Shown one piece after another: positions 1 to 64,000 of a stretch of DNA of 64,000 nucleotides (within the stretch, counting starts at the first letter, position 1; each line of letters starts with the position of its first letter). The notes under the pieces were generated by a model. It saw only the letters and a list, made by a program, of their open reading frames with translations. It searched no databases and had not been told where the DNA came from. The DNA comes from Ranitomeya imitator (Eukaryota): assembly GCF_032444005.1 (NCBI RefSeq), contig NC_091283.1, positions 787,090,001 to 787,154,000 on the forward strand. Reading direction: 5' to 3'. Position numbers and translations under genes: made by a program.

Positions 1-839
1 CGCTTTTTTGGGGGGCTCTTCCCGCCAGCAGCAGAAGGCCTCAGACAGGTCACTCATGCCCGAGTTTATTCACTTGAGCTCTGTCTTTCAGAATGGCTTA
101 AAGGCGCTGGGAGATAGACTGGAAAAGTAGTCTGACCCATATTAACACACTTTTCCAGGATGTCACCCAGCGCCTTAACCATCTGGAAGCCAACCTCCAG
201 AGTGTTTTTGCCACCTCATATCTACATGACACACAATCTACAGCTCCTCCTTTTTATTTGCTTTACACAGCATTGCTTCTTGTGTGTGTAAAGGAGCTAT
301 GAGGTGGCAAAAACACAAAGAGGACTAAAAATCCTCCTAAAATATATATTAATACAGCAAAAAAGGTCAGTGATCAACAATGCTTGCCTGCCCAGGTGTC
401 AGCACTAGTGCACTCAGGATGCAGTGTTTTATGCATCTTGAGTGCACTAGTTCTGACACACGGGCAGGTGAGTAAAGATATGAGGTGGATTAGCTCCATC
501 ATCTCTTCAGTCTCAAGAAATATATAGAAATATAGAAATGCAGACTGAAGAGACGATGGAGCTAATCCAATGTCACTTACCATAGCACTGACCTCAGAGA
601 GAAAAGGTGTAGTGTAAAGCATGGGTTACATAACCCAATTTGGTTATAATTAGTGTTGAGCATTCCGATACTGCAAATATCGGGTATCGGCCGATATTCG
701 CTGTATCGGAGTTCCGATACTGAGTTCCGATACTTTTACAATATCGGATACCGGAATCGGAAATTCCCATAGTGCAAAGATGCACTATAATGGAGTGTGG
801 GTGGTATGTGGGCGGAGACTGCGTGTCTGTGTCTGCGAG

Positions 840-1140
840 CAGGGTCTGTTCGTGACCGTGGGGGCTTGGGTGGGCCTGCCGGCGGTCTGTACAGGCCTGC
901 CAGGGATCTGTGTAGGCTGCTGGGGGTCTGTACGGGCCTGCCAGGGGTCTGTGCGGGCTAACCAAGCTCTGTGCGGGCCTGCCAGGGGTCTGTATGGGCC
1001 TGCCGGGGGTCTGTGCGGGCCTGCCGGGGGTCTATATGGGCCTGCCGGGTGTCTTTGCGGGCTGCCAGGGGTCTCTGCAGGCCTGCCGGAGGTCTGTGTG
1101 GGCTGCCGGGGGTCTGTGCGGGCCTCTCGGGGGTTGTGTG
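840..1140. repeat. GC-rich minisatellite (about 19-20-bp unit, GGGGGTCTGTGCGGGCCTGCC-like), left arm
   Basis: Visible tandem units; an expanded inverted counterpart lies at about 6660-7235. Confidence 0.85.
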
Positions 1141-1265
1141 TGTGTGCAGGCATTGTCCGATGGGACTACAAGTCCCAACGGGCTATGCCTGCTGCAGTGA
1201 CAGTGAGTGACACATTAGCCAATGATGGGACAATAGTAGTCCCATCATCCGGCTAATGTGTTGAA

Positions 1266-2031
1266 TAGTGTTGAGCATTCCGATACCGCAAGTATCGGGT
1301 ATCGGCCGATACTTGCGGTATCGGAATTCCGATACCGAGTTCCGATACTTTTGTGGTATCGGGAATCGGTATCGGATCCATATAATGTGTAAAATAAAGA
1401 ATTAAAATAAAAAAATATTGATATATTCACCTCTCCGGAGGCCCCTGGACATCACCGCGGGTAACCGGCAGGCTTCTTTGTTTAAAATGAGCGCATTTAG
1501 GACCTGAGAATGACGTCGCGGCTTCTGATTGGTCGCGTGCCGCTCATGTGACCGCCACGCCACCAATCACAAGCCGCGACGGCATTCTCAGGCCCTAAAC
1601 TCCTCATTCTAGGAATTTAGGACCTGAGAATGACGTCGCGGCTTGTGATTGGTCGCGTGGCGGTCACATGAGCGGCACGCGACCAATCAGAAGCCGCGAC
1701 GTCATTCTCAGGTCCTAAACGCGCTCATTTTAAACAAAGAAGCCTGCCGGTTACCCGCGGTGATGTCCAGGGGCCTCCGGAGAGGTGAATATATCAATAT
1801 TTTTTATTTTAATTCTTTATTTTACACATTAATATGGATCCCAGGGCCTGAAGGAGAGTTTCCTCTCCTTCAGACGCTGGGAACCATCAGGATACCTTGC
1901 GATACTTGGTGTCCCATTGACTTGTATTGGTATCGGATATCGGTATCGGCGATATCCGATACTTTTCGGGTATCGGCCGATACTATCCGATACCGATACT
2001 TTCAAGTATCGGACGGTATCGCTCAACACTA
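1266..2031 (+). mobile_element. hAT MITE (766 bp) nested in the palindromic element
   Basis: TIR TAGTGTTGAGC/GCTCAACACTA, perfect 8-bp TSD GTGTTGAA (1258-1265, 2032-2039) and a CpG-rich internal palindrome. Confidence 0.93.
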
Positions 2032-2055
2032 GTGTTGAATGTAAAAAAAAAACAG

Positions 2056-2330
2056 AAACATACATACTACATACAACATACATACAACATACATGCAACA
2101 TACATACAACATACATGCATGCTACATACCTACATACATACCTACATACATACATACTACATACATACTACATTACATACATACTGCATACATGCTGCAT
2201 ACATACTACATACTACATACATACTACATACATACATACATACTACATACAATACATTCATACATACTACATACAATACATACATACAGACATACAGTAC
2301 ATATAAATATAACATAGAGTACATACTCAC
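2056..2330. repeat. (CATA)n/(CATACTA)n microsatellite
   Basis: Visible simple repeat; the source of the H/T/Y/I-rich ORFs. Confidence 0.9.
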
Positions 2331-4465
2331 CATCCCTTGTCACTTTGTTCCCTGAAGCCAATGTCATCTGTACAAAATATTAAAATAACAAACAATATAC
2401 TCCCTGATCCGCAGAAATCCACGAGTGTCCCACGACGATCTCCCATGCTGATGCAACCGCTCTCTAGGGGCTCCAGGAATACAATGATGGGAGGAAGATA
2501 TCCTTCTGCACTGTATTCCTCCACCGCAGTAAAAAAATAGTCCCTAGTCTCACTTTTGGCATTGCTGTGTGAGAAATTTCTCAGGCAGCAAATGCCATAA
2601 ACTGAGACTCTGAATTATAGCAACCTCTCAATGATGCACTGAGGAGCCACTGTCTTCTGTCAGTGTGTCACTGAGGGTCCTATAGAGCAGTAACATCACC
2701 CGATGTCACTGTTCTAAAGGGGAGATCGTTGTGGGACACTCGTTATTAATTGGACTATGGCTGACAGGTAGTATACGGTTTATTATTTTACGTTTTTTGC
2801 AGGCGCTGAAGTATGGTAAGTATGGTTAAATGAAGAATATTAAAATACTTTTTTCTGGCTGTGTCCTTATTTTTACCTATTTCACTACACTATGATTAAT
2901 AATGGATAGGCGTCTTATTGACGCCTCTCCATTAATAACCCGGCTTAATGTCACCTTACAATAGCAAGGTGACATTAACCCCATATTACCCCATATCCCA
3001 CCACTACGCAGGAGTGGGAAGAGAGGAGCTAAGTGCCGGAATTGGCACATCTTACAGATGTGCCATTTCTGGGGCGGCTGCAGACTGGTATTTGTAGCCG
3101 CTCTCTAGGCTATGAATATCAGCCCGCAGCTGTCTGCGTAGCATTTCTGGCTATAAAATATAGGGGGACCCTGTGTAATTTTTTTTGGGGGGTCCCCCTA
3201 GTTTAATAGCCAGTAAAGGCTACGCAGACAGCTGCGGGGTGATATTCATAGTCTGGGAGGGGTCATGGGTATTACCCCCTTCCCAGGCTACAAATATTGG
3301 TGCAGAAAATTGTGCGGGAGTCCACGCCATAATGACGCAAGTGTGAAAGAGGCCTTAATGAGCATTTAATTTTAAAAAAATGGAAAAAAACGGCAATTTT
3401 CTGCGCCAGAGGGGGAAAGCCGACGGCCAGGGGCCAATATTTGTAGCCTGGGAAGGGGGTAATACCCATGGCCCCTCCCAGGCTATGAATATCAGCCCAC
3501 AGCTGTCTGCGTAGCCTTTACTGGCCATTAAAATAGAGGGACCCCCGAAAAATGACGTGGGGTCCCCCTATATTTTATAGCCAGAAAGGCTACGCAGACA
3601 GCTGCGGGCTGATATTCATAGCCTAGAGAGGAGCCATGGATATTGGCCCCCCCGGCTACAAATACCAGTCCGCAGCCGCCCCAGAAATGGCGCATCTGTA
3701 AGATGCGCCAATTCCGGCACTTAGCCCCTCTCTTCCTACTCCTGTGTAGCGGTGGGATATGGGGTAGTAAGGGGTTAATGTCACCTTGCTATTGTAAGGT
3801 GACATTAAGCCGGGTTAATAATGGAGAGGCGTCAATAAGACGCCTTTCCATTATTAATCCTAGGGTAGTGAGTTAAAAAAAAATAAAGACACAGCCAAAA
3901 AAAAGTATTTTAATATTCTTCATTACTTCAGCGCCTGCAAAAAATGTAAAATAATAAACCGTATACTACCTGTTTGCCATAGTCCAATTAATAACGAGGG
4001 TCCCACGACGATCTCCCCTATAGAACAGTGACAATGGCTCCTGCAGTGCATCACTGAGAGGTTACTAGAGTTCAAAATCTCACTTTATGGCAATTGCTGC
4101 GTGGGGAAATTTCTCACACAGCAATGCCAAAAGTGAGACTAGGGACTATTTTTTTACAGCGACAGAGGAATACAGTGCGGAAGGATACCTTCCTCCCGAC
4201 ATTGTATTCCTGGAGCCCCTAGAGAGCGGTCGCATCAGCTGATGCTGCCATTCTCCATGGGAGATCGTCGTGGGACACTCGTGGATTTCTGTGGATCAGG
4301 GAGTATATTGGTTGTTTGTTATTTAATCTTTTTTACAGATGGCACTGGCTTCGGGGATCAAAATGATGGATCGAAGTGATGGTGAGTATGTAATCTGTTA
4401 TATGTACTGTATGTCTGTATGTATTGTGTGTAATGTATGAATGTATTGTATGTATGTAATATGTA

Positions 4466-6103
<1,638 letters not shown>

Positions 6104-6512
6104 TGTGTAGTATGTATGTTGTATGTATGTAATGTATGTATGTAGTATGTATGTATGATGTATGTTGTATGTATGTATGTATGTATGTATGTAGTATGTT
6201 GTATGTATGTATGTAGTATGTACTGTATGTAGTATGTACTGTATGTAGTATGTACTGTATGTACTGTATGTAGTATGTACTGTATGTAGTATGTACTGTA
6301 TGTAGTATGGATGGATGTTGTATATATTCGGTATGTATGTAGTATGTATGTAGTATGTATGTATGTAGTATGTATGTATGTAGTATGTATGTATGTAGTA
6401 TGTATGTATGTAGTATGTATGTATGTAGTATGTATGTAGTATGTATGTAGTATGTATGTAGTATGTATGTAGTATGTATGTAGTATGTATGTAGTATGTA
6501 TGTAGTATGTAT
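6104..6512. repeat. (TATG)n/(TAGTATG)n microsatellite, continuing from about 4390-4465 across the Tc1 insertion
   Basis: Visible simple repeat; inverted counterpart of 2056-2330. Confidence 0.9.
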
Positions 6513-6659
6513 GTGCTTTTTTTTTTTTTTTTTTTACATGCAACACATTAGCCGGATGATGGGACTACTACTGTCCCATCAATGGTAATGTGTCAATCAC
6601 TCCCATTGTAGCAGGCATAGCCCGATGGGACTTGTAGTCCCATCGGACAATGCCTGCAC

Positions 6660-7235
6660 ACTTGCACAGACCCCCGGCAGGCCGCACAGACCCCAGATAG
6701 GCCCGTACAGACCCCCGTCAGGCCACACAGACCCCAGAGAGGCCCGTACAGACCTTCGGTAGGCCGCACAAACCCCCGGCAGGCCCCTCAAACCCCAGAG
6801 AGGCCCATACAGACCCCCGGCAGGCCGCACAGACCCCCCAAGAGGCCCATACAGACCCCCAGCAGGCCACACAGACCCCAGAGAGGCCCATACAGACCCC
6901 CGGCAGTCTGCACAGACCCCCGGCAGGCCGCACAGACCCCCAAGAGGCCCGTACAGACCCCCAGCAGGCCCCTCAAACCCCAGAGAGGCCCATACAGACC
7001 CCCGGCAGGCCGCACAGACCCCTCAAGAGGCCCATACAGACCCCCGGCAGGCCACACAGACCCCAGAGAGGCCCATACAGACCCCCGGCAGTCTGCACAG
7101 ACCCCTGGCAGGCCACACAGACCCCCCGAGAGGCCCGTACAGATCCCCAGCAGGCTGCACAGACCCCCGGCAGCCCGCACAGACCTCGGAGAGGTCCGCA
7201 TAGACCCCTGGCAGGCCCACACAGACCCCCCCCAC
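6660..7235. repeat. GC-rich minisatellite (CAGACCCCCGGCAGGCC-like), right arm
   Basis: Reverse complement of the 840-1140 array with more units. Confidence 0.85.
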
Positions 7236-8609
7236 GGTCCCACACAGTCACGCAGTCTCCGCCCACGCATCGCCCACACTCTTCCCCCCTCCGGACCAGG
7301 AGGTTAAGGACAGAAAGGGCTTATTTTAATTCCGATATTTGTGTCCCATTGACTTGCATTGGTATCGGGTATCGGTGATATTCAATATTTTTTGGATATT
7401 TGCCGATCCAATCCGATATTTTTTGGATATTTGCCGATCCAATCCAATACCGATATTTCCGAATATCGGAAGGTATCGCTCAACACTAGCGGTGACGTCA
7501 CTGAAGCTGCACTCTCTCACAGCCTGAACTGCTGTGAACTATGGACCATGGGAAAATGCACTGTTATCGGATGCTAGGTGTGAAAATCGCATTGTACTCG
7601 CATGTCACTCGTCTGTTTTTCGGTTCAGATATTAGAACGTTTTTTTCTCACATATGGGTATGAGCCCTAACACTGAATCCGAGGTGGTATCCAAGGCATG
7701 GTTGAGCTGGAAGCCACGGTTTGGAGTGAAGAGGCTGAAAAAAATGAGCAGAAAAGAAGGGAAATGGTTTGTGGGAATGGCAGAGTTGGTGAGGTTCTGG
7801 AGAGACCCCATATTATAATAATAGTTTCAATTAGAAGAGAATTGCTTCACTACAAATCAAATTTTCTGTAAAATCTGTGCAATTTGGCGATTTATAACTT
7901 TTGGCAGATCTGCTCATTTCTACGTCTCATGTACAGCCAGTTGCATGTCCTTGAAGCCTTAAACTTTCTGAGCTTTTATAAGTACAACTCAGGGTAAATC
8001 AATTAGAAGTATTTATCTGTCGCTACAGAGATGATCTTTGTCATCTTTTCTCTGTGGAGCACAACATGAAAATGCGATATATAAGCCATTGTCTCTTAAA
8101 TTGCCTGTAATTTCAAGATTAACATAACTCAATGGTCAATATCCTTGCTGATCTGTTACAAAAAAGGAAAAACAAAGATAAATTTAACAAGGCTTTAAGC
8201 TCTGAAGTTATTTTCTTACCAGTATGAACTATGCATTAACTTATTGGAATTTTGCTTTTTTTTGTGCTTGTTTCCAAATAATTTCACACTTTCTGGGCTC
8301 ATCTTTAAGAAGTCATTGTCTTAAATATTATGTTCTTTATCTTCAATTATATCATCTGGGACAATTTAAGGCATGCCCCAAATAGTAGAAAATCTTATAA
8401 GCACCTGCTGATTTATATAGAATGGGAATACCAATTTAGGACATATCTCCGGAGACACACACTATGGTCAGGTTGGGCTTTTAACCCTTTCCCCCAGCAG
8501 CCATTTTTTGTTTTTTCGTTTTTGTTTTTTCCTTTTCTTCTTCCAAGAGCCATCACTTTTTTATTTCTTGTTGCTTAGTTTTTGCTGGATGAGTTGTAGT
8601 TTTGAATTA

Positions 8610-10507
8610 CCGTATATACTCGAGTATAAGCCGACCCGAGTATAAGCCGACCCCCCTAATTTTGCCACAAAAACTGGGAAAACTTATTGACTCGAGTATA
8701 AGCCTAGGGTGGAAATGCAGCATTTACCGGTGAATTTCAAAAATAAAAATAGATCATTATTTCCCCATAGCTGTGCCATATAGTGCTCTGCACCGTTCAT
8801 ATTTCCCCATAGGTGTGAACCATATAGTGCTCTGCACCGTTCATTGTGCCCCCTAGCTGTGCCATATACGGTGCTCTGCACCGTTCATTGTGCCCCATAG
8901 ATGTGCCATATACGGTGCTCTGCACCGTTCACTGTGCCCCATAGCTGTGCCATATACGGTGCTCTGCACCGTTCACTGTGCCCCATAGCTGTGCTGTGCC
9001 ATATACGGTGCTCTGCACCGTTCACTGTGCCCCATAGCTGTGCCATATACGGTGCTCTGCACCGTTCACTGTGCCCCATAGCTGTGCTGTGTCATATACG
9101 GTGCTCTGCACCGTTCACTGTGCCCCATAGCTGTGCCATATACGGTGCACTGCACCGTTCACTGTGCCCCATAGCTGTGCTGTGCCATATACGGTGCTCT
9201 GCACCGTTCACTGTGCCCCATAGCTGTGCCATATACGGTGCTCTGCACCGTTCACTGTGCCCCATAGCTGTGCTGTGCCATATACGGTGCTCTGCACCGT
9301 TCACTGTGCCCCATTGCTGTGCCATATACGGTGCTCTGCACCGTTCACTGTGCCCCATAGCTGTGCCATATACGGTGCTCTGCACCGTTCACTGTGCCCC
9401 ATAGCTGTGCTGTGCCATATACGGTGCTCTGCACCGTTCACTGTGCCCCATACATAGCTGTGCTGTGCCATATACGGTGCTCTGCACCGTTCACTGTGCC
9501 CCATACATAGCTGTGCTGTGCCATATACGGTGCTCTGCACCGTTCACTGTGCCCCATAGCTGTGCTGTGCCATATACGGTGCTCTGCACCGTTCACTGTG
9601 CCCCATAGCTGTGCCATATACGGTGCTCTGCACCGTTCACTGTGCCCCATAGCTGTGCTGTGCCATATACGGTGCTCTGCACCGTTCACTGTGCCCCATA
9701 GCTGTGCTGTGCCATATACGGTGCTCTGCACCGTTCACTGTGCCCCATAGCTGTGCTGTGCCATATACGGTGCTCTGCACAGTTCACTGTGCCCCATAGC
9801 TGTGCTGTGCCATATACGGTGCTCTGCACCGTTCACTGTGCCCCATAGATGTTCCACATAAATTTGTGCCGCCGCTGCCGCAATAAAGAAAAAAAACCAC
9901 ATACTCACCTCCCTTGATTGCAGCTCCCGGCGTCTCGTTCCGGCGCCTCCATCTTCCCGGCGTCTCTGCTCTGACTGATCAGGCAGAGGGCGCCGCGCAC
10001 ACTGTATGCGTCATCGCGCCCTCTGCCTGAACAGTCAGAGAGCAGAGACGCCGGGAAGATGGAGGCGCCGGCCGGGAAGATGGATCGGCGCCCGGCGGCT
10101 GGAACGAGGACAGGTGAATATGCTATACTCACCTAGTCCTGGCGATCCTCGCGCTGTCCCCTCCTGTCTTCGGTGCCGCAGCTTCTTTCTCTATCAGCGG
10201 TCACCGGCACCGCTGATTAGAGAAATGAATAAGCGGCTCCGCCCCTATGGGAGGTGGAGCCGCTTATTCATTTCTGTAATGAGCGGTCCCACGTGACCGC
10301 TGAAGAGAGGAAGAAACTGCAGCGCCGAAGACCGTGGGACGGCAGGGACAGCGCGAGGATCGCTGGGACTAGGTAAGTATACCCCAGCGCCCTCAGCCCC
10401 TCACCCGCCGACCCCACCGCTACCGTGACTCGAGTATAAGCCGAGGGGGGCACTTTCAGCCCAAAAATTTGGGCTGAAAATCTCGGCTTATACTCGAGTA
10501 TATACGG
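8610..10507 (+). mobile_element. Tc2-like (TcMar) non-autonomous element with internal minisatellite
   Basis: TIR CCGTATATACTCGAGTATAAGCCGA at both ends; TA TSD (8608-8609, 10508-10509). Confidence 0.9.
8760..9850. repeat. 38/43-bp minisatellite (TGTGCCATATACGGTGCTCTGCACCGTTCACTGTGCCCCATAGC[TGTGC]), about 27 units
   Basis: Highly homogeneous tandem array inside the Tc2-like MITE. Confidence 0.95.
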
Positions 10508-10690
10508 TATATCATTCATTTAACCATAAAATGTAATGGAATATGGAAAATGTGCAGAGAAATAGCATACAAATTCAACTTTTACGTTGTTTTTTTAGTT
10601 TGTCTTTACAGCATCTGCTGCATGGTAAAATGACCTGGCAACATCATTTTTTGTTCTCTGTAGGATCTAGCTAAAATGATGGTCTCCTTA

Positions 10691-11354
10691 AGGTACCGTC
10701 CCATTAAGCGACGCTGCAGCGATCTAGACAACGATCCCGATCGCTGCAGCGTCGCTGTGTGGTCGCTGGAGAGCTGTCACACAGACTGCTCTCCAGCGAC
10801 CAACGATGCCGAAGTCCCCTGGTAACCAGGGTAAACATCGAGTTGCTAAGCACAGGGCCGCGCTTAGTAACCCAATGTTTACCCTGGTTACCAGCGTAAA
10901 CGTAAAAAAAAAAAAACACTACATACTTACATTCTGGCGTCTGTCCTCTCCGGCGCTCTGCTTCTCTGCACTGAGCGCCGGCCGGACGTCACCGCTGTGC
11001 TTTCCGGCCGGCGTTTACACAGTGCAGAGAATGTAAGTATGTAGTGGTTGTTTTTTTTAACATTTACACTGGTAACCAGGGTAAATATCGGGTTACTAAG
11101 CGCGGCCCTGCGCTTAGTAACCCGATGTTTACCCTGGTTACCAGTGAAGACATCGCTGAATCGGCGTCACACACGCCGATTCAGCGATGTCCGCGGGAGT
11201 CCAGCGACGAAATAAAGTTCTAGACTTTCTGCTCCGACCAACGATGGCACAGCAGGATCCTGATCGCTGCTGCGTGTCAAACTGAACGATATCGCTATTC
11301 AGGACGCTGCAACGTCACGAATCGCTAGCGATATCGTTCAGTGTGAAGGTACCT
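10691..11354. mobile_element. PIF/Harbinger-type MITE (664 bp)
   Basis: TIR AGGTACC.TC.CA.T; 3-bp TSD TTA (10688-10690, 11355-11357); two internal hairpin cassettes of about 70 bp. Confidence 0.85.
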
Positions 11355-11851
11355 TTAAGCTTCACAGGAGTGCCACCATAGCAGTCATAATGGCATTCAG
11401 TTGGCCTCCCGCTGCTATATCAACACTCTACAGTCGAGTTGTGGGGGGGAGCATTTGCCTTTAAACCAGCTGTTAAGCTGAGCAGATCTGGTGAGATTCA
11501 ACTACATGAAATCATATAGATTTTCCTGAGAAATCTATTTTGCAGCAAAGTTTTTCTTCGCGAATTGAATGTTCTTTATTATACTCTGGTGTCTCTCTAA
11601 TGTCGGCGTGATAGAAGGTGCGATCACTTCTCCATTACCACTACTGAAACAATGTCATTGGGGGATTGCAGTGGAAGAAGCTATGGCAGTGACCGCAGCG
11701 CCGATTACCTAATGATGCTTCATTTCAGGGCAGAAAAGGAAGCAACTTGAGTGAATTCTGGGAGACTCAAACGAATTGTCATCAGAAGAAAAAAAAATTC
11801 AGACAGGAAGTTCAAGCAGATGGGGAACGGTAGGGTATTTTAACTGGTGTA

Positions 11852-13248
11852 CAGTGGGAATGAGAAATAATCAGACCCCTTTAAATTTTTCATTTTCTGC
11901 TTCATTGCAGCCATTTGCTAAATTCAAAAAAGTTCATTTTTTCTCATTAATGCACACTCTGCCCCCCATCTTGACTGAAAAAAACAGAAAAGTAGAATTT
12001 TTTGCAAATTTATTAAAAAAGAAAAACTGAAATATCACATAGTCATAAGTATTCAGACACTTTGCTCAGACACTCATATTTAAGTCACATGCTGTCCATT
12101 TCCTTGTGATCCTTGTTGAGATGGTTCTACTGCTTCACTGGAGTCCAGCTGTGTTAAATTAAACTGATAAGACTTGATATGGAAAGGCACACACCTGTCT
12201 ATATAAGACCTCATGGCTCACAGTGCATGTCAGACCAAATCAGAATCATGAGGTCAAAGAAACTAGCCAAGGTGCTCAGAGGCAGAATTGTGGCAAGGCA
12301 CAGATCTGGCCAAGGCTACAACAGCATTTCTGCAGTACTAAAGGTTCCTAAGAGCACAGTGGCCTCCATAATCCTTAAATGGAAGAAATTTAGGACCACC
12401 AGCAGTCTTCCTAGACCTGGCCGTCCTGCCAAACTGAGCAATCATGGGAGAAGAGCCTTGGTGAGAGAGGTAAAAGAGAACCCCAAGATCACTGTGGCAG
12501 AGCTCCAGAGATGTAGTAGTGAGATGGTAGAAAGTTCCACAAAGTCAACTATCACTGCAGCTCTCCACCAGTCGGGCCTTTATTGCAGAGTGGCTCGACG
12601 GAAGCCTCTACTCAGTGCAAGACATATGAAAGCCCGCATAGAGTTGGCAAAAAAACACACAAAGGACTCCCAGACTACGAGAAATAAGATTCTCTGGCAT
12701 GATGAGGCAAAGACAGAAATTTTTGGTGATAATTCTAAATGATATGTGTGGAGAAAACCAGGCACTGCTCATCACCTGCCCAATAGAATGCAAACAGTGA
12801 AACATGGTGGTGGCAGCATCATGCTATTGGGGTGTTTTTCAGCTGCAAGGACAGGATGACTGGTTGCCACTGAAGGAGACATGAATGTGGCCAAGTACAG
12901 GGATATCCTGGATGAAAACCTCTTCCAGAATGCTCTGGACCTCAGACTTGGCCAAAGGTTCACCTTCCAACAAGACAGTGACCCTAAGCATACAGCTAAA
13001 ATAACAAAGAAGTGGCTTCAGAACAACTCTGTGACCATTGTTTACTGACCCAGCCAAAGCCCTGACCTAAACCCAATTGAGCATCTCTGGAGAGACTTGG
13101 AAATTACTCATGGCTGTACTAGCCTAAAAAGGATGCTTCTACTCAATACTGAGCAACATTTCTTTTTTTTACATTTAGCAAATGGCTGCAATGAAGCAAA
13201 GAGTGAAAAATTAAATTAAAGGGGTCTGAATACTTTCAGTACCCACTG
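11852..13248 (+). mobile_element. Degenerate Tc1 element (stop codons, internal deletion)
   Basis: TA|CAGTGG...CCACTG termini. ORF 12179-12742 (MRSKKLAK...GRPAKLS...ILWHDEAK) is followed by decayed QQDSDPKH and [11 protein letters not shown]. Confidence 0.9.
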
Positions 13249-13504
13249 CATATTTGAAAAGTGATTAGATTATTGGATTAAATAGACTTATAGTATGAAA
13301 TGTACTTCTAGATTCAGTTGACCTCCTCAATGTTGTGTTATATGATAATAACTTCAGGATTACTTTTGATATAATTTTGGACCAGAGATTACTTTGCTCA
13401 GAAAGCTCTAGAAACACTGGCTAATATCCAAGTGTAGAGCTTTTAGGATGTATGAGGTTATAAACACATTATTAATATTATTATTATTATTTTTGTTATA
13501 TTAA

Positions 13505-13944
13505 AAACCCCTCCCGTCAAATTGTTTAACCTCTTAATATATTGCAATAATCATATTATATAGCACTGTGCAGTTACAATTGCTCATTTTGGCCTTCTGC
13601 TCAGTTAATTCTTCTGTTTTCCATTAGGTCTATGACACCATGTGATTAAAAACTGACCAACTGAATCCTTCTAAGCCCTATGTAGAAACAGGAGGTCGAT
13701 TTTCTTTGCACAAGTCATGAGTCACTGCAAAGGTCTATTGCAGGGGAGGAGGGAGCAGCTGCATCAGTAGTTGAAGAGGAGATGAGTCATGTAGAGCAAA
13801 AGGATTCCTGTTCCTACATAGAGCAGAAAAAAGAGAAGAATTAGGGGGTAGAAAGGCAATATAAGCAATTGTAAGTTCACAGTGCTATATAATATGATAA
13901 TTGCCATATTCTAATAGGATAACAACTTTGATTTTAGTTCTTCT
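13505..13944. mobile_element. Old Kolobok/T2-type MITE (TTAA-flanked, inverted arms)
   Basis: Inverted arms (TGCAATAATCATATTATATAGCAC / GTGCTATATAATATGATAATTGC); homologous to 43176-43731. Confidence 0.6.
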
Positions 13945-14371
13945 TTAATCAGTTTGATCTCTTGTAAAGAATTTTGGTGGAGTATTCAGGATTCTCTGTG
14001 AGTCTTGTTCATGATATATATGATAGCTTTCAACCATCTTCTTCTATTCATGCTTTACCTACTTACATTGACTACACTGTAAAGACATGAACATTGCAGA
14101 TGGGTGTCATACATTCATGTTCCCTTCTATTAACTGGAAAAGAGCTGAGAAAAAGTATCTGCAGCTCTAATGAACATTTATATGGACTACCATTTATTTT
14201 AAATGGACACTATTTACCATTATGTGAGTAAATTACTGTTATATCGTCTGGCAATATTAGCGGATCACTGAAGACTACAACAGCCAAACCCTCAGCAATT
14301 ATTTAATTTGTCTTCGCAATTTTCCTCTGAATAGGTATTTTGTTACTAAGACTACACATTTAAAGGGTTAT

Positions 14372-16340
14372 TGTGATGAACCCGCACCTCGCCACCCCAC
14401 CTAACATCACAATTTCATCAGATGGATCATGTAATTCTGTCTCCACACTTCCACCAACCTAACGTTCTGCACCCCCTGGGGACACGTAAGGTCAGCTTGT
14501 TACAGTTTTACACAGATGCCTCCTGTCCACAAAAGCCCAGGAAGGCATGGGGAGTGATAGGATGTAGCCCACACAGTCACTAACGTGGCACCACACTCAC
14601 TCACAACCCTGACAGGCTGAGAGGCCCCTTTCATAAGCATCAGTGAAACAGAGCACTGCCAGCCCGGTATGACTTCCACCAGTTCCTTGTTAGATATAAA
14701 CCCGGACTGTTAACGGGATTATATGGTTCCAAAAATAACCCCCGGTAGCATGGATAGTTAAGCCAAGAAACAGACGTGTGGATTTATGGATAGCGATAAA
14801 AGAGCAGGCCAATGTTAAATTATATATTTAATCTCCTTAAGGGCACACTAGACAATGCACTATATACACAATGGTAATACATATACAATGGTCATATATG
14901 CAAATATAATAGTGGTAGGACAAAAAATATAAGCATATGAATCATATCAATTACAAGGTTGATGTTTGACCATGTTTGGGCTGGGCCGCAGGGGGTCCTA
15001 GGTCCTTCACAGCATGTTACTCAATGCGACCCCCACTTTTGAAGTGAACCGCAAGCATAAGAGAGAGAGACCATGTGGCTCTACACTAGCCCTTAACTTC
15101 TTTGGGTCACTCCCCATTGGGCTGAACCTAAATCCCCTCCCCTTGCCTCTAGTACTACGGAACCTAAGATGGGTAATAACTCCTTAATAGACAGTCTTAG
15201 GAATTCGGTTTTGGCGCAATCAGATCCAGACAGATCCGTGCTATGCCTTGAGACTAAGGGTACCGTCACACTATAACATTTCGATCGCTACGACGGTACA
15301 ATTCGTGACGTTCCAGCGATATCGTTACGATATCGCTGTGTCTGACACGCAGCAGCGATCAGGGATCCTGCTGAGAATCGTACGTCATAGCAGATCGTAT
15401 GGAACTTTCTTTCATCGCTGGATCTCCCGCTGTCATCGCTAGATCGGTGTGTGTGACACCGATCTAGCGATCTAGCGATGCGATCCAGCGATGCGTTCGC
15501 TTGTAACCAGGGTAAACATCGGGTAACTAAGCGCAGGACCGCGCTTAGTTACCCGATGTTTACCCTGGTTACAAGCGTTAAACTAAAAAAAAACAAACAG
15601 CACATACTTACATTCTGGTGTCCGTCAGGTCCCTTGCCGTCTCTGCTTCCCGCACTGTGACTGCCGGCCGTAAAGTGAAAGCAGAGCACAGCGGCTGTGC
15701 TTTCACTTTCACTTTACGGCCGGCAGTCACTGAGTGCGGGAAGCAGAGACGGCAAGGGACCTGATGGACACCAGAATGTAAGTATGTGCTGTTTTTTTTT
15801 TTTTTAGTTTAACGCTTGTAACCAGGGTAAACATCGGGTAACTAAGCGCGGTCCTGCGCTTAGTTACCCGATGTTTACCCTGGTTACCCAGGGACCTCGG
15901 CATCATTGGTCGCTGGAGAGCTGTCTGTGTGACAGCTCCCCAGCGACCACACTACGATTTACCTACGATCACGGCCAGGTCATATCGCTGGTCGTGATCG
16001 TAGGTAAATCGTATAGTGTGACGGTACCCTAACACATCTTTGCTATCTGGCTCTTACTAGCCATTCTTCATATTACCCCTCCCTGGGGAGCTAGACCAAA
16101 TCGAGACCCTGAAAGGTGTTCGGTCCATTCCAGAGATCTCAAAAATGTTATCGGTGTGTGGCCAGGATGTATGATAAGTTCATATTCTCTTTATGAAATC
16201 AGAGGTGTCTGAACAAATCAGGTAGACCGCATAGTTTGGATCCACAGGGGGTCTTCCTATTCTAGTTAGTTGGAGGTGACAGGAATTCCCTCTTTGAAGC
16301 TGAAAAGCTGGGCTACTCTGCTGAGCCAGGTGTCTTGTTA
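14372..16340. mobile_element. Probable LTR-retrotransposon solo LTR or remnant, interrupted by a Harbinger MITE
   Basis: Starts TGTGATG and has LTR-like composition distinct from the AT-rich flanks. The right boundary and TSD are not resolved. Confidence 0.4.
15258..16029. mobile_element. PIF/Harbinger-type MITE (772 bp), same family as 10691-11354
   Basis: Perfect 18-bp TIR GGGTACCGTCACACTATA; TSD TAA (15255-15257, 16030-16032). Confidence 0.9.
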
Positions 16341-18366
16341 CTACTGTACGTTTTCAGAAGGATTGTAAGCTGTCAATAAATCCCCTCATCCGTCATAGTT
16401 TTTCCATCGCAAATATTTAAGGCATATCTTCAATGATCCACAGTGTTATACTAATGATATACAAACTATGCTGCTGTCATCTGAGTCTTAATTTATCCAA
16501 AGTGATGTATTCTCACTTTTCAAACTCTCTTATGTTTTTCAGTTTCAGCCTGCCTTGCCTGCTTCTTGCTTGTGACAGGTTGCCCAATGTCAACTCTTGC
16601 AAGCAGGAGGCAAGAACTGAGGCTGCTTCTCATAGAAATACACAGGAGATTCTGTGAAGTGAACACACAGATAGTACTAACAGTTTGAATTATTGGACTT
16701 CTATAATGCTGCAGTTAATAATTGTAGGGACTCACCTATGGTATAACTGCTGTTTTATATAAAGCAGAAATTATCTCTTCAACTGCACGATTAGACATTT
16801 AGAGAAACAAGGATGATGGAGCTAGTTGAGATAGTGTCAGGAAGCTGCTGTGAGGAATTTGATAGGTTATGATGTCATTCTATGGTTCACAGGAAATCAG
16901 AAACTAACTTCTTGACTTTTTGTGTACACAAGAGGTCATGTACTGGACAGGTCATCAGACTGCTCACATAACAGATTTGTCTGTAATAAGAGGATTCAAA
17001 TGTATTTATGCTACTAAGCTGGGGTGAAACAATAAGAAAGACAGAATAAAGCTAGTGAGTTAGTGTGATAGCAAAATTTAGAGTGCTAATTTAAACAGGT
17101 GCACATATACCATGGGTCCAACCTGTAAAGTTGCACAAGGGACCAAGACCAAGGGACCAAGCAGCTTCTGTCACAGACACTTAATGATGAATTATTGGAC
17201 TGCAAAAGGCCCATATACTGTTCTTTCATTATATATTTAAATATTATATTTCTCTGGTTTCTCACAGCCACCACTTTGAGGAACTTAAGTGTATAGTGGA
17301 CACTGTATGCAGAAAGTTTCTTCTAAGCGTGGCTGCACACAGAGTTTTAATATTGCAATCTTTGGCTGTTTGAGCATAAACTGGGGATTTGCAGCTTACG
17401 AAAAACAGATGGCCACCTCCTATAAAGATATGCTATGAATCAGTGCAGAATTTTGGACTTGCTTGTACATACAAATTATTGATTCCAAGGCAGACATATA
17501 CTTTAACTTACAACGAAATCCTTATACACTAATACTTTTACATGTAAAATTAAACATTGATTTGTCTTTCTATTATTATAAATGTCTCTACATCATGCAT
17601 TGCTTTTATTCCCATAGCCAAATCTCTAACCTGAATGTTATGAGTGGTAACATTATGCAGATGTGAAAAGGACAGACTCCTTTGTTGGCTATGCACTGTG
17701 CATTAATATATTGTATAGAAATCTGCTGCCCCCTGATAAGCCAACATGCCCAGCAGCAAAGGTCACATCTAAACATTCTGAAAAATTTCATATTCATTCC
17801 CCGTATACATCTTAGATTCTATATATACAAAGCCAGCTGTATGGGAAGTATTTCTGTAATGTGCTGAAACCATTGCATTCAACATCACTAAAGAGTCAAG
17901 ACCATTGTGAAATTTCCATTCAACATGAAATTATAAATAACAGTAGCTCAATAAAAGGGAAAAAAGATAACAATTTGATGTGATAGGATAAAATGTGATT
18001 ACATGATGACCAACTAGCTAGTAATAAAATCATATTACAGTAGGTCAGAACAACTCCACTGATAACATGCATTTATGGTATAAACACAGCATATGGGGAC
18101 TATGAAAAGGTACAAAAATGTATTTTTATAATATCTCAGAACCAAGGCAGGTGCATAGTCTGAGATGGTAAAACTTGCATTTCCTTCATGTTGGGTAAAT
18201 TTAGTGAAAGTATTTCCACCTAGACTCTATGCACATAAGACTTTAATTTAGCTCTACAAAAAAGTTGCAAAAGTGTTTTCTGTATCAACACTTTTTAACC
18301 CATCTCTATCTTTCTCTCTTATATATCTAAAAAATATGTATATATATCAGGTGTCTTTAACAGATA

Positions 18367-19514
18367 CAGTGCCTTGCGAAAGTATTCGGCTTCCTGAAAC
18401 TTTTCAACCTTTTCCCACATATCATGCTTCAAACATAAAGATACCAAATGTAATTTTTTGGTGAAGAATCAACAAGTGGAACACAGTTGTGAATTTGAAT
18501 GAAATTTATTGGTTATTTTAAATTTTTGGGGAAATTCAAAAACTGAAAAGTGGGGCATGCAATGTTATTCGTCCCCTTTACTTTCAGTGAAGCAAACTTA
18601 CTGCAGAAGTTCATTGTGGATCTCTGAATGATCGAATGTTGTCCTAAATGCCTAATGATGATAAATATAATCCACCTGTGTGTAACCAAGTCTCCGTATA
18701 AATGCACCTGCTCTGTGATAGTCTCAGGGTTCTGTTTGAAGCACAGAGAGCATCATGAAGACCAAGGAACACAACAACAGGCAGGTCCGTGATACTGTTG
18801 TGGAGAAGTTTAAAGCCGGATTTGGATACAAAATGATTTCCAAAACTTTAAACATCCCAAGGAGCACTGTGCAAGCGATCATATTGAAATGGAAGGAGTA
18901 TCATACCACTGCAAATCTACCAAGACCCGGCCGTCCCTCTAAACTTTCTTCTCAAACAAGGAGAAAACTGATCAGAGATGCAGCCAGGAGGCCCATGATC
19001 CCTCTGGATGAACTGCAGAGATCTACAGCTGAGGTGGGACAGTCTGTCCATAGGACAACAATCAGTCGTACACTGCACAAATCTGGCCTTTATGGTAGAG
19101 TGGCAAGAAGAAAACCATTTCTCAAAGATATCCATAAAAAGTGTAATTTAAAGTTTGCAACAAGCCACCAGGGAGACACACCAAACAAGTGGAAGAAGGT
19201 GCTCTGGTCAGATGAAACCAAAATTGAACTTTTTCGCAACAATGCCAAACGATATGTTTGGCGTAAAGGCAACACAGCTCATCACCCTGAACACACCATC
19301 CCCACTGGCCGAATAATTTTGCATGCCCCACTTTTCAGTTTTTGAATTTCCACAAAAATGTAAAATTACCAATAAATTTCATTCAACTTCACAATTGTGT
19401 TCCACTTGTTGATCCTTCAACAAAAATTTACATTTAGTATCTTTATGTTTGAAGCATGATATGTGGGAAAATGTTGAAAAGTTCCAGGGAGCAGAATACT
19501 TTCCCAAAGCACTG
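18367..19514 (+). mobile_element. Internally deleted Tc1 element (1148 bp)
   Basis: TA|CAGTGCCTTGCGAAAGTATTC...GCACTG|TA. ORF 18755-19345 covers the HTH and WSDETK, then runs into the right TIR; the second D and the E are missing. Confidence 0.92.
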
Positions 19515-20599
19515 TACATCAGAATATTCCAGGTCTTCTTTTGAAATCAAGCTTTATTGGACTTTGAGATATGTTTGGGCTCATTGTCCTGTTGGAAGGT
19601 CCAATGACAGCCAAGCTTCAAATTCATTATAACATTTTCTAGGTTTTCCTATACTTGAAATAAATAAAAATACTTGATTTAATCCATTTTGTCCTCTGCA
19701 TGCTGCAGGTTTCCAGTGCCAGAAGAAGAAAAATGCTTCAGAGCATCATTGATCCACATGTAGGCATTACTGAGCCACCACCACACTCCACTGTAGGCAG
19801 GGCGTTCTTGTTAATATATGATTCCTTTTTCCTCTTCCAGAAATACTGCTGATTAGGGTTGAGCGAAATGGGTCGTTCATTTTCAAAAGTCGCCGACTTT
19901 TGGCAAAGTCGGGTTTCATGAAACCCGATCCGACCCCTGTGCGGGGTCGGCCATGCGGTACGCGACTTTCGCGCCAAAGTCGCGTTTCAATGACGCGAAA
20001 AGCGCCATTTCTCAGCCAATGAAGGTAAACGCAGAGTGTGGGCAGCGTGATGACATAGGTCCTGGTCCCCACCATCTTAGAGAAGGGCATTGCAGTGATT
20101 GGCTTGCTGTCTGCGGCGTCACAGGGGCTATAAAGGGGAGTTCCCGCCGACCGCCATGTTACTGCTGCTGATCTGAGCTTAGGGAGAGGTTGCTGCCGCT
20201 TCGTCAGAAGCAGGGATAGCGTTAGGCAGGGTCCATTAACCACCAAACCGCTTGTGCTGTAGCGATTTCCACTGCCCAACACCACCTTCGGTGTGCAGGG
20301 ACAGTGGAAGCTACATTTTTTTTTTTTCCCCCTCAGCGCTGTAGCTCATTGGGCTGCCCTAGAAGGCTCCCTGATAGCTGCATTGCTGTGTGTACGCCGC
20401 TGTGCAAACCAACTGCTTTTTTCAAAGCACAAATCCTCTTGTTCCTTCCTTTCTGCACAGCTATCTTTTTGGTTTGTACACACTTTTTATTTAATTTGTG
20501 CATCAGTCCACTCCTTATTGCTGCCTGCCATACCTGGCTGAGATTACTGCAGGGAGATAGTAATTGAAGGACACTCCCTGTTTTTTTTTTTTTTTTTTT

Positions 20600-21790
20600 T
20601 TTGTGGGAGATTAAGATTGACATTTCTGCTAGAGTGCCATCCCTGTCTGTGTCATCTCTCACTCAGTGGGCCATAGAAAGCCTATTTATTTTTTTGCTTG
20701 ATTTGGGTTATAAAATCTACCTGAAAAAATCACTACATCAATCAGTGGGAGAAAAATATTGGCCTCAGGGCTTGTGTGCCACTCTTGACTCCTGTGTGCA
20801 TCATCACTCACTCAGTGGGCCATAGAAAGCCTATTTATTTTTTTGCTTGATTTTGGTTCTAAAATCTACCTGAAAAAATCACTACATCAATCAGTGGGAG
20901 AAAAATATTGGCCTCAGGGCTTGTGTGCCACTCCTGACTCCTGTGTGCATCATCACTCACTCAGTGGGCCATAGAAAGCCCATTTTTTTTTTTTTTTGCT
21001 TTATTTGGGTTCTAAATTCTACCTGAAAAAATCAATAAATCAATCAGCGGGAGATTAATATTGGCCTTAGGGCTTGCGTGCCATCTCTCTCTCTCAGATA
21101 GTGGGCCATAGAAAGCCTATTTATTTTTTTTTTTATTGGGTTTATAAATTTTCCCTGGGAAAAAAAAAAAAAAAGTGGGAGATTAATATTGGCCTCTGGG
21201 CTTGTGTGCCAGTCCTGAGCGTGCCATCTCTCTCACAAATAGTGGGCCATAGAAAGCCTATTTATTTATTTTTTTTTTGTTTTATAAATTCTCCCTTAAA
21301 AAAAGGGAGATTAATATTGGCCTTTGGGCTTGTGTGCCAGTCCTAAGCTTGCCATCTCTCTCTGTCTCTCAGATAGTGGGCCATAGAAAGCCTATTTATT
21401 TATTTTTTTTTTGTTTTATAAATTCTCCCTTAAAAAAAAGGGAGATTAATATTGGCCTTTGGGCTTGTGTGCCAGTCCTAAGCTTGCCATCTCTCTCTGT
21501 CTCTCAGATAGTGGGCCATAGAAAGCCTATTTATTATTTTTTTTATTGGGTTTATAAATTTTCCCTGGAACAAAAAAAAAAAAGTGGGAGATAAATATTG
21601 GCCTCTGGGCTTGTGTGCCACTCCTGACTCCTGTGTGCGTCATCTCTCACTCAGTGGGCCATAGAAAGCCTTTTTTTGTTTTATTTGGTTTCTAAATTCT
21701 TCCTGAAAAAATCATTTTATTCTATTATTTTTTTTTCCTAAAGTCTCCCTTAAAAAAAAAAAAAAAAAAAAAAAATCAAATCAGTGGGAG
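20600..21790. repeat. Left subterminal tandem array of hAT copy 1 (about 120-140-bp units containing GTGGGCCATAGAAAGCC and GGGAGATTAATATTGGCC)
   Basis: About 9 visible units with variable poly-T/poly-A tracts. Confidence 0.9.
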
Positions 21791-22006
21791 ATTAATATTT
21801 ACATTTGTGCTTCAGTGACAGTCCTGCGTGTGTGGCATCTCTCTCATTTGTTGCCACCAACAACAGAGTGTGTAACATTGTGCCTGATTTTCGTTGTGGT
21901 CTCACTCACCTGTAAAGGGGTAGCTAAATCATACTGAAGTTATAGCTCACCGTGTAATTTGTGTGACAGCAACAAATACCGTTAGTTTGTTTACGTTTTT
22001 AAAACA

Positions 22007-25000
22007 ATGAGGAAGTATGGTGGAAGAGGTCGTGGCCGGGGGCGTTCATTGTCAGCTGGTAATGAGGGTAGTGGTAGTGGTGGAGCATCAGCTGGTCGTG
22101 GGAAAAAAAATATTGCACCTAAGTCTGGAGCTGTGGAGCCAGGTTCGTCGTCTGGCTACACAAGGCCTCGAACGCTCCCTTTTCTGGGAGTAGGAAAACC
22201 GCTTTTAAAGCCGGAGCAGCAAGAGCAAGTTTTGGCTTATCTTGCTGACTCAGCCTCTAGCTCTTTTGCCTCCTCTCGTGAAACTGGTAAATGTCAAAGC
22301 AGCGCGTCGTTAGTGGATGTTCACGGTCAGGGACAAGTCGCTTCCTTGTCCTCTTCAGCAAAAACAACAACAGAGAAGAATGCAGCAGGCGACACAACGG
22401 GTTACTCCATGGAGCTCTTTACACATACCGTCCCTGGCTTAGAAAGTGAAGCAGTTAACAGTCCATGCCCATTACAAGTTGAATCTGACATGGAGTGCAC
22501 TGATGCACAGCCACAACCAGACTACTATGCTGGTCCTTTGACTCAGACCACAACATTGCCCTCGCAGGGTGCTGATCAAGAATCAGACCCTGATGAGACT
22601 ATGTTGCCCCATCACGAACGCTATACCACCGACCGACACGGTGACACAGACGAAGTTGCACACGAGCTACAAGAAGAGGTAATAGATGACCCAGTTCTTG
22701 ACCCCGATTGGCAGCCATTGGGGGAACAGGGTGCAGGCGGCAGCAGTTCTGAAGCGGAGGAGGAGGGGCCGCAGCAGGCATCAACATCGCAACAGGTTCC
22801 ATCTGCCGGGCCCATATCTTGCCCAAAACGCGTGGCAAAGCCAAAACCTGTTGGAGGACAGCGTGGCCATCCGGTTAAAGCTCAGTCTGCAATGCCTGAA
22901 AAGGTATCCGATGCTAGAAAGAGTGCAGTCTGGCATTTTTTTAAACAACATCCAATTGATCAGCGCAAAGTCATCTGTCAAAAATGTTCAACTACCTTAA
23001 GCAGAGGACAGAATCTGAAAAGTCTCAATACAAGTTGCATGCATAGACATTTAACCACCATGCATTTGAAAGCCTGGACTAACTACCAAACGTCCCTTAA
23101 GGTTGTAGCACCCTCGGCCAATGAAGCTAGTCAGCAACGCAACATCCCTTCCGGCAGTGTAGGGCCACCATTTTCCGCACCACCTGCAGTATCTGTGCAG
23201 GTTTCTTTGCCAGGCCAAAGCAGTCAGGGTCAGGGAATCACCAATTTCGTAGTAGGAAACACTGCATCTAGGGCACCGGTGGCAACAATACCATCTCCCA
23301 CCGTCTCTCAGTCTGCCATGTCCACCGGCACCCCCGCTAGTTCCACGATCTCCAGCTCTCCAGTCCAGCTCACCCTACATGAGACTATGGTTAGAAAAAG
23401 GAAGTACTTAGCCTCGCATCCGTGTACACAGGGTTTGAACGCACACATAGCTAGACTAATCTCGTTAGAGATGATGCCCTACCGGTTAGTTGAAAGCGAA
23501 GCTTTCAAAGCCCTGATGGACTACGCTGTACCACGCTACGAGCTACCCAGTCGACACTTTTTTCCAGAAAAGCCATCCCAGCCCTCCACCAGCATGTTAA
23601 AGAGCGCATCGTCCATGCACTCAGGCAATCTGTGAGCACAAAGGTGCACCTGACAACAGATGCATGGACCAGTAGGCATGGCCAGGGACGTTACGTGTCC
23701 ATCACGGCACACTGGGTAAATGTGGTGGATGCAGGGTCCACAGGGGACAGCAAGTTTGGGACAGTTCTGCCTAGCCCACGGTCTAGGAAACAATTGGCTG
23801 TAGCCGTTCGCACCCCCTCCTCCTCCTCTTCGTCCTCCTGCAGAAGCGAGAGCTCGTCCACAGACCGCAGTCGCACAACCACTCCATCCGCAGCTGCCAC
23901 TGTTGCACACCAGGTCTCCCATTATGGGGCAGCTACTGGCAAACGTCAGCAGGCTGTATTGGCTATGAAGTGTTTGGGCGACAACAGACACACCGCTGAA
24001 GTTCTGTCCGAGTTCTTGCAGAAAGAAACGCAGTCGTGGCTGGGCACTGTAGATCTTGAGGCAGGCAAGGTAGTGAGTGATAACGGAAGGAATTTCATGG
24101 CTGCCATCTCCCTTTCCCAACTGAAACACATTCCTTGCCTGGCTCACACCTTAAACCTGGTGGTGCAGTGCTTCCTGAAAAGTTATCCGGGGTTATCCGA
24201 CCTGCTCCTCAAAGTGCGTGGACTTTGCTCACATATCCGCCGTTCGCCCGTACACTCCAGCCGTATGCAGACCTATCAGCGTTCTTTGAACCTTCCCCAG
24301 CATCGCCTAATCATAGACGTTGCAACAAGGTGGAACTCAACACTGCACATGCTTCAGAGACTGTGTGAACAGAGGCGGGCTGTTATGTTTTTGTGGGAGG
24401 ATACACATACACGGGCAGGCAGTAGGATGGCAGACATGGAGTTGTCAGGTGTGCAGTGGTCGAAGATTCAAGACATGTGTCAAGTCCTTCAGTGTTTTGA
24501 GGAATGCACACGGCTGGTTAGTGCAGACAACGCCATAATAAGCATGAGCATCCCCCTAATGCGTCTGCTGATGCAAAGTTTGATGCACATAAAGGATCAG
24601 GCGTCTACAGCTGACGAAGAGGAAAGCCTTGATGACAGTCAGCCATTGTCTGGCCAGGGCAGTGTACAGGACGAGGTAGCGGGCGAAGAGGAGGAGGAGG
24701 ACGAGGAGGATGATGGGGATGATTATATTTTTAATGAGGAAGCTTTTCCGGGGCCACTGGAAATTGGTGGCGCGGCAAGGCCGGGTTCTGGTTTTTTGAG
24801 GGACACAAGTGACGTGGATTTGCCTGAAACTGCCCCTCAACCAAGCACAACCGCAGATTTGAGAACTGGAACTTTGGCCCACATGGCGGATTATGCCTTA
24901 CGTATCCTCAAAAGGGACACACGCATAACTAAAATGATGAATGATGACGATTACTTGTTGGCCTGCCTCCTTGATCCTCGCTATAAAGGCAAATTGCAAA

Positions 25001-25575
25001 ATATAATGCAACATGAGAACTTGGAACTAATATTAGCAACCAAACAATCAACTCTTGTTGACCGTTTGCTTCTGGCATTCCCTGCACACAGCGCCCGTGA
25101 TCGTTCTCACACGAGCTGCAGGGGCCAGCAGACCAGAGGAGTTAGAGGGGCAGAAATCAGAAGTGGCGTTGGCCAGAGGGGTTTTCTGACCAGGTTGTGG
25201 AGTGATTTTGCTATGACCGCAGACAGGACAGGTACTGCAGCATCAATTCAAAGTGACAGGAGACAACATTTGTCCAATATGGTTACAAACTATTTTTCAT
25301 CCCTTATCGATGTTCTCCCTCAACCGTCATTCCCATTTGATTACTGGGCATCCAAATTAGACACCTGGCCAGAATTGGCAGAATATGCATTGCAGGAGCT
25401 TGCTTGCCCGGCAGCTAGTGTCCTATCAGAAAGAGTATTCAGTGCTGCAGGTTCAATACTAACAGAAAAAAGGACTCGTCTGGCTACCCAAAATGTAGAT
25501 GATCTAACCTTCATTAAAATGAACCACAACTGGATTTCGAAATCTTTTGCCCCACCTTGCCCGGCTGACACCTAG
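22007..25575 (+). pseudogene. hAT BED-finger transposase, frameshifted by a 1-nt deletion in a T run (about 23558-23563)
   Basis: ORFs 22007-23635 and 23632-25575 together are colinear with the 1192-aa ORF of copy 2. The run is T6 here and T7 in copy 2. Confidence 0.9.
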
Positions 25576-26039
25576 CTTTCCTATGAAAAGGTCTTGCCTG
25601 TGGACTATTCTGAATGCCTTTTCCAATCTCGTAATTTTCTGCACCTGATTGTCCAGCATACGACATGTTTACACCTCACTAAATGGCCAAACTCCCCACA
25701 CGGGGCCGTGGTATCGACACTTGGCGACAGCACCCGTGAGAGTGCAGTTTGTCTGAAGAGGTGGGTGAGCCCGCTTTTGGTCGACGGCACTGCCACTGGG
25801 TCCCTCCTAGTACAATAAAGTGTCTCTGGCAGTGGTGGTGCGCATCCAACGTCAGACACACCGTTGTAATATGAGGGGCCCTGGGCCTGTACCGCCGGCC
25901 ACAAGACAGTTTCCCCCCACCCCAGCTCAAACAGTGCTCTACCACTTGCAAAATTATCTCACAGCTCCACCAATGTTTAGTCTATGCGCTGACATCCTTC
26001 AATGCCTGCCACTGACAATACCATTGTATTGACATTTTT

Positions 26040-26490
26040 GTTATGTTAGGCCTTCGATGCCTGTCTGTGGTCACTCCTTCCACTAGGCCTCCACTGACCA
26101 CACCACTGCTGCCCGTGTACCCCTGTAACCAATTGAAAATTGCCTACAGCCATGTGTTATTATTTTAGGCCTTCGATGCCTGTCTGCGGTCACTCCTTCC
26201 ACTAGGCCTCCACTGACCACACCACTGCTGCCCGTGTACCCCTGGAACCAATTTAAAATTGCCTACAGCCATGTGTTATTATTTTAGGCCTTCGATGCCT
26301 GTCTGCGGTCACTCCTTCCACTAGGCCTCCACTGACCACACCACTGCTGCCCGTGTACCCCTGGAACCAATTTAAAATTGCCTACAGCCATGTGTTATTA
26401 TTTTAGGCCTTCGATGCCTGTCTGCGGTCACTCCTTCCACTAGGCCTCCACTGACCACACCACTGCTGCCCGTGTACCCCTGGAACCAAC
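26040..26490. repeat. 119-bp tandem repeat x4 (hAT copy 1, right side)
   Basis: TAGGCCTTCGATGCC recurs at 26047, 26166, 26285 and 26404. Confidence 0.95.
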
Positions 26491-26939
26491 ATCAGAAAAT
26501 ATAAAAATAAGTATTTTGCTTATAAAATAGAAAATATTGGAGAGATATCAAATGCAGACATTTTAACATTAAAAGCAAACACATACAACAAAAATCTGGT
26601 ACAGTACTAAAAATGGCCACCAGCTACAATAACTTTCTCCTGCAAGTAGTTAACTGAAAGGTTTTTTCAATTTTAAACACAGATATGGCATCCACCAAGT
26701 GTTGTCCTGTCGCGTCTTCTTTATATTATTGCCAAGAAGATGCAAAACAATGAAAATAATAAAATCATTATTTACCAAAAAAATAGAGTAAGTCAAAACC
26801 ACATTGCAAATAAACATTCATTACAAATAAAGAAGCAGGGCGCGTCCGAGGGTGAGTATATACCTAATAAGAATATAATCACCCTCGGACGCGCCCTGCT
26901 TCTTTCCGACAGCCTTCCTTCCTAAGAATCAGCCCTTCC

Positions 26940-27790
26940 GTGGTGTAGAGAGAGGGTTTGTTACACTCCAAGGTGTTCCCCAGGTTGCCTTTCCTGAGCT
27001 TCGATCTTCCGGCTCTCGTTTAGTAGTTGTTGGAAACTACGCTGCATTGGGCCTACAAATTGGGTATGGGGTGTAGAGAGATGGTGTGTTCCACTCCAAG
27101 GTGTTCCCCAGGTTGCCTTTCCTGAGCTTCGATCTTCCGGCTCTCGTTTAGTAGTTGTTGGAAACTACGCTGCATTAGGCCTACAAATTGGGTATGGGGT
27201 GTAGAGAGATGGTGTGTTACACTCCAAGGTGTTCCCCAGGTTTCCTCTCCATTGCTTCGATCTTCCGGCTCTCGTTTAGTAGTTGTTGGAAACTACGCTG
27301 CATTGGGCCTACAAATTGGGTATGGGGTGTAGAGAGATGGTGTGTTCCACTCCAAGGTGTTCTCCAGGTTGCCTTTCCTGAGCTTCGATCTTCCGGCTCT
27401 CGTTTAGTAGTTGTTGTAAACTACGCTGCATTAGGCCTACAAATTGGGTATGGGGTGTAGAGAGATGGTGTGTTACACTCCAAGGTGTTCCCCAGGTTTC
27501 CTCTCCATTGCTTCGATCTTCCGGCTCTCGTTTAGTAGTTGTTGGAAACTACGCTGCATTAGGCCTACAAATTGGGTATGGGGTGTAGAGAGATGGTGTG
27601 TTCCACTGTAGAGAGATGGTGTGTTCCACTCCAAGGTGTTCCCCAGGTTTCCTCGCCAATGCTTCGATCATCATGCTCTCGTTTAGTAGTTGTTGGAAAC
27701 TACGCTGCATTAGGCCTACAAATTGGGTATGGGGTGTAGAGAGATGGTGTGTTCCACTCCAAGGTGTTCTCCAGGTTGCCTTTCCTGAAC
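26940..27790. repeat. 128-bp tandem repeat, about 7 units (hAT copy 1, right side)
   Basis: CTCCAAGGTGTT recurs at 26966, 27094, 27222 and onward. Confidence 0.93.
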
Positions 27791-29366
27791 TTCTATCTTC
27801 AGGCTCTCATTAAATTGTGGTTAAACGGAACAACTGCATTTGGCGTACTAGTTGGTTTGGGGCCTACTATCGGTGTCTGCCGCTCCTTGCTGTTCTCCTG
27901 GTTTCCTGTCCTGAAATTCCGTTTTCAGGCGCTCGTTAAGTAGTTGTTAATGTTAGACTGCATTTGGCCTACTAGTTGGGTTGGGGCCTACTATCGGTGT
28001 CTGCCACTCCTTGCTGTTCTCCTCCACTGAACAAAGCTGTGCCGCCTGTTTACTACTGTTGCCAATTTTGAACTGCATTTCGACTACTTACTGATTTGGG
28101 CCTACTCTGTGTCAGCCTCTCATTCCAGTTGTCCTACACTGCAATGCCCCCTGGTTATTCCTGTGTTACCAATTTTGAACTGCATTTAGCCCACTTTATT
28201 CTTTGGGCCTATATCTGTGTTTCCTCCTCATCCTGCCCATTGCCCAGCCAGTGATAGATGAGTCTGCTGGTACATTGACCCATAACGCAACATTTCCCGT
28301 GCACGCTACACTGCAAGATTGTGACCCTGCTGAAAGTCAGGTCCCCCTTCCCGCATACCATACCACCTTACACGGGGACAAACAGGAAGGTGCAGATGAA
28401 AGTGCAGGTTCCTTCATCAGGTGGGGGGAGGAATACTAGTTGGCGACGTCACTGGCACAGGGCCTCTCATGGTACGCAAAAGTGTTGCTGCCGGTGGGAG
28501 GCGCCCCCGCCGTGCAAACACACCGCTGTACTTTGAGGGGCCCTGTGCCAGTGCCAATGCCAACGAGTGGGCCCCCCCTGCTTGCTCAGGTTCACAGCAC
28601 TTGCAAAGTTGAAATACTTACCTCTCCCTGCTCCACTGCCGTGACGTGGTCCAGATTTCCTGGGCCCACTAATTACTTGAACCAGCCCTACCCACCACAA
28701 CTTTAGCCAAATGACCCCCAATTTCAAATGCCTTCCAATTATTATAAGGTAAATTACGCTTGACAAGCTTCATTAAGAAGAATGGATGGTTTTGACATTA
28801 AAATGGGCACTCTAGGTGTTTTCCTGGCCCCCACTCACTGCCGACTATGCTGCCCCATTGACTTGCATTGGGTTTCGTGTTTCGGTCGATCCCGACTTTA
28901 CGTCATAATCGGCCGATTTCACTCGACCCGACTTTTGAGATAGTCGGGTTTCGCGAAACCCGGCTCGACTCTAAAAAGGTCAAGGTCGCTCAACTCTACT
29001 GCTGATCCATAGCCCTAAAATTTTCAAGTTTTGGTTCATTACTCCACAGAATCAAATCCAAAAATTTCTGTTGCCTGTTCATATGGTTTGGAGAAAATTG
29101 GAACAGACTTTATTGTGCTTTTGGATTAAGTGAGATGAACATCTTGGAGCTTGGGTAAGGAGCATTTAGTGTGCACCTTACTATGCAAACTAAAAACCTT
29201 AGTGACTGCTGTCTAGAAATATTGCTGCAGGTCTTTTGCAGTCACTCAAGGGTTTCTGAACTCCTCTTGTGGAGGATGGTGACGGTTACCAATTTTGGCA
29301 AGTTTTTTGGACAACCCAAGAATATTTTTTAACTAGAAAACACTGAGCATTGGGATTGGTTATGAT

Positions 29367-30130
29367 TAGTGTTGAGCGATACCGTCCGATACTTGAAAGT
29401 ATCGGTATCGGATAGTATCGGCCGATACCCGAAAAATATCGGATATCGCCGATACCGATATCCGATACCAATACAAGTCAATGGGACATCAAGTATCGGA
29501 AGGTATTCTCATGGTTCCCAGGGTCTGAAGGAGTGGAAACTCTCCTTCAGGCCCTGGGATCCATAGGGATGTGTAAAATAAAGAATTAAAATAAAAAATA
29601 TTGATATGCTCACCTCTCCGGCGGCCCCTGGACTTCACACTGCTAACCGGGAGGCTTCTTTGTTTAAAAAGCGCGCCTTTCGGACCTGTGAATGACGTCC
29701 CGGCTTCTGATTGGTCGCGTGCCGCCCATGTGACCGGCACGCGACCAATCAGAGGCCGCGACGTCATTCGCAGGTCCTCAATTCCTATAATTAGCAGTTT
29801 TGTGAATGAGAATGACGTCGCGGCTTCTGATTGGCCGCGTGCCGGTCACATGGGCGGCACGCGACCAATCAGAAGCCGGGACGTCATTCACCGGTCCGAA
29901 AGGCGCGCTTTTTAAACAAAGAAGCCTCCCGGATAGCAGCGTGAAGTCCAGGGGCCGCCGGAGAGGTGAGCATATCAATATTTTTTATTTTAATTCTTTA
30001 TTTTCCACATCCCTATTGATTCGATACCGATACCCGATATCACAAAAATATCGGATCTCGGTATCGGAATTCCGATACTGCAAATATCGGCCGATACCCG
30101 ATACTTGCGGTATCGGAATGCTCAACACTA
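29367..30130 (-). mobile_element. hAT MITE (764 bp), same family as 1266-2031, opposite orientation
   Basis: Same TIRs and internal palindrome; perfect 8-bp TSD GTTATGAT (29359-29366, 30131-30138). Confidence 0.93.
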
Positions 30131-30451
30131 GTTATGATTCCATTGGACTGCTGCCACAAGTTATTGTATGTGTAGGCATCACATTTGAAGCAGGTCATAA
30201 CAGCCAGTAGCAATTAAAAAATGCATTTTGGAATAAATTTGGAGAAGCTACTCGACATATTACTTGTGTTAAGGTATTTACATTATTATTGTTTGGTTTA
30301 CTGCAGACAACAAGAAGCCAAATCTCGTTTGTAATGACGAGGTGAAAGATCAACAACTGATAGACAGATTTAAAGGCCTAACGTTAAAAGGATACATTTT
30401 GGAAGAATTCTATGCCTGCTTATTAGGTGCATATTTTATTTATTGCATTAA

Positions 30452-30960
30452 AGGGGTTGTCCAGACTTGATGCTCAAGTTTGAAGTCACTCTATAAGACT
30501 GCAGGCTTGCAAATCCTAACAGAATGCATAGTGTGCACTGCCAGAATTCTCCGCTGCTGGCACCGGGAGCAGGCGGTAATATATGCATCTTTCTGGCCAT
30601 ATTCTTCCTGAGCAGAAGAATCCTGACACCAAACAGGAACAATCAGGATCCAACTGAATCAGGACCACACACCGCAGACCTTGATTCAGCTGGACTCTGG
30701 TTATCCTCTTAGGAGGTATTCCACCCCTCTGCTTGGACCCCTTTGACCTATATGCATTGAACACAGCCTATACATCTATCGAAGGGTTTTCACCTGAAAC
30801 GTAATACTGTACTTACCACTGTGTAACCAATGGATATGAAATACTGACAATAAATCCTATTTGAAGCATTTTCAAGTACATTTAGGTGTGCAGCGCCTTC
30901 ACTTTACCTGTCAGGATTCACATGTCTGCAGTCACATAGCCTCAAGTTTGGGCAACGCCT
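30452..30960. mobile_element. Kolobok/T2-type MITE carrying a Penelope-like tail insertion (about 30590-30910)
   Basis: TTAA|AGGGGTTGTCC...GGGCAACGCCT|TTAA. Confidence 0.6.
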
Positions 30961-31888
30961 TTAAGGAAAGTGCAAATTTGATAAAATTTATTTAGCGGTG
31001 TGCTTCTATTCCTAAAACTGGCAGTTTATTCAATTGATCTTTCAATCATTTTTGTTAAACTGCCTATTATATATGTCAATGGGGCTTCATAGGTATGTAA
31101 TATAGGTCTCTTCACAGATTTGTAACTAGTGTGCATGACATTACTAAAATGAGATTAGTACATTTTATAGTTTTGTTATGTGGGCTTCAGTGAGCATTTG
31201 GTAATGCCTCCTAAAGCGCCTAGAGAAATTTCAGATGTGAAATTTCAGATGTGAAACATCATCATCCATGCGAGTCACAACCACTTCTGTTTTTTATTAA
31301 GTCCCACAAAGCACCCTGCCTCCAGCCTTCTGCTGCTCTGAGCCAAATCACATTTCACCAAGGGTCCCTGCTCCCAAAAACTTGGGAGCCAGCAAACTTC
31401 TTGTGATGAGTTAAACAGGTATCTAATACCTTACTTTTCTGATGTTACACAAAATTGGATTAATATTATTTTCTAGACATAATGATCTACATCTGGTCAA
31501 GCCTTTATCATATTATTAAAGTACGGTAATATATATACAAAGCTTTGGGAATTCTTGTCTAAATCAAAAGCAAAACTAGGTATAGTATACTGATATACAG
31601 AGAGAGCGAACAGTAAGGATTTGGATACCACACAGCTCCGCTTTAGGAAAATATAGGAAAACTCTTGCTGACAGACTGATTCTGATAATTGCATTATGTG
31701 AAGGAATTAATGTCCGTGGAGGTTATTTTGAAGAACATTAATTGAGAACCTCTCTTTACATGGAATCTGTCAACATTTTTTGCCACTTAATCTGAGAGCA
31801 CCCTATGGAACATATTGAGGCCCTGATTCACTTACTGGGCTGCTTGGTGTAGCTTTGATTTAATCACTGCTGAATCAGCAGGAGATTA

Positions 31889-32020
31889 CAGTGACATATA
31901 AAAGTTTGGGTACCCCTGGTCCAAATTACTGTTATTATGAACAGTTAAGCAAGTTGAAGATGAAATGATCTCTAAAAGGCCTAAAGTTAAACATAAAAAA
32001 ATATATATTTTCATGTTTTA
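31889..32020 (+). mobile_element. Tc1 left-end fragment (same family as 45413)
   Basis: TA|CAGTGACATATAAAAGTTTGGGTACCCCTGGTC...ATCTCTAAAAGGCCTAAAGTTAAA matches 45413-45510. Confidence 0.7.
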
Positions 32021-33014
32021 CATCTTCGGCTAGGTCACACACGAGCAAAAGGAAAAATCAAAGATGAGTTGTACAAGATAAAATGCAAGGAAAGTATATA
32101 CACTGCTAAATATGAATAGCACAATAATTGTATCCATGTATGACACAAGTGTTTAGCACATAGAGACCAAAAAGCAAAAAGAAAGTTACTACAAAAACAA
32201 CTTGCAGATGGTGTGGTATTACAGACGATCTGTATAATCAATGAAATGTACTAGCTGTCTTAAAGGGAAAATGTAAACAAAATATTTTCCTAAGAATAGT
32301 ACTACAAAATCAGAACAGCTTCTAACCTTAACCCCTTCCTGACCTGTGATGCCACATAGGCGTCATGAAAGTCGGTGCCAATACGACCTGTGATGCCTAT
32401 GTGGCATCATGGCAGGATCGCGTTCCTGCAGGTCGGCTGAAAGGGTTAACTGAAATTTCACCCAACCTGCATGAACAGGGGAACTTGTACTCGAGCCCAG
32501 GGGTGTTGGCTTTGCCACCCCCCCAGATCTGCTTGGAGCTAGCGTCCATGTGACGCTAGCTCTCCAATCAGATGTGGAGGGGCGGAGTAAACAATGGCTG
32601 CCTCGCTGTCCAGCTTCATGCCGTTCATGTCAGCAGAACAGTGAGGTGCCTACTTGCTGCCCTGCCACATACCGAGATCGCCGCAGCCGTCATCATCACC
32701 ACCGCCGCCACTCCAGGTACTCCCCTCTGCTGCCCTCCACTTTCCCTGCCATCCAAATCCACGCCCCCCAACCTCTGCTCCCTCCCCTCTGCCCCGGTGA
32801 TCACCCCCTTCCCCTGCCTAGGTGATCACTCCCTGATCACCTCCCCTGTTGCTGCTGCTGCCGGCTCCATCTTCTCCATCTGCTGCTGCATCTCCTCAGC
32901 TCCCCCGTGCCTGACAGTCCCCTCCTGCCCCCCAGTGATCATCCCCCGCTTCCTGCCCCCGGTGATCACCCCCCACACCAGTGATTACCCCCTGCGCCCC
33001 CTTCCCCCTGATCC

Positions 33015-33360
33015 CATTAGGATTAGAGTTGGGCTAAAGTTAGGGTTAGGGCTAAAATTAGAGTTAGGGCTAAAGTTAGGGTTGAGGCTAGGGGTAGAGT
33101 TATNNNNNNNNNNNNNNNNNNNNNNNNNNNNNNNNNNNNNNNNNNNNNNNNNNNNNNNNNNNNNNNNNNNNNNNNNNNNNNNNNNNNNNNNNNNNNNNNN
33201 NNNNNNNNNNNNNNNNNNNNNNNNNNNNNNNNNNNGGGTAGGGTTAGGGTTTGGATTATGGGTAGGGTTAGGATTAGGGTTGAGATTAGGGGTAGGGTTA
33301 GGATTAGGGGTAGAGTTGGGAATAGGGTTAGGGGTGTGTTGGGGTTAGGGTTGGAGTTAG
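33015..33360. repeat. Degenerate telomere-like (TTAGGG/TTAGAG/CTAAAG)n array spanning the assembly gap 33104-33235
   Basis: Visible 6-bp periodicity on both sides of 132 N. Confidence 0.9.
33104..33235. other. Assembly gap (132 N)
   Basis: Run of N. Confidence 1.
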
Positions 33361-34397
33361 AACTGGGGGGTTTCCACTGTTTAGGCACATCAGGGGCTCT
33401 CCAAATGTGACATTACGCCCGCGGACCATTCCATCAAAGTCTGCATTCAAAAATGTCACTACTCTTCTGAGCCCCGACGTGTGCCCAAACAGTGGTTCAC
33501 CCCCACATATGGGGTATCAGCATACTCAGGACAAACTGGAGAATAACTTTTGGCATCCAATTTCTCCTGTTACCCTTGTGAAAATAAAAATTGCGAACTA
33601 AAAAATCACTTTTGACGGAAAAAAAAGATTATTTATTTTCATGTCTCTGCGTTATAAACTTATGTGAAGCACTTGGGGGTAAAAAGTGCTCACCACACAT
33701 CTAGATAAGTTCCTTGGGGGGTCTAGTTTCCAAAATGGGGTCACTTGTGGGGGTTTCCACTGTTTAGGCACAAGATTGCCTTGCGCAGGTGTGTACTACG
33801 GAGGACAGAGAATGAACTTCAATCCAATATTGCGGCCAGCATGCAGCCAACTGGTAAGGAAAGGGTGAATCAAATACCTGAAAACTCCGCCCATATGACC
33901 GAAAACCGGTCCCGCCAAATTCAGGTGACAGGTTCCTTTTAATGTTCTATAGTGATTACATGCATAGACAAAACAAGTGTAATTTGCTAATTGTAAATGG
34001 CATTTTGGATTTGAATTATAATGGCATTTATTTTATTTATGTGTTTTCTATACTTGGAGAAACCCTCTAAGGTGAAAGTCACATTTACTGAAGTACTTGG
34101 CACTAGTGACCCATATAAAATAAATGGTAAGATGGTGTATTCTGTAGACTTTGTTGGGCATGTTATAATATTTCACTTTAGCTCTTTTGCTAAGACTCAA
34201 TGTTCTGTTAATAGAGCAAAACAATGGATAAACTGATCAGTTTCTTTAAAATTTTATCAAAATGGTACTGAAAAACTGGATAACAATTCGGTATGCAATT
34301 TATCATACGAATAAATATGAAAAATCTGTAATAAAGAGATAAGTTGTTACCTACTTTTCAAACTTTGCTCAACACATCATGACATTTTGAACTTTAA

Positions 34398-36089
34398 CCC
34401 CTTCACGACCATCGACAAACTGAGTGTTACGCTCACTCCCAGATTGGTTAGTGCAAGCGTGGATCATGGCCCGACTGTACCACGGACCACACTTATCCCA
34501 GAGGGGTGTGACTAAGCAGCTATTTTGGTGTCTAAGCAGCTATTTTGGTGTTTGCTGGAGCCTCTAGTGGTGAGGTCAGGCTGGTAATGGCAGGCAGCTG
34601 CCAGGTAGCACTCTAGGGCAGTTTTCATCAGTAGCAGCTGACCCCCAAGGGACAGGATGCTATCGACAGGTGCAGGTAAGTACTGTCTGGCTCAGCTGAT
34701 ACATAGGTAAGCAAGTACAAGTGGGCACGGCTGATATACAGAAAGGTCGGTGCAGGTGGGCACAGCTGATACATTGGCAGAGGTAGAAGCCAGATCAGAC
34801 TGGAGGGACAGAAACAGTTTCAGGATGGACTGGGTCACTGGCAGGAATGACTGGAATACAAGAATAAAAAAAATAAAAAATAGAAATGTCCGAATAAAAT
34901 GCAATAAGAAGTGATCAAAACATTGTATCTAAGCCAAAATGGTATCAATAAAAATGTCAGCTCTGTGCGCAAATAAGCTCTCACACAGCCCCAGATCCCC
35001 AAAAAATTACAACTTTACGGGTGTCACTAAATGGCGACAAAAGCAAACTTTTTTTTTTAACAAATTTCTGAATTTTTTTATCACCTAAATAAAAAAAGAC
35101 AATACATGTTTGATGTGCTGCTGATTCTGAGCGTTCGTTTCTGCCTGTAACCCTGTGCACACTGCAATCTGTCTGACTGATGAAGATCATTGTAGGACCA
35201 ATACGTCTTCTTTATTTTTGGATTGCCCACACACAATAAAATTATCTGCTTAAAACATTTACCCTAGTGCCACATTTTCTACAAGATTCACATGGGATAG
35301 GATCCTATGTGGACACCATCCACAGGAGTGCCGTAATTACCAATTTTGTGCATACTCCTACTGACCTGGGGAATCATTTTGCCAGGTCAGTTTTATAATA
35401 TATTGAATATGGGAAATAAAAAAAACCCAAAAAACATTATGGAATTGTACTTTTTTGCGACTTTTTCAACACAAAGTGGGCTGGAATTGAGATCGGACGC
35501 TATGTCGGGTTTGGAGAGTCCCTGATGTAGATAAACAGTGGAAACCCCCCACAAGTGACACCATTTTGGAAAAGATCCCCCAAGGAACTTATCTAGATAT
35601 GTGGTGAGCACTTTGAACGCCCAATTGCTTCACAGAAGTTTATAAAGTAAAGCCGTGAAAATAATCATATTTTTTCTACAAAAATTATCTTTTAGCTTCC
35701 CATTTTTTTATTTTCCCAAGGATAACTGGAGAAATTGGACCCCAAAAGTTGTTGTACAATCTGTTCTGAGTACTATCATACCCCATATGTGGGGGAAAAC
35801 CACTGTTTGGCCTCACGGCAGAGCTCACAAGGTAAGGAGCGCCGTTTGAGTTTTTCAACGCAAAATTGGCTGGAAATGAGATTGGACACCATGTCGCGTT
35901 TGGAGAGCTCCTGATGTGCCTAAACACTGCACTTGGAATTTTTTTTCCCATTTTCCAGTACAGTATGTGGCAGAATGAATAAAGACCTCATATGGCTGGA
36001 GACATAAAAAAAATTAAAAAGTTATAGCTTTTGGAAGAAAAGGTGGAAAAAAATTAATTCAAAAAGGAAAATTGCCAGGGGTGAAGGGG
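34398..36089. mobile_element. piggyBac-like non-autonomous element with a nested LTR fragment (about 34422-34850) and a Penelope-like tail (about 35115-35290)
   Basis: TTAA|CCCCTTCAC (34394) ... GTGAAGGGG|TTAA (36090). Confidence 0.75.
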
Positions 36090-36889
36090 TTAATAAAAAT
36101 CTGCATGATTTTGTGATACTCTGGCATAAAGTATAGCACAGATATCTATGCTATACTACACTATATTGTGTTCCTGTCAATGGTTTTGCTAACATGTTGC
36201 AATCTTGTATTGAATTTGTTTAGGGAGAAATTGGAGCCTGTAATCAAATTCAAGAAAGGTAAGGTTGGAGATGTATATCTGTTTTGATTGTGTTGATAGC
36301 CTGTGCAGAATGCTACAGAGGAACTGAACTTTTTTTTTGCAAATAAGAGTGTAAGAAACTAGTTGTGGAAAAACCTCTTATAAGAAACCAAACATTATGC
36401 CCTTCTATCTTGTATGATCCAGCCTGGCACCATAATGGGGGACCTTTTTCCAAAATTGCATATTCTTCATGAAAGCACTGAAAACATATCATATCACATA
36501 ACTGACATGTCTGTAAGACAAGAGTCTTAAATAACTGCAAATATTCTCAAATATAACATTGTTATCAATAACAAATAGTATTTACCACCCAGTTTCCCTG
36601 ATACACATTTTGGTTGTGCTCTTTTTTTAAAAACAAATATTTATTGTGAATAAAGATATTTGATATTGTACATTTGGTTATTAGACATAGTGGGACTTAT
36701 AGGTGCTCTGTCATCCCATCTGTTTTGGTTTCATTCACAGGGAACACATTTTGTAGGTATAGTGCTTTTTTCACTGTAGTAAGAAGTTTCCTTTTTATTA
36801 TAAAGGTTTTCAACTATCATTTAACCACTTTTTATATGACCTCTTCATAAGAATAGCTTTACTAAGATTCACTCATTACCAGCACTTAT

Positions 36890-37134
36890 GCTTTGCTTTT
36901 ATAGCCCCATCATTTTCTGCAATGCTTTACACACATTATCATTACTGTCCAAAATGGGGCTCACAATCTATATTCCCTATCAGCATGTCTTTAGAGTGTG
37001 GGAGGGAACCGGAGAACATCCACACAAACACCGGGAGAACATACAAACTGCAGATATTGTCTTTGGTGGGATTTCAACCCAGGACGCCAGTGCTGCAAAG
37101 CAACAGTGCTAACCACTGAGCCACCGTGCTGCCC
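36890..37134 (-). mobile_element. tRNA-derived SINE (V-SINE-like)
   Basis: The minus strand starts GGGCAGCACGGTGGCTCAGTGGTTAGCACTG (A box), has B-box-like GGTTGAAATCC and the core TTTGTATGTTCTCCCGGTGTTTG. Confidence 0.88.
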
Positions 37135-38719
37135 ACAATCAGCTTCTAAAGGGGAACCGGAAAAGTGTCCCATGATCATTTGTTAGCATCCAGGCACAAC
37201 TTTCTGCTATTTTATGTACCGTCAGTCCCTTATTTGGGCCCAGGATTTGGATAGAAAGAGAAGCGCTCTTCATTCTGCTCCTGATATGGGTGCAGCTCAC
37301 TTAAATGATTGCAAGTACCATATGTCTGAGCACACAAGCTCATATCACAGAGCTCACTTTCTTGCCGATGCTTTGGCGCACCAGTCCCTTCATCTGACAA
37401 GAGCTGCAATGTGCTTGTCACTACTAAGAACACTACGGCAACTGCAATTGAATAAACAAGCATTGGCAGGGTCAGTCTGCAGCACACATTGGCAAACTCA
37501 AAAGACAAACTTCACTGTCCTCTGCACTCATCCTGCTGATGCTTTGGTGCACAAGAGTGGATCCTTCTAATTGAGAAGCAGTGTAGTTTTGTCTCTAATG
37601 ACAAGCACATCACAGAGCTTGTCAATTAAAGGGCCCGATGTCCCTAAGCATTTGAAGGATCAGTGGACCTGCATTGGAGTGCTCAGACATGCTGTCAATC
37701 ATTTCAAGGAAGCTTCACACTCATATAGAGAAGTGTGATCTGCTCTTCTCTTTCCTTCTGAATCTTGTATTCGATGGGTGGATCGGACATAAAAGTGTAG
37801 GAAGTAGGGTCTGCATGTCAGCAAAGCAGCGTGACATACATACGGTAGAAATGCTCTTATAGAAGAAGTGCAGGTAATGAAAGTATATTAGGAAAGTGAT
37901 TGATATGAAGAGTTAGGAGGTACTAAAGAGGGTAAAATAGTAAACCATTTATAAACTGATCCTACTATTTGCATGAGAGACAGTTTCAGGGAGAATCCAG
38001 CAAGATCTAATGCACAAAGTAACATCATAAGTAAGATTCTATAAAGCCAGAAGAACAATAATAAAACAAATACTAATACTAACCATTACTTTGTATACAC
38101 AACTGTCTATTAAAGCATTGAGAAAAGGTTATTATGCGTTGTGCACAATTTCACACGGCCAGGTAAAAAGACATGATATAAGCAATGAGTCAACCGTCCG
38201 AGCATCTTTACGTCTGCGGGTCTAGCCAAATGTGGAGATTGGAGGAGCTGATGAAAGCTGATAACACACATTATCCTTCTTTGGTAATTACAAGTCTCTT
38301 GAAGAATTAAATAAAATTATTTTTTTTCTTGTGTGAAGCTGAAGGAACGATTATGAGGCAGTCAATCTGCATATGGTATGAGAGCACTGTGGATGATTCT
38401 GGTGATGTTTATGTATGATCAATGTATCCTCATTTACTGCCCAGTAGCGTGACTAAATGAGATATAATGGACGGATAGATGCATGGATGGACAAATGGGG
38501 ACTTTCGGAGTCTGAGCTTAACTGGTTATACTTTGTGCAATATTTATGAATGTATATAGCATGCTTTCAGTGCATTAAGATATTTTTAGAAGAGAAATTG
38601 TAAAAAAAGCCTATACAAGATGAACTAGTGAGCTATATTGTCAATCTGCACTGGAAGCTGTTATCATTGAGATTCTAGACCACAATACATGACAACAGGT
38701 AATAGTAAGGTAAGACTTA

Positions 38720-38996
38720 GGCTGCACGGTGGCTCAGTGTATAGCACTGCAGCCTTGCAGCGCTGGAGTCCTGGGTTCTAATCCCACGTTGGAAAACATC
38801 TGCAAGGAGTTTGTATGTTCTCCCTGTGTTTGCGTGGGTTTCCTCTGGGTTCTCCGGTTTCCTCCCACATTCCAAAGACATACTGATAAGGAATTTAGAT
38901 TGTGAGCCCCAACGGGGACAGCGATGATAATGTGTTCAAACTGTAAAGCGCTGCGGAATATGTTAGCGCTATATAAACATAAATATTATTATTATT
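38720..38996 (+). mobile_element. tRNA-derived SINE (V-SINE-like) with (ATT)n tail
   Basis: GGCTGCACGGTGGCTCAGTG...GGTTCTAATCCC...GAGTTTGTATGTTCTCCCTGTGTTTGCGTGGGTTTCC...AGCGCTATATAAA(ATT)n. Confidence 0.9.
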
Positions 38997-39114
38997 AGGC
39001 TGCGTTCACACACTGCATGCAGTAGCGCAGCCATGTCTAACTGCAAGGGTGAATGAGCCTACAAGTTTGCAGGTAACATGCAGCAGCTGTATCATGAGAT
39101 GCCAGTCTAATAGT

Positions 39115-40237
39115 CAAACTGGGGGTGTGAAAATCACAAAGAACGACCAAAACTGGTTGATATTAGTAAAAATACTATTTATTTAGAACATATTAACAGT
39201 AAAAAAGAAACAAGTAATCAGACAATAATGAGACAAAAGTGGACACATGGTGCGAGACACCGCACCAAACTGTCACCATGCAAAAACATGCAGACTGTGT
39301 AACCTAGGTCCCCAGGTAACAGATGTACATATAGGGGGATAAAGCAACCAGAAAAGGGTACTGCTGTGGCAGGTGGGCAAAATGATATTAGCGTCCAGGG
39401 CGCCTCAGGGGACCAAAATAGTATCCGTCAGACTATATAATATACACCCCACTGGGAAAAAGGCCCCTACCTAAACATCAAGATCCAAAGCATCAAAGAT
39501 CCAAAGCGACCAATTACCTAACAAACAACAAAAGTGCTGTACAGAAGAGTATTACCTCCTATGGAAGACCCTCGGTGCAGCCCGGTTATCAGTCGGCACG
39601 TCACCCGACGCGCATTTCGGAGAACCAACTCCTTCGTCACGGGGGTCACGCCGACAAAGTCGGTGACGTGCCGACTGGTAACCGGGCTGCACCGAGGGTC
39701 TTCCATAGGAGGTAATACTCTTCTGTACAGCGCTTTTGCTGTTTGTCATTTTGTTAGGTAATTGGTCGCTTTGGATCTTTTGCCTCTTATGGCGGCAGTG
39801 TCAGGAAGGTCCACAATATACCTGTGCACCCCTATTTTGGCTGACTATGTGCGGTCCTTGGCGTTTGTGTCGATGTTTAGGTAGGGGCCTTTTTCCCAGT
39901 GGGGTATATATTATATAGTCTGACGGATACTATTTTGGTCCCCTGAGGCGCCCTGGACGCTAATATCATTTTGCCCACCTGCCACAGCAGTACCCTTTTC
40001 TGGTTGCTTTATCCCCCTATATGTACATCTGTTACCTGGGGACCTAGGTTACACAGTCTGCATGTTTTTGCATGGTGACAGTTTGGTGCGGTGTCTCGCA
40101 CCATGTGTCCACTTTTGTCTCATTATTGTCTGATTACTTGTTTCTTTTTTACTGTTAATATGTTCTAAATAATGAGTATTTTTACTAATATCAAGCAGTT
40201 TTGGTTGTTCTTTGTGATTTTTCACCCCCCCAGTTTG
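39115..40237. mobile_element. Head-to-head inverted duplication of a Penelope-like or retrozyme-like non-coding unit
   Basis: Near-identical inverted arms (39115-39609, 39659-40237) around a spacer of about 49 bp that holds a hammerhead-like core. AATAAA lies near the outer end of the left arm on the minus strand. Confidence 0.7.
39592..39655 (-). ncRNA. Degenerate type I minimal hammerhead ribozyme motif
   Basis: Minus strand: GTCGGC-GTGACCCCC-GTGACGA-A-GGAG(TTGGTT)CTCC-GAAA-TGCGC-GTC-GGGTGACGTGCCGAC. Stem II, GAAA, the GUC triplet and an extended stem I are present. C3 is G and stem III carries one CpG-to-TpG change. Confidence 0.6.
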
Positions 40238-40420
40238 TTGTTTCTTTACGACTTGGTGTATCATGAATCCGACATAGGCGCAACATTTTGATTTTGCATT
40301 GCTGAGTATTGCATGATGTTGCTGTATAATACCTATTTTGCAGTCTAAAAGTCAGCAGATTGCCCTTTTTATGTGGTCCATTCATCAATATGTGCAAAAC
40401 TGTATACAGTTATTTACCTA

Positions 40421-41616
40421 CCGTATATACTCGAGTATAAGCCGAGATTTTCAGCCCATTTTTTTGGGCTGAAAGTCCCCCTCTCGGCTTATACTCGAGT
40501 CATATACCCGGGTGTCAGCAGGGGAGGGGGAGCGGGGGCTGTGTAATCATACTTACCTGCTCCCAGCGCGGTCCCTGCAGTCCCTGGCTTCTCCGGCGCT
40601 GCAGATTCTTCCTGTACTGAGCGGTCACATGGCACCGCTCATTACAGAAATGAATAGGCAGCTCCACCCCCATAGGGGAGGAGCCGCATATTCATTGCTG
40701 TAAATGATCGGTGCCATGTGACCGCTCAATTACAGGAAGAAGCCGCAGCGCCGGGGAAGCCAGGGACTGCAGGGACCGCGCTGGGAACAGGTAAGGGGAG
40801 CGCAGCGCTATAATTACCTGCTCCTCGCTCCGGCTCCGTCTGCAGCGTCCTCTAGCAGTGACGCTCAGGTTAGAGGGCGCTGTGACGTAGTCAGTGCGCG
40901 CCCTCTGCTGAGCGTCAGTGCTGGAGACGGAGCCGCACGAGGAGCAGGTAATTATTGAAAGCGCCGGCGTCCTGAGCAAGAGAGGTGAGTATGTGATTTT
41001 TTTTTTTTTTTTTATGGCAGCACCAGCAGCATTCTAAGGAGTACCTATGGGGCCATGAAGGTGCAGAGCATATAAGGGGCACAGCATTATAAGGAGCATC
41101 TATGGGGCCATAAAGGTGCAGAGCATATAAGGGGCACAGCATTATAAGGAGCACCTATGGGGCCATAATCAAAGGTGCAGAGCATATAAGGGGCACAGCA
41201 TTATAAGGAGCACCTATGGGGCCATAAAGGTGCAGAGCATATATGGGGCAGCATTCTAAGGAGCATCTATGGGGCCATAATCAAAGGTGCAGAGCATATA
41301 TGGCACAGCATTATAAGGAGCATCTATGGGGCCATAATCAAAGGTGCAGAGCATATATGGCACAGCATTATAAGGAGCACCTATGGGGCCATAATCAACG
41401 GTGCAGAGCATTGTATATAGCACAGTTGTATATGGAGCATCTATGGGGCAATAATGAACGGTATGGAGCATCTATTTTTATTTTTGAAATTCACCGGTAG
41501 CTGCTGCATTTTCTACCCTAGGCTTATACTCGAGTCAATAAGTTTTCCCAGTTTTTTTGTGGCAAAATTAGGGGGTCGGCTTATACTCGGGTCGGCTTAT
41601 ACTCGAGTATATACGG
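40421..41616 (-). mobile_element. Tc2-like non-autonomous element, related to 8610-10507, inverted
   Basis: Same TIR, TA TSD (40419-40420, 41617-41618) and an internal minisatellite of about 50 bp at about 41040-41470. Confidence 0.9.
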
Positions 41617-42946
41617 TATTACATATCAAAGAGAGAGAACATTTACTAGAAATTACGCAACCACCAATCCATTGAGTAATGAGGTTACAGTACTTTAAGA
41701 GGTTAAAGGGGCTTTAGAACTATCAATAGGCAAAAGTCCCACCATACGTTGGACATTTATGACCTATATAGAGGATAGCTGTAAAGGTTTCAGTTGGAAA
41801 GTACAATAAAAGACAAATATGATATAAATATCCAATAGATGCAGGTCTCACCACTGATGTTGAGAATAGGGTTCCCATGACCCCAATCACACCTGGTTGA
41901 GGGGGTCAAGAATACATCCCATTTGCCCTTATTTCTCCATTCCCATCTAAAGGAGATCTATGGGTTATATAGAGACACCCACTATGTTTGGGACCCCTGC
42001 ACACTATAAAGCTAAGCCCCCACAGAACAATAAATAATGCATTCTGCTCTTTACACCGGTCAAAACTCTGTGTAAAGAATTCATAGTTATTTGTATATAT
42101 GAGTACAACTGTCTGCAAAGTGAATGCAAAAGATTTATTATCATCCACAATGTGACATGGTGGCGACGTGCCACTGCAGCTGCTTTTTATAAAACCAATG
42201 TAAAATATAGTCAAAAAGGCGCTTGCGTGAATAGAAGCATTGTTGTATCTAAGAGCTGTGAAAAGGCCCACAATACTGGAGCTGAGCAGAAAATTAATGA
42301 CTTACTGCTAAAATTATAAAAATGTGCTTGTGGTCAGTGCAAATGCTGAATATGTTGTTTTTAAATATATGGAATAAGATGGTACTTGTTGCAAGCAGTC
42401 ACTCAGCACTTTCCTAATTAAAATGACTGTACAGTACTCAACCGAGCCAGCTCCAAGTATTCATCTGCTCAAGTGTGTCACGGAGTGGTATTCAGACAAA
42501 TGTCCTTTTGAGACACTTTCATTGAGTAAGCTTCAATAAAGCCCTATAAACCTTCACTAGTGACCTTGTATTAACAGTCTCAAAGGTTTATTCTATATGA
42601 TCCAAAAAACTTCAGAAACTCGCAGAGCATATGTCTTAGAAGCTGTGTACCAAGGGATGCAAAAAAAGCCACCAGACTTGTCTAGGGTATTTTCAAAGAA
42701 AATTATGGGAGAAGCCCTAAATAAATGTAAGCCTACCTAGCACACAGAGCCGTGACTGTCCCAAAATAACGTGAGCACACTGCTTTTCTGTTTATAGTCA
42801 TGACAATCAACACGTGACTGTTCTTCATGTCTCGGAACTCTAAGCTAAACATTACTTAATTTACATTGCATCTATCTTATTTCTCACCCATAATAAACCA
42901 TTATAATGTCGGAAGCATAATTAAGGAAGTACTTGTCCAGGCACAT

Positions 42947-43118
42947 CAAATTTTTCCTGGAAAGCATATCCATGAAACTTTTCCTGGAGCATGGTCTAGA
43001 ATCTCACTTTTCCCATAGAACAGTCTAGAATCAAACTTTCCCTGAAGCATAGTCTGTAATCAAACTCTTCCTGGACAATAGTCTAGAATAAAAGTTTTCT
43101 TTAACCATAGTCTAGAAC
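42947..43118. repeat. Degenerate tandem repeat, about 29 bp x6
   Basis: Units resemble AAACTTTTCCTGGAGCATAGTCTAGAATC. Confidence 0.7.
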
Positions 43119-43175
43119 ATTTCATTCAGACCACAAGAAGCAGCTTAGGTTTAAACAGGAGCTGTCACCGTTTAA

Positions 43176-43731
43176 AGAAAACCCATCAACGTTTTATACA
43201 CGTAATCTATTGCAATCATATTATATAGCACCGTGTACTTACAATTGCTCATTTTGCCCTTTTACCCAGTTAATTCTTCTCTTTTCTATTAGGTCTATGA
43301 CATCATGTGATGAAATATAGACAAGCTGAATCCTTCTAAGCTCTATGTAGAGACAAGAAATCTCTTTTACCTGTATGAGTCATAATTAGAGCTACAACTA
43401 TATATCCTTGCAAAGTCCCTGGAAGGGGGGTGGAACAGTTGGGTCAGGAGTTGAAGAAGAGGTGGAGCTCTGCTGCTAGGGACTTTGCATTGATGTACGA
43501 TTGTAGTTCTAATGATGACTCATGTAAGGAAAATAGACTTCCTGTTTCTACATAAAACCTAGAAGGATTACGTAAATTAGTCTTTTTTTTAAAACATGAT
43601 ATCATAGACCTAATGGAAAAGAGAAGAATTAACTGGTTAGAACAGCAAAATTAGTACTTTAGTACACTGGGCTATATAATATGATGACTGCAATATATTA
43701 AGTGGATAAAAAATTTGATGGGAGTGCTTCT
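43176..43731. mobile_element. Old Kolobok/T2-type MITE (556 bp)
   Basis: TTAA|AGAAAACCCATCAA...TTGATGGGAGTGCTTCT|TTAA with long degenerate inverted arms. Confidence 0.7.
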
Positions 43732-44690
43732 TTAAATACTTATATTCCCAATGGAGGAAAAATTCACTTTTTCCGTAAGTTTTGTGCTTTATGGGTCCTC
43801 TGTTCTTCCGGTTTGACACTTGATTTTAATAGATTGACAACTAGGAGTTACAATTCCAATTGTCAAATGGGTATATCTAGACACAGTCAGCACTGAATGG
43901 ATAATGTCAGAATGTGCAGAAACACTCTACCAAAAATTAACACCCAGGTTTGATTTTTTTCATAAACTTCTAAGAGGAATACGAGAAGAACAGCACAATA
44001 TTGATGTCTATGAGAAAATGCTCCAATATTGGTATAGTATAGAGGATACTCATTATTTGTTATACAGACATGTCAAGAACGCTGACAGATCCTCTTATAA
44101 AAAGACAATTACCTGGCCTTGTGCCATGAGGAGTATTTGTTCATATAAACTGCCAAGAATTGTATTTACATTATTGATGCAGTTGCAATACTGGGAATAC
44201 ATTTCATACAGTGGTATCAGACCTGAATTTGTCAATTAACGTTTTAAGGATTCATTATTTGTTCTTCCTACTACAATAATGTAATAGTTTTATCTGCAGT
44301 CCAATGCAAATGTTGATATGATACATTATGCCAAGCAATAAACTCAGCTCTTCCACATCCGATAACCATAGCGCCACTCGTAGAGCTGTACATTATTTTG
44401 CATTGATGCACTACTCCATACATTAAGATAAAATAACTTTCTAAACTAACAACAAGTTAACTTTTAGAGTTAGAGAGGTCGTGTTTGACACTGTATCAGT
44501 TCCATTCATTTCGGAAAGCGCCTCAGTGGCAGCATCATTGCAAGTATGTTCCATAATTGATCATTAGATTGTGACACTTGCAAATCCACATAGATGTCAT
44601 AACAACGTGATACAACAGACTAAGGCATTAGCGAAGCTGATTAAGAGGAAATGCAAAAAAAGATGATGGAAATAATAAAATGTATAGAGA

Positions 44691-45148
<458 letters not shown>

Positions 45149-45412
45149 CTACTAAAGTTATTGGTGATTCCACCTTCTTCAATTTCACTAGATGGTACCT
45201 ATCAACAGGACCCTTTTTCTTCTTTCCTAATCCTAAAATATCTAAAGTTTAGAATTTTAGTTTTTGGATACTTGTTTGTGGAATATCAGTTTTGCCTATA
45301 CGTTATTTGGATTCAGCAGTAAATCTCATGACTTTATACATTTCTGCCTTCTCAAAATAAATTTCTAATATTATATATGTTGGCCATGTAAAATCTGAAG
45401 TTTGCTAACATA

Positions 45413-46110
45413 CAGTGGAATGTAAAAGTTTGCGCACCCCTGGTCAAAATTACTGTTATAGTGAATAGTATTGTGAATAAAATGATCTCTAAAAGGCCTA
45501 AAGTTAAAGATGACACATTTCCTTTGTATTGTAGGCAAAAAAAATATATATTGTCGTTATTTACATTTTAAAAATTACAAAAAGGAATATGGGCTGATAA
45601 AAAAAAGTTTGGGCCCCCTTGGAGATCTGAGTATTCAGATAACTTTGACCAAGGTTTCAGACCTTAATTAGCTTGTTAGGATTATGGCTTGTTCACCATC
45701 ATTGTTAGGAAAGGTCAGGTGATGCAAATTTCCCAGCTTTATAAAAACTCAGCCTCCTCTAACCTTGTGCCAAAAAATAGCTGCCTAGCACTCTGAAAAT
45801 GAAAATGGTGGAGGTCCACAAAGCAGGAGAAGTTTATAAGAAGATAGCAAAGCGTTTTCAAGTTGCCCTTTCCTCAGTTCAAAATGTAATTAATAAATGG
45901 CAGTTAATAGGAACACTGGCGGTCAAGATAAGGTTTAGAATACCAAGCAAAATTTCAATGAGAGCTGTTCGTAGTATTGCTAGAGAGGCAAATTAGAACC
46001 CCTACTTGACTGCAAAAGACCTTCTGAAAGATTTAGCAGACTTTGCAGTTGTGGTACACCTGCACAAATATGGCTTCCATGAAAGTCATCAGATCAAAAT
46101 CTCTCCTGCT
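45413..46110 (+). mobile_element. Truncated, degenerate Tc1 element upstream of TMEM26
   Basis: TA|CAGTGGAATGTAAAAGTTTG. ORF 45799-45996 (HKAGEVYKKIAKRFQVALSSVQNVINKWQ) is Tc1 HTH-like. Confidence 0.8.
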
Positions 46111-46383
46111 TTTTTGTGTGAAGATAAAAGGGCACAGAATTTCAGAAAAAGAATATATTTAAGTGGAATTGAATTCTAGATGAGTATGAAAAAATTCCAC
46201 ATTCACCAGTGTCAGGGAACCAGCAGGAGATCACACAGATGTATCATGCAGCCTCCAATTTGGCACGAACCAGCAATCCCCTGCCAATCCAAGCTCTCGC
46301 CACTAGGCAGGTTATTGTGCACTTCCCAGCGAATGTATGGTATAGCATATCCACATTCGATTCTAAAGCATGGAATATATATA

Positions 46384-46415
<32 letters not shown>

Positions 46416-46419
<4 letters not shown>

Positions 46420-47358
46420 ACGATTCACATCGTCCTGACACTACTATGTCACGGATCGGGGTGACCTTTGGCCAGCATCCGGCTTTCACATGTGCAGGGG
46501 GGCTTATCTTAGTTATTCCTTCACTGCTACAATGTGATGAAAACACAAACAAAGGCTATTGACCTATCAATTTACCGCAGGGGCTTATTTTAGTTATCCC
46601 CCTGCTGCTACAATATCACGAACTGCAGGGATTTATGTATATCCCGCTTTCCAGTTCCGCTTTGGAACTCGCAGCTCTCTGGTGCCCCCCTGTACCCTCA
46701 GGTCAGTCAGGGAACTGCACCTGGGATAATTAGTTGCCGGGCGGGCCGCTTTACTGTGGATTGACTAGCAGGCACACTGCAGCGAGGGAATTATAAATGC
46801 TCAGGCCGCAGCCAGACAATAAATTATAAAACCCCCATTCCGTCACTGACAGCTCATCTGACTAGCCCAGAACACATTTCGCTGCCACCAGCTCATATTT
46901 CTCACAGTGAGGGGTTCGGGCCAACCCAAATTAGGAGCGTAATTACTTCAGAAGACTTAGGGAACTTTTTAGAGCAGGAGAACAAAGCTAGTATTTTATA
47001 TATTTTACTCCATAAAAGATTAGGCTTTAATTAGGCTGGGTTAAGTGCGGTCACTTATACCTGCAGGCTTGTGACATCACTAAAGGGCTGGTTAATGATA
47101 TTCACTGATCTCAGAGATATTTACGTTTCTAGACTCTTGAGACAAAAGAAATTCCTGAGTGAGAAGGGAGGGACAACAGGTGGCTTTGCAGGATTGGTCA
47201 CCTGCAGTTTAAAGCTACACCCTGCTCACCCACTAGCTTCAAGTTACCCAGAGTCTCGGCCATACGGCTTGTTTGTTGTATTCAGGGGGGAGAGAGAGAG
47301 AGGGGGTCAAAGCTGCCATGTACTTTCAGGACCATGGTCACATGTGCAAAAATCCCTC
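46416..47358 (-). repeat. 3' LTR, lacking about 27 nt at its 5' end where it is fused to RT
   Basis: Similarity to the 5' LTR stops at AAAATCCCTC (47358), directly against RT coding sequence. Confidence 0.85.
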
Positions 47359-48200
47359 CTGCGCCTCGGGGCTCAGGGGAATCTGCCAGTATCCTCGACT
47401 TAGATCCATTATGGTCAGATATTTTGCACCAGCTAACCTCTCAAGCAGCTCCTTGATGTGCGGCATTGGGTGGGCGTCAGAGGCTGTGAGGAAGTTGAGC
47501 CCCCTGTAGTCCACGCAGAATTGGGTGATCCTTCTTTGGCACGAGGACTACAGATGAGGTCCACACACTCTTTGACCGTTGAATTACCCCCAGCTGTAAT
47601 ATCTCATCGATCTCCTGGCGCATAACCTGCTGCACCTGGTCAGAGATTCGATAGGATGTTCGCCGCAGTGGGGCATGATTCCCGGTGTCCACCTCGTGGA
47701 CTGCTAACTTAGTCCTTCCAAGTCGGTTGGAGAACACGGCCAGGAAGGGTTCCAGCTTGGTCTGCAACTGTGATCGCTGGGGTTCGGTTAGTGAGGCGCT
47801 TACCTCCACGTCCTCGATGGACCCACCGGCCTTAATTTGGCCCAGCATGTCCAGGAGGGTGTCTTCCTCCCCGTCTTCGGGCAGGCTGCAGACTGGCAGG
47901 ATGAAAGGTTCAGGTTCGTGATGAGCCTTCATCATGTTGATGTGGAAGGCTTTTCGCCTACCCCGAGCGTGGTCAAGCGTGACCACATACTTGACCGGGT
48001 TGAGCTGTTGGTGGACGTTGTATGGTCCTTCCCAGGCTGCCTGAAGCTTATCCTTTGGTACGGGGACCAGCACCCACACCTTTTGACCCATGTGGTAGAT
48101 CCACTTCCGGGTGTTCTGGTCAGCCTAAGCCCGCGTCATCTTGTCATGCACCAATTGCGTCAAGGTCTGCATCTTGTCACAGAAGCACATGGCATACTCC
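47359..48200 (-). pseudogene. pol fragment: integrase C-terminus (GPY) followed by truncated reverse transcriptase
   Basis: KLQAAWEGPYNV...HINMMKA, then EIDEILQLGVIQRSKS...VVLVPKKD and, in a shifted frame, FCVDYRGLN...MDLSRGYWQIPL. Confidence 0.85.
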
Positions 48201-48329
48201 ACTATGGCACATTTACATCATTCCCAGCATCATACCTAGGTAAAAAATGGTTAACAGATGCATCAATACTAGATAAAGCATGGTCAGGTAACACATAAGC
48301 GATTTCCCATCATCATCATCATCATGGTT

Positions 48330-51013
48330 AACGTTACCCTTATTAGCAGATTGGGGAGGGGTGTCAGGGACGTAGTATGCAACCATCCTCCCCAAATCAG
48401 TCCCCAACAAAACATCAGTGGGCAAGTTATCAGACAGCCCCACTTCCTTCACCCCGCTCCCGGCACCCCAATCAATATAAACCCCCGGGCCATTGGCAAG
48501 GGACAGCTGATGCCCCCAATCCCAGTGACAGTTAGGGTTTACCCGGAATGATCTCTTTAGGGGCCGCCAGTTTGGGTCGGATGAGGGTCCATTCAGCCCT
48601 GATGTCCTTGAGGCCTGTAACGACATTGGCTCCCACAGTGACGTGCTGTACGTTGTCACACACCCTCCCAGCCACCCCACCCACCAAAAGAACTGCTGCG
48701 TTAGGCCCTGGGGCCTTGGCTGGGGGGTTCTTCTGCTTGTCTGGACAGTAGGGACTGATATGACCAGTCCGTTTGCAAACAAAACACTGGCGGCCTGGTG
48801 CTGTTGGCAACAAGGACAGGGCCTCTGTTGTGTTGGCTGGCAGGGGCACTGTCATTGGTTACAGGCTTACCCCCTCTCCAGCTGGCGGTGACTGGCTTCC
48901 GCACTTCCGATTTACGGTTGGCCTCGTAGGCATCGGCAATCTGCGCTGCTTTCATCACGTCTTTGGGTTCTCGGTCCATCACGAACTGTCGCACCTCAGC
49001 TGGGCAAAGATGTAAGAACTGGTCTTTGATCATCAAGTCTCGCAGCTGTGCAAAGGTGGTCACTGACAGTCCTTGGGTCCACTGTTCAAAGTGGGTCCTG
49101 AGCCCATGCACCACATTGCTGTAACTGTCGTGTGGGCCACGTTGGAGGTTCCGGAACTTTTTACAGTAAACCTCGAGTGTAAGCTTGTACTTGGCTATCA
49201 GGGCCTGCTTGATGGCCTCATAGTCACCATCTTGTTCTTGAGGGAGGGCAACAAACGCCTCCAGAGCTTTGCCTCTCAGCCCTTGGGTCAGGTATCATGC
49301 CCATTGGTCCGTAGGCAGCTGGTACTGTCTGCAGGCTTTCTCCAAGGACTGCAGAAAAGTGTCCAAGTCCTCGTCCTTTTCCATCACAGGAAAGCGCTCT
49401 GGCCGGGGCTTCGGTGTCTGAGCGCTGTTGGGCTCATGGCTCCAGGTGGTAGAGGGTCCCTGCCAGACCATCTCCAGTTCGTGGACTAACTGGACTTGGT
49501 GCTCGGCTCTCTCAGCTTACCGCTCGGCTCGCTGGGCCGGCCTGGGCCTCTCGCTCGGCTCGGGACTCTCGCTCGGCTCGCTGGGCCTGGTGTTATGATT
49601 AGGTGGCCTTGGAGCAGCATGAAAACCTTCACTGGAGTAAGTGGTAACTATACTGACCGCAAACCCTGATCTTATCACCGCAACTAGAAGTAGCCGTGGG
49701 GTGTGCCTAACAGACAGCCGCATACGGAGCAGGACGCGGATGCGCCGCTCTAGCACCCTGGACACCACACCTTCAGCAGTTTCGGTTACCCTAAGTCTAA
49801 GGGTCCTACATCTTCTTCCTTCTACTTTGGCATCTCCTACCAAGTAACCCCATGACTAAGACCCAGGAGGGTCGAAACGTTGGGTTGTTATATCTTACTT
49901 TATCTCTACACTGCTTGTGGTTGATTTTTCTGTCTGAAACAATTTTTTTTTTTTTTTTTTTTTTTGGAATAAAAGTGTTAATACACGTCTGCAAACCAGC
50001 ATTTGAGAGTGTGCGGTGAATTTCTACTACTTAACAAAACCTAGACACCTCGACACAGCCGGAGAACTAAATATCCCTAAAGATGGAAATAGGAAAACTA
50101 TCTTGCCTCAGAGTAGACCCCCAAAGGATAGGCAGCCCCCCACAAATAATGACTGTGAGTTGGAGAGGAAAAGACACACGCAGGCAGAAAACAGGCTTAG
50201 CAAAGGAGGCACTACTAGCTAAATAGAAAAGGACAGGACAAGATACTAAGCTGTCAGCATAAAAATACTACAAAAAGATCCACAGCAGAAAATACAAAAC
50301 TCCACCACCTAACTAAAGATGTGGAGAGTATATCTGCAACTCCAGGGAATCCAACCAGACTGAGAAAACACTGACACAGTCTAAGCTGGACAAATAGAAA
50401 CAAAAGATCAGCACTGAAAATAAGCACACAGCAAGTGTGCTTCAGAAAAAGAAACAGACACTTATCTTTGCTGAACTGGCAGATAAGCAGGAGAGGCCAG
50501 GCAGAGATCCAACACTTCCAAAGAAACATTGACAACTGGCAAGGGCTAATGAATCCTGCACACTTAAATATCCCAGTCAGAACAGCAATTAGCAGATACA
50601 CCTGGCCAGGACTGTGACTCAGAGACAACTGCATTCCCACCTACAACCACTGGAGGGAACCCAAGAGCAGAATTCACAACAGCCTGGGCCTCCTGCCGGT
50701 ATTGCTGAATCAGCTGCAGATGTCCTTCACGGTTGTCAGTGGGGAGTTGTTCCAAGGCCACCAGCAGGTGGGGGTCCAATTCGCCCTGGTTGGTAGTAGG
50801 GCCGGCATTCAGTGGTTGGACCTCTGCTGCAGCACCACCTCTGCTTGGGCCGGGTTCTGCGCCCGCTGGGCTCTGGCCTTTTTCCCGTTGCACCAAAGCC
50901 GTGACCAGTTGGTCTTTGTTTTTGCCTGCAAATTCAATCTGCTGTGACATGCACAAGACCATAAGAGTGTCCTTGGACTGCTTCTTATAAAGGGTTTCTC
51001 CCAGCACAACCAT
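48330..51013 (-). pseudogene. gag-protease of the Gmr1-like element (stops, frameshifts, solo-LTR insertion)
   Basis: YEAIKQALIAKYKL...LRDLMIKDQFLHLCPAEVRQFVMDREPK (SCAN-like), CFVCKRTGHISPYC (48785-48745) and decayed GLKDIRAE in place of DTGAE. Confidence 0.8.
49591..50681. mobile_element. Solo LTR of a second retroelement inserted in gag
   Basis: TGTTATGA...TCACAACA termini; 6-bp TSD GCCTGG (49585-49590, 50682-50687); contains a Penelope-like tail at about 49714-50031. Confidence 0.85.
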
Positions 51014-51204
51014 GGTTGCCAAATAAAAGATAGGATAGAAAAACAAAGAGAAGGAAAGGGATAATTACCAGTACACACAATTGTCTCAGGACTAATAAAC
51101 ACTGAGTTCGTTCTCCAAACTTATATGCGCAGAGTCCTCGCCAGAACCTTGCAAGTTTTTAGTGAGAGGAATGATCACTCAAACCAGATCACTAAAGCTC
51201 TATG

Positions 51205-51224
51205 ATCCCACTGCTCAGCCACCA
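51205..51224 (-). other. Degenerate primer-binding site, tRNA-Leu-like
   Basis: Minus-strand TGGTGGCTGAGCAGTGGGAT, 3 nt from the LTR, compared with TGGTGGCAGCGGTGGGAT (complement of the tRNA-Leu AAG/TAG 3' end). Confidence 0.6.
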
Positions 51225-51627
51225 ATATGTCACGATTCACACCGTGCTGACACCACTATGTCACGGATCTGGGTGACCTTTGGCCAGCACCCGGCTAGCA
51301 CATGTGCAGGGAGGCTTGTCTTAGTTATCCCTCCACTGCTACAATGTGATGAAAACACAAACAAAGGCTATTGACCTATCAATTTACCGCAGGGGCTTAT
51401 TTTCGTTATCCCCATGCTGCTACAATATCATGAACTGCAGGGATTTATGTATATCCCGCTTTCCAGTTCCGCTTTGGAACTCGCAGCTCTCCGGCGCCCC
51501 CCTTACCCTCAGGTCAATCAGGGAACTGCACCTAGGATAATTAGTCGCCGGACGGGCAGCTTCACTGTGGACTGGCTAGCAGCGAAGGAGTTATAAATAC
51601 TCAGGCCGCAGCCAGACAATAGCTTAT

Positions 51628-52910
51628 CCCCTTTCTGCCAGCTGACGGAATAGTACGTCAGCTGGCAGATCCCCTGCTTTGAGGTGGGCTCCGGCGGTGA
51701 GCCCACCTCAAAGCCGCAACATGTCAGCTGTTTTGTACAGCTGACATGTGCGCGCAATGAGCGCAAGCGGAATCGCGATCCGCCCGCGCCCATTAACTAG
51801 TTAAATGCCGCCGTCAAGCGCTGACAGCGGCATTTAACTAGCGCTCCCAGCCGCGCGGCCGGAAGTGCTCGCACTGCGGACCCCCGTCACATGATCGGGG
51901 GTCAGCAGTGCATCGCCATAACAACCAGAGGTCTCCTTGAGACCTCTATGGTTGTTGATGGCCGATTGCTTTGAGCGCCACCCTGTGGTCGGCGTTCAAA
52001 GCAACCTTGCATTTCTGCTACATAGAGGTGATCTGTACTTCACCTCTATGTAGCAGAGCCGATCGAGTTATGCATGCTTCTAGCCTCCCACGGAGGCTAT
52101 TGAAGCATGCCAAAATTTAAAAAAAAAAGTGATTAAAAATATAAAAAAAATAAAAAATATATAAAAGTTCAAATCACCCCCCTTTCGCCCCAATCAAAAT
52201 AAAACAATTAAAAAAAAAACAAACATACACATATTTGGTATCGCCGCGTTCAGAATCGCTCGATCTATCAATAAAAACAAAGGATTAACCTGACCGCTAA
52301 ATGACGTAGCGAGAAAAAAAATCAAAATGCCAAAATTACGTTTTTTTGGTCGTCGCGACATTGCATTAAAATGCAATAACGGGTGATCAAAAGAACGTAT
52401 CTACACCAAAATGGTATCATTAAAAACGCCAGCTCGGCACGCAAAAAATAAGCCCTCACCTGACCCCAGATGACGAAAATTGGAGACGCTACGGGTATCG
52501 GAAAATCGCACATTTTTTTTTTTTTTTTTTTAGCAAAATTTGGAACTTTTTTTCACCACTTAGATAAAAAATAACCTAGACATGTTTGGTGTCTATGAAC
52601 TCGTACTGACCTGGAGAATCATAATGGCAGGTTAGTTTTAGCATTTAGTGAACCTAGCAAAAAAGCCAAACAAAAAACAAGTGTGAGATTGCACTTTTTT
52701 TGCAATTTCATCACACTTGGAATTTTTTTCCCATTTTCTGTTACATGGCATGGTAAAATCAATGATGTCGTTCAAAAGCACATCTCGTCCCGCAAAAAAT
52801 AATCCCTCACATGGCCATATTGACGGAAAAACAAAAAAGTTATGGCTCTGGGAAGGAGGGGACCAAAAAACGAAAATGAAAAAGCGGAAAAAGCTCCGGG
52901 GGTGAAGGGG
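51628..52910. mobile_element. piggyBac-like MITE (1283 bp) inserted in the 5' LTR
   Basis: TTAT|CCCCTT...AAGGGG|TTAA; absent from the other LTR at the matching position (about 46825). Confidence 0.85.
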
Positions 52911-53056
52911 TTAAAATACCCGTTCCATCACTGTCAGCTCACCTGCCTAGCCCAGAACACACTTCGCTGCCACCAGCTCAGATTTCTCACAGGGAGGGGT
53001 TCGAGCCAACCCAAATTAGTAGCATAATTACTTCAGAAGACTTAGGGTACGTTTTA

Positions 53057-53363
53057 GGCTACGTTCACACTAGCGTTGTGCGCCGCTGTGTCGGCGACGC
53101 GACGCACAACGCACGCAAAAACGCTGCGTTTTTCGACGCGTGCGTCGTTTTTTGACGAAAATCGGACGCAAGAAAAATGCAACTTGTTGCGTTTTCTTGG
53201 TCCGACGCTAGCGTCAAAAAAGACGCACGTGTCGGAAAACGCAACAAGCAAAAACGCATGCGTCCCCCATGTTAAACATAGGGGCGCATGACGCGTGCGT
53301 CGCCGCTGCGTCGCCCGACGCTAGCGCGACGCACACTAGCCGAACGCTAGTGTGAACGTAGCC
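53057..53363. mobile_element. PIF/Harbinger-type MITE (307 bp) inserted in the 5' LTR of the gypsy element
   Basis: Perfect TIR GGCTACGTTCACACTAGCGTT; TSD TTA (53054-53056, 53364-53366); absent from the other LTR. Confidence 0.92.
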
Positions 53364-53977
53364 TTAGAGCAGGAGAACAAAGCTAGTATTTTATATATTT
53401 TATTCCATAAAAGATTAGGCAGTGTTTATAAAAGGCATATAAAGATGTTACAATGTGAGACAATTTAAACGTATGTACAGCAATTATAAAATAATCAGGG
53501 ATTAAACGAGAAATTAAAACTTACATGTGCTCAGATCATTTCAGGCAAGCCATGCTGGTGGGTGGATCCCCAAATGTCCCAATTCATGAGATAAGACCTG
53601 CTGTAACAGCTCCTCAGGCAAGACTGAAGGCTGGGTTAAGTGAGGTCACTTATACCTGCAGGCTTGTGACATCACTAAAGGGCTGGTTAATGATATTCAC
53701 TGATCTCAGAGATATTCACATTTCTAGACTCTGGAGACAAAATAAATTCCTGAGTGAGAAGGGAGGGACAACAGGTGGCTTTGCAGGATTGGTCACCTGC
53801 AGTTTAATGCCACACCCTGCTCACCCACTAGCTTCAAGTTACCCAGTGTCTCCACCATATGGCTTGTTTGTTGTATTCAGGGGGGAGAGAGAGAGAGGGG
53901 GGGTCAAAGCTGCCATGTGCTTTCAGGACCATGGTCACGTGCAAAAATCCCTCTGCTATGGTATTTTACATTATCGT

Positions 53978-53980
<3 letters not shown>

Positions 53981-54032
<52 letters not shown>
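53981..54032. repeat. (TA)n microsatellite; a second tract lies at about 46376-46415
   Basis: Visible. Confidence 0.95.
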
Positions 54033-54037
<5 letters not shown>

Positions 54038-54197
54038 TAGTAGGAAGAACAGAGCCGGCACTCATCGATCGTCCAAGACAGGTTACTTTATTAAAGTGCG
54101 GTTAAAAATCATCACGGCCGGGGGTGCTAGGTAAGGAGAGCGGCAAGCATGACGACGGCCGTTTCGCGCCTGGTAGGCGCTTCTATGGGTCAGTGAG
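54033..54197 (-). mobile_element. Penelope-like tail fragment between (TA)n tracts
   Basis: Minus strand: stem-GAAAC-GGCC-GTC motif, then AATAAA and GAGTGCCGG. Confidence 0.55.
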
Positions 54198-55409
54198 ATA
54201 TATATATATATATCTGGAAGTTTTTAAAAAAGAGCCTATGGTGCCCTATCTAACAACATGGAGGACTGCGAAAACCCAGAGCCTATAAGATGAAAAGATC
54301 CTCCAAAAGCAAGAATAATAAATATTTTTTATTTAATTTCCAATATAATAAAAACATGATAATGAAATAGAACACAGGGGATGACAACACTTACTGTACA
54401 AAAAACTAAATGCACTGTGCAAGCGAATAAATAGTTAATCCATATAGAAAAAATAGAAAAAATAAAGTGCATAAAAATTGGTAAACACCTGATAGGAGCA
54501 CAATCCTATAGAGCAGCATCTAGTATCAATAAAAGACATGTATCATACCAGACCTTTCAGAAAGCCATATACTGCATAAAGTACAGATTATTCACGAGGA
54601 AGAGTGCTAAGTAGGGTTGAGCGAAACGGGTCGAACATTTTCAAAAGTCGCCGACTTTTGGCTAAGTCGGGGTTTCATGAAACCCGATCCGACCCCTGTG
54701 CGTGGTCGGCCATGCGGTACGCGACTTTCGCGCCAAAGTCGCGTTTCAATGACGCGAAAAGCGCCATTTCTCAGCCAATGAAGGTAAACGCAGAGTGTGG
54801 GCAGCGTGATGACATAGGTCCTGGTCCCCACCATCTTAGAGAAGGGCATTGCAGTGATTGGCTTGCTGTCTGCGACGTCACAGGGGCTATAAAGAGGCGT
54901 TCCCGCCGACCGCCATCTTACTGCTGCTGATCTGAGCTTAGGGAGAGGTTGCTGCCGCTTTGTCAGAAGCAGGGATAGCGTTAGGCAGGGTCCATTAACC
55001 ACAAAACCGCTTGTGCTGCAGCGATTTGCACTGTCCAACACCACCCTCGGTGTGCAGGGACAGTGGAAGTTTTTTTTTTTCCCCTCAGCGCTGTAGCTCA
55101 TTGGGCTGCCCTAGAAGGCTCCCTGATAGCTGCATTGCTGTGTGTACGCCGCTGTGCAAACCAACTGCTTTTTTCAAAGCACAAATCCTCTTGTTCCTTC
55201 CTTTCTGCACAGCTATCTTTTTTGTTTGTCCACACTTTTTATTTCATTTGTGCATCAGTCCACTCCTTATTGCTGCCTGCCATACCTGGCTGAGATTACT
55301 GCAGGCAGGGAGATAGTAGCTGCCTGCCATACCTGGCTGAGATTACTGCAGGCAGGGAGATAGTAATTGTAGGACATTCCCTGTTTTTTTTTTTTTTTTT
55401 TTTTGGTGG

Positions 55410-56821
55410 GAGATTAAGATTGGCAATTTGGCATTTCTGCTAGAGTGCCATCCCTGTGTGTGCCATCTCTCTCACATAGTGGGCCATAGAAAGCCTTTTC
55501 ATTTTTCTGTATTTTTTTTTGTGGGGTGTATAAATTCTCCCTGATAAAAATACAGTGGGAGATTAATATTGGCCTTTGGGCTTGTGTGCCAGTCCTGAGT
55601 GTGCCATCTCTCTCACAAATAGTGGGCCATAGAAAGCCTATTTAATTTTTTTTTTGGTTTTATAAATTTTCCCTGAAAAAAGGGAGATTAATATTGGCCT
55701 CTGGGCTTGTGTGCCAGTTGTGAGCGTGCCATCTGTGCCAGTCCTGAGCGTGCCATCTCTCTCACAAATAGTGGGCCATAGAAAGCCTATTTAAATATTT
55801 TTTTGGTTTTATAAATTCTCCCAGAAAAAAAGGGAGATTAATATTGGCCTCTGGGCTTCTGTGCCAGTCCTGAGCGTGCCATCTGTGCCAGTCCTGAGCG
55901 TCCCATCTCTCTCACAAATAGTGGGCCATAGAAAGCCTATTTAATTTTTTTTTTGGTTTTATAAATTCTCCCAGAAAAAAAGGGAGATTAATATTGGCCT
56001 CTGGGCTTGTGTGCCAGTTGTGAGCGTGCCATCTGTGCCAGTCCTGAGCGTGCCATCTCTCTCACAAATAGTGGGCCATAGAAAGCCTATTTAATTTTTT
56101 TTTTGGTTTTATAAATTCTCCCAGAAAAAAAGGGAGATTAATATTGGCCTCTGGGCTTCTGTGCCAGTCCTGAGCGTGCCATCTGTGCCAGTCCTGAGCG
56201 TCCCATCTCTCTCACAAATAGTGGGCCATAGAAAGCCTATTTTTTTTTTGGGGGGGGTTTTAGAAATTCTCCCTGGAAAAAAAAAGGGAGATTAATATTG
56301 CCCTTTGGGCTTGTGTGCCAGTACTAAGCGTTCCATCTCTCTCTCTCTCTCTTAGTCAGTGGGCCATAGAACGCCTATTTTTGGTTTTATTTGTTTTCTA
56401 AATTCTCCCTGAAAAAATCATTTTATTTTATTTGGTTTCTAAATTCTTCCTGATAAAATCATATTTTTTTTATTATTTTTTTTTCTAAAGTCTCCCTGAA
56501 AAAAAAAAAAAAAAAAAAAAAAACAGTGGGAGATTAATATTGGCCTTTCTGCTTGTGTGCCAGTCTTGACTCCTGGGTGCGTCATCTCTCAGTCAGTGGG
56601 CCATAGAACGCCTATTTTTGGTTTTATTTGTTTTCTAAATTCTCCCTGAAAAAATCATTTTATTTTATTTGGTTTCTAAATTCTTCCTGATAAAATCATA
56701 TTTTTTTTATTATTTTTTTTTCTAAAGTCTCCCTGAAAAAAAAAAAAAAAAACAACCAAAAAAAACAGTGGGAGATTAATATTGGCCTTTCTGCTTGTGT
56801 GCCAGTCTTGACTCCTGGGTG

Positions 56822-56872
<51 letters not shown>

Positions 56873-57249
56873 ATTGTGGTCCATAGAAAGCCTATATTTT
56901 TTTTCCTTGATTTGGGTTCCAAAATCTACCAGAGAAAATAACTACATCAATCATTGGTAGAAAAATATTGGCCTCTGGGCTTGTGTGCCACTTCTGATTC
57001 CTGTGTGCGTCATCTCTCAGTCAGTGGGCCATAGAACGCCTATTTTTGTTTTTATTTGTTTTATAAATTCTCCCTGAAAAAATCATTTTATTTTATTTGG
57101 TTTCTAAATTCTTCCTGATAAAATCATATTTTTTTTATTATTTTTTTTTCTAAAGTCTCCCTGAAAAAAAAAAAAAAAAACAACCAAAAAAAACAGTGGG
57201 AGATTAATATTGGCCTTTCTGCTTGTGTGCCAGTCTTGACTCCTGGGTG

Positions 57250-57296
<47 letters not shown>

Positions 57297-57668
57297 ATTG
57301 TGGTCCATAGAAAGCCTATATTTTTTTTCCTTGATTTGGGTTCCAAAATCTACCAGAGAAAATAACTACATCAATCATTGGTAGAAAAATATTGGCCTCT
57401 GGGCTTGTGTGCCACTCCTGATTCCTGTGTGCGTCATCTCTCAGTCAGTGGGCCATAGAACGCCTATTTTTGTTTTTATTTGTTTTATAAATTCTCCCTG
57501 AAAAAATCATTTTATTTTATTTGGTTTCTAAATTCTTCCTGATAAAATCATATTTTTTTTATTATTTTTTTTTCTAAAGTCTCCCTGACAAAAAAAAAAA
57601 AAAAAAAAAAAACAGTGGGAGATTAATATTGGCCTTTCTGCTTGTGTGCCAGTCTTGACTCCTGGGTG

Positions 57669-57715
<47 letters not shown>

Positions 57716-57880
57716 ATTGTGGTCCATAGAAAGCCTATATTTTTTTTCCTTGATTTGGGTTCCAAAATCTACCAGAGAAAATAACTCCATCAATCATTGG
57801 TAGAAAAATATTGGCCTCTGGGCTTGTGTGCCACTCCTGATTCCTGTGTGCGTCATCTCTCACTCAGTGGCCCATAGAAA
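55410..57880. repeat. Left subterminal array of hAT copy 2: about 150-bp units, then a higher-order unit of about 420 bp x3 with (CT)n
   Basis: GGGAGATTAATATTGG recurs about every 150 bp; CAATTGTGGTCCATAG at 56871, 57295 and 57714. Confidence 0.9.
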
Positions 57881-58220
57881 GCATATAGTTTGTTACATTT
57901 GTTTTCTAAATTCTCCCTGCAAAAATCAAATTTCTTTTTTTTTTGGGGGGGTTTCTAAAGTGTTCCTGAAAAAAATAAAAATAAAAAACAAATAATAGTG
58001 TGACATTAATATTAACATTTGTGCTTCAGTGACAGTCCTGCGTGTGGGGCATCTCTCTAATTTGCAGCCACCAAAAAAAGAGTGTGTAACATTGTGCCTG
58101 ATTTTCGCGGTGGTCTCACCAACCTGTAAAGGGGTAGCTAAATCATACTGAAGTTATAGCTCACCGTGTAAGTTGTGTGACTGCAACAAATAACGTTAGT
58201 TTGGTTACGTTTTTAAAACA

Positions 58221-61200
58221 ATGAGGAAGTCTAGTGGAAGAGGTCGTGGCCGGGGGCGTTCATTGTCAGCTGGTAATGAGGGTAGTGGTAGTGGTGGAGC
58301 ATCAGGTGGTCGTGGGGAAAAAAATATTGCACCTAAGTCTGGAGCTGTGGAGCCAGGTTCGTCGTCCGGCTACACAAGGCCTCGAACGCTCCCTTTTCTG
58401 GGATTAGGAAAACCGCTTTTAAAGCCGGAGCAGCAAGAGCAAGTTTTGGCTTATCTTGCTGACTCAGCCTCTAGCTCTTTTGCCTCCTCTCGTGAAACTG
58501 GTAAAAGTAAAAGCAGCGCGTCGTTAGTGGATGTTCACGGTCAGGGACAAGTCACTTCCTTGTCCTCTTCAGCAAAAACAACAACAGAGAAGAATGCAGC
58601 AGGCGACACAACGGGTTACTCCATGGAGCTCTTTACACATACCGTCCCTGGCTTAGAAAGTGAAGCAGTTAACAGTCCATGCCCATTACAAATTGAATCT
58701 GACATGGAGTGCAGTGACGCACAGCCACAGCCAGACTACTATGCTGGTCCTTTGACTCAGACCACAACATTGCCCTCGCAGGGTGCTGATCAAGAATCAG
58801 ACCCTGATGAGACTATGTTGCCCCATCACGAACGCTATACCACCGAACGACACGGTGACACAGACGAAGTTGCGCAGGAGGTACAAGAAGAGTTATTAGA
58901 TGACCCAGTTCTTGACCCCGATTGGCAGCCATTGGGGGAACAGGGTGCAGGCGGCAGCAGTTCTGAAGCAGAGGAGGAGGAGGGGCCGCAGCAGGCATCA
59001 ACATCGCCACAGGTTCCATCTGCCGGGCCCGTATCTTGCCCAAAACGCGTGGCAAAGCCAAAACCTGGTGGAGGACAGCGTGGCCATCCGGTTAAAGCTC
59101 AGTCTGCAATGCCTGAAAAGGTATCCGATGCTAGAAAGAGTGCAGTCTGGCATTTTTTTAAACAACATCCAATTGATCAGCGCAAAGTCATCTGTCAAAA
59201 ATGTTCTACTTCCTTAAGCAGAGGTCAGAATCTGAAAAGTCTCAATACTAGTTGCATGCATAGACATTTAACCACCATGCATTTGAAAGCTTGGACTAAC
59301 TACCAAACGTCCCTTAAGGTTGTTGCACCCTCGGCCAATGAAGCTAGTCATCAACGCAACATCCCTTCCGGCAGTGTAGGACCACCATTTAGCGCACCAC
59401 CTGCTGTATCTGTGCAGGTATCTTTGCCAGGCCAAAGCAGTCAGGGTCAGGGAATCACCAGTTTCGTAGTAGGAAACACTGCATCTAGGGCACCGGCGGC
59501 AACAATACCATCTCCCACCGTCTCTCAGTCTGCCATGTCCACCGGCACCCCCGCTAGTTCCACGATCTCCATCTCTCCAGTCCAGCTCACCCTACATGAG
59601 ACTATGGTTAGAAAAAGGAAGTACTTAGCCTCGCATCCGCGTACACAGGGTTTGAACGCCCACATAGCTAGACTAATCTCGTTAGAGATGATGCCCTACC
59701 GGTTAGTTGAAAGCGAAGCTTTCAAAGACCTGATGGACTACGCTGTACCACGCTACGAGCTACCCAGTCGACACTTTTTTTCCAGAAAAGCCATCCCAGC
59801 CCTCCACCAGCATGTTAAAGAGCGCATCGTCCATGCACTCAGGCAATCTGTGAGCACAAAGGTGCACCTGACAACAGATGCATGGACCAGTAGGCATGGC
59901 CAGGGACGTTACGTGTCCATCACGGCACACTGGGTAAATGTGGTGGATTCAGGGTCCACAGGGGACAGCAAGTTTGGGACAGTTCTGCCTAGCCCACGGT
60001 CTAGTAAACAGTTGTCTGTAGCCGTTCGCACCCCCTCCTCCTCCTCCTCCTCCTCGTCCTCCTGCAGAAGCAAGAGCTCGTCCACAGACCGCAGTCGCAC
60101 AAACACTCCATCCGCACCTGCCACTGTTGCACACCAGGTCTCCCATTATGGGGCAGCTACTGGCATACGTCAGCAGGCTGTATTGGCTATGAAGTGTTTG
60201 GGCGACAATAGACACACCGCGGAAGTTCTGTCCGAGTTCTTGCAGCAAGAAACGCAGTCGTGGCTGGGCACTGTAGATCTTGAGGCAGGCAAGGTAGTGA
60301 GTGATAACGGAAGGAATTTCATGGCTGCCATCTCCCTTTCCCAACTGAAACACATTCCTTGCCTGGCTCACACCTTAAACCTGGTGGTGCAGTGCTTCCT
60401 GAAAAGTTATCCGGGGTTATCCGACCTGCTCCTCAAAGTGCGTGGACTTTGCGCACATATCCGCCGTTCGCCTGTACACTCCAGCCGTATGCAGACCTAT
60501 CAGCGTTCTTTGAACCTTCCCCAGCATCGCCTAATCATAGACGTTGCAACAAGGTGGAACTCAACACTGCACATGCTTCAGAGACTGTGCGAACAGAGGC
60601 GGGCTGTTATGTTTTTGTGGGAGGATACACATACACGGGCAGGCAGTAGGATGGCAGACATGGAGTTGTCAGGTGTGCAGTGGTCGAAGATTCAAGACAT
60701 GTGTCAAGTCCTTCAGTGTTTTGAGGAATGCACACGGCTGGTTAGTGCAGACAACGCCATAATAAGCATGAGCATCCCCCTAATGCGTCTGCTGATGCAA
60801 AGTTTGACGCACATAAAGGATCAGGCGTCTGCACCAGAGGAAGAGGAAAGCCTTGATGACAGTCAGCGATTGTCTGGTCAGGGCAGTGTACATGACGAGG
60901 TACCGGGCGAAGAGGAGGTGGAGGATGAGGAGGATGATGGGGATGAGTATATTTTTAATGAGGAAGCTTTCCCGGGGGCACGGGAAATTGGTGGCGTGGC
61001 AAGGCCGGGTTCTGGTTTTTTGAGGGACACAAGTGACGTAGATTTGCCTGCAACTGCCCCTCAACCAAGCACAACCGCAGATTTGACAACGGGAACTTTG
61101 GCCCACATGGCGGATTATGCCTTGCGTATCCTCAAAAGGGACACACGCATTACAAAAATGATGAACGATGACGATTACTGGTTGGCCTGCCTCCTTGATC

Positions 61201-61799
61201 CTCGCTATAAAGGCAAATTGCAAAATATTATGCCACATGAGAACTTGGAACTAATATTAGCAACAAAACAATCAACTCTTGTTGACCGTTTGCTTCTGGC
61301 ATTCCCTGCACACAGCGCCCGTGATCGTTCTCACACGAGCTCCAGGGGCCAGCAGACCAGAGGTGTTAGAGGGGCAGAAATCAGAAGTGGCGTTGGCCAG
61401 AGGGGTTTTCTGACCAGGTTGTGGAGTGATTTTTCTAGGACCGCAGACAGGACAGGTACTGCAGCATCAATTCAAAGTGACAGGAGACAACATTTGTCCA
61501 GTATGGTTACAAACTATTTTTCATCCCTTATCGACGTTCTCCCTCAACCGTCATTCCCATTTGATTACTGGGCATCCAAATTAGACACCTGGCCAGAATT
61601 GGCAGAATATGCATTGCAGGAGCTTGCTTGCCCGGCAGCTAGTGTCCTATCAGAAAGAGTATTCAGTGCTGCAGGTTCAATACTAACAGAAAAAAGGACT
61701 CGTCTGTCTACCCAAAATGTAGATGATCTAACCTTCATTAAAATGAACCACAACTGGATTTCAAAATCTTTTGCCCCACCCTGCCCGGCTGACACCTAG
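58221..61799 (+). CDS. Intact hAT-family transposase, 1192 aa (BED zinc finger, DDE core, CxxH, C-terminal dimerisation domain)
   Basis: BED finger SAVWHFF...CQKC...MHRHLTTMH; LTTDAWTS; VVSDNGRN; PCLAHTLNL; TRWNST; LLDPRYK; CPAASVLSERVFSAAG. Long RG-rich and low-complexity N-terminus; no stop codons or frameshifts. Confidence 0.95.
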   Translation: MRKSSGRGRGRGRSLSAGNEGSGSGGASGGRGEKNIAPKSGAVEPGSSSGYTRPRTLPFLGLGKPLLKPEQQEQVLAYLADSASSSFASSRETGKSKSSASLVDVHGQGQVTSLSSSAKTTTEKNAAGDTTGYSMELFTHTVPGLESEAVNSPCPLQIESDMECSDAQPQPDYYAGPLTQTTTLPSQGADQESDPDETMLPHHERYTTERHGDTDEVAQEVQEELLDDPVLDPDWQPLGEQGAGGSSSEAEEEEGPQQASTSPQVPSAGPVSCPKRVAKPKPGGGQRGHPVKAQSAMPEKVSDARKSAVWHFFKQHPIDQRKVICQKCSTSLSRGQNLKSLNTSCMHRHLTTMHLKAWTNYQTSLKVVAPSANEASHQRNIPSGSVGPPFSAPPAVSVQVSLPGQSSQGQGITSFVVGNTASRAPAATIPSPTVSQSAMSTGTPASSTISISPVQLTLHETMVRKRKYLASHPRTQGLNAHIARLISLEMMPYRLVESEAFKDLMDYAVPRYELPSRHFFSRKAIPALHQHVKERIVHALRQSVSTKVHLTTDAWTSRHGQGRYVSITAHWVNVVDSGSTGDSKFGTVLPSPRSSKQLSVAVRTPSSSSSSSSSCRSKSSSTDRSRTNTPSAPATVAHQVSHYGAATGIRQQAVLAMKCLGDNRHTAEVLSEFLQQETQSWLGTVDLEAGKVVSDNGRNFMAAISLSQLKHIPCLAHTLNLVVQCFLKSYPGLSDLLLKVRGLCAHIRRSPVHSSRMQTYQRSLNLPQHRLIIDVATRWNSTLHMLQRLCEQRRAVMFLWEDTHTRAGSRMADMELSGVQWSKIQDMCQVLQCFEECTRLVSADNAIISMSIPLMRLLMQSLTHIKDQASAPEEEESLDDSQRLSGQGSVHDEVPGEEEVEDEEDDGDEYIFNEEAFPGAREIGGVARPGSGFLRDTSDVDLPATAPQPSTTADLTTGTLAHMADYALRILKRDTRITKMMNDDDYWLACLLDPRYKGKLQNIMPHENLELILATKQSTLVDRLLLAFPAHSARDRSHTSSRGQQTRGVRGAEIRSGVGQRGFLTRLWSDFSRTADRTGTAASIQSDRRQHLSSMVTNYFSSLIDVLPQPSFPFDYWASKLDTWPELAEYALQELACPAASVLSERVFSAAGSILTEKRTRLSTQNVDDLTFIKMNHNWISKSFAPPCPADT

Positions 61800-62269
61800 C
61801 TTTCCTATGAAAAGGTCTTGCCTGTGGACTATTCTGAATGACTTTTCCAATCTCGTAATTTTCTTCACCTGATTGTCCAGCATACGACATGTTTCCACCT
61901 CACGAAATGGCCAAACTCCCCACACGGGGTCGTGCTATCGCCACTTTGCGCTTGGACCCTTGAGAGTGCTGTTTGTCTGAAGAGGTGGGTGAGCCCGCTT
62001 TTGGTCGACGGCACTGCCACTGGGTCCCTCATAGTACAATAAAGTGTCTCTGGCGGTGGTGGTGCGCACCCAACGTCAGACTCACCGTTGTAATATGAGG
62101 GGCCCTGTGCCTGTACCGCCGGCCACAAGCCAGTTCCCCCCCCCCCCAGCTCAAACAGTGCTCTACCACTAGCAAAATTATCTCTCACAGCTTCACCAAT
62201 GTGTAGTCTAGGCGCTGACATCCTTCAATGACTGGCACTGACAATACCATTGTTTTGACATTTTTGTTA

Positions 62270-64000
62270 TGTTAGGCCTTCGAAGCCTGTCTGCGGTCAC
62301 TCCTTCCACTAGACTTCCACTGACCAGACCACTGCTGCCCGTGTACCCCTGGAACCAATTTAAAATTGCCTACAGCCATGTGTGATTATTTTAGGCCGTC
62401 GATGCCTGTCTGCGGTCACTCCTTCCACTAGGCCTCCACTGACCACACCACTGCTGCCCGTGTAACCCTGGAACCAATTTAAAATTGCCTACAGCCAGCC
62501 CAATTTTTTTATTTTAGGCCTTCGATGCCTGTCTGCGGTACATTCTTTCAACTACTACTACACTGACCAGGGCACTGCTGCCCAAGTACCCCTGGAACCA
62601 ATTTAAAATTGCCTACAGCCATGTGTTAATATTTTAGGCCTTCGATGCCTGTCTGCGGTCACTCCTTCCACTAGGCCTCCACTGACCACACCACTGCTGC
62701 CCGTGTAACCCTGGAACCAATTTAAAATTGCCTACAGCCATGTGTTATTATTTTAGGCCTTCGATGCCTGTCTGCGGTCACTCCTTCCACTAGGCCTCCA
62801 CTGACCTGTCTACTGCGGCCCGTGTACCCCTTGAACCAACCTAATAAAATATTTAAAAAATTAATTTGATTATAAAAAATAAGATCGTGTTGAGATCTCA
62901 AATGCAGACATTTTAACATTAAAAACAAACACACAACAAAAATCTGGAACTGTACTAAAAAGGTCCACCAGCTACAATTACTTTCTCCTGCAAGAAGTTA
63001 ACTGAAAGGTTTTTTTGGAGTTGTTAACACAGATATGGCATCCACCGAGTGTTGTCCTGTCGCGTCTCCTTTAAATTATTTCCAATAAGATGTTAAACTA
63101 TTAATTTAATAAAATCAATAATTAAAAAAATAATTGAGTAAGTCAAAAGCACATTGCAAATAAACATTAATTACAAATCAAGAAGCATGGCGCGTCCGAG
63201 GGTGAGTAGATACCGAATAAGAATATAATCACCCTCGGGCGCGCAATGCTTATTTACAACAGCCTTCCTTCCTAAGAATCAGCCCTTCCGTGGTGTAGAG
63301 AGAGGTTGTTGTTACACTCCAAGGTGTTCCCCAGGTTGCCTTTCCTGAGCTTCGATCTTCCGGCTCTCGTTTACTAGCTGTTGGAAACTACGCTGCATTA
63401 GGCCTACAAATTGTGTATGGGTGAAACAGTGGCGCATCTGCGGTCCCTCCTTCCACTAGGCCTCCACTGACCTGTCTACTGCTGCCCGTGTACCCCTTGA
63501 ACCAACATCTTAAAATAAAAAAATAATTATTTTGATTATAAAAAATAAGATCGTGTTGAGATCTCAAATGCAGACATTTTAACATTAAAAACAAACACAC
63601 AACAAAAATCTGGAACTGTACTAAAAGGTCCACCAGCTACAATTACTTTCTCCTGCAAGAAGTTAACTGAAAGGTTTTTTTGGAGTTGTTAACACAGATA
63701 TGGCATCCACCGAGTGTTGTCCTGTCGCGTCTCCTTTAAATTATTTCCAATAAGATGTTAAACTATTAATTTAATAAAATCAATAATTAAAAAAATAATT
63801 GAGTAAGTCAAAAGCACATTGCAAATAAACATTAATTACAAATCAAGAAGCATGGCGCGTCCGAGGGTGAGTAGATACCGAATAAGAATATAATCACCCT
63901 CGGGCGCGCAATGCTTATTTACAACAGCCTTCCTTCCTAAGAATCAGCCCTTCCGTGGTGTAGAGAGAGGTTGTTGTTACACTCCAAGGTGTTCCCCAGG
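62270..64000. repeat. Right subterminal repeats of hAT copy 2: about 119-bp units plus a tandem duplication of about 666 bp
   Basis: CTGACCTGTCTACTGC at 62801 and 63467, followed by near-identical sequence. Confidence 0.88.

What the first reader, a model, noticed from the sequence alone, without database searches (positions are those of the whole stretch)
39115..40237. 1.1-kb inverted repeat centred on a hammerhead ribozyme, with the second arm starting at the predicted cleavage site
Seen: two near-identical arms diverge from a 49-bp spacer. The minus strand across the spacer reads as a type I minimal hammerhead: extended bulged stem I, (G)TGACGA, an extra A, 4-bp stem II, GAAA, near-palindromic stem III (ATGCGCGT, from ACGCGCGT by one CpG decay) and GTC. 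The predicted cut is between 39607 and 39606. The plus-strand arm begins GTC-GGTGACGTGCCGAC at 39659-39662, within 3 nt of that cut, and both arms run about 500 nt to an AT-rich end. Established: Penelope-like elements and metazoan retrozymes carry minimal hammerheads with palindromic stem III that act as dimers, and Penelope insertions often have inverted segments. Inference: this is a snapshot of a ribozyme-processed, non-coding RNA being retrotransposed with a template switch, possibly an undescribed anuran retrozyme family that may also form circular RNA. This is my best candidate for a novel system here.
Basis: partly seen in the sequence, partly recalled or inferred. Interest (0 to 1): 0.8.

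Follow-up and report, generated by a model that had tools for sequence, protein, structure and literature searches.

The report
Head-to-head hammerhead retroelement insertion, Penelope style
This is one old insertion of a small, protein-free frog jumping element laid down as two mirror-image copies, the way Penelope-type retroelements usually insert. One copy keeps a damaged self-cutting (hammerhead) RNA motif and the other starts at that motif's predicted cut, so it is a clean example of a known kind, not a new system.

Summary
Two arms (39115-39609 minus, 39659-40237 plus) are 98% identical around a 49-bp spacer. The spacer's minus strand carries the only hammerhead-like motif in the 64 kb.

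The motif has the hallmarks published for Penelope-element hammerheads:
- an extra base between positions 9 and 10.1;
- a G10.1-C11.1 pair;
- a palindromic helix III;
- a GUC cut triplet.

Position 3 is G instead of the essential C, and Rfam gives only 12 bits, so this copy should not cleave.

New findings:
- The right copy runs 103 nt further, to 40340.
- The whole structure is bracketed by a 12-bp target duplication (39103-39114 and 40341-40352, 11/12 identical).
- The element is multi-copy in the genome, with 3'-biased depth.
- It has no ORF, no tandem unit and no second ribozyme.

Inverted 5'-truncated copies, one target duplication and a one-sided 3' tail are the documented Penelope-like insertion architecture, here carrying a non-coding hammerhead-bearing passenger. 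The right arm starts 0-3 nt from the predicted cut, which fits a ribozyme-cleaved template, but one locus gives only about a 1% coincidence.

A new retrozyme family and circular RNA are not supported. The scan has already noted similar fold-back hammerhead insertions elsewhere in this genome. Verdict: new member of a known kind, modest interest.

The parts
39103..39114 (.). Left copy of the target-site duplication (CAGTCTAATAGT), directly abutting the left arm
   Evidence: It matches 40341-40352 at 11 of 12 positions. Only 10 of 20000 shuffles of the right-hand region give such a match.
39115..39658 (-). Left copy of the non-coding element. Its sense strand is the minus strand: 3' end at 39115, 5' end at the centre. 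It runs 49 nt further 5' than the right copy, through the hammerhead-like motif.
   Evidence: Alignment of the arms. It is multi-copy in DNA contigs, with depth 360-590 over 39097-39340 falling to 1-4 at 39489-39586. The longest ORF is 75 aa.
39592..39655 (-). Hammerhead-like motif (type I, Penelope-element style). Helix I 5' strand 39655-39641; core GTGACGA 39640-39634 with G at position 3; extra A 39633; helix II 39632-39619; GAAA 39618-15; palindromic helix III 39615-39608; GUC 39609-07; predicted cut 39607|39606; helix I 3' strand 39606-39592.
   Evidence: Sequence. Only relaxed-descriptor hit in the window, 0.015 expected. Rfam Hammerhead_1 12 bits at 39601-39648. The minimum-energy fold keeps helices I and II, -30.4 kcal/mol, z -2.7. 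Depth spikes to 442 at 39587-39635. The hallmarks match PMC4209133.
39659..39661 (.). Head-to-head joint. GTC could belong to either copy: it may be microhomology, or the last three bases before the cut.
   Evidence: Alignment of the arms.
39662..40237 (+). Right copy, the part mirrored in the left copy. Its first base corresponds to the first or second base after the predicted ribozyme cut.
   Evidence: A DNA contig matches 39662-39780 without a mismatch (record 6).
40238..40340 (+). One-sided 3' extension ('tail') of the right copy, absent from the left copy
   Evidence: Seven DNA contigs of other copies cover 40226 and read A there, as the left arm does. Contigs starting near 40219, such as record 8 (40219-40338), run across the arm end at 40237 into the extension. 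Depth stays 300-370 to about 40321, then 81, then 0. The left outer flank 39048-39096 has depth 0. The extension ends at the right target duplication.
40341..40352 (.). Right copy of the target-site duplication (CAGTCTAAAAGT)

Best explanation
A single retrotransposition event of the Penelope-like type inserted a short (about 0.7 kb), protein-free, hammerhead-bearing element as two head-to-head copies. The element is either the 3' terminal (pseudo-LTR) part of a Penelope-like element or a non-autonomous derivative of one, i.e. a solo 'non-LTR retrozyme' unit.

Inferred mechanism:
1. The element's RNA was bound by a Penelope-like RT/GIY-YIG protein supplied in trans.
2. The protein made staggered cuts 12 bp apart in both target strands.
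3. Each free 3' end primed reverse transcription of an element RNA. Priming on the top strand started at an internal site (after ...CAGUUUG). Priming on the bottom strand started 103 nt further 3' (after ...CUAUUUUG). This gave the one-sided tail.
4. The two cDNAs grew toward each other and were joined 5'-to-5' at 39659-39661.

The right-hand cDNA stopped at the hammerhead cut, most simply because its template had self-cleaved there. The left-hand cDNA read through an uncleaved ribozyme for 49 more bases. The copy has since decayed, or was copied with errors: G at position 3, about 2% divergence between arms, and an ~84-nt deletion in the left arm. As it stands it is an inert relic.

Shown: the inverted repeat, the target duplication, the tail, the multi-copy status, the motif and its position.
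Inferred: the enzyme, priming on both strands, and ribozyme cleavage of the template.
For: - Arms are 98% identical with 3' ends outward.
- A 12-bp target duplication (11/12) lies exactly at the left arm end and at the end of the right extension, 10/20000 by chance.
- The extension belongs to the element: contigs of other copies read through 40226-40262, and depth is high to ~40321 but zero in both outer flanks.
- Both copies end after TTTG (sequence).
- Depth is 3'-biased, as expected from 5' truncation.
- The two arms share at least 8 bases that differ from the family majority (39152, 39166, 39215, 39239, 39246, 39262, 39299, 39320), so they come from one source.
- There is no ORF over 75 aa.
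- The hammerhead-like motif is the only one in 64 kb. It carries three features that PMC4209133 lists as specific to Penelope-element hammerheads.
- PMC8557442 describes the inverted 5'-truncated copy plus one-sided tail as typical of these elements.
- PMC11167929 shows cleavage and extension of both target strands, internal RT initiation at two sites, and the tail as the stretch between them.
- The right arm starts 0-3 nt from the predicted cut. About 7 of ~730 possible truncation points would do so, roughly 1%.
Against: - No RT/GIY-YIG gene lies in the window. The large ORFs are Tc1/mariner, hAT and Ty3-like, so the partner is assumed.
- The tail is 103 nt, not the 30-40 nt usually quoted.
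- Position 3 of the ribozyme is G, which abolishes cleavage in tested hammerheads (PMC11167929). If the source RNA also had G, the cleaved-template step fails.
- Frangieh et al. found that the ribozyme is dispensable for insertion in vitro and saw no RNA ends at the cut site.
- I could not read other copies base by base. The family's 5' end, its base at position 3 and the distribution of 5' ends are unknown.
- A second exact direct repeat (TGTATCATGA, 39088 and 40257) is unexplained.
Confidence: 0.72

Rival explanations
1. One reading: a member of an undescribed anuran retrozyme family that cycles through self-cleaved, circular RNA, caught in the act of template switching.
For: The hammerhead-like motif and the joint at its cut. 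The hammerhead segment is shared with more abundant families of this genome, with a depth spike of 442. Contigs of a run guessed to be RNA touch 39115-39438 and 39596-39645. Amphibian retrozymes do make circular RNA (PMC7229834).
Against: There is no tandem unit and no second ribozyme at the locus. The 3' end of the copies does not run into a hammerhead, so the copy is not a permuted unit of a circle. G at position 3. No run on record as RNA holds the stretch. The class is already described in amphibians, and its Penelope origin is published.
Confidence: 0.12
2. Same Penelope-style insertion, but the start of the right arm at the cut site is not due to ribozyme cleavage. It is a chance 5' truncation, an RT stop at the folded ribozyme core, or joining of the two cDNAs at the GTC microhomology.
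For: Only one locus, with a coincidence of about 1%. GTC is shared at the joint. The region folds stably, -30.4 kcal/mol. The preserved ribozyme has the inactivating G3. PMC11167929 saw no RNA ends at the cut and no need for the ribozyme in vitro.
Against: An RT stopped by helix I would halt about 15 nt earlier, at the base of the helix near 39592, not after copying its whole 3' strand. Unchecked notes of this scan report the same coincidence at other insertions in this genome.
Confidence: 0.35
3. The palindrome arose at the DNA level: an inverted duplication of a single earlier insertion, or a fold-back/MITE-type DNA transposon with long terminal inverted repeats.
For: Long inverted repeats with a short spacer are what fold-back elements look like. 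Palindromes can form at breaks.
Against: Depth along the arms is very uneven (hundreds at the 3' part, 1-4 at 39489-39586), so the family does not move as a whole palindrome. One arm has a 103-nt extension. The 12-bp duplication brackets the whole structure with the two 3' ends outward, as double target-primed synthesis predicts. No other copy lies in the window.
Confidence: 0.05
4. The hammerhead resemblance is accidental, and the spacer is just the extra 5' sequence of the longer copy.
For: Rfam gives 12 bits against a cut-off of 34, and nothing at gathering. The C3-G8 pair is missing.
Against: 0.015 relaxed hits are expected per window. Three class-specific features not needed for a generic hammerhead are present. 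Among 73 metagenome matches to the same core pattern without C at position 3, only 3 (one sequence family) show even a 4-nt palindrome plus a 3-bp helix I. Rfam is insensitive to this class: tandem, canonical-core examples from lake metagenomes reach 22 bits or are missed. The segment is conserved across families.
Confidence: 0.05

Closest known systems
Penelope-like element (PLE) insertion architecture: pseudo-LTR, adjacent inverted 5'-truncated copy, one-sided 30-40-bp tail (Evgen'ev and Arkhipova 2005; Craig et al. 2021, PMC8557442; Frangieh et al. 2024, PMC11167929)
   Same: Two inverted copies with 3' ends outward, unequal 5' truncation, one target duplication, an extension at one end only, and a hammerhead in the terminal non-coding part.
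   Different: No RT/GIY-YIG ORF in the copies. The tail is 103 nt rather than 30-40. The hammerhead lies about 545-680 nt from the 3' end, not about 90 nt as in the Anolis element.
Metazoan non-LTR retrozymes, including amphibian ones (Cervera and de la Pena 2020, PMC7229834; Li, Clavereau and Pollet 2026, bioRxiv 10.64898/2026.07.22.740005)
   Same: Non-coding, moderate GC (45%), type I hammerhead with a weak palindromic helix III that would need a dimer, a target duplication longer than 4 bp, and dependence on PLEs. 'Monomer' (solo) copies are common in Xenopus.
   Different: Not a tandem array. There is one ribozyme only, with G at position 3. The copy is about 680-730 nt, at the long end of the published 51-972 bp range. 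No circular RNA evidence.
PLE minimal hammerheads (Cervera and de la Pena 2014, PMC4209133)
   Same: Extra unpaired base between A9 and G10.1, a G10.1-C11.1 pair, and a palindromic 15.2-16.2/helix III. That paper also reports pairs of motifs 100-700 bp apart on opposite strands.
   Different: Helix II is 4 bp, as in canonical motifs. Position 3 is G, and not in the U3-A8 covarying form. Only one of the two inverted copies keeps the motif.
Ribozyme-defined 5' ends of retrotransposon RNA (HDV-like ribozymes of R2 and L1Tc; hammerhead of the schistosome Sm-alpha SINE); cited from my own knowledge, not checked here
   Same: A self-cleaving ribozyme sets the 5' end of the RNA that is reverse-transcribed. 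That would explain a copy starting at the cut.
   Different: In those elements the ribozyme stays 3' of the cut and is carried in the copy. In a type I hammerhead the core lies 5' of the cut and is lost from the cleaved template, as in the right arm here.

Membership tests
Hammerhead ribozyme, type I (Rfam RF00163 and clan CL00010) | Core CUGANGA with C3 pairing to G8 | tested here: not met
   The minus strand 39640-39634 reads GUGACGA, so position 3 is G. A strict pattern search finds no canonical motif in the window.
Hammerhead ribozyme, type I (Rfam RF00163 and clan CL00010) | GAAA, a UH cleavage triplet, and helices I and II around the core | tested here: met
   GAAA 39618-15; GUC 39609-07; helix II GGAG/CUCC; helix I of 6+2+4 bp in the minimum-energy fold.
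Hammerhead ribozyme, type I (Rfam RF00163 and clan CL00010) | Score at or above Rfam's gathering threshold | tested here: not met
   12 bits against 34; no match at gathering thresholds. Calibration: tandem canonical-core motifs of the same style reach only 22 bits or are missed.
Hammerhead ribozyme, type I (Rfam RF00163 and clan CL00010) | Self-cleavage | not testable with these tools
   Needs in vitro transcription. C3G abolishes cleavage in tested motifs (PMC11167929).
PLE-type minimal hammerhead (PMC4209133) | [quoted passage not shown] | tested here: met
   A at 39633; feature as listed.
PLE-type minimal hammerhead (PMC4209133) | G10.1-C11.1 pair and palindromic 15.2-16.2/helix III | tested here: met
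   G 39632 pairs with C 39619. AUGCGCGU (39615-39608) pairs with itself at all 8 positions when G-U is allowed.
Penelope-like element insertion | Inverted 5'-truncated copy adjacent to the other copy's 5' end | tested here: met
Penelope-like element insertion | Target-site duplication around the whole unit | tested here: met
   39103-39114 and 40341-40352, 11/12 identical, 10/20000 by chance.
Penelope-like element insertion | Extension (tail) at one end only | tested here: met
   40238-40340 is present only on the right and is part of the family according to contigs of other copies. It is longer than the usual 30-40 bp.
Penelope-like element insertion | RT plus GIY-YIG ORF (autonomous element) | tested here: not met
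   No ORF over 75 aa in 39050-40400. The large ORFs of the window are Tc1/mariner, hAT and Ty3-like. This copy is therefore non-autonomous or a truncated tail.
Non-LTR retrozyme (PMC7229834) | Head-to-tail tandem units, each with a type I hammerhead | tested here: not met
   No direct repeat inside 39100-40350 and one motif only. Whether the family forms arrays elsewhere could not be tested.
Non-LTR retrozyme (PMC7229834) | Linear and circular unit-length RNA | not testable with these tools
   No run on record as RNA holds the stretch. Only contigs of a run guessed to be RNA touch parts of it.

The most novel reading that the evidence does not exclude
The inversion joint at the cut site may be a genomic footprint of hammerhead self-cleavage in vivo during Penelope-type retrotransposition. 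One of the two RNAs held by the (dimeric) RT/endonuclease complex would have been cut by the ribozyme before or during reverse transcription, and the other not. If 5' ends and joints of this and sister families pile up at the cut genome-wide, that would be the first in vivo evidence that these ribozymes act in the transposition cycle. The only biochemical study could not show this.
Probability: 0.3. Interest if true: 0.55.

Novelty: new member of a known kind. Interest (0 to 1): 0.3.

Why it matters
What hammerheads do in Penelope-like elements and animal retrozymes is still open. The one in vitro study found the ribozyme dispensable for insertion and saw no RNA ends at the cut. A copy whose 5' end sits on the predicted cut, next to a sister copy that read through the ribozyme, is the kind of footprint that could settle this if it recurs. 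This genome seems to hold many such insertions, so the question can be tested by counting. As a single locus it is a well-preserved, fully delimited example of a known insertion mode (target duplication, two RT start sites, joint), useful for annotation and for teaching the architecture, and not a new system.

Tried and rejected
1. TGTATCATGA (39088-39097 and 40257-40266) as the target duplication. It is an exact 10-mer (28/5000 and 12/300 shuffles). I rejected it because it leaves two unlike 17- and 19-nt stubs, and because other family copies read through 40238-40262. It stays unexplained.
2. The copy as a permuted unit of a tandem or circular element. The 3' ends do not align with the hammerhead-bearing spacer beyond a weak, T-rich resemblance seen by eye and not tested separately. 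A word-9 BLAST of the left copy plus spacer against the window found only the mirrored arm. The 103-nt extension has no match elsewhere in the window.
3. An 'AC-rich stem-loop' at the RT start, as in the Anolis element. Only a 4-5-bp hairpin forms, no better than shuffles.
4. Fetching other copies through ORF translations. Two word-indexed protein searches found nothing. The exhaustive search gave three unrelated repeat proteins, and the one contig I fetched has no hammerhead.
5. A viral-contig scan with the helix II/GAAA string gave 0 hits.
6. A metagenome scan with the core pattern gave 116 loci, mostly chance matches in coding DNA. One lake tandem family and L019 are real hammerheads. I used them only to calibrate Rfam and to estimate false positives.
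7. The search of earlier findings by sequence returned nothing.
8. RNA evidence: no run on record as RNA holds the stretch. Nothing can be concluded about expression.
9. The base at position 3 in other copies could not be read. The variant table of the single read-laying run was truncated.

Full report
**1. Observation**

The window is vertebrate DNA rich in transposons. Earlier notes of this scan call the genome a poison frog. I did not verify the species, because run and organism names are coded.

- The repeat finder reports inverted arms 39121-39479/39872-40230 (359 nt, 97%) and 39521-39605/39662-39746 (85 nt, 96%).
- A global alignment of the two copies in sense orientation gives 10 mismatches in 494 columns (98.0%). 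It also shows an ~84-nt segment present only on the right (39781-39871, replaced on the left by a 15-nt local duplication), an 8-nt indel and two 1-nt indels.
- These differences exclude an assembly or adapter palindrome.
- No other copy lies in the window.

**2. The hammerhead**

On the minus strand the spacer and the start of the left arm read as follows:

| Part | Sequence | Coordinates |
|---|---|---|
| Helix I, 5' strand | | 39655-39641 |
| Core | GUGACGA | 39640-39634 |
| Extra base | A | 39633 |
| Helix II with 6-nt loop | GGAG / CUCC | 39632-39619 |
| Core | GAAA | 39618-39615 |
| Helix III | AUGCGCGU, self-complementary at all eight positions with G-U | 39615-39608 |
| Cut triplet | GUC | 39609-39607 |
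| Helix I, 3' strand | | 39606-39592 |

- A relaxed descriptor that allows any base at position 3 finds this one site in 64 kb. Shuffled windows give 0.015.
- Against membership: position 3 is G, and C3G abolishes cleavage (PMC11167929). Rfam scores the site at 12 bits against a cut-off of 34, with nothing at gathering thresholds.
- I calibrated that score. A metagenome scan with the core pattern recovered a lake-water family of 590-655-nt tandem repeats with a canonical core, the same extra base, and an ACUAGU helix III (L037, L060, L062 and others). Rfam gives them 22 bits at best, or misses them. Rfam's thresholds therefore say little about this class.
- Among 73 pattern matches without C at position 3, only three (one sequence family) have even a 4-nt palindrome plus a 3-bp helix I.
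- I conclude that the motif descends from a real Penelope-type hammerhead, and that this copy is catalytically dead.

**3. True limits of the insertion**

Laying DNA contigs of the species on 38950-40400 at 80% likeness shows a multi-copy family.

| Region | Summed depth |
|---|---|
| 39097-39340 | 360-590 |
| 39391-39439 | 78 |
| 39489-39586 | 1-4 |
| 39587-39635 (hammerhead) | 442 |
| Left outer flank, 39048-39096 | 0 |
| Right of the mirrored arm, to about 40321 | 300-370 |
| 40322-40370 | 81 |
| 40371-40400 | 0 |

- Seven contigs cover 40226 and all read A there, the state of the left arm and not of this right arm.
- Contigs starting near 40219, such as record 8 (40219-40338), run across the arm end at 40237 into the extension. 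They vary among themselves at 40254, 40259 and 40262.
- So other copies continue past 40237, and the right copy really ends near 40340.
- Exactly there lies CAGTCTAAAAGT (40341-40352). It matches CAGTCTAATAGT (39103-39114), the 12 bases that abut the left arm, at 11 of 12 positions. Only 10 of 20000 shuffles do as well.
- Both copies end after TTTG.

The structure is therefore: target duplication; left copy (minus sense, 39115-39658); joint GTC (39659-39661); right copy (39662-40340, of which 40238-40340 has no mirror); target duplication.

I first took an exact 10-mer (TGTATCATGA, 39088 and 40257) for the duplication. It leaves two unlike stubs and conflicts with the contig evidence. It is now an unexplained match between target DNA and the tail.

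**4. What it is**

- The copies have no ORF over 75 aa, 45% GC and no internal direct repeat.
- The two arms share at least eight bases that differ from the family majority, so they are sisters from one source.
- Frangieh et al. showed that a purified Penelope-like protein cleaves and extends both target strands, starts reverse transcription at two internal sites, and that the tail is the stretch between those sites (PMC11167929).
- Vertebrate hammerhead retrozymes, amphibian ones included, have been described. They were recently argued to be non-autonomous derivatives of Penelope pseudo-LTRs, with solo 'monomers' common in Xenopus (PMC7229834; bioRxiv 10.64898/2026.07.22.740005).
- The window holds no RT/GIY-YIG gene. 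Its large ORFs are Tc1/mariner, hAT and Ty3-like. Unchecked notes of this scan report full-length Penelope elements and many hammerhead fold-back insertions elsewhere in this genome.

**5. Mechanism and the cut-site coincidence**

Inferred sequence of events:
1. The endonuclease makes staggered nicks 12 bp apart.
2. Each 3' end primes cDNA on an element RNA, one at the internal start and one 103 nt further 3'.
3. The two cDNAs are joined 5'-to-5'.

The right copy begins GG UGACGUGCCGAC, the first or second base after the predicted cut. The left copy reads through the ribozyme for 49 more bases. About 7 of roughly 730 possible truncation points would fall this close, which is near 1%.

A cleaved template is the simplest reading. 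An RT blocked by helix I would stop about 15 nt earlier. The cautions are that this is one locus, that GTC is shared at the joint, that the surviving motif has G3, and that in vitro the ribozyme was dispensable with no RNA ends seen at the cut. I give the cleaved-template step about even odds. The Penelope-style origin of the whole structure gets about 0.7.

**6. Age and state**

Divergence between the arms is 2%. It is unevenly spread: none over 39179-39444, but five mismatches and an indel in the outer 65 nt. I cannot explain this clustering. Early RT errors, two slightly different templates, or gene conversion are all possible. The locus has one dead ribozyme and cannot yield unit-length or circular RNA. 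If transcribed, it would fold into a long hairpin.

**7. Verdict**

This is a new member of a known kind, already seen repeatedly by this scan in the same genome. Its remaining value is as one data point for a countable, genome-wide test of whether hammerhead cleavage sets the 5' ends of Penelope-dependent templates.

Noticed in passing
window 38950-38998: Part of an extremely abundant repeat. Summed contig depth is about 494,000 in the DNA run, against hundreds for the element studied. It is also present in the small runs X3 and X4 (X4 is labelled as another species) and in the possible RNA run X8.
   Followed up: no
window 39088-39097 and 40257-40266: An exact 10-mer, TGTATCATGA, occurs in the target DNA 5 nt left of the target duplication and inside the element's one-sided tail. 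Chance is 0.6-4%. It may be chance, or a preference of the endonuclease complex for tail-like targets.
   Followed up: partly
window 39126-39178 versus 39179-39444: Mismatches between the two arms cluster next to the RT start (5 plus an indel in 65 nt), while 266 nt in the middle are identical.
   Followed up: partly
L037:157-834, L060:253-867, L062:95-774 (also L018, L021, L031, L034, L047, L070, L090, L093, L101): Freshwater metagenome contigs carry 590-655-nt tandem repeats. Each unit has a canonical-core type I hammerhead with an extra U after A9 and an ACUAGU helix III, so they look like retrozyme arrays of some eukaryote. Rfam scores them at 22 bits or misses them. L019 carries a single similar motif with ACGCGU.
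   Followed up: partly
window 41003-41471: A tandem array of 55-60-nt units, 65-97% identical to the reference copy.
   Followed up: no
window 40430-40501, 40552-40795, 40809-40956: Three hairpin or inverted-repeat structures just right of the insertion, MITE-like. They give weak chance-level matches to microRNA models.
   Followed up: no
window 4686-5738, 12179-12742, 18755-19345, 22007-25575, 47477-48091, 58221-61799: Tc1/mariner transposase ORFs (one of 350 aa with HTH and DDE_3), two hAT elements (one split across two frames, one intact 1192-aa ORF with zf-BED and the hAT dimerisation domain), and a Ty3-like integrase fragment.
   Followed up: partly
window 33104-33235: A run of 132 N (gap or masked), left untouched.
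   Followed up: no
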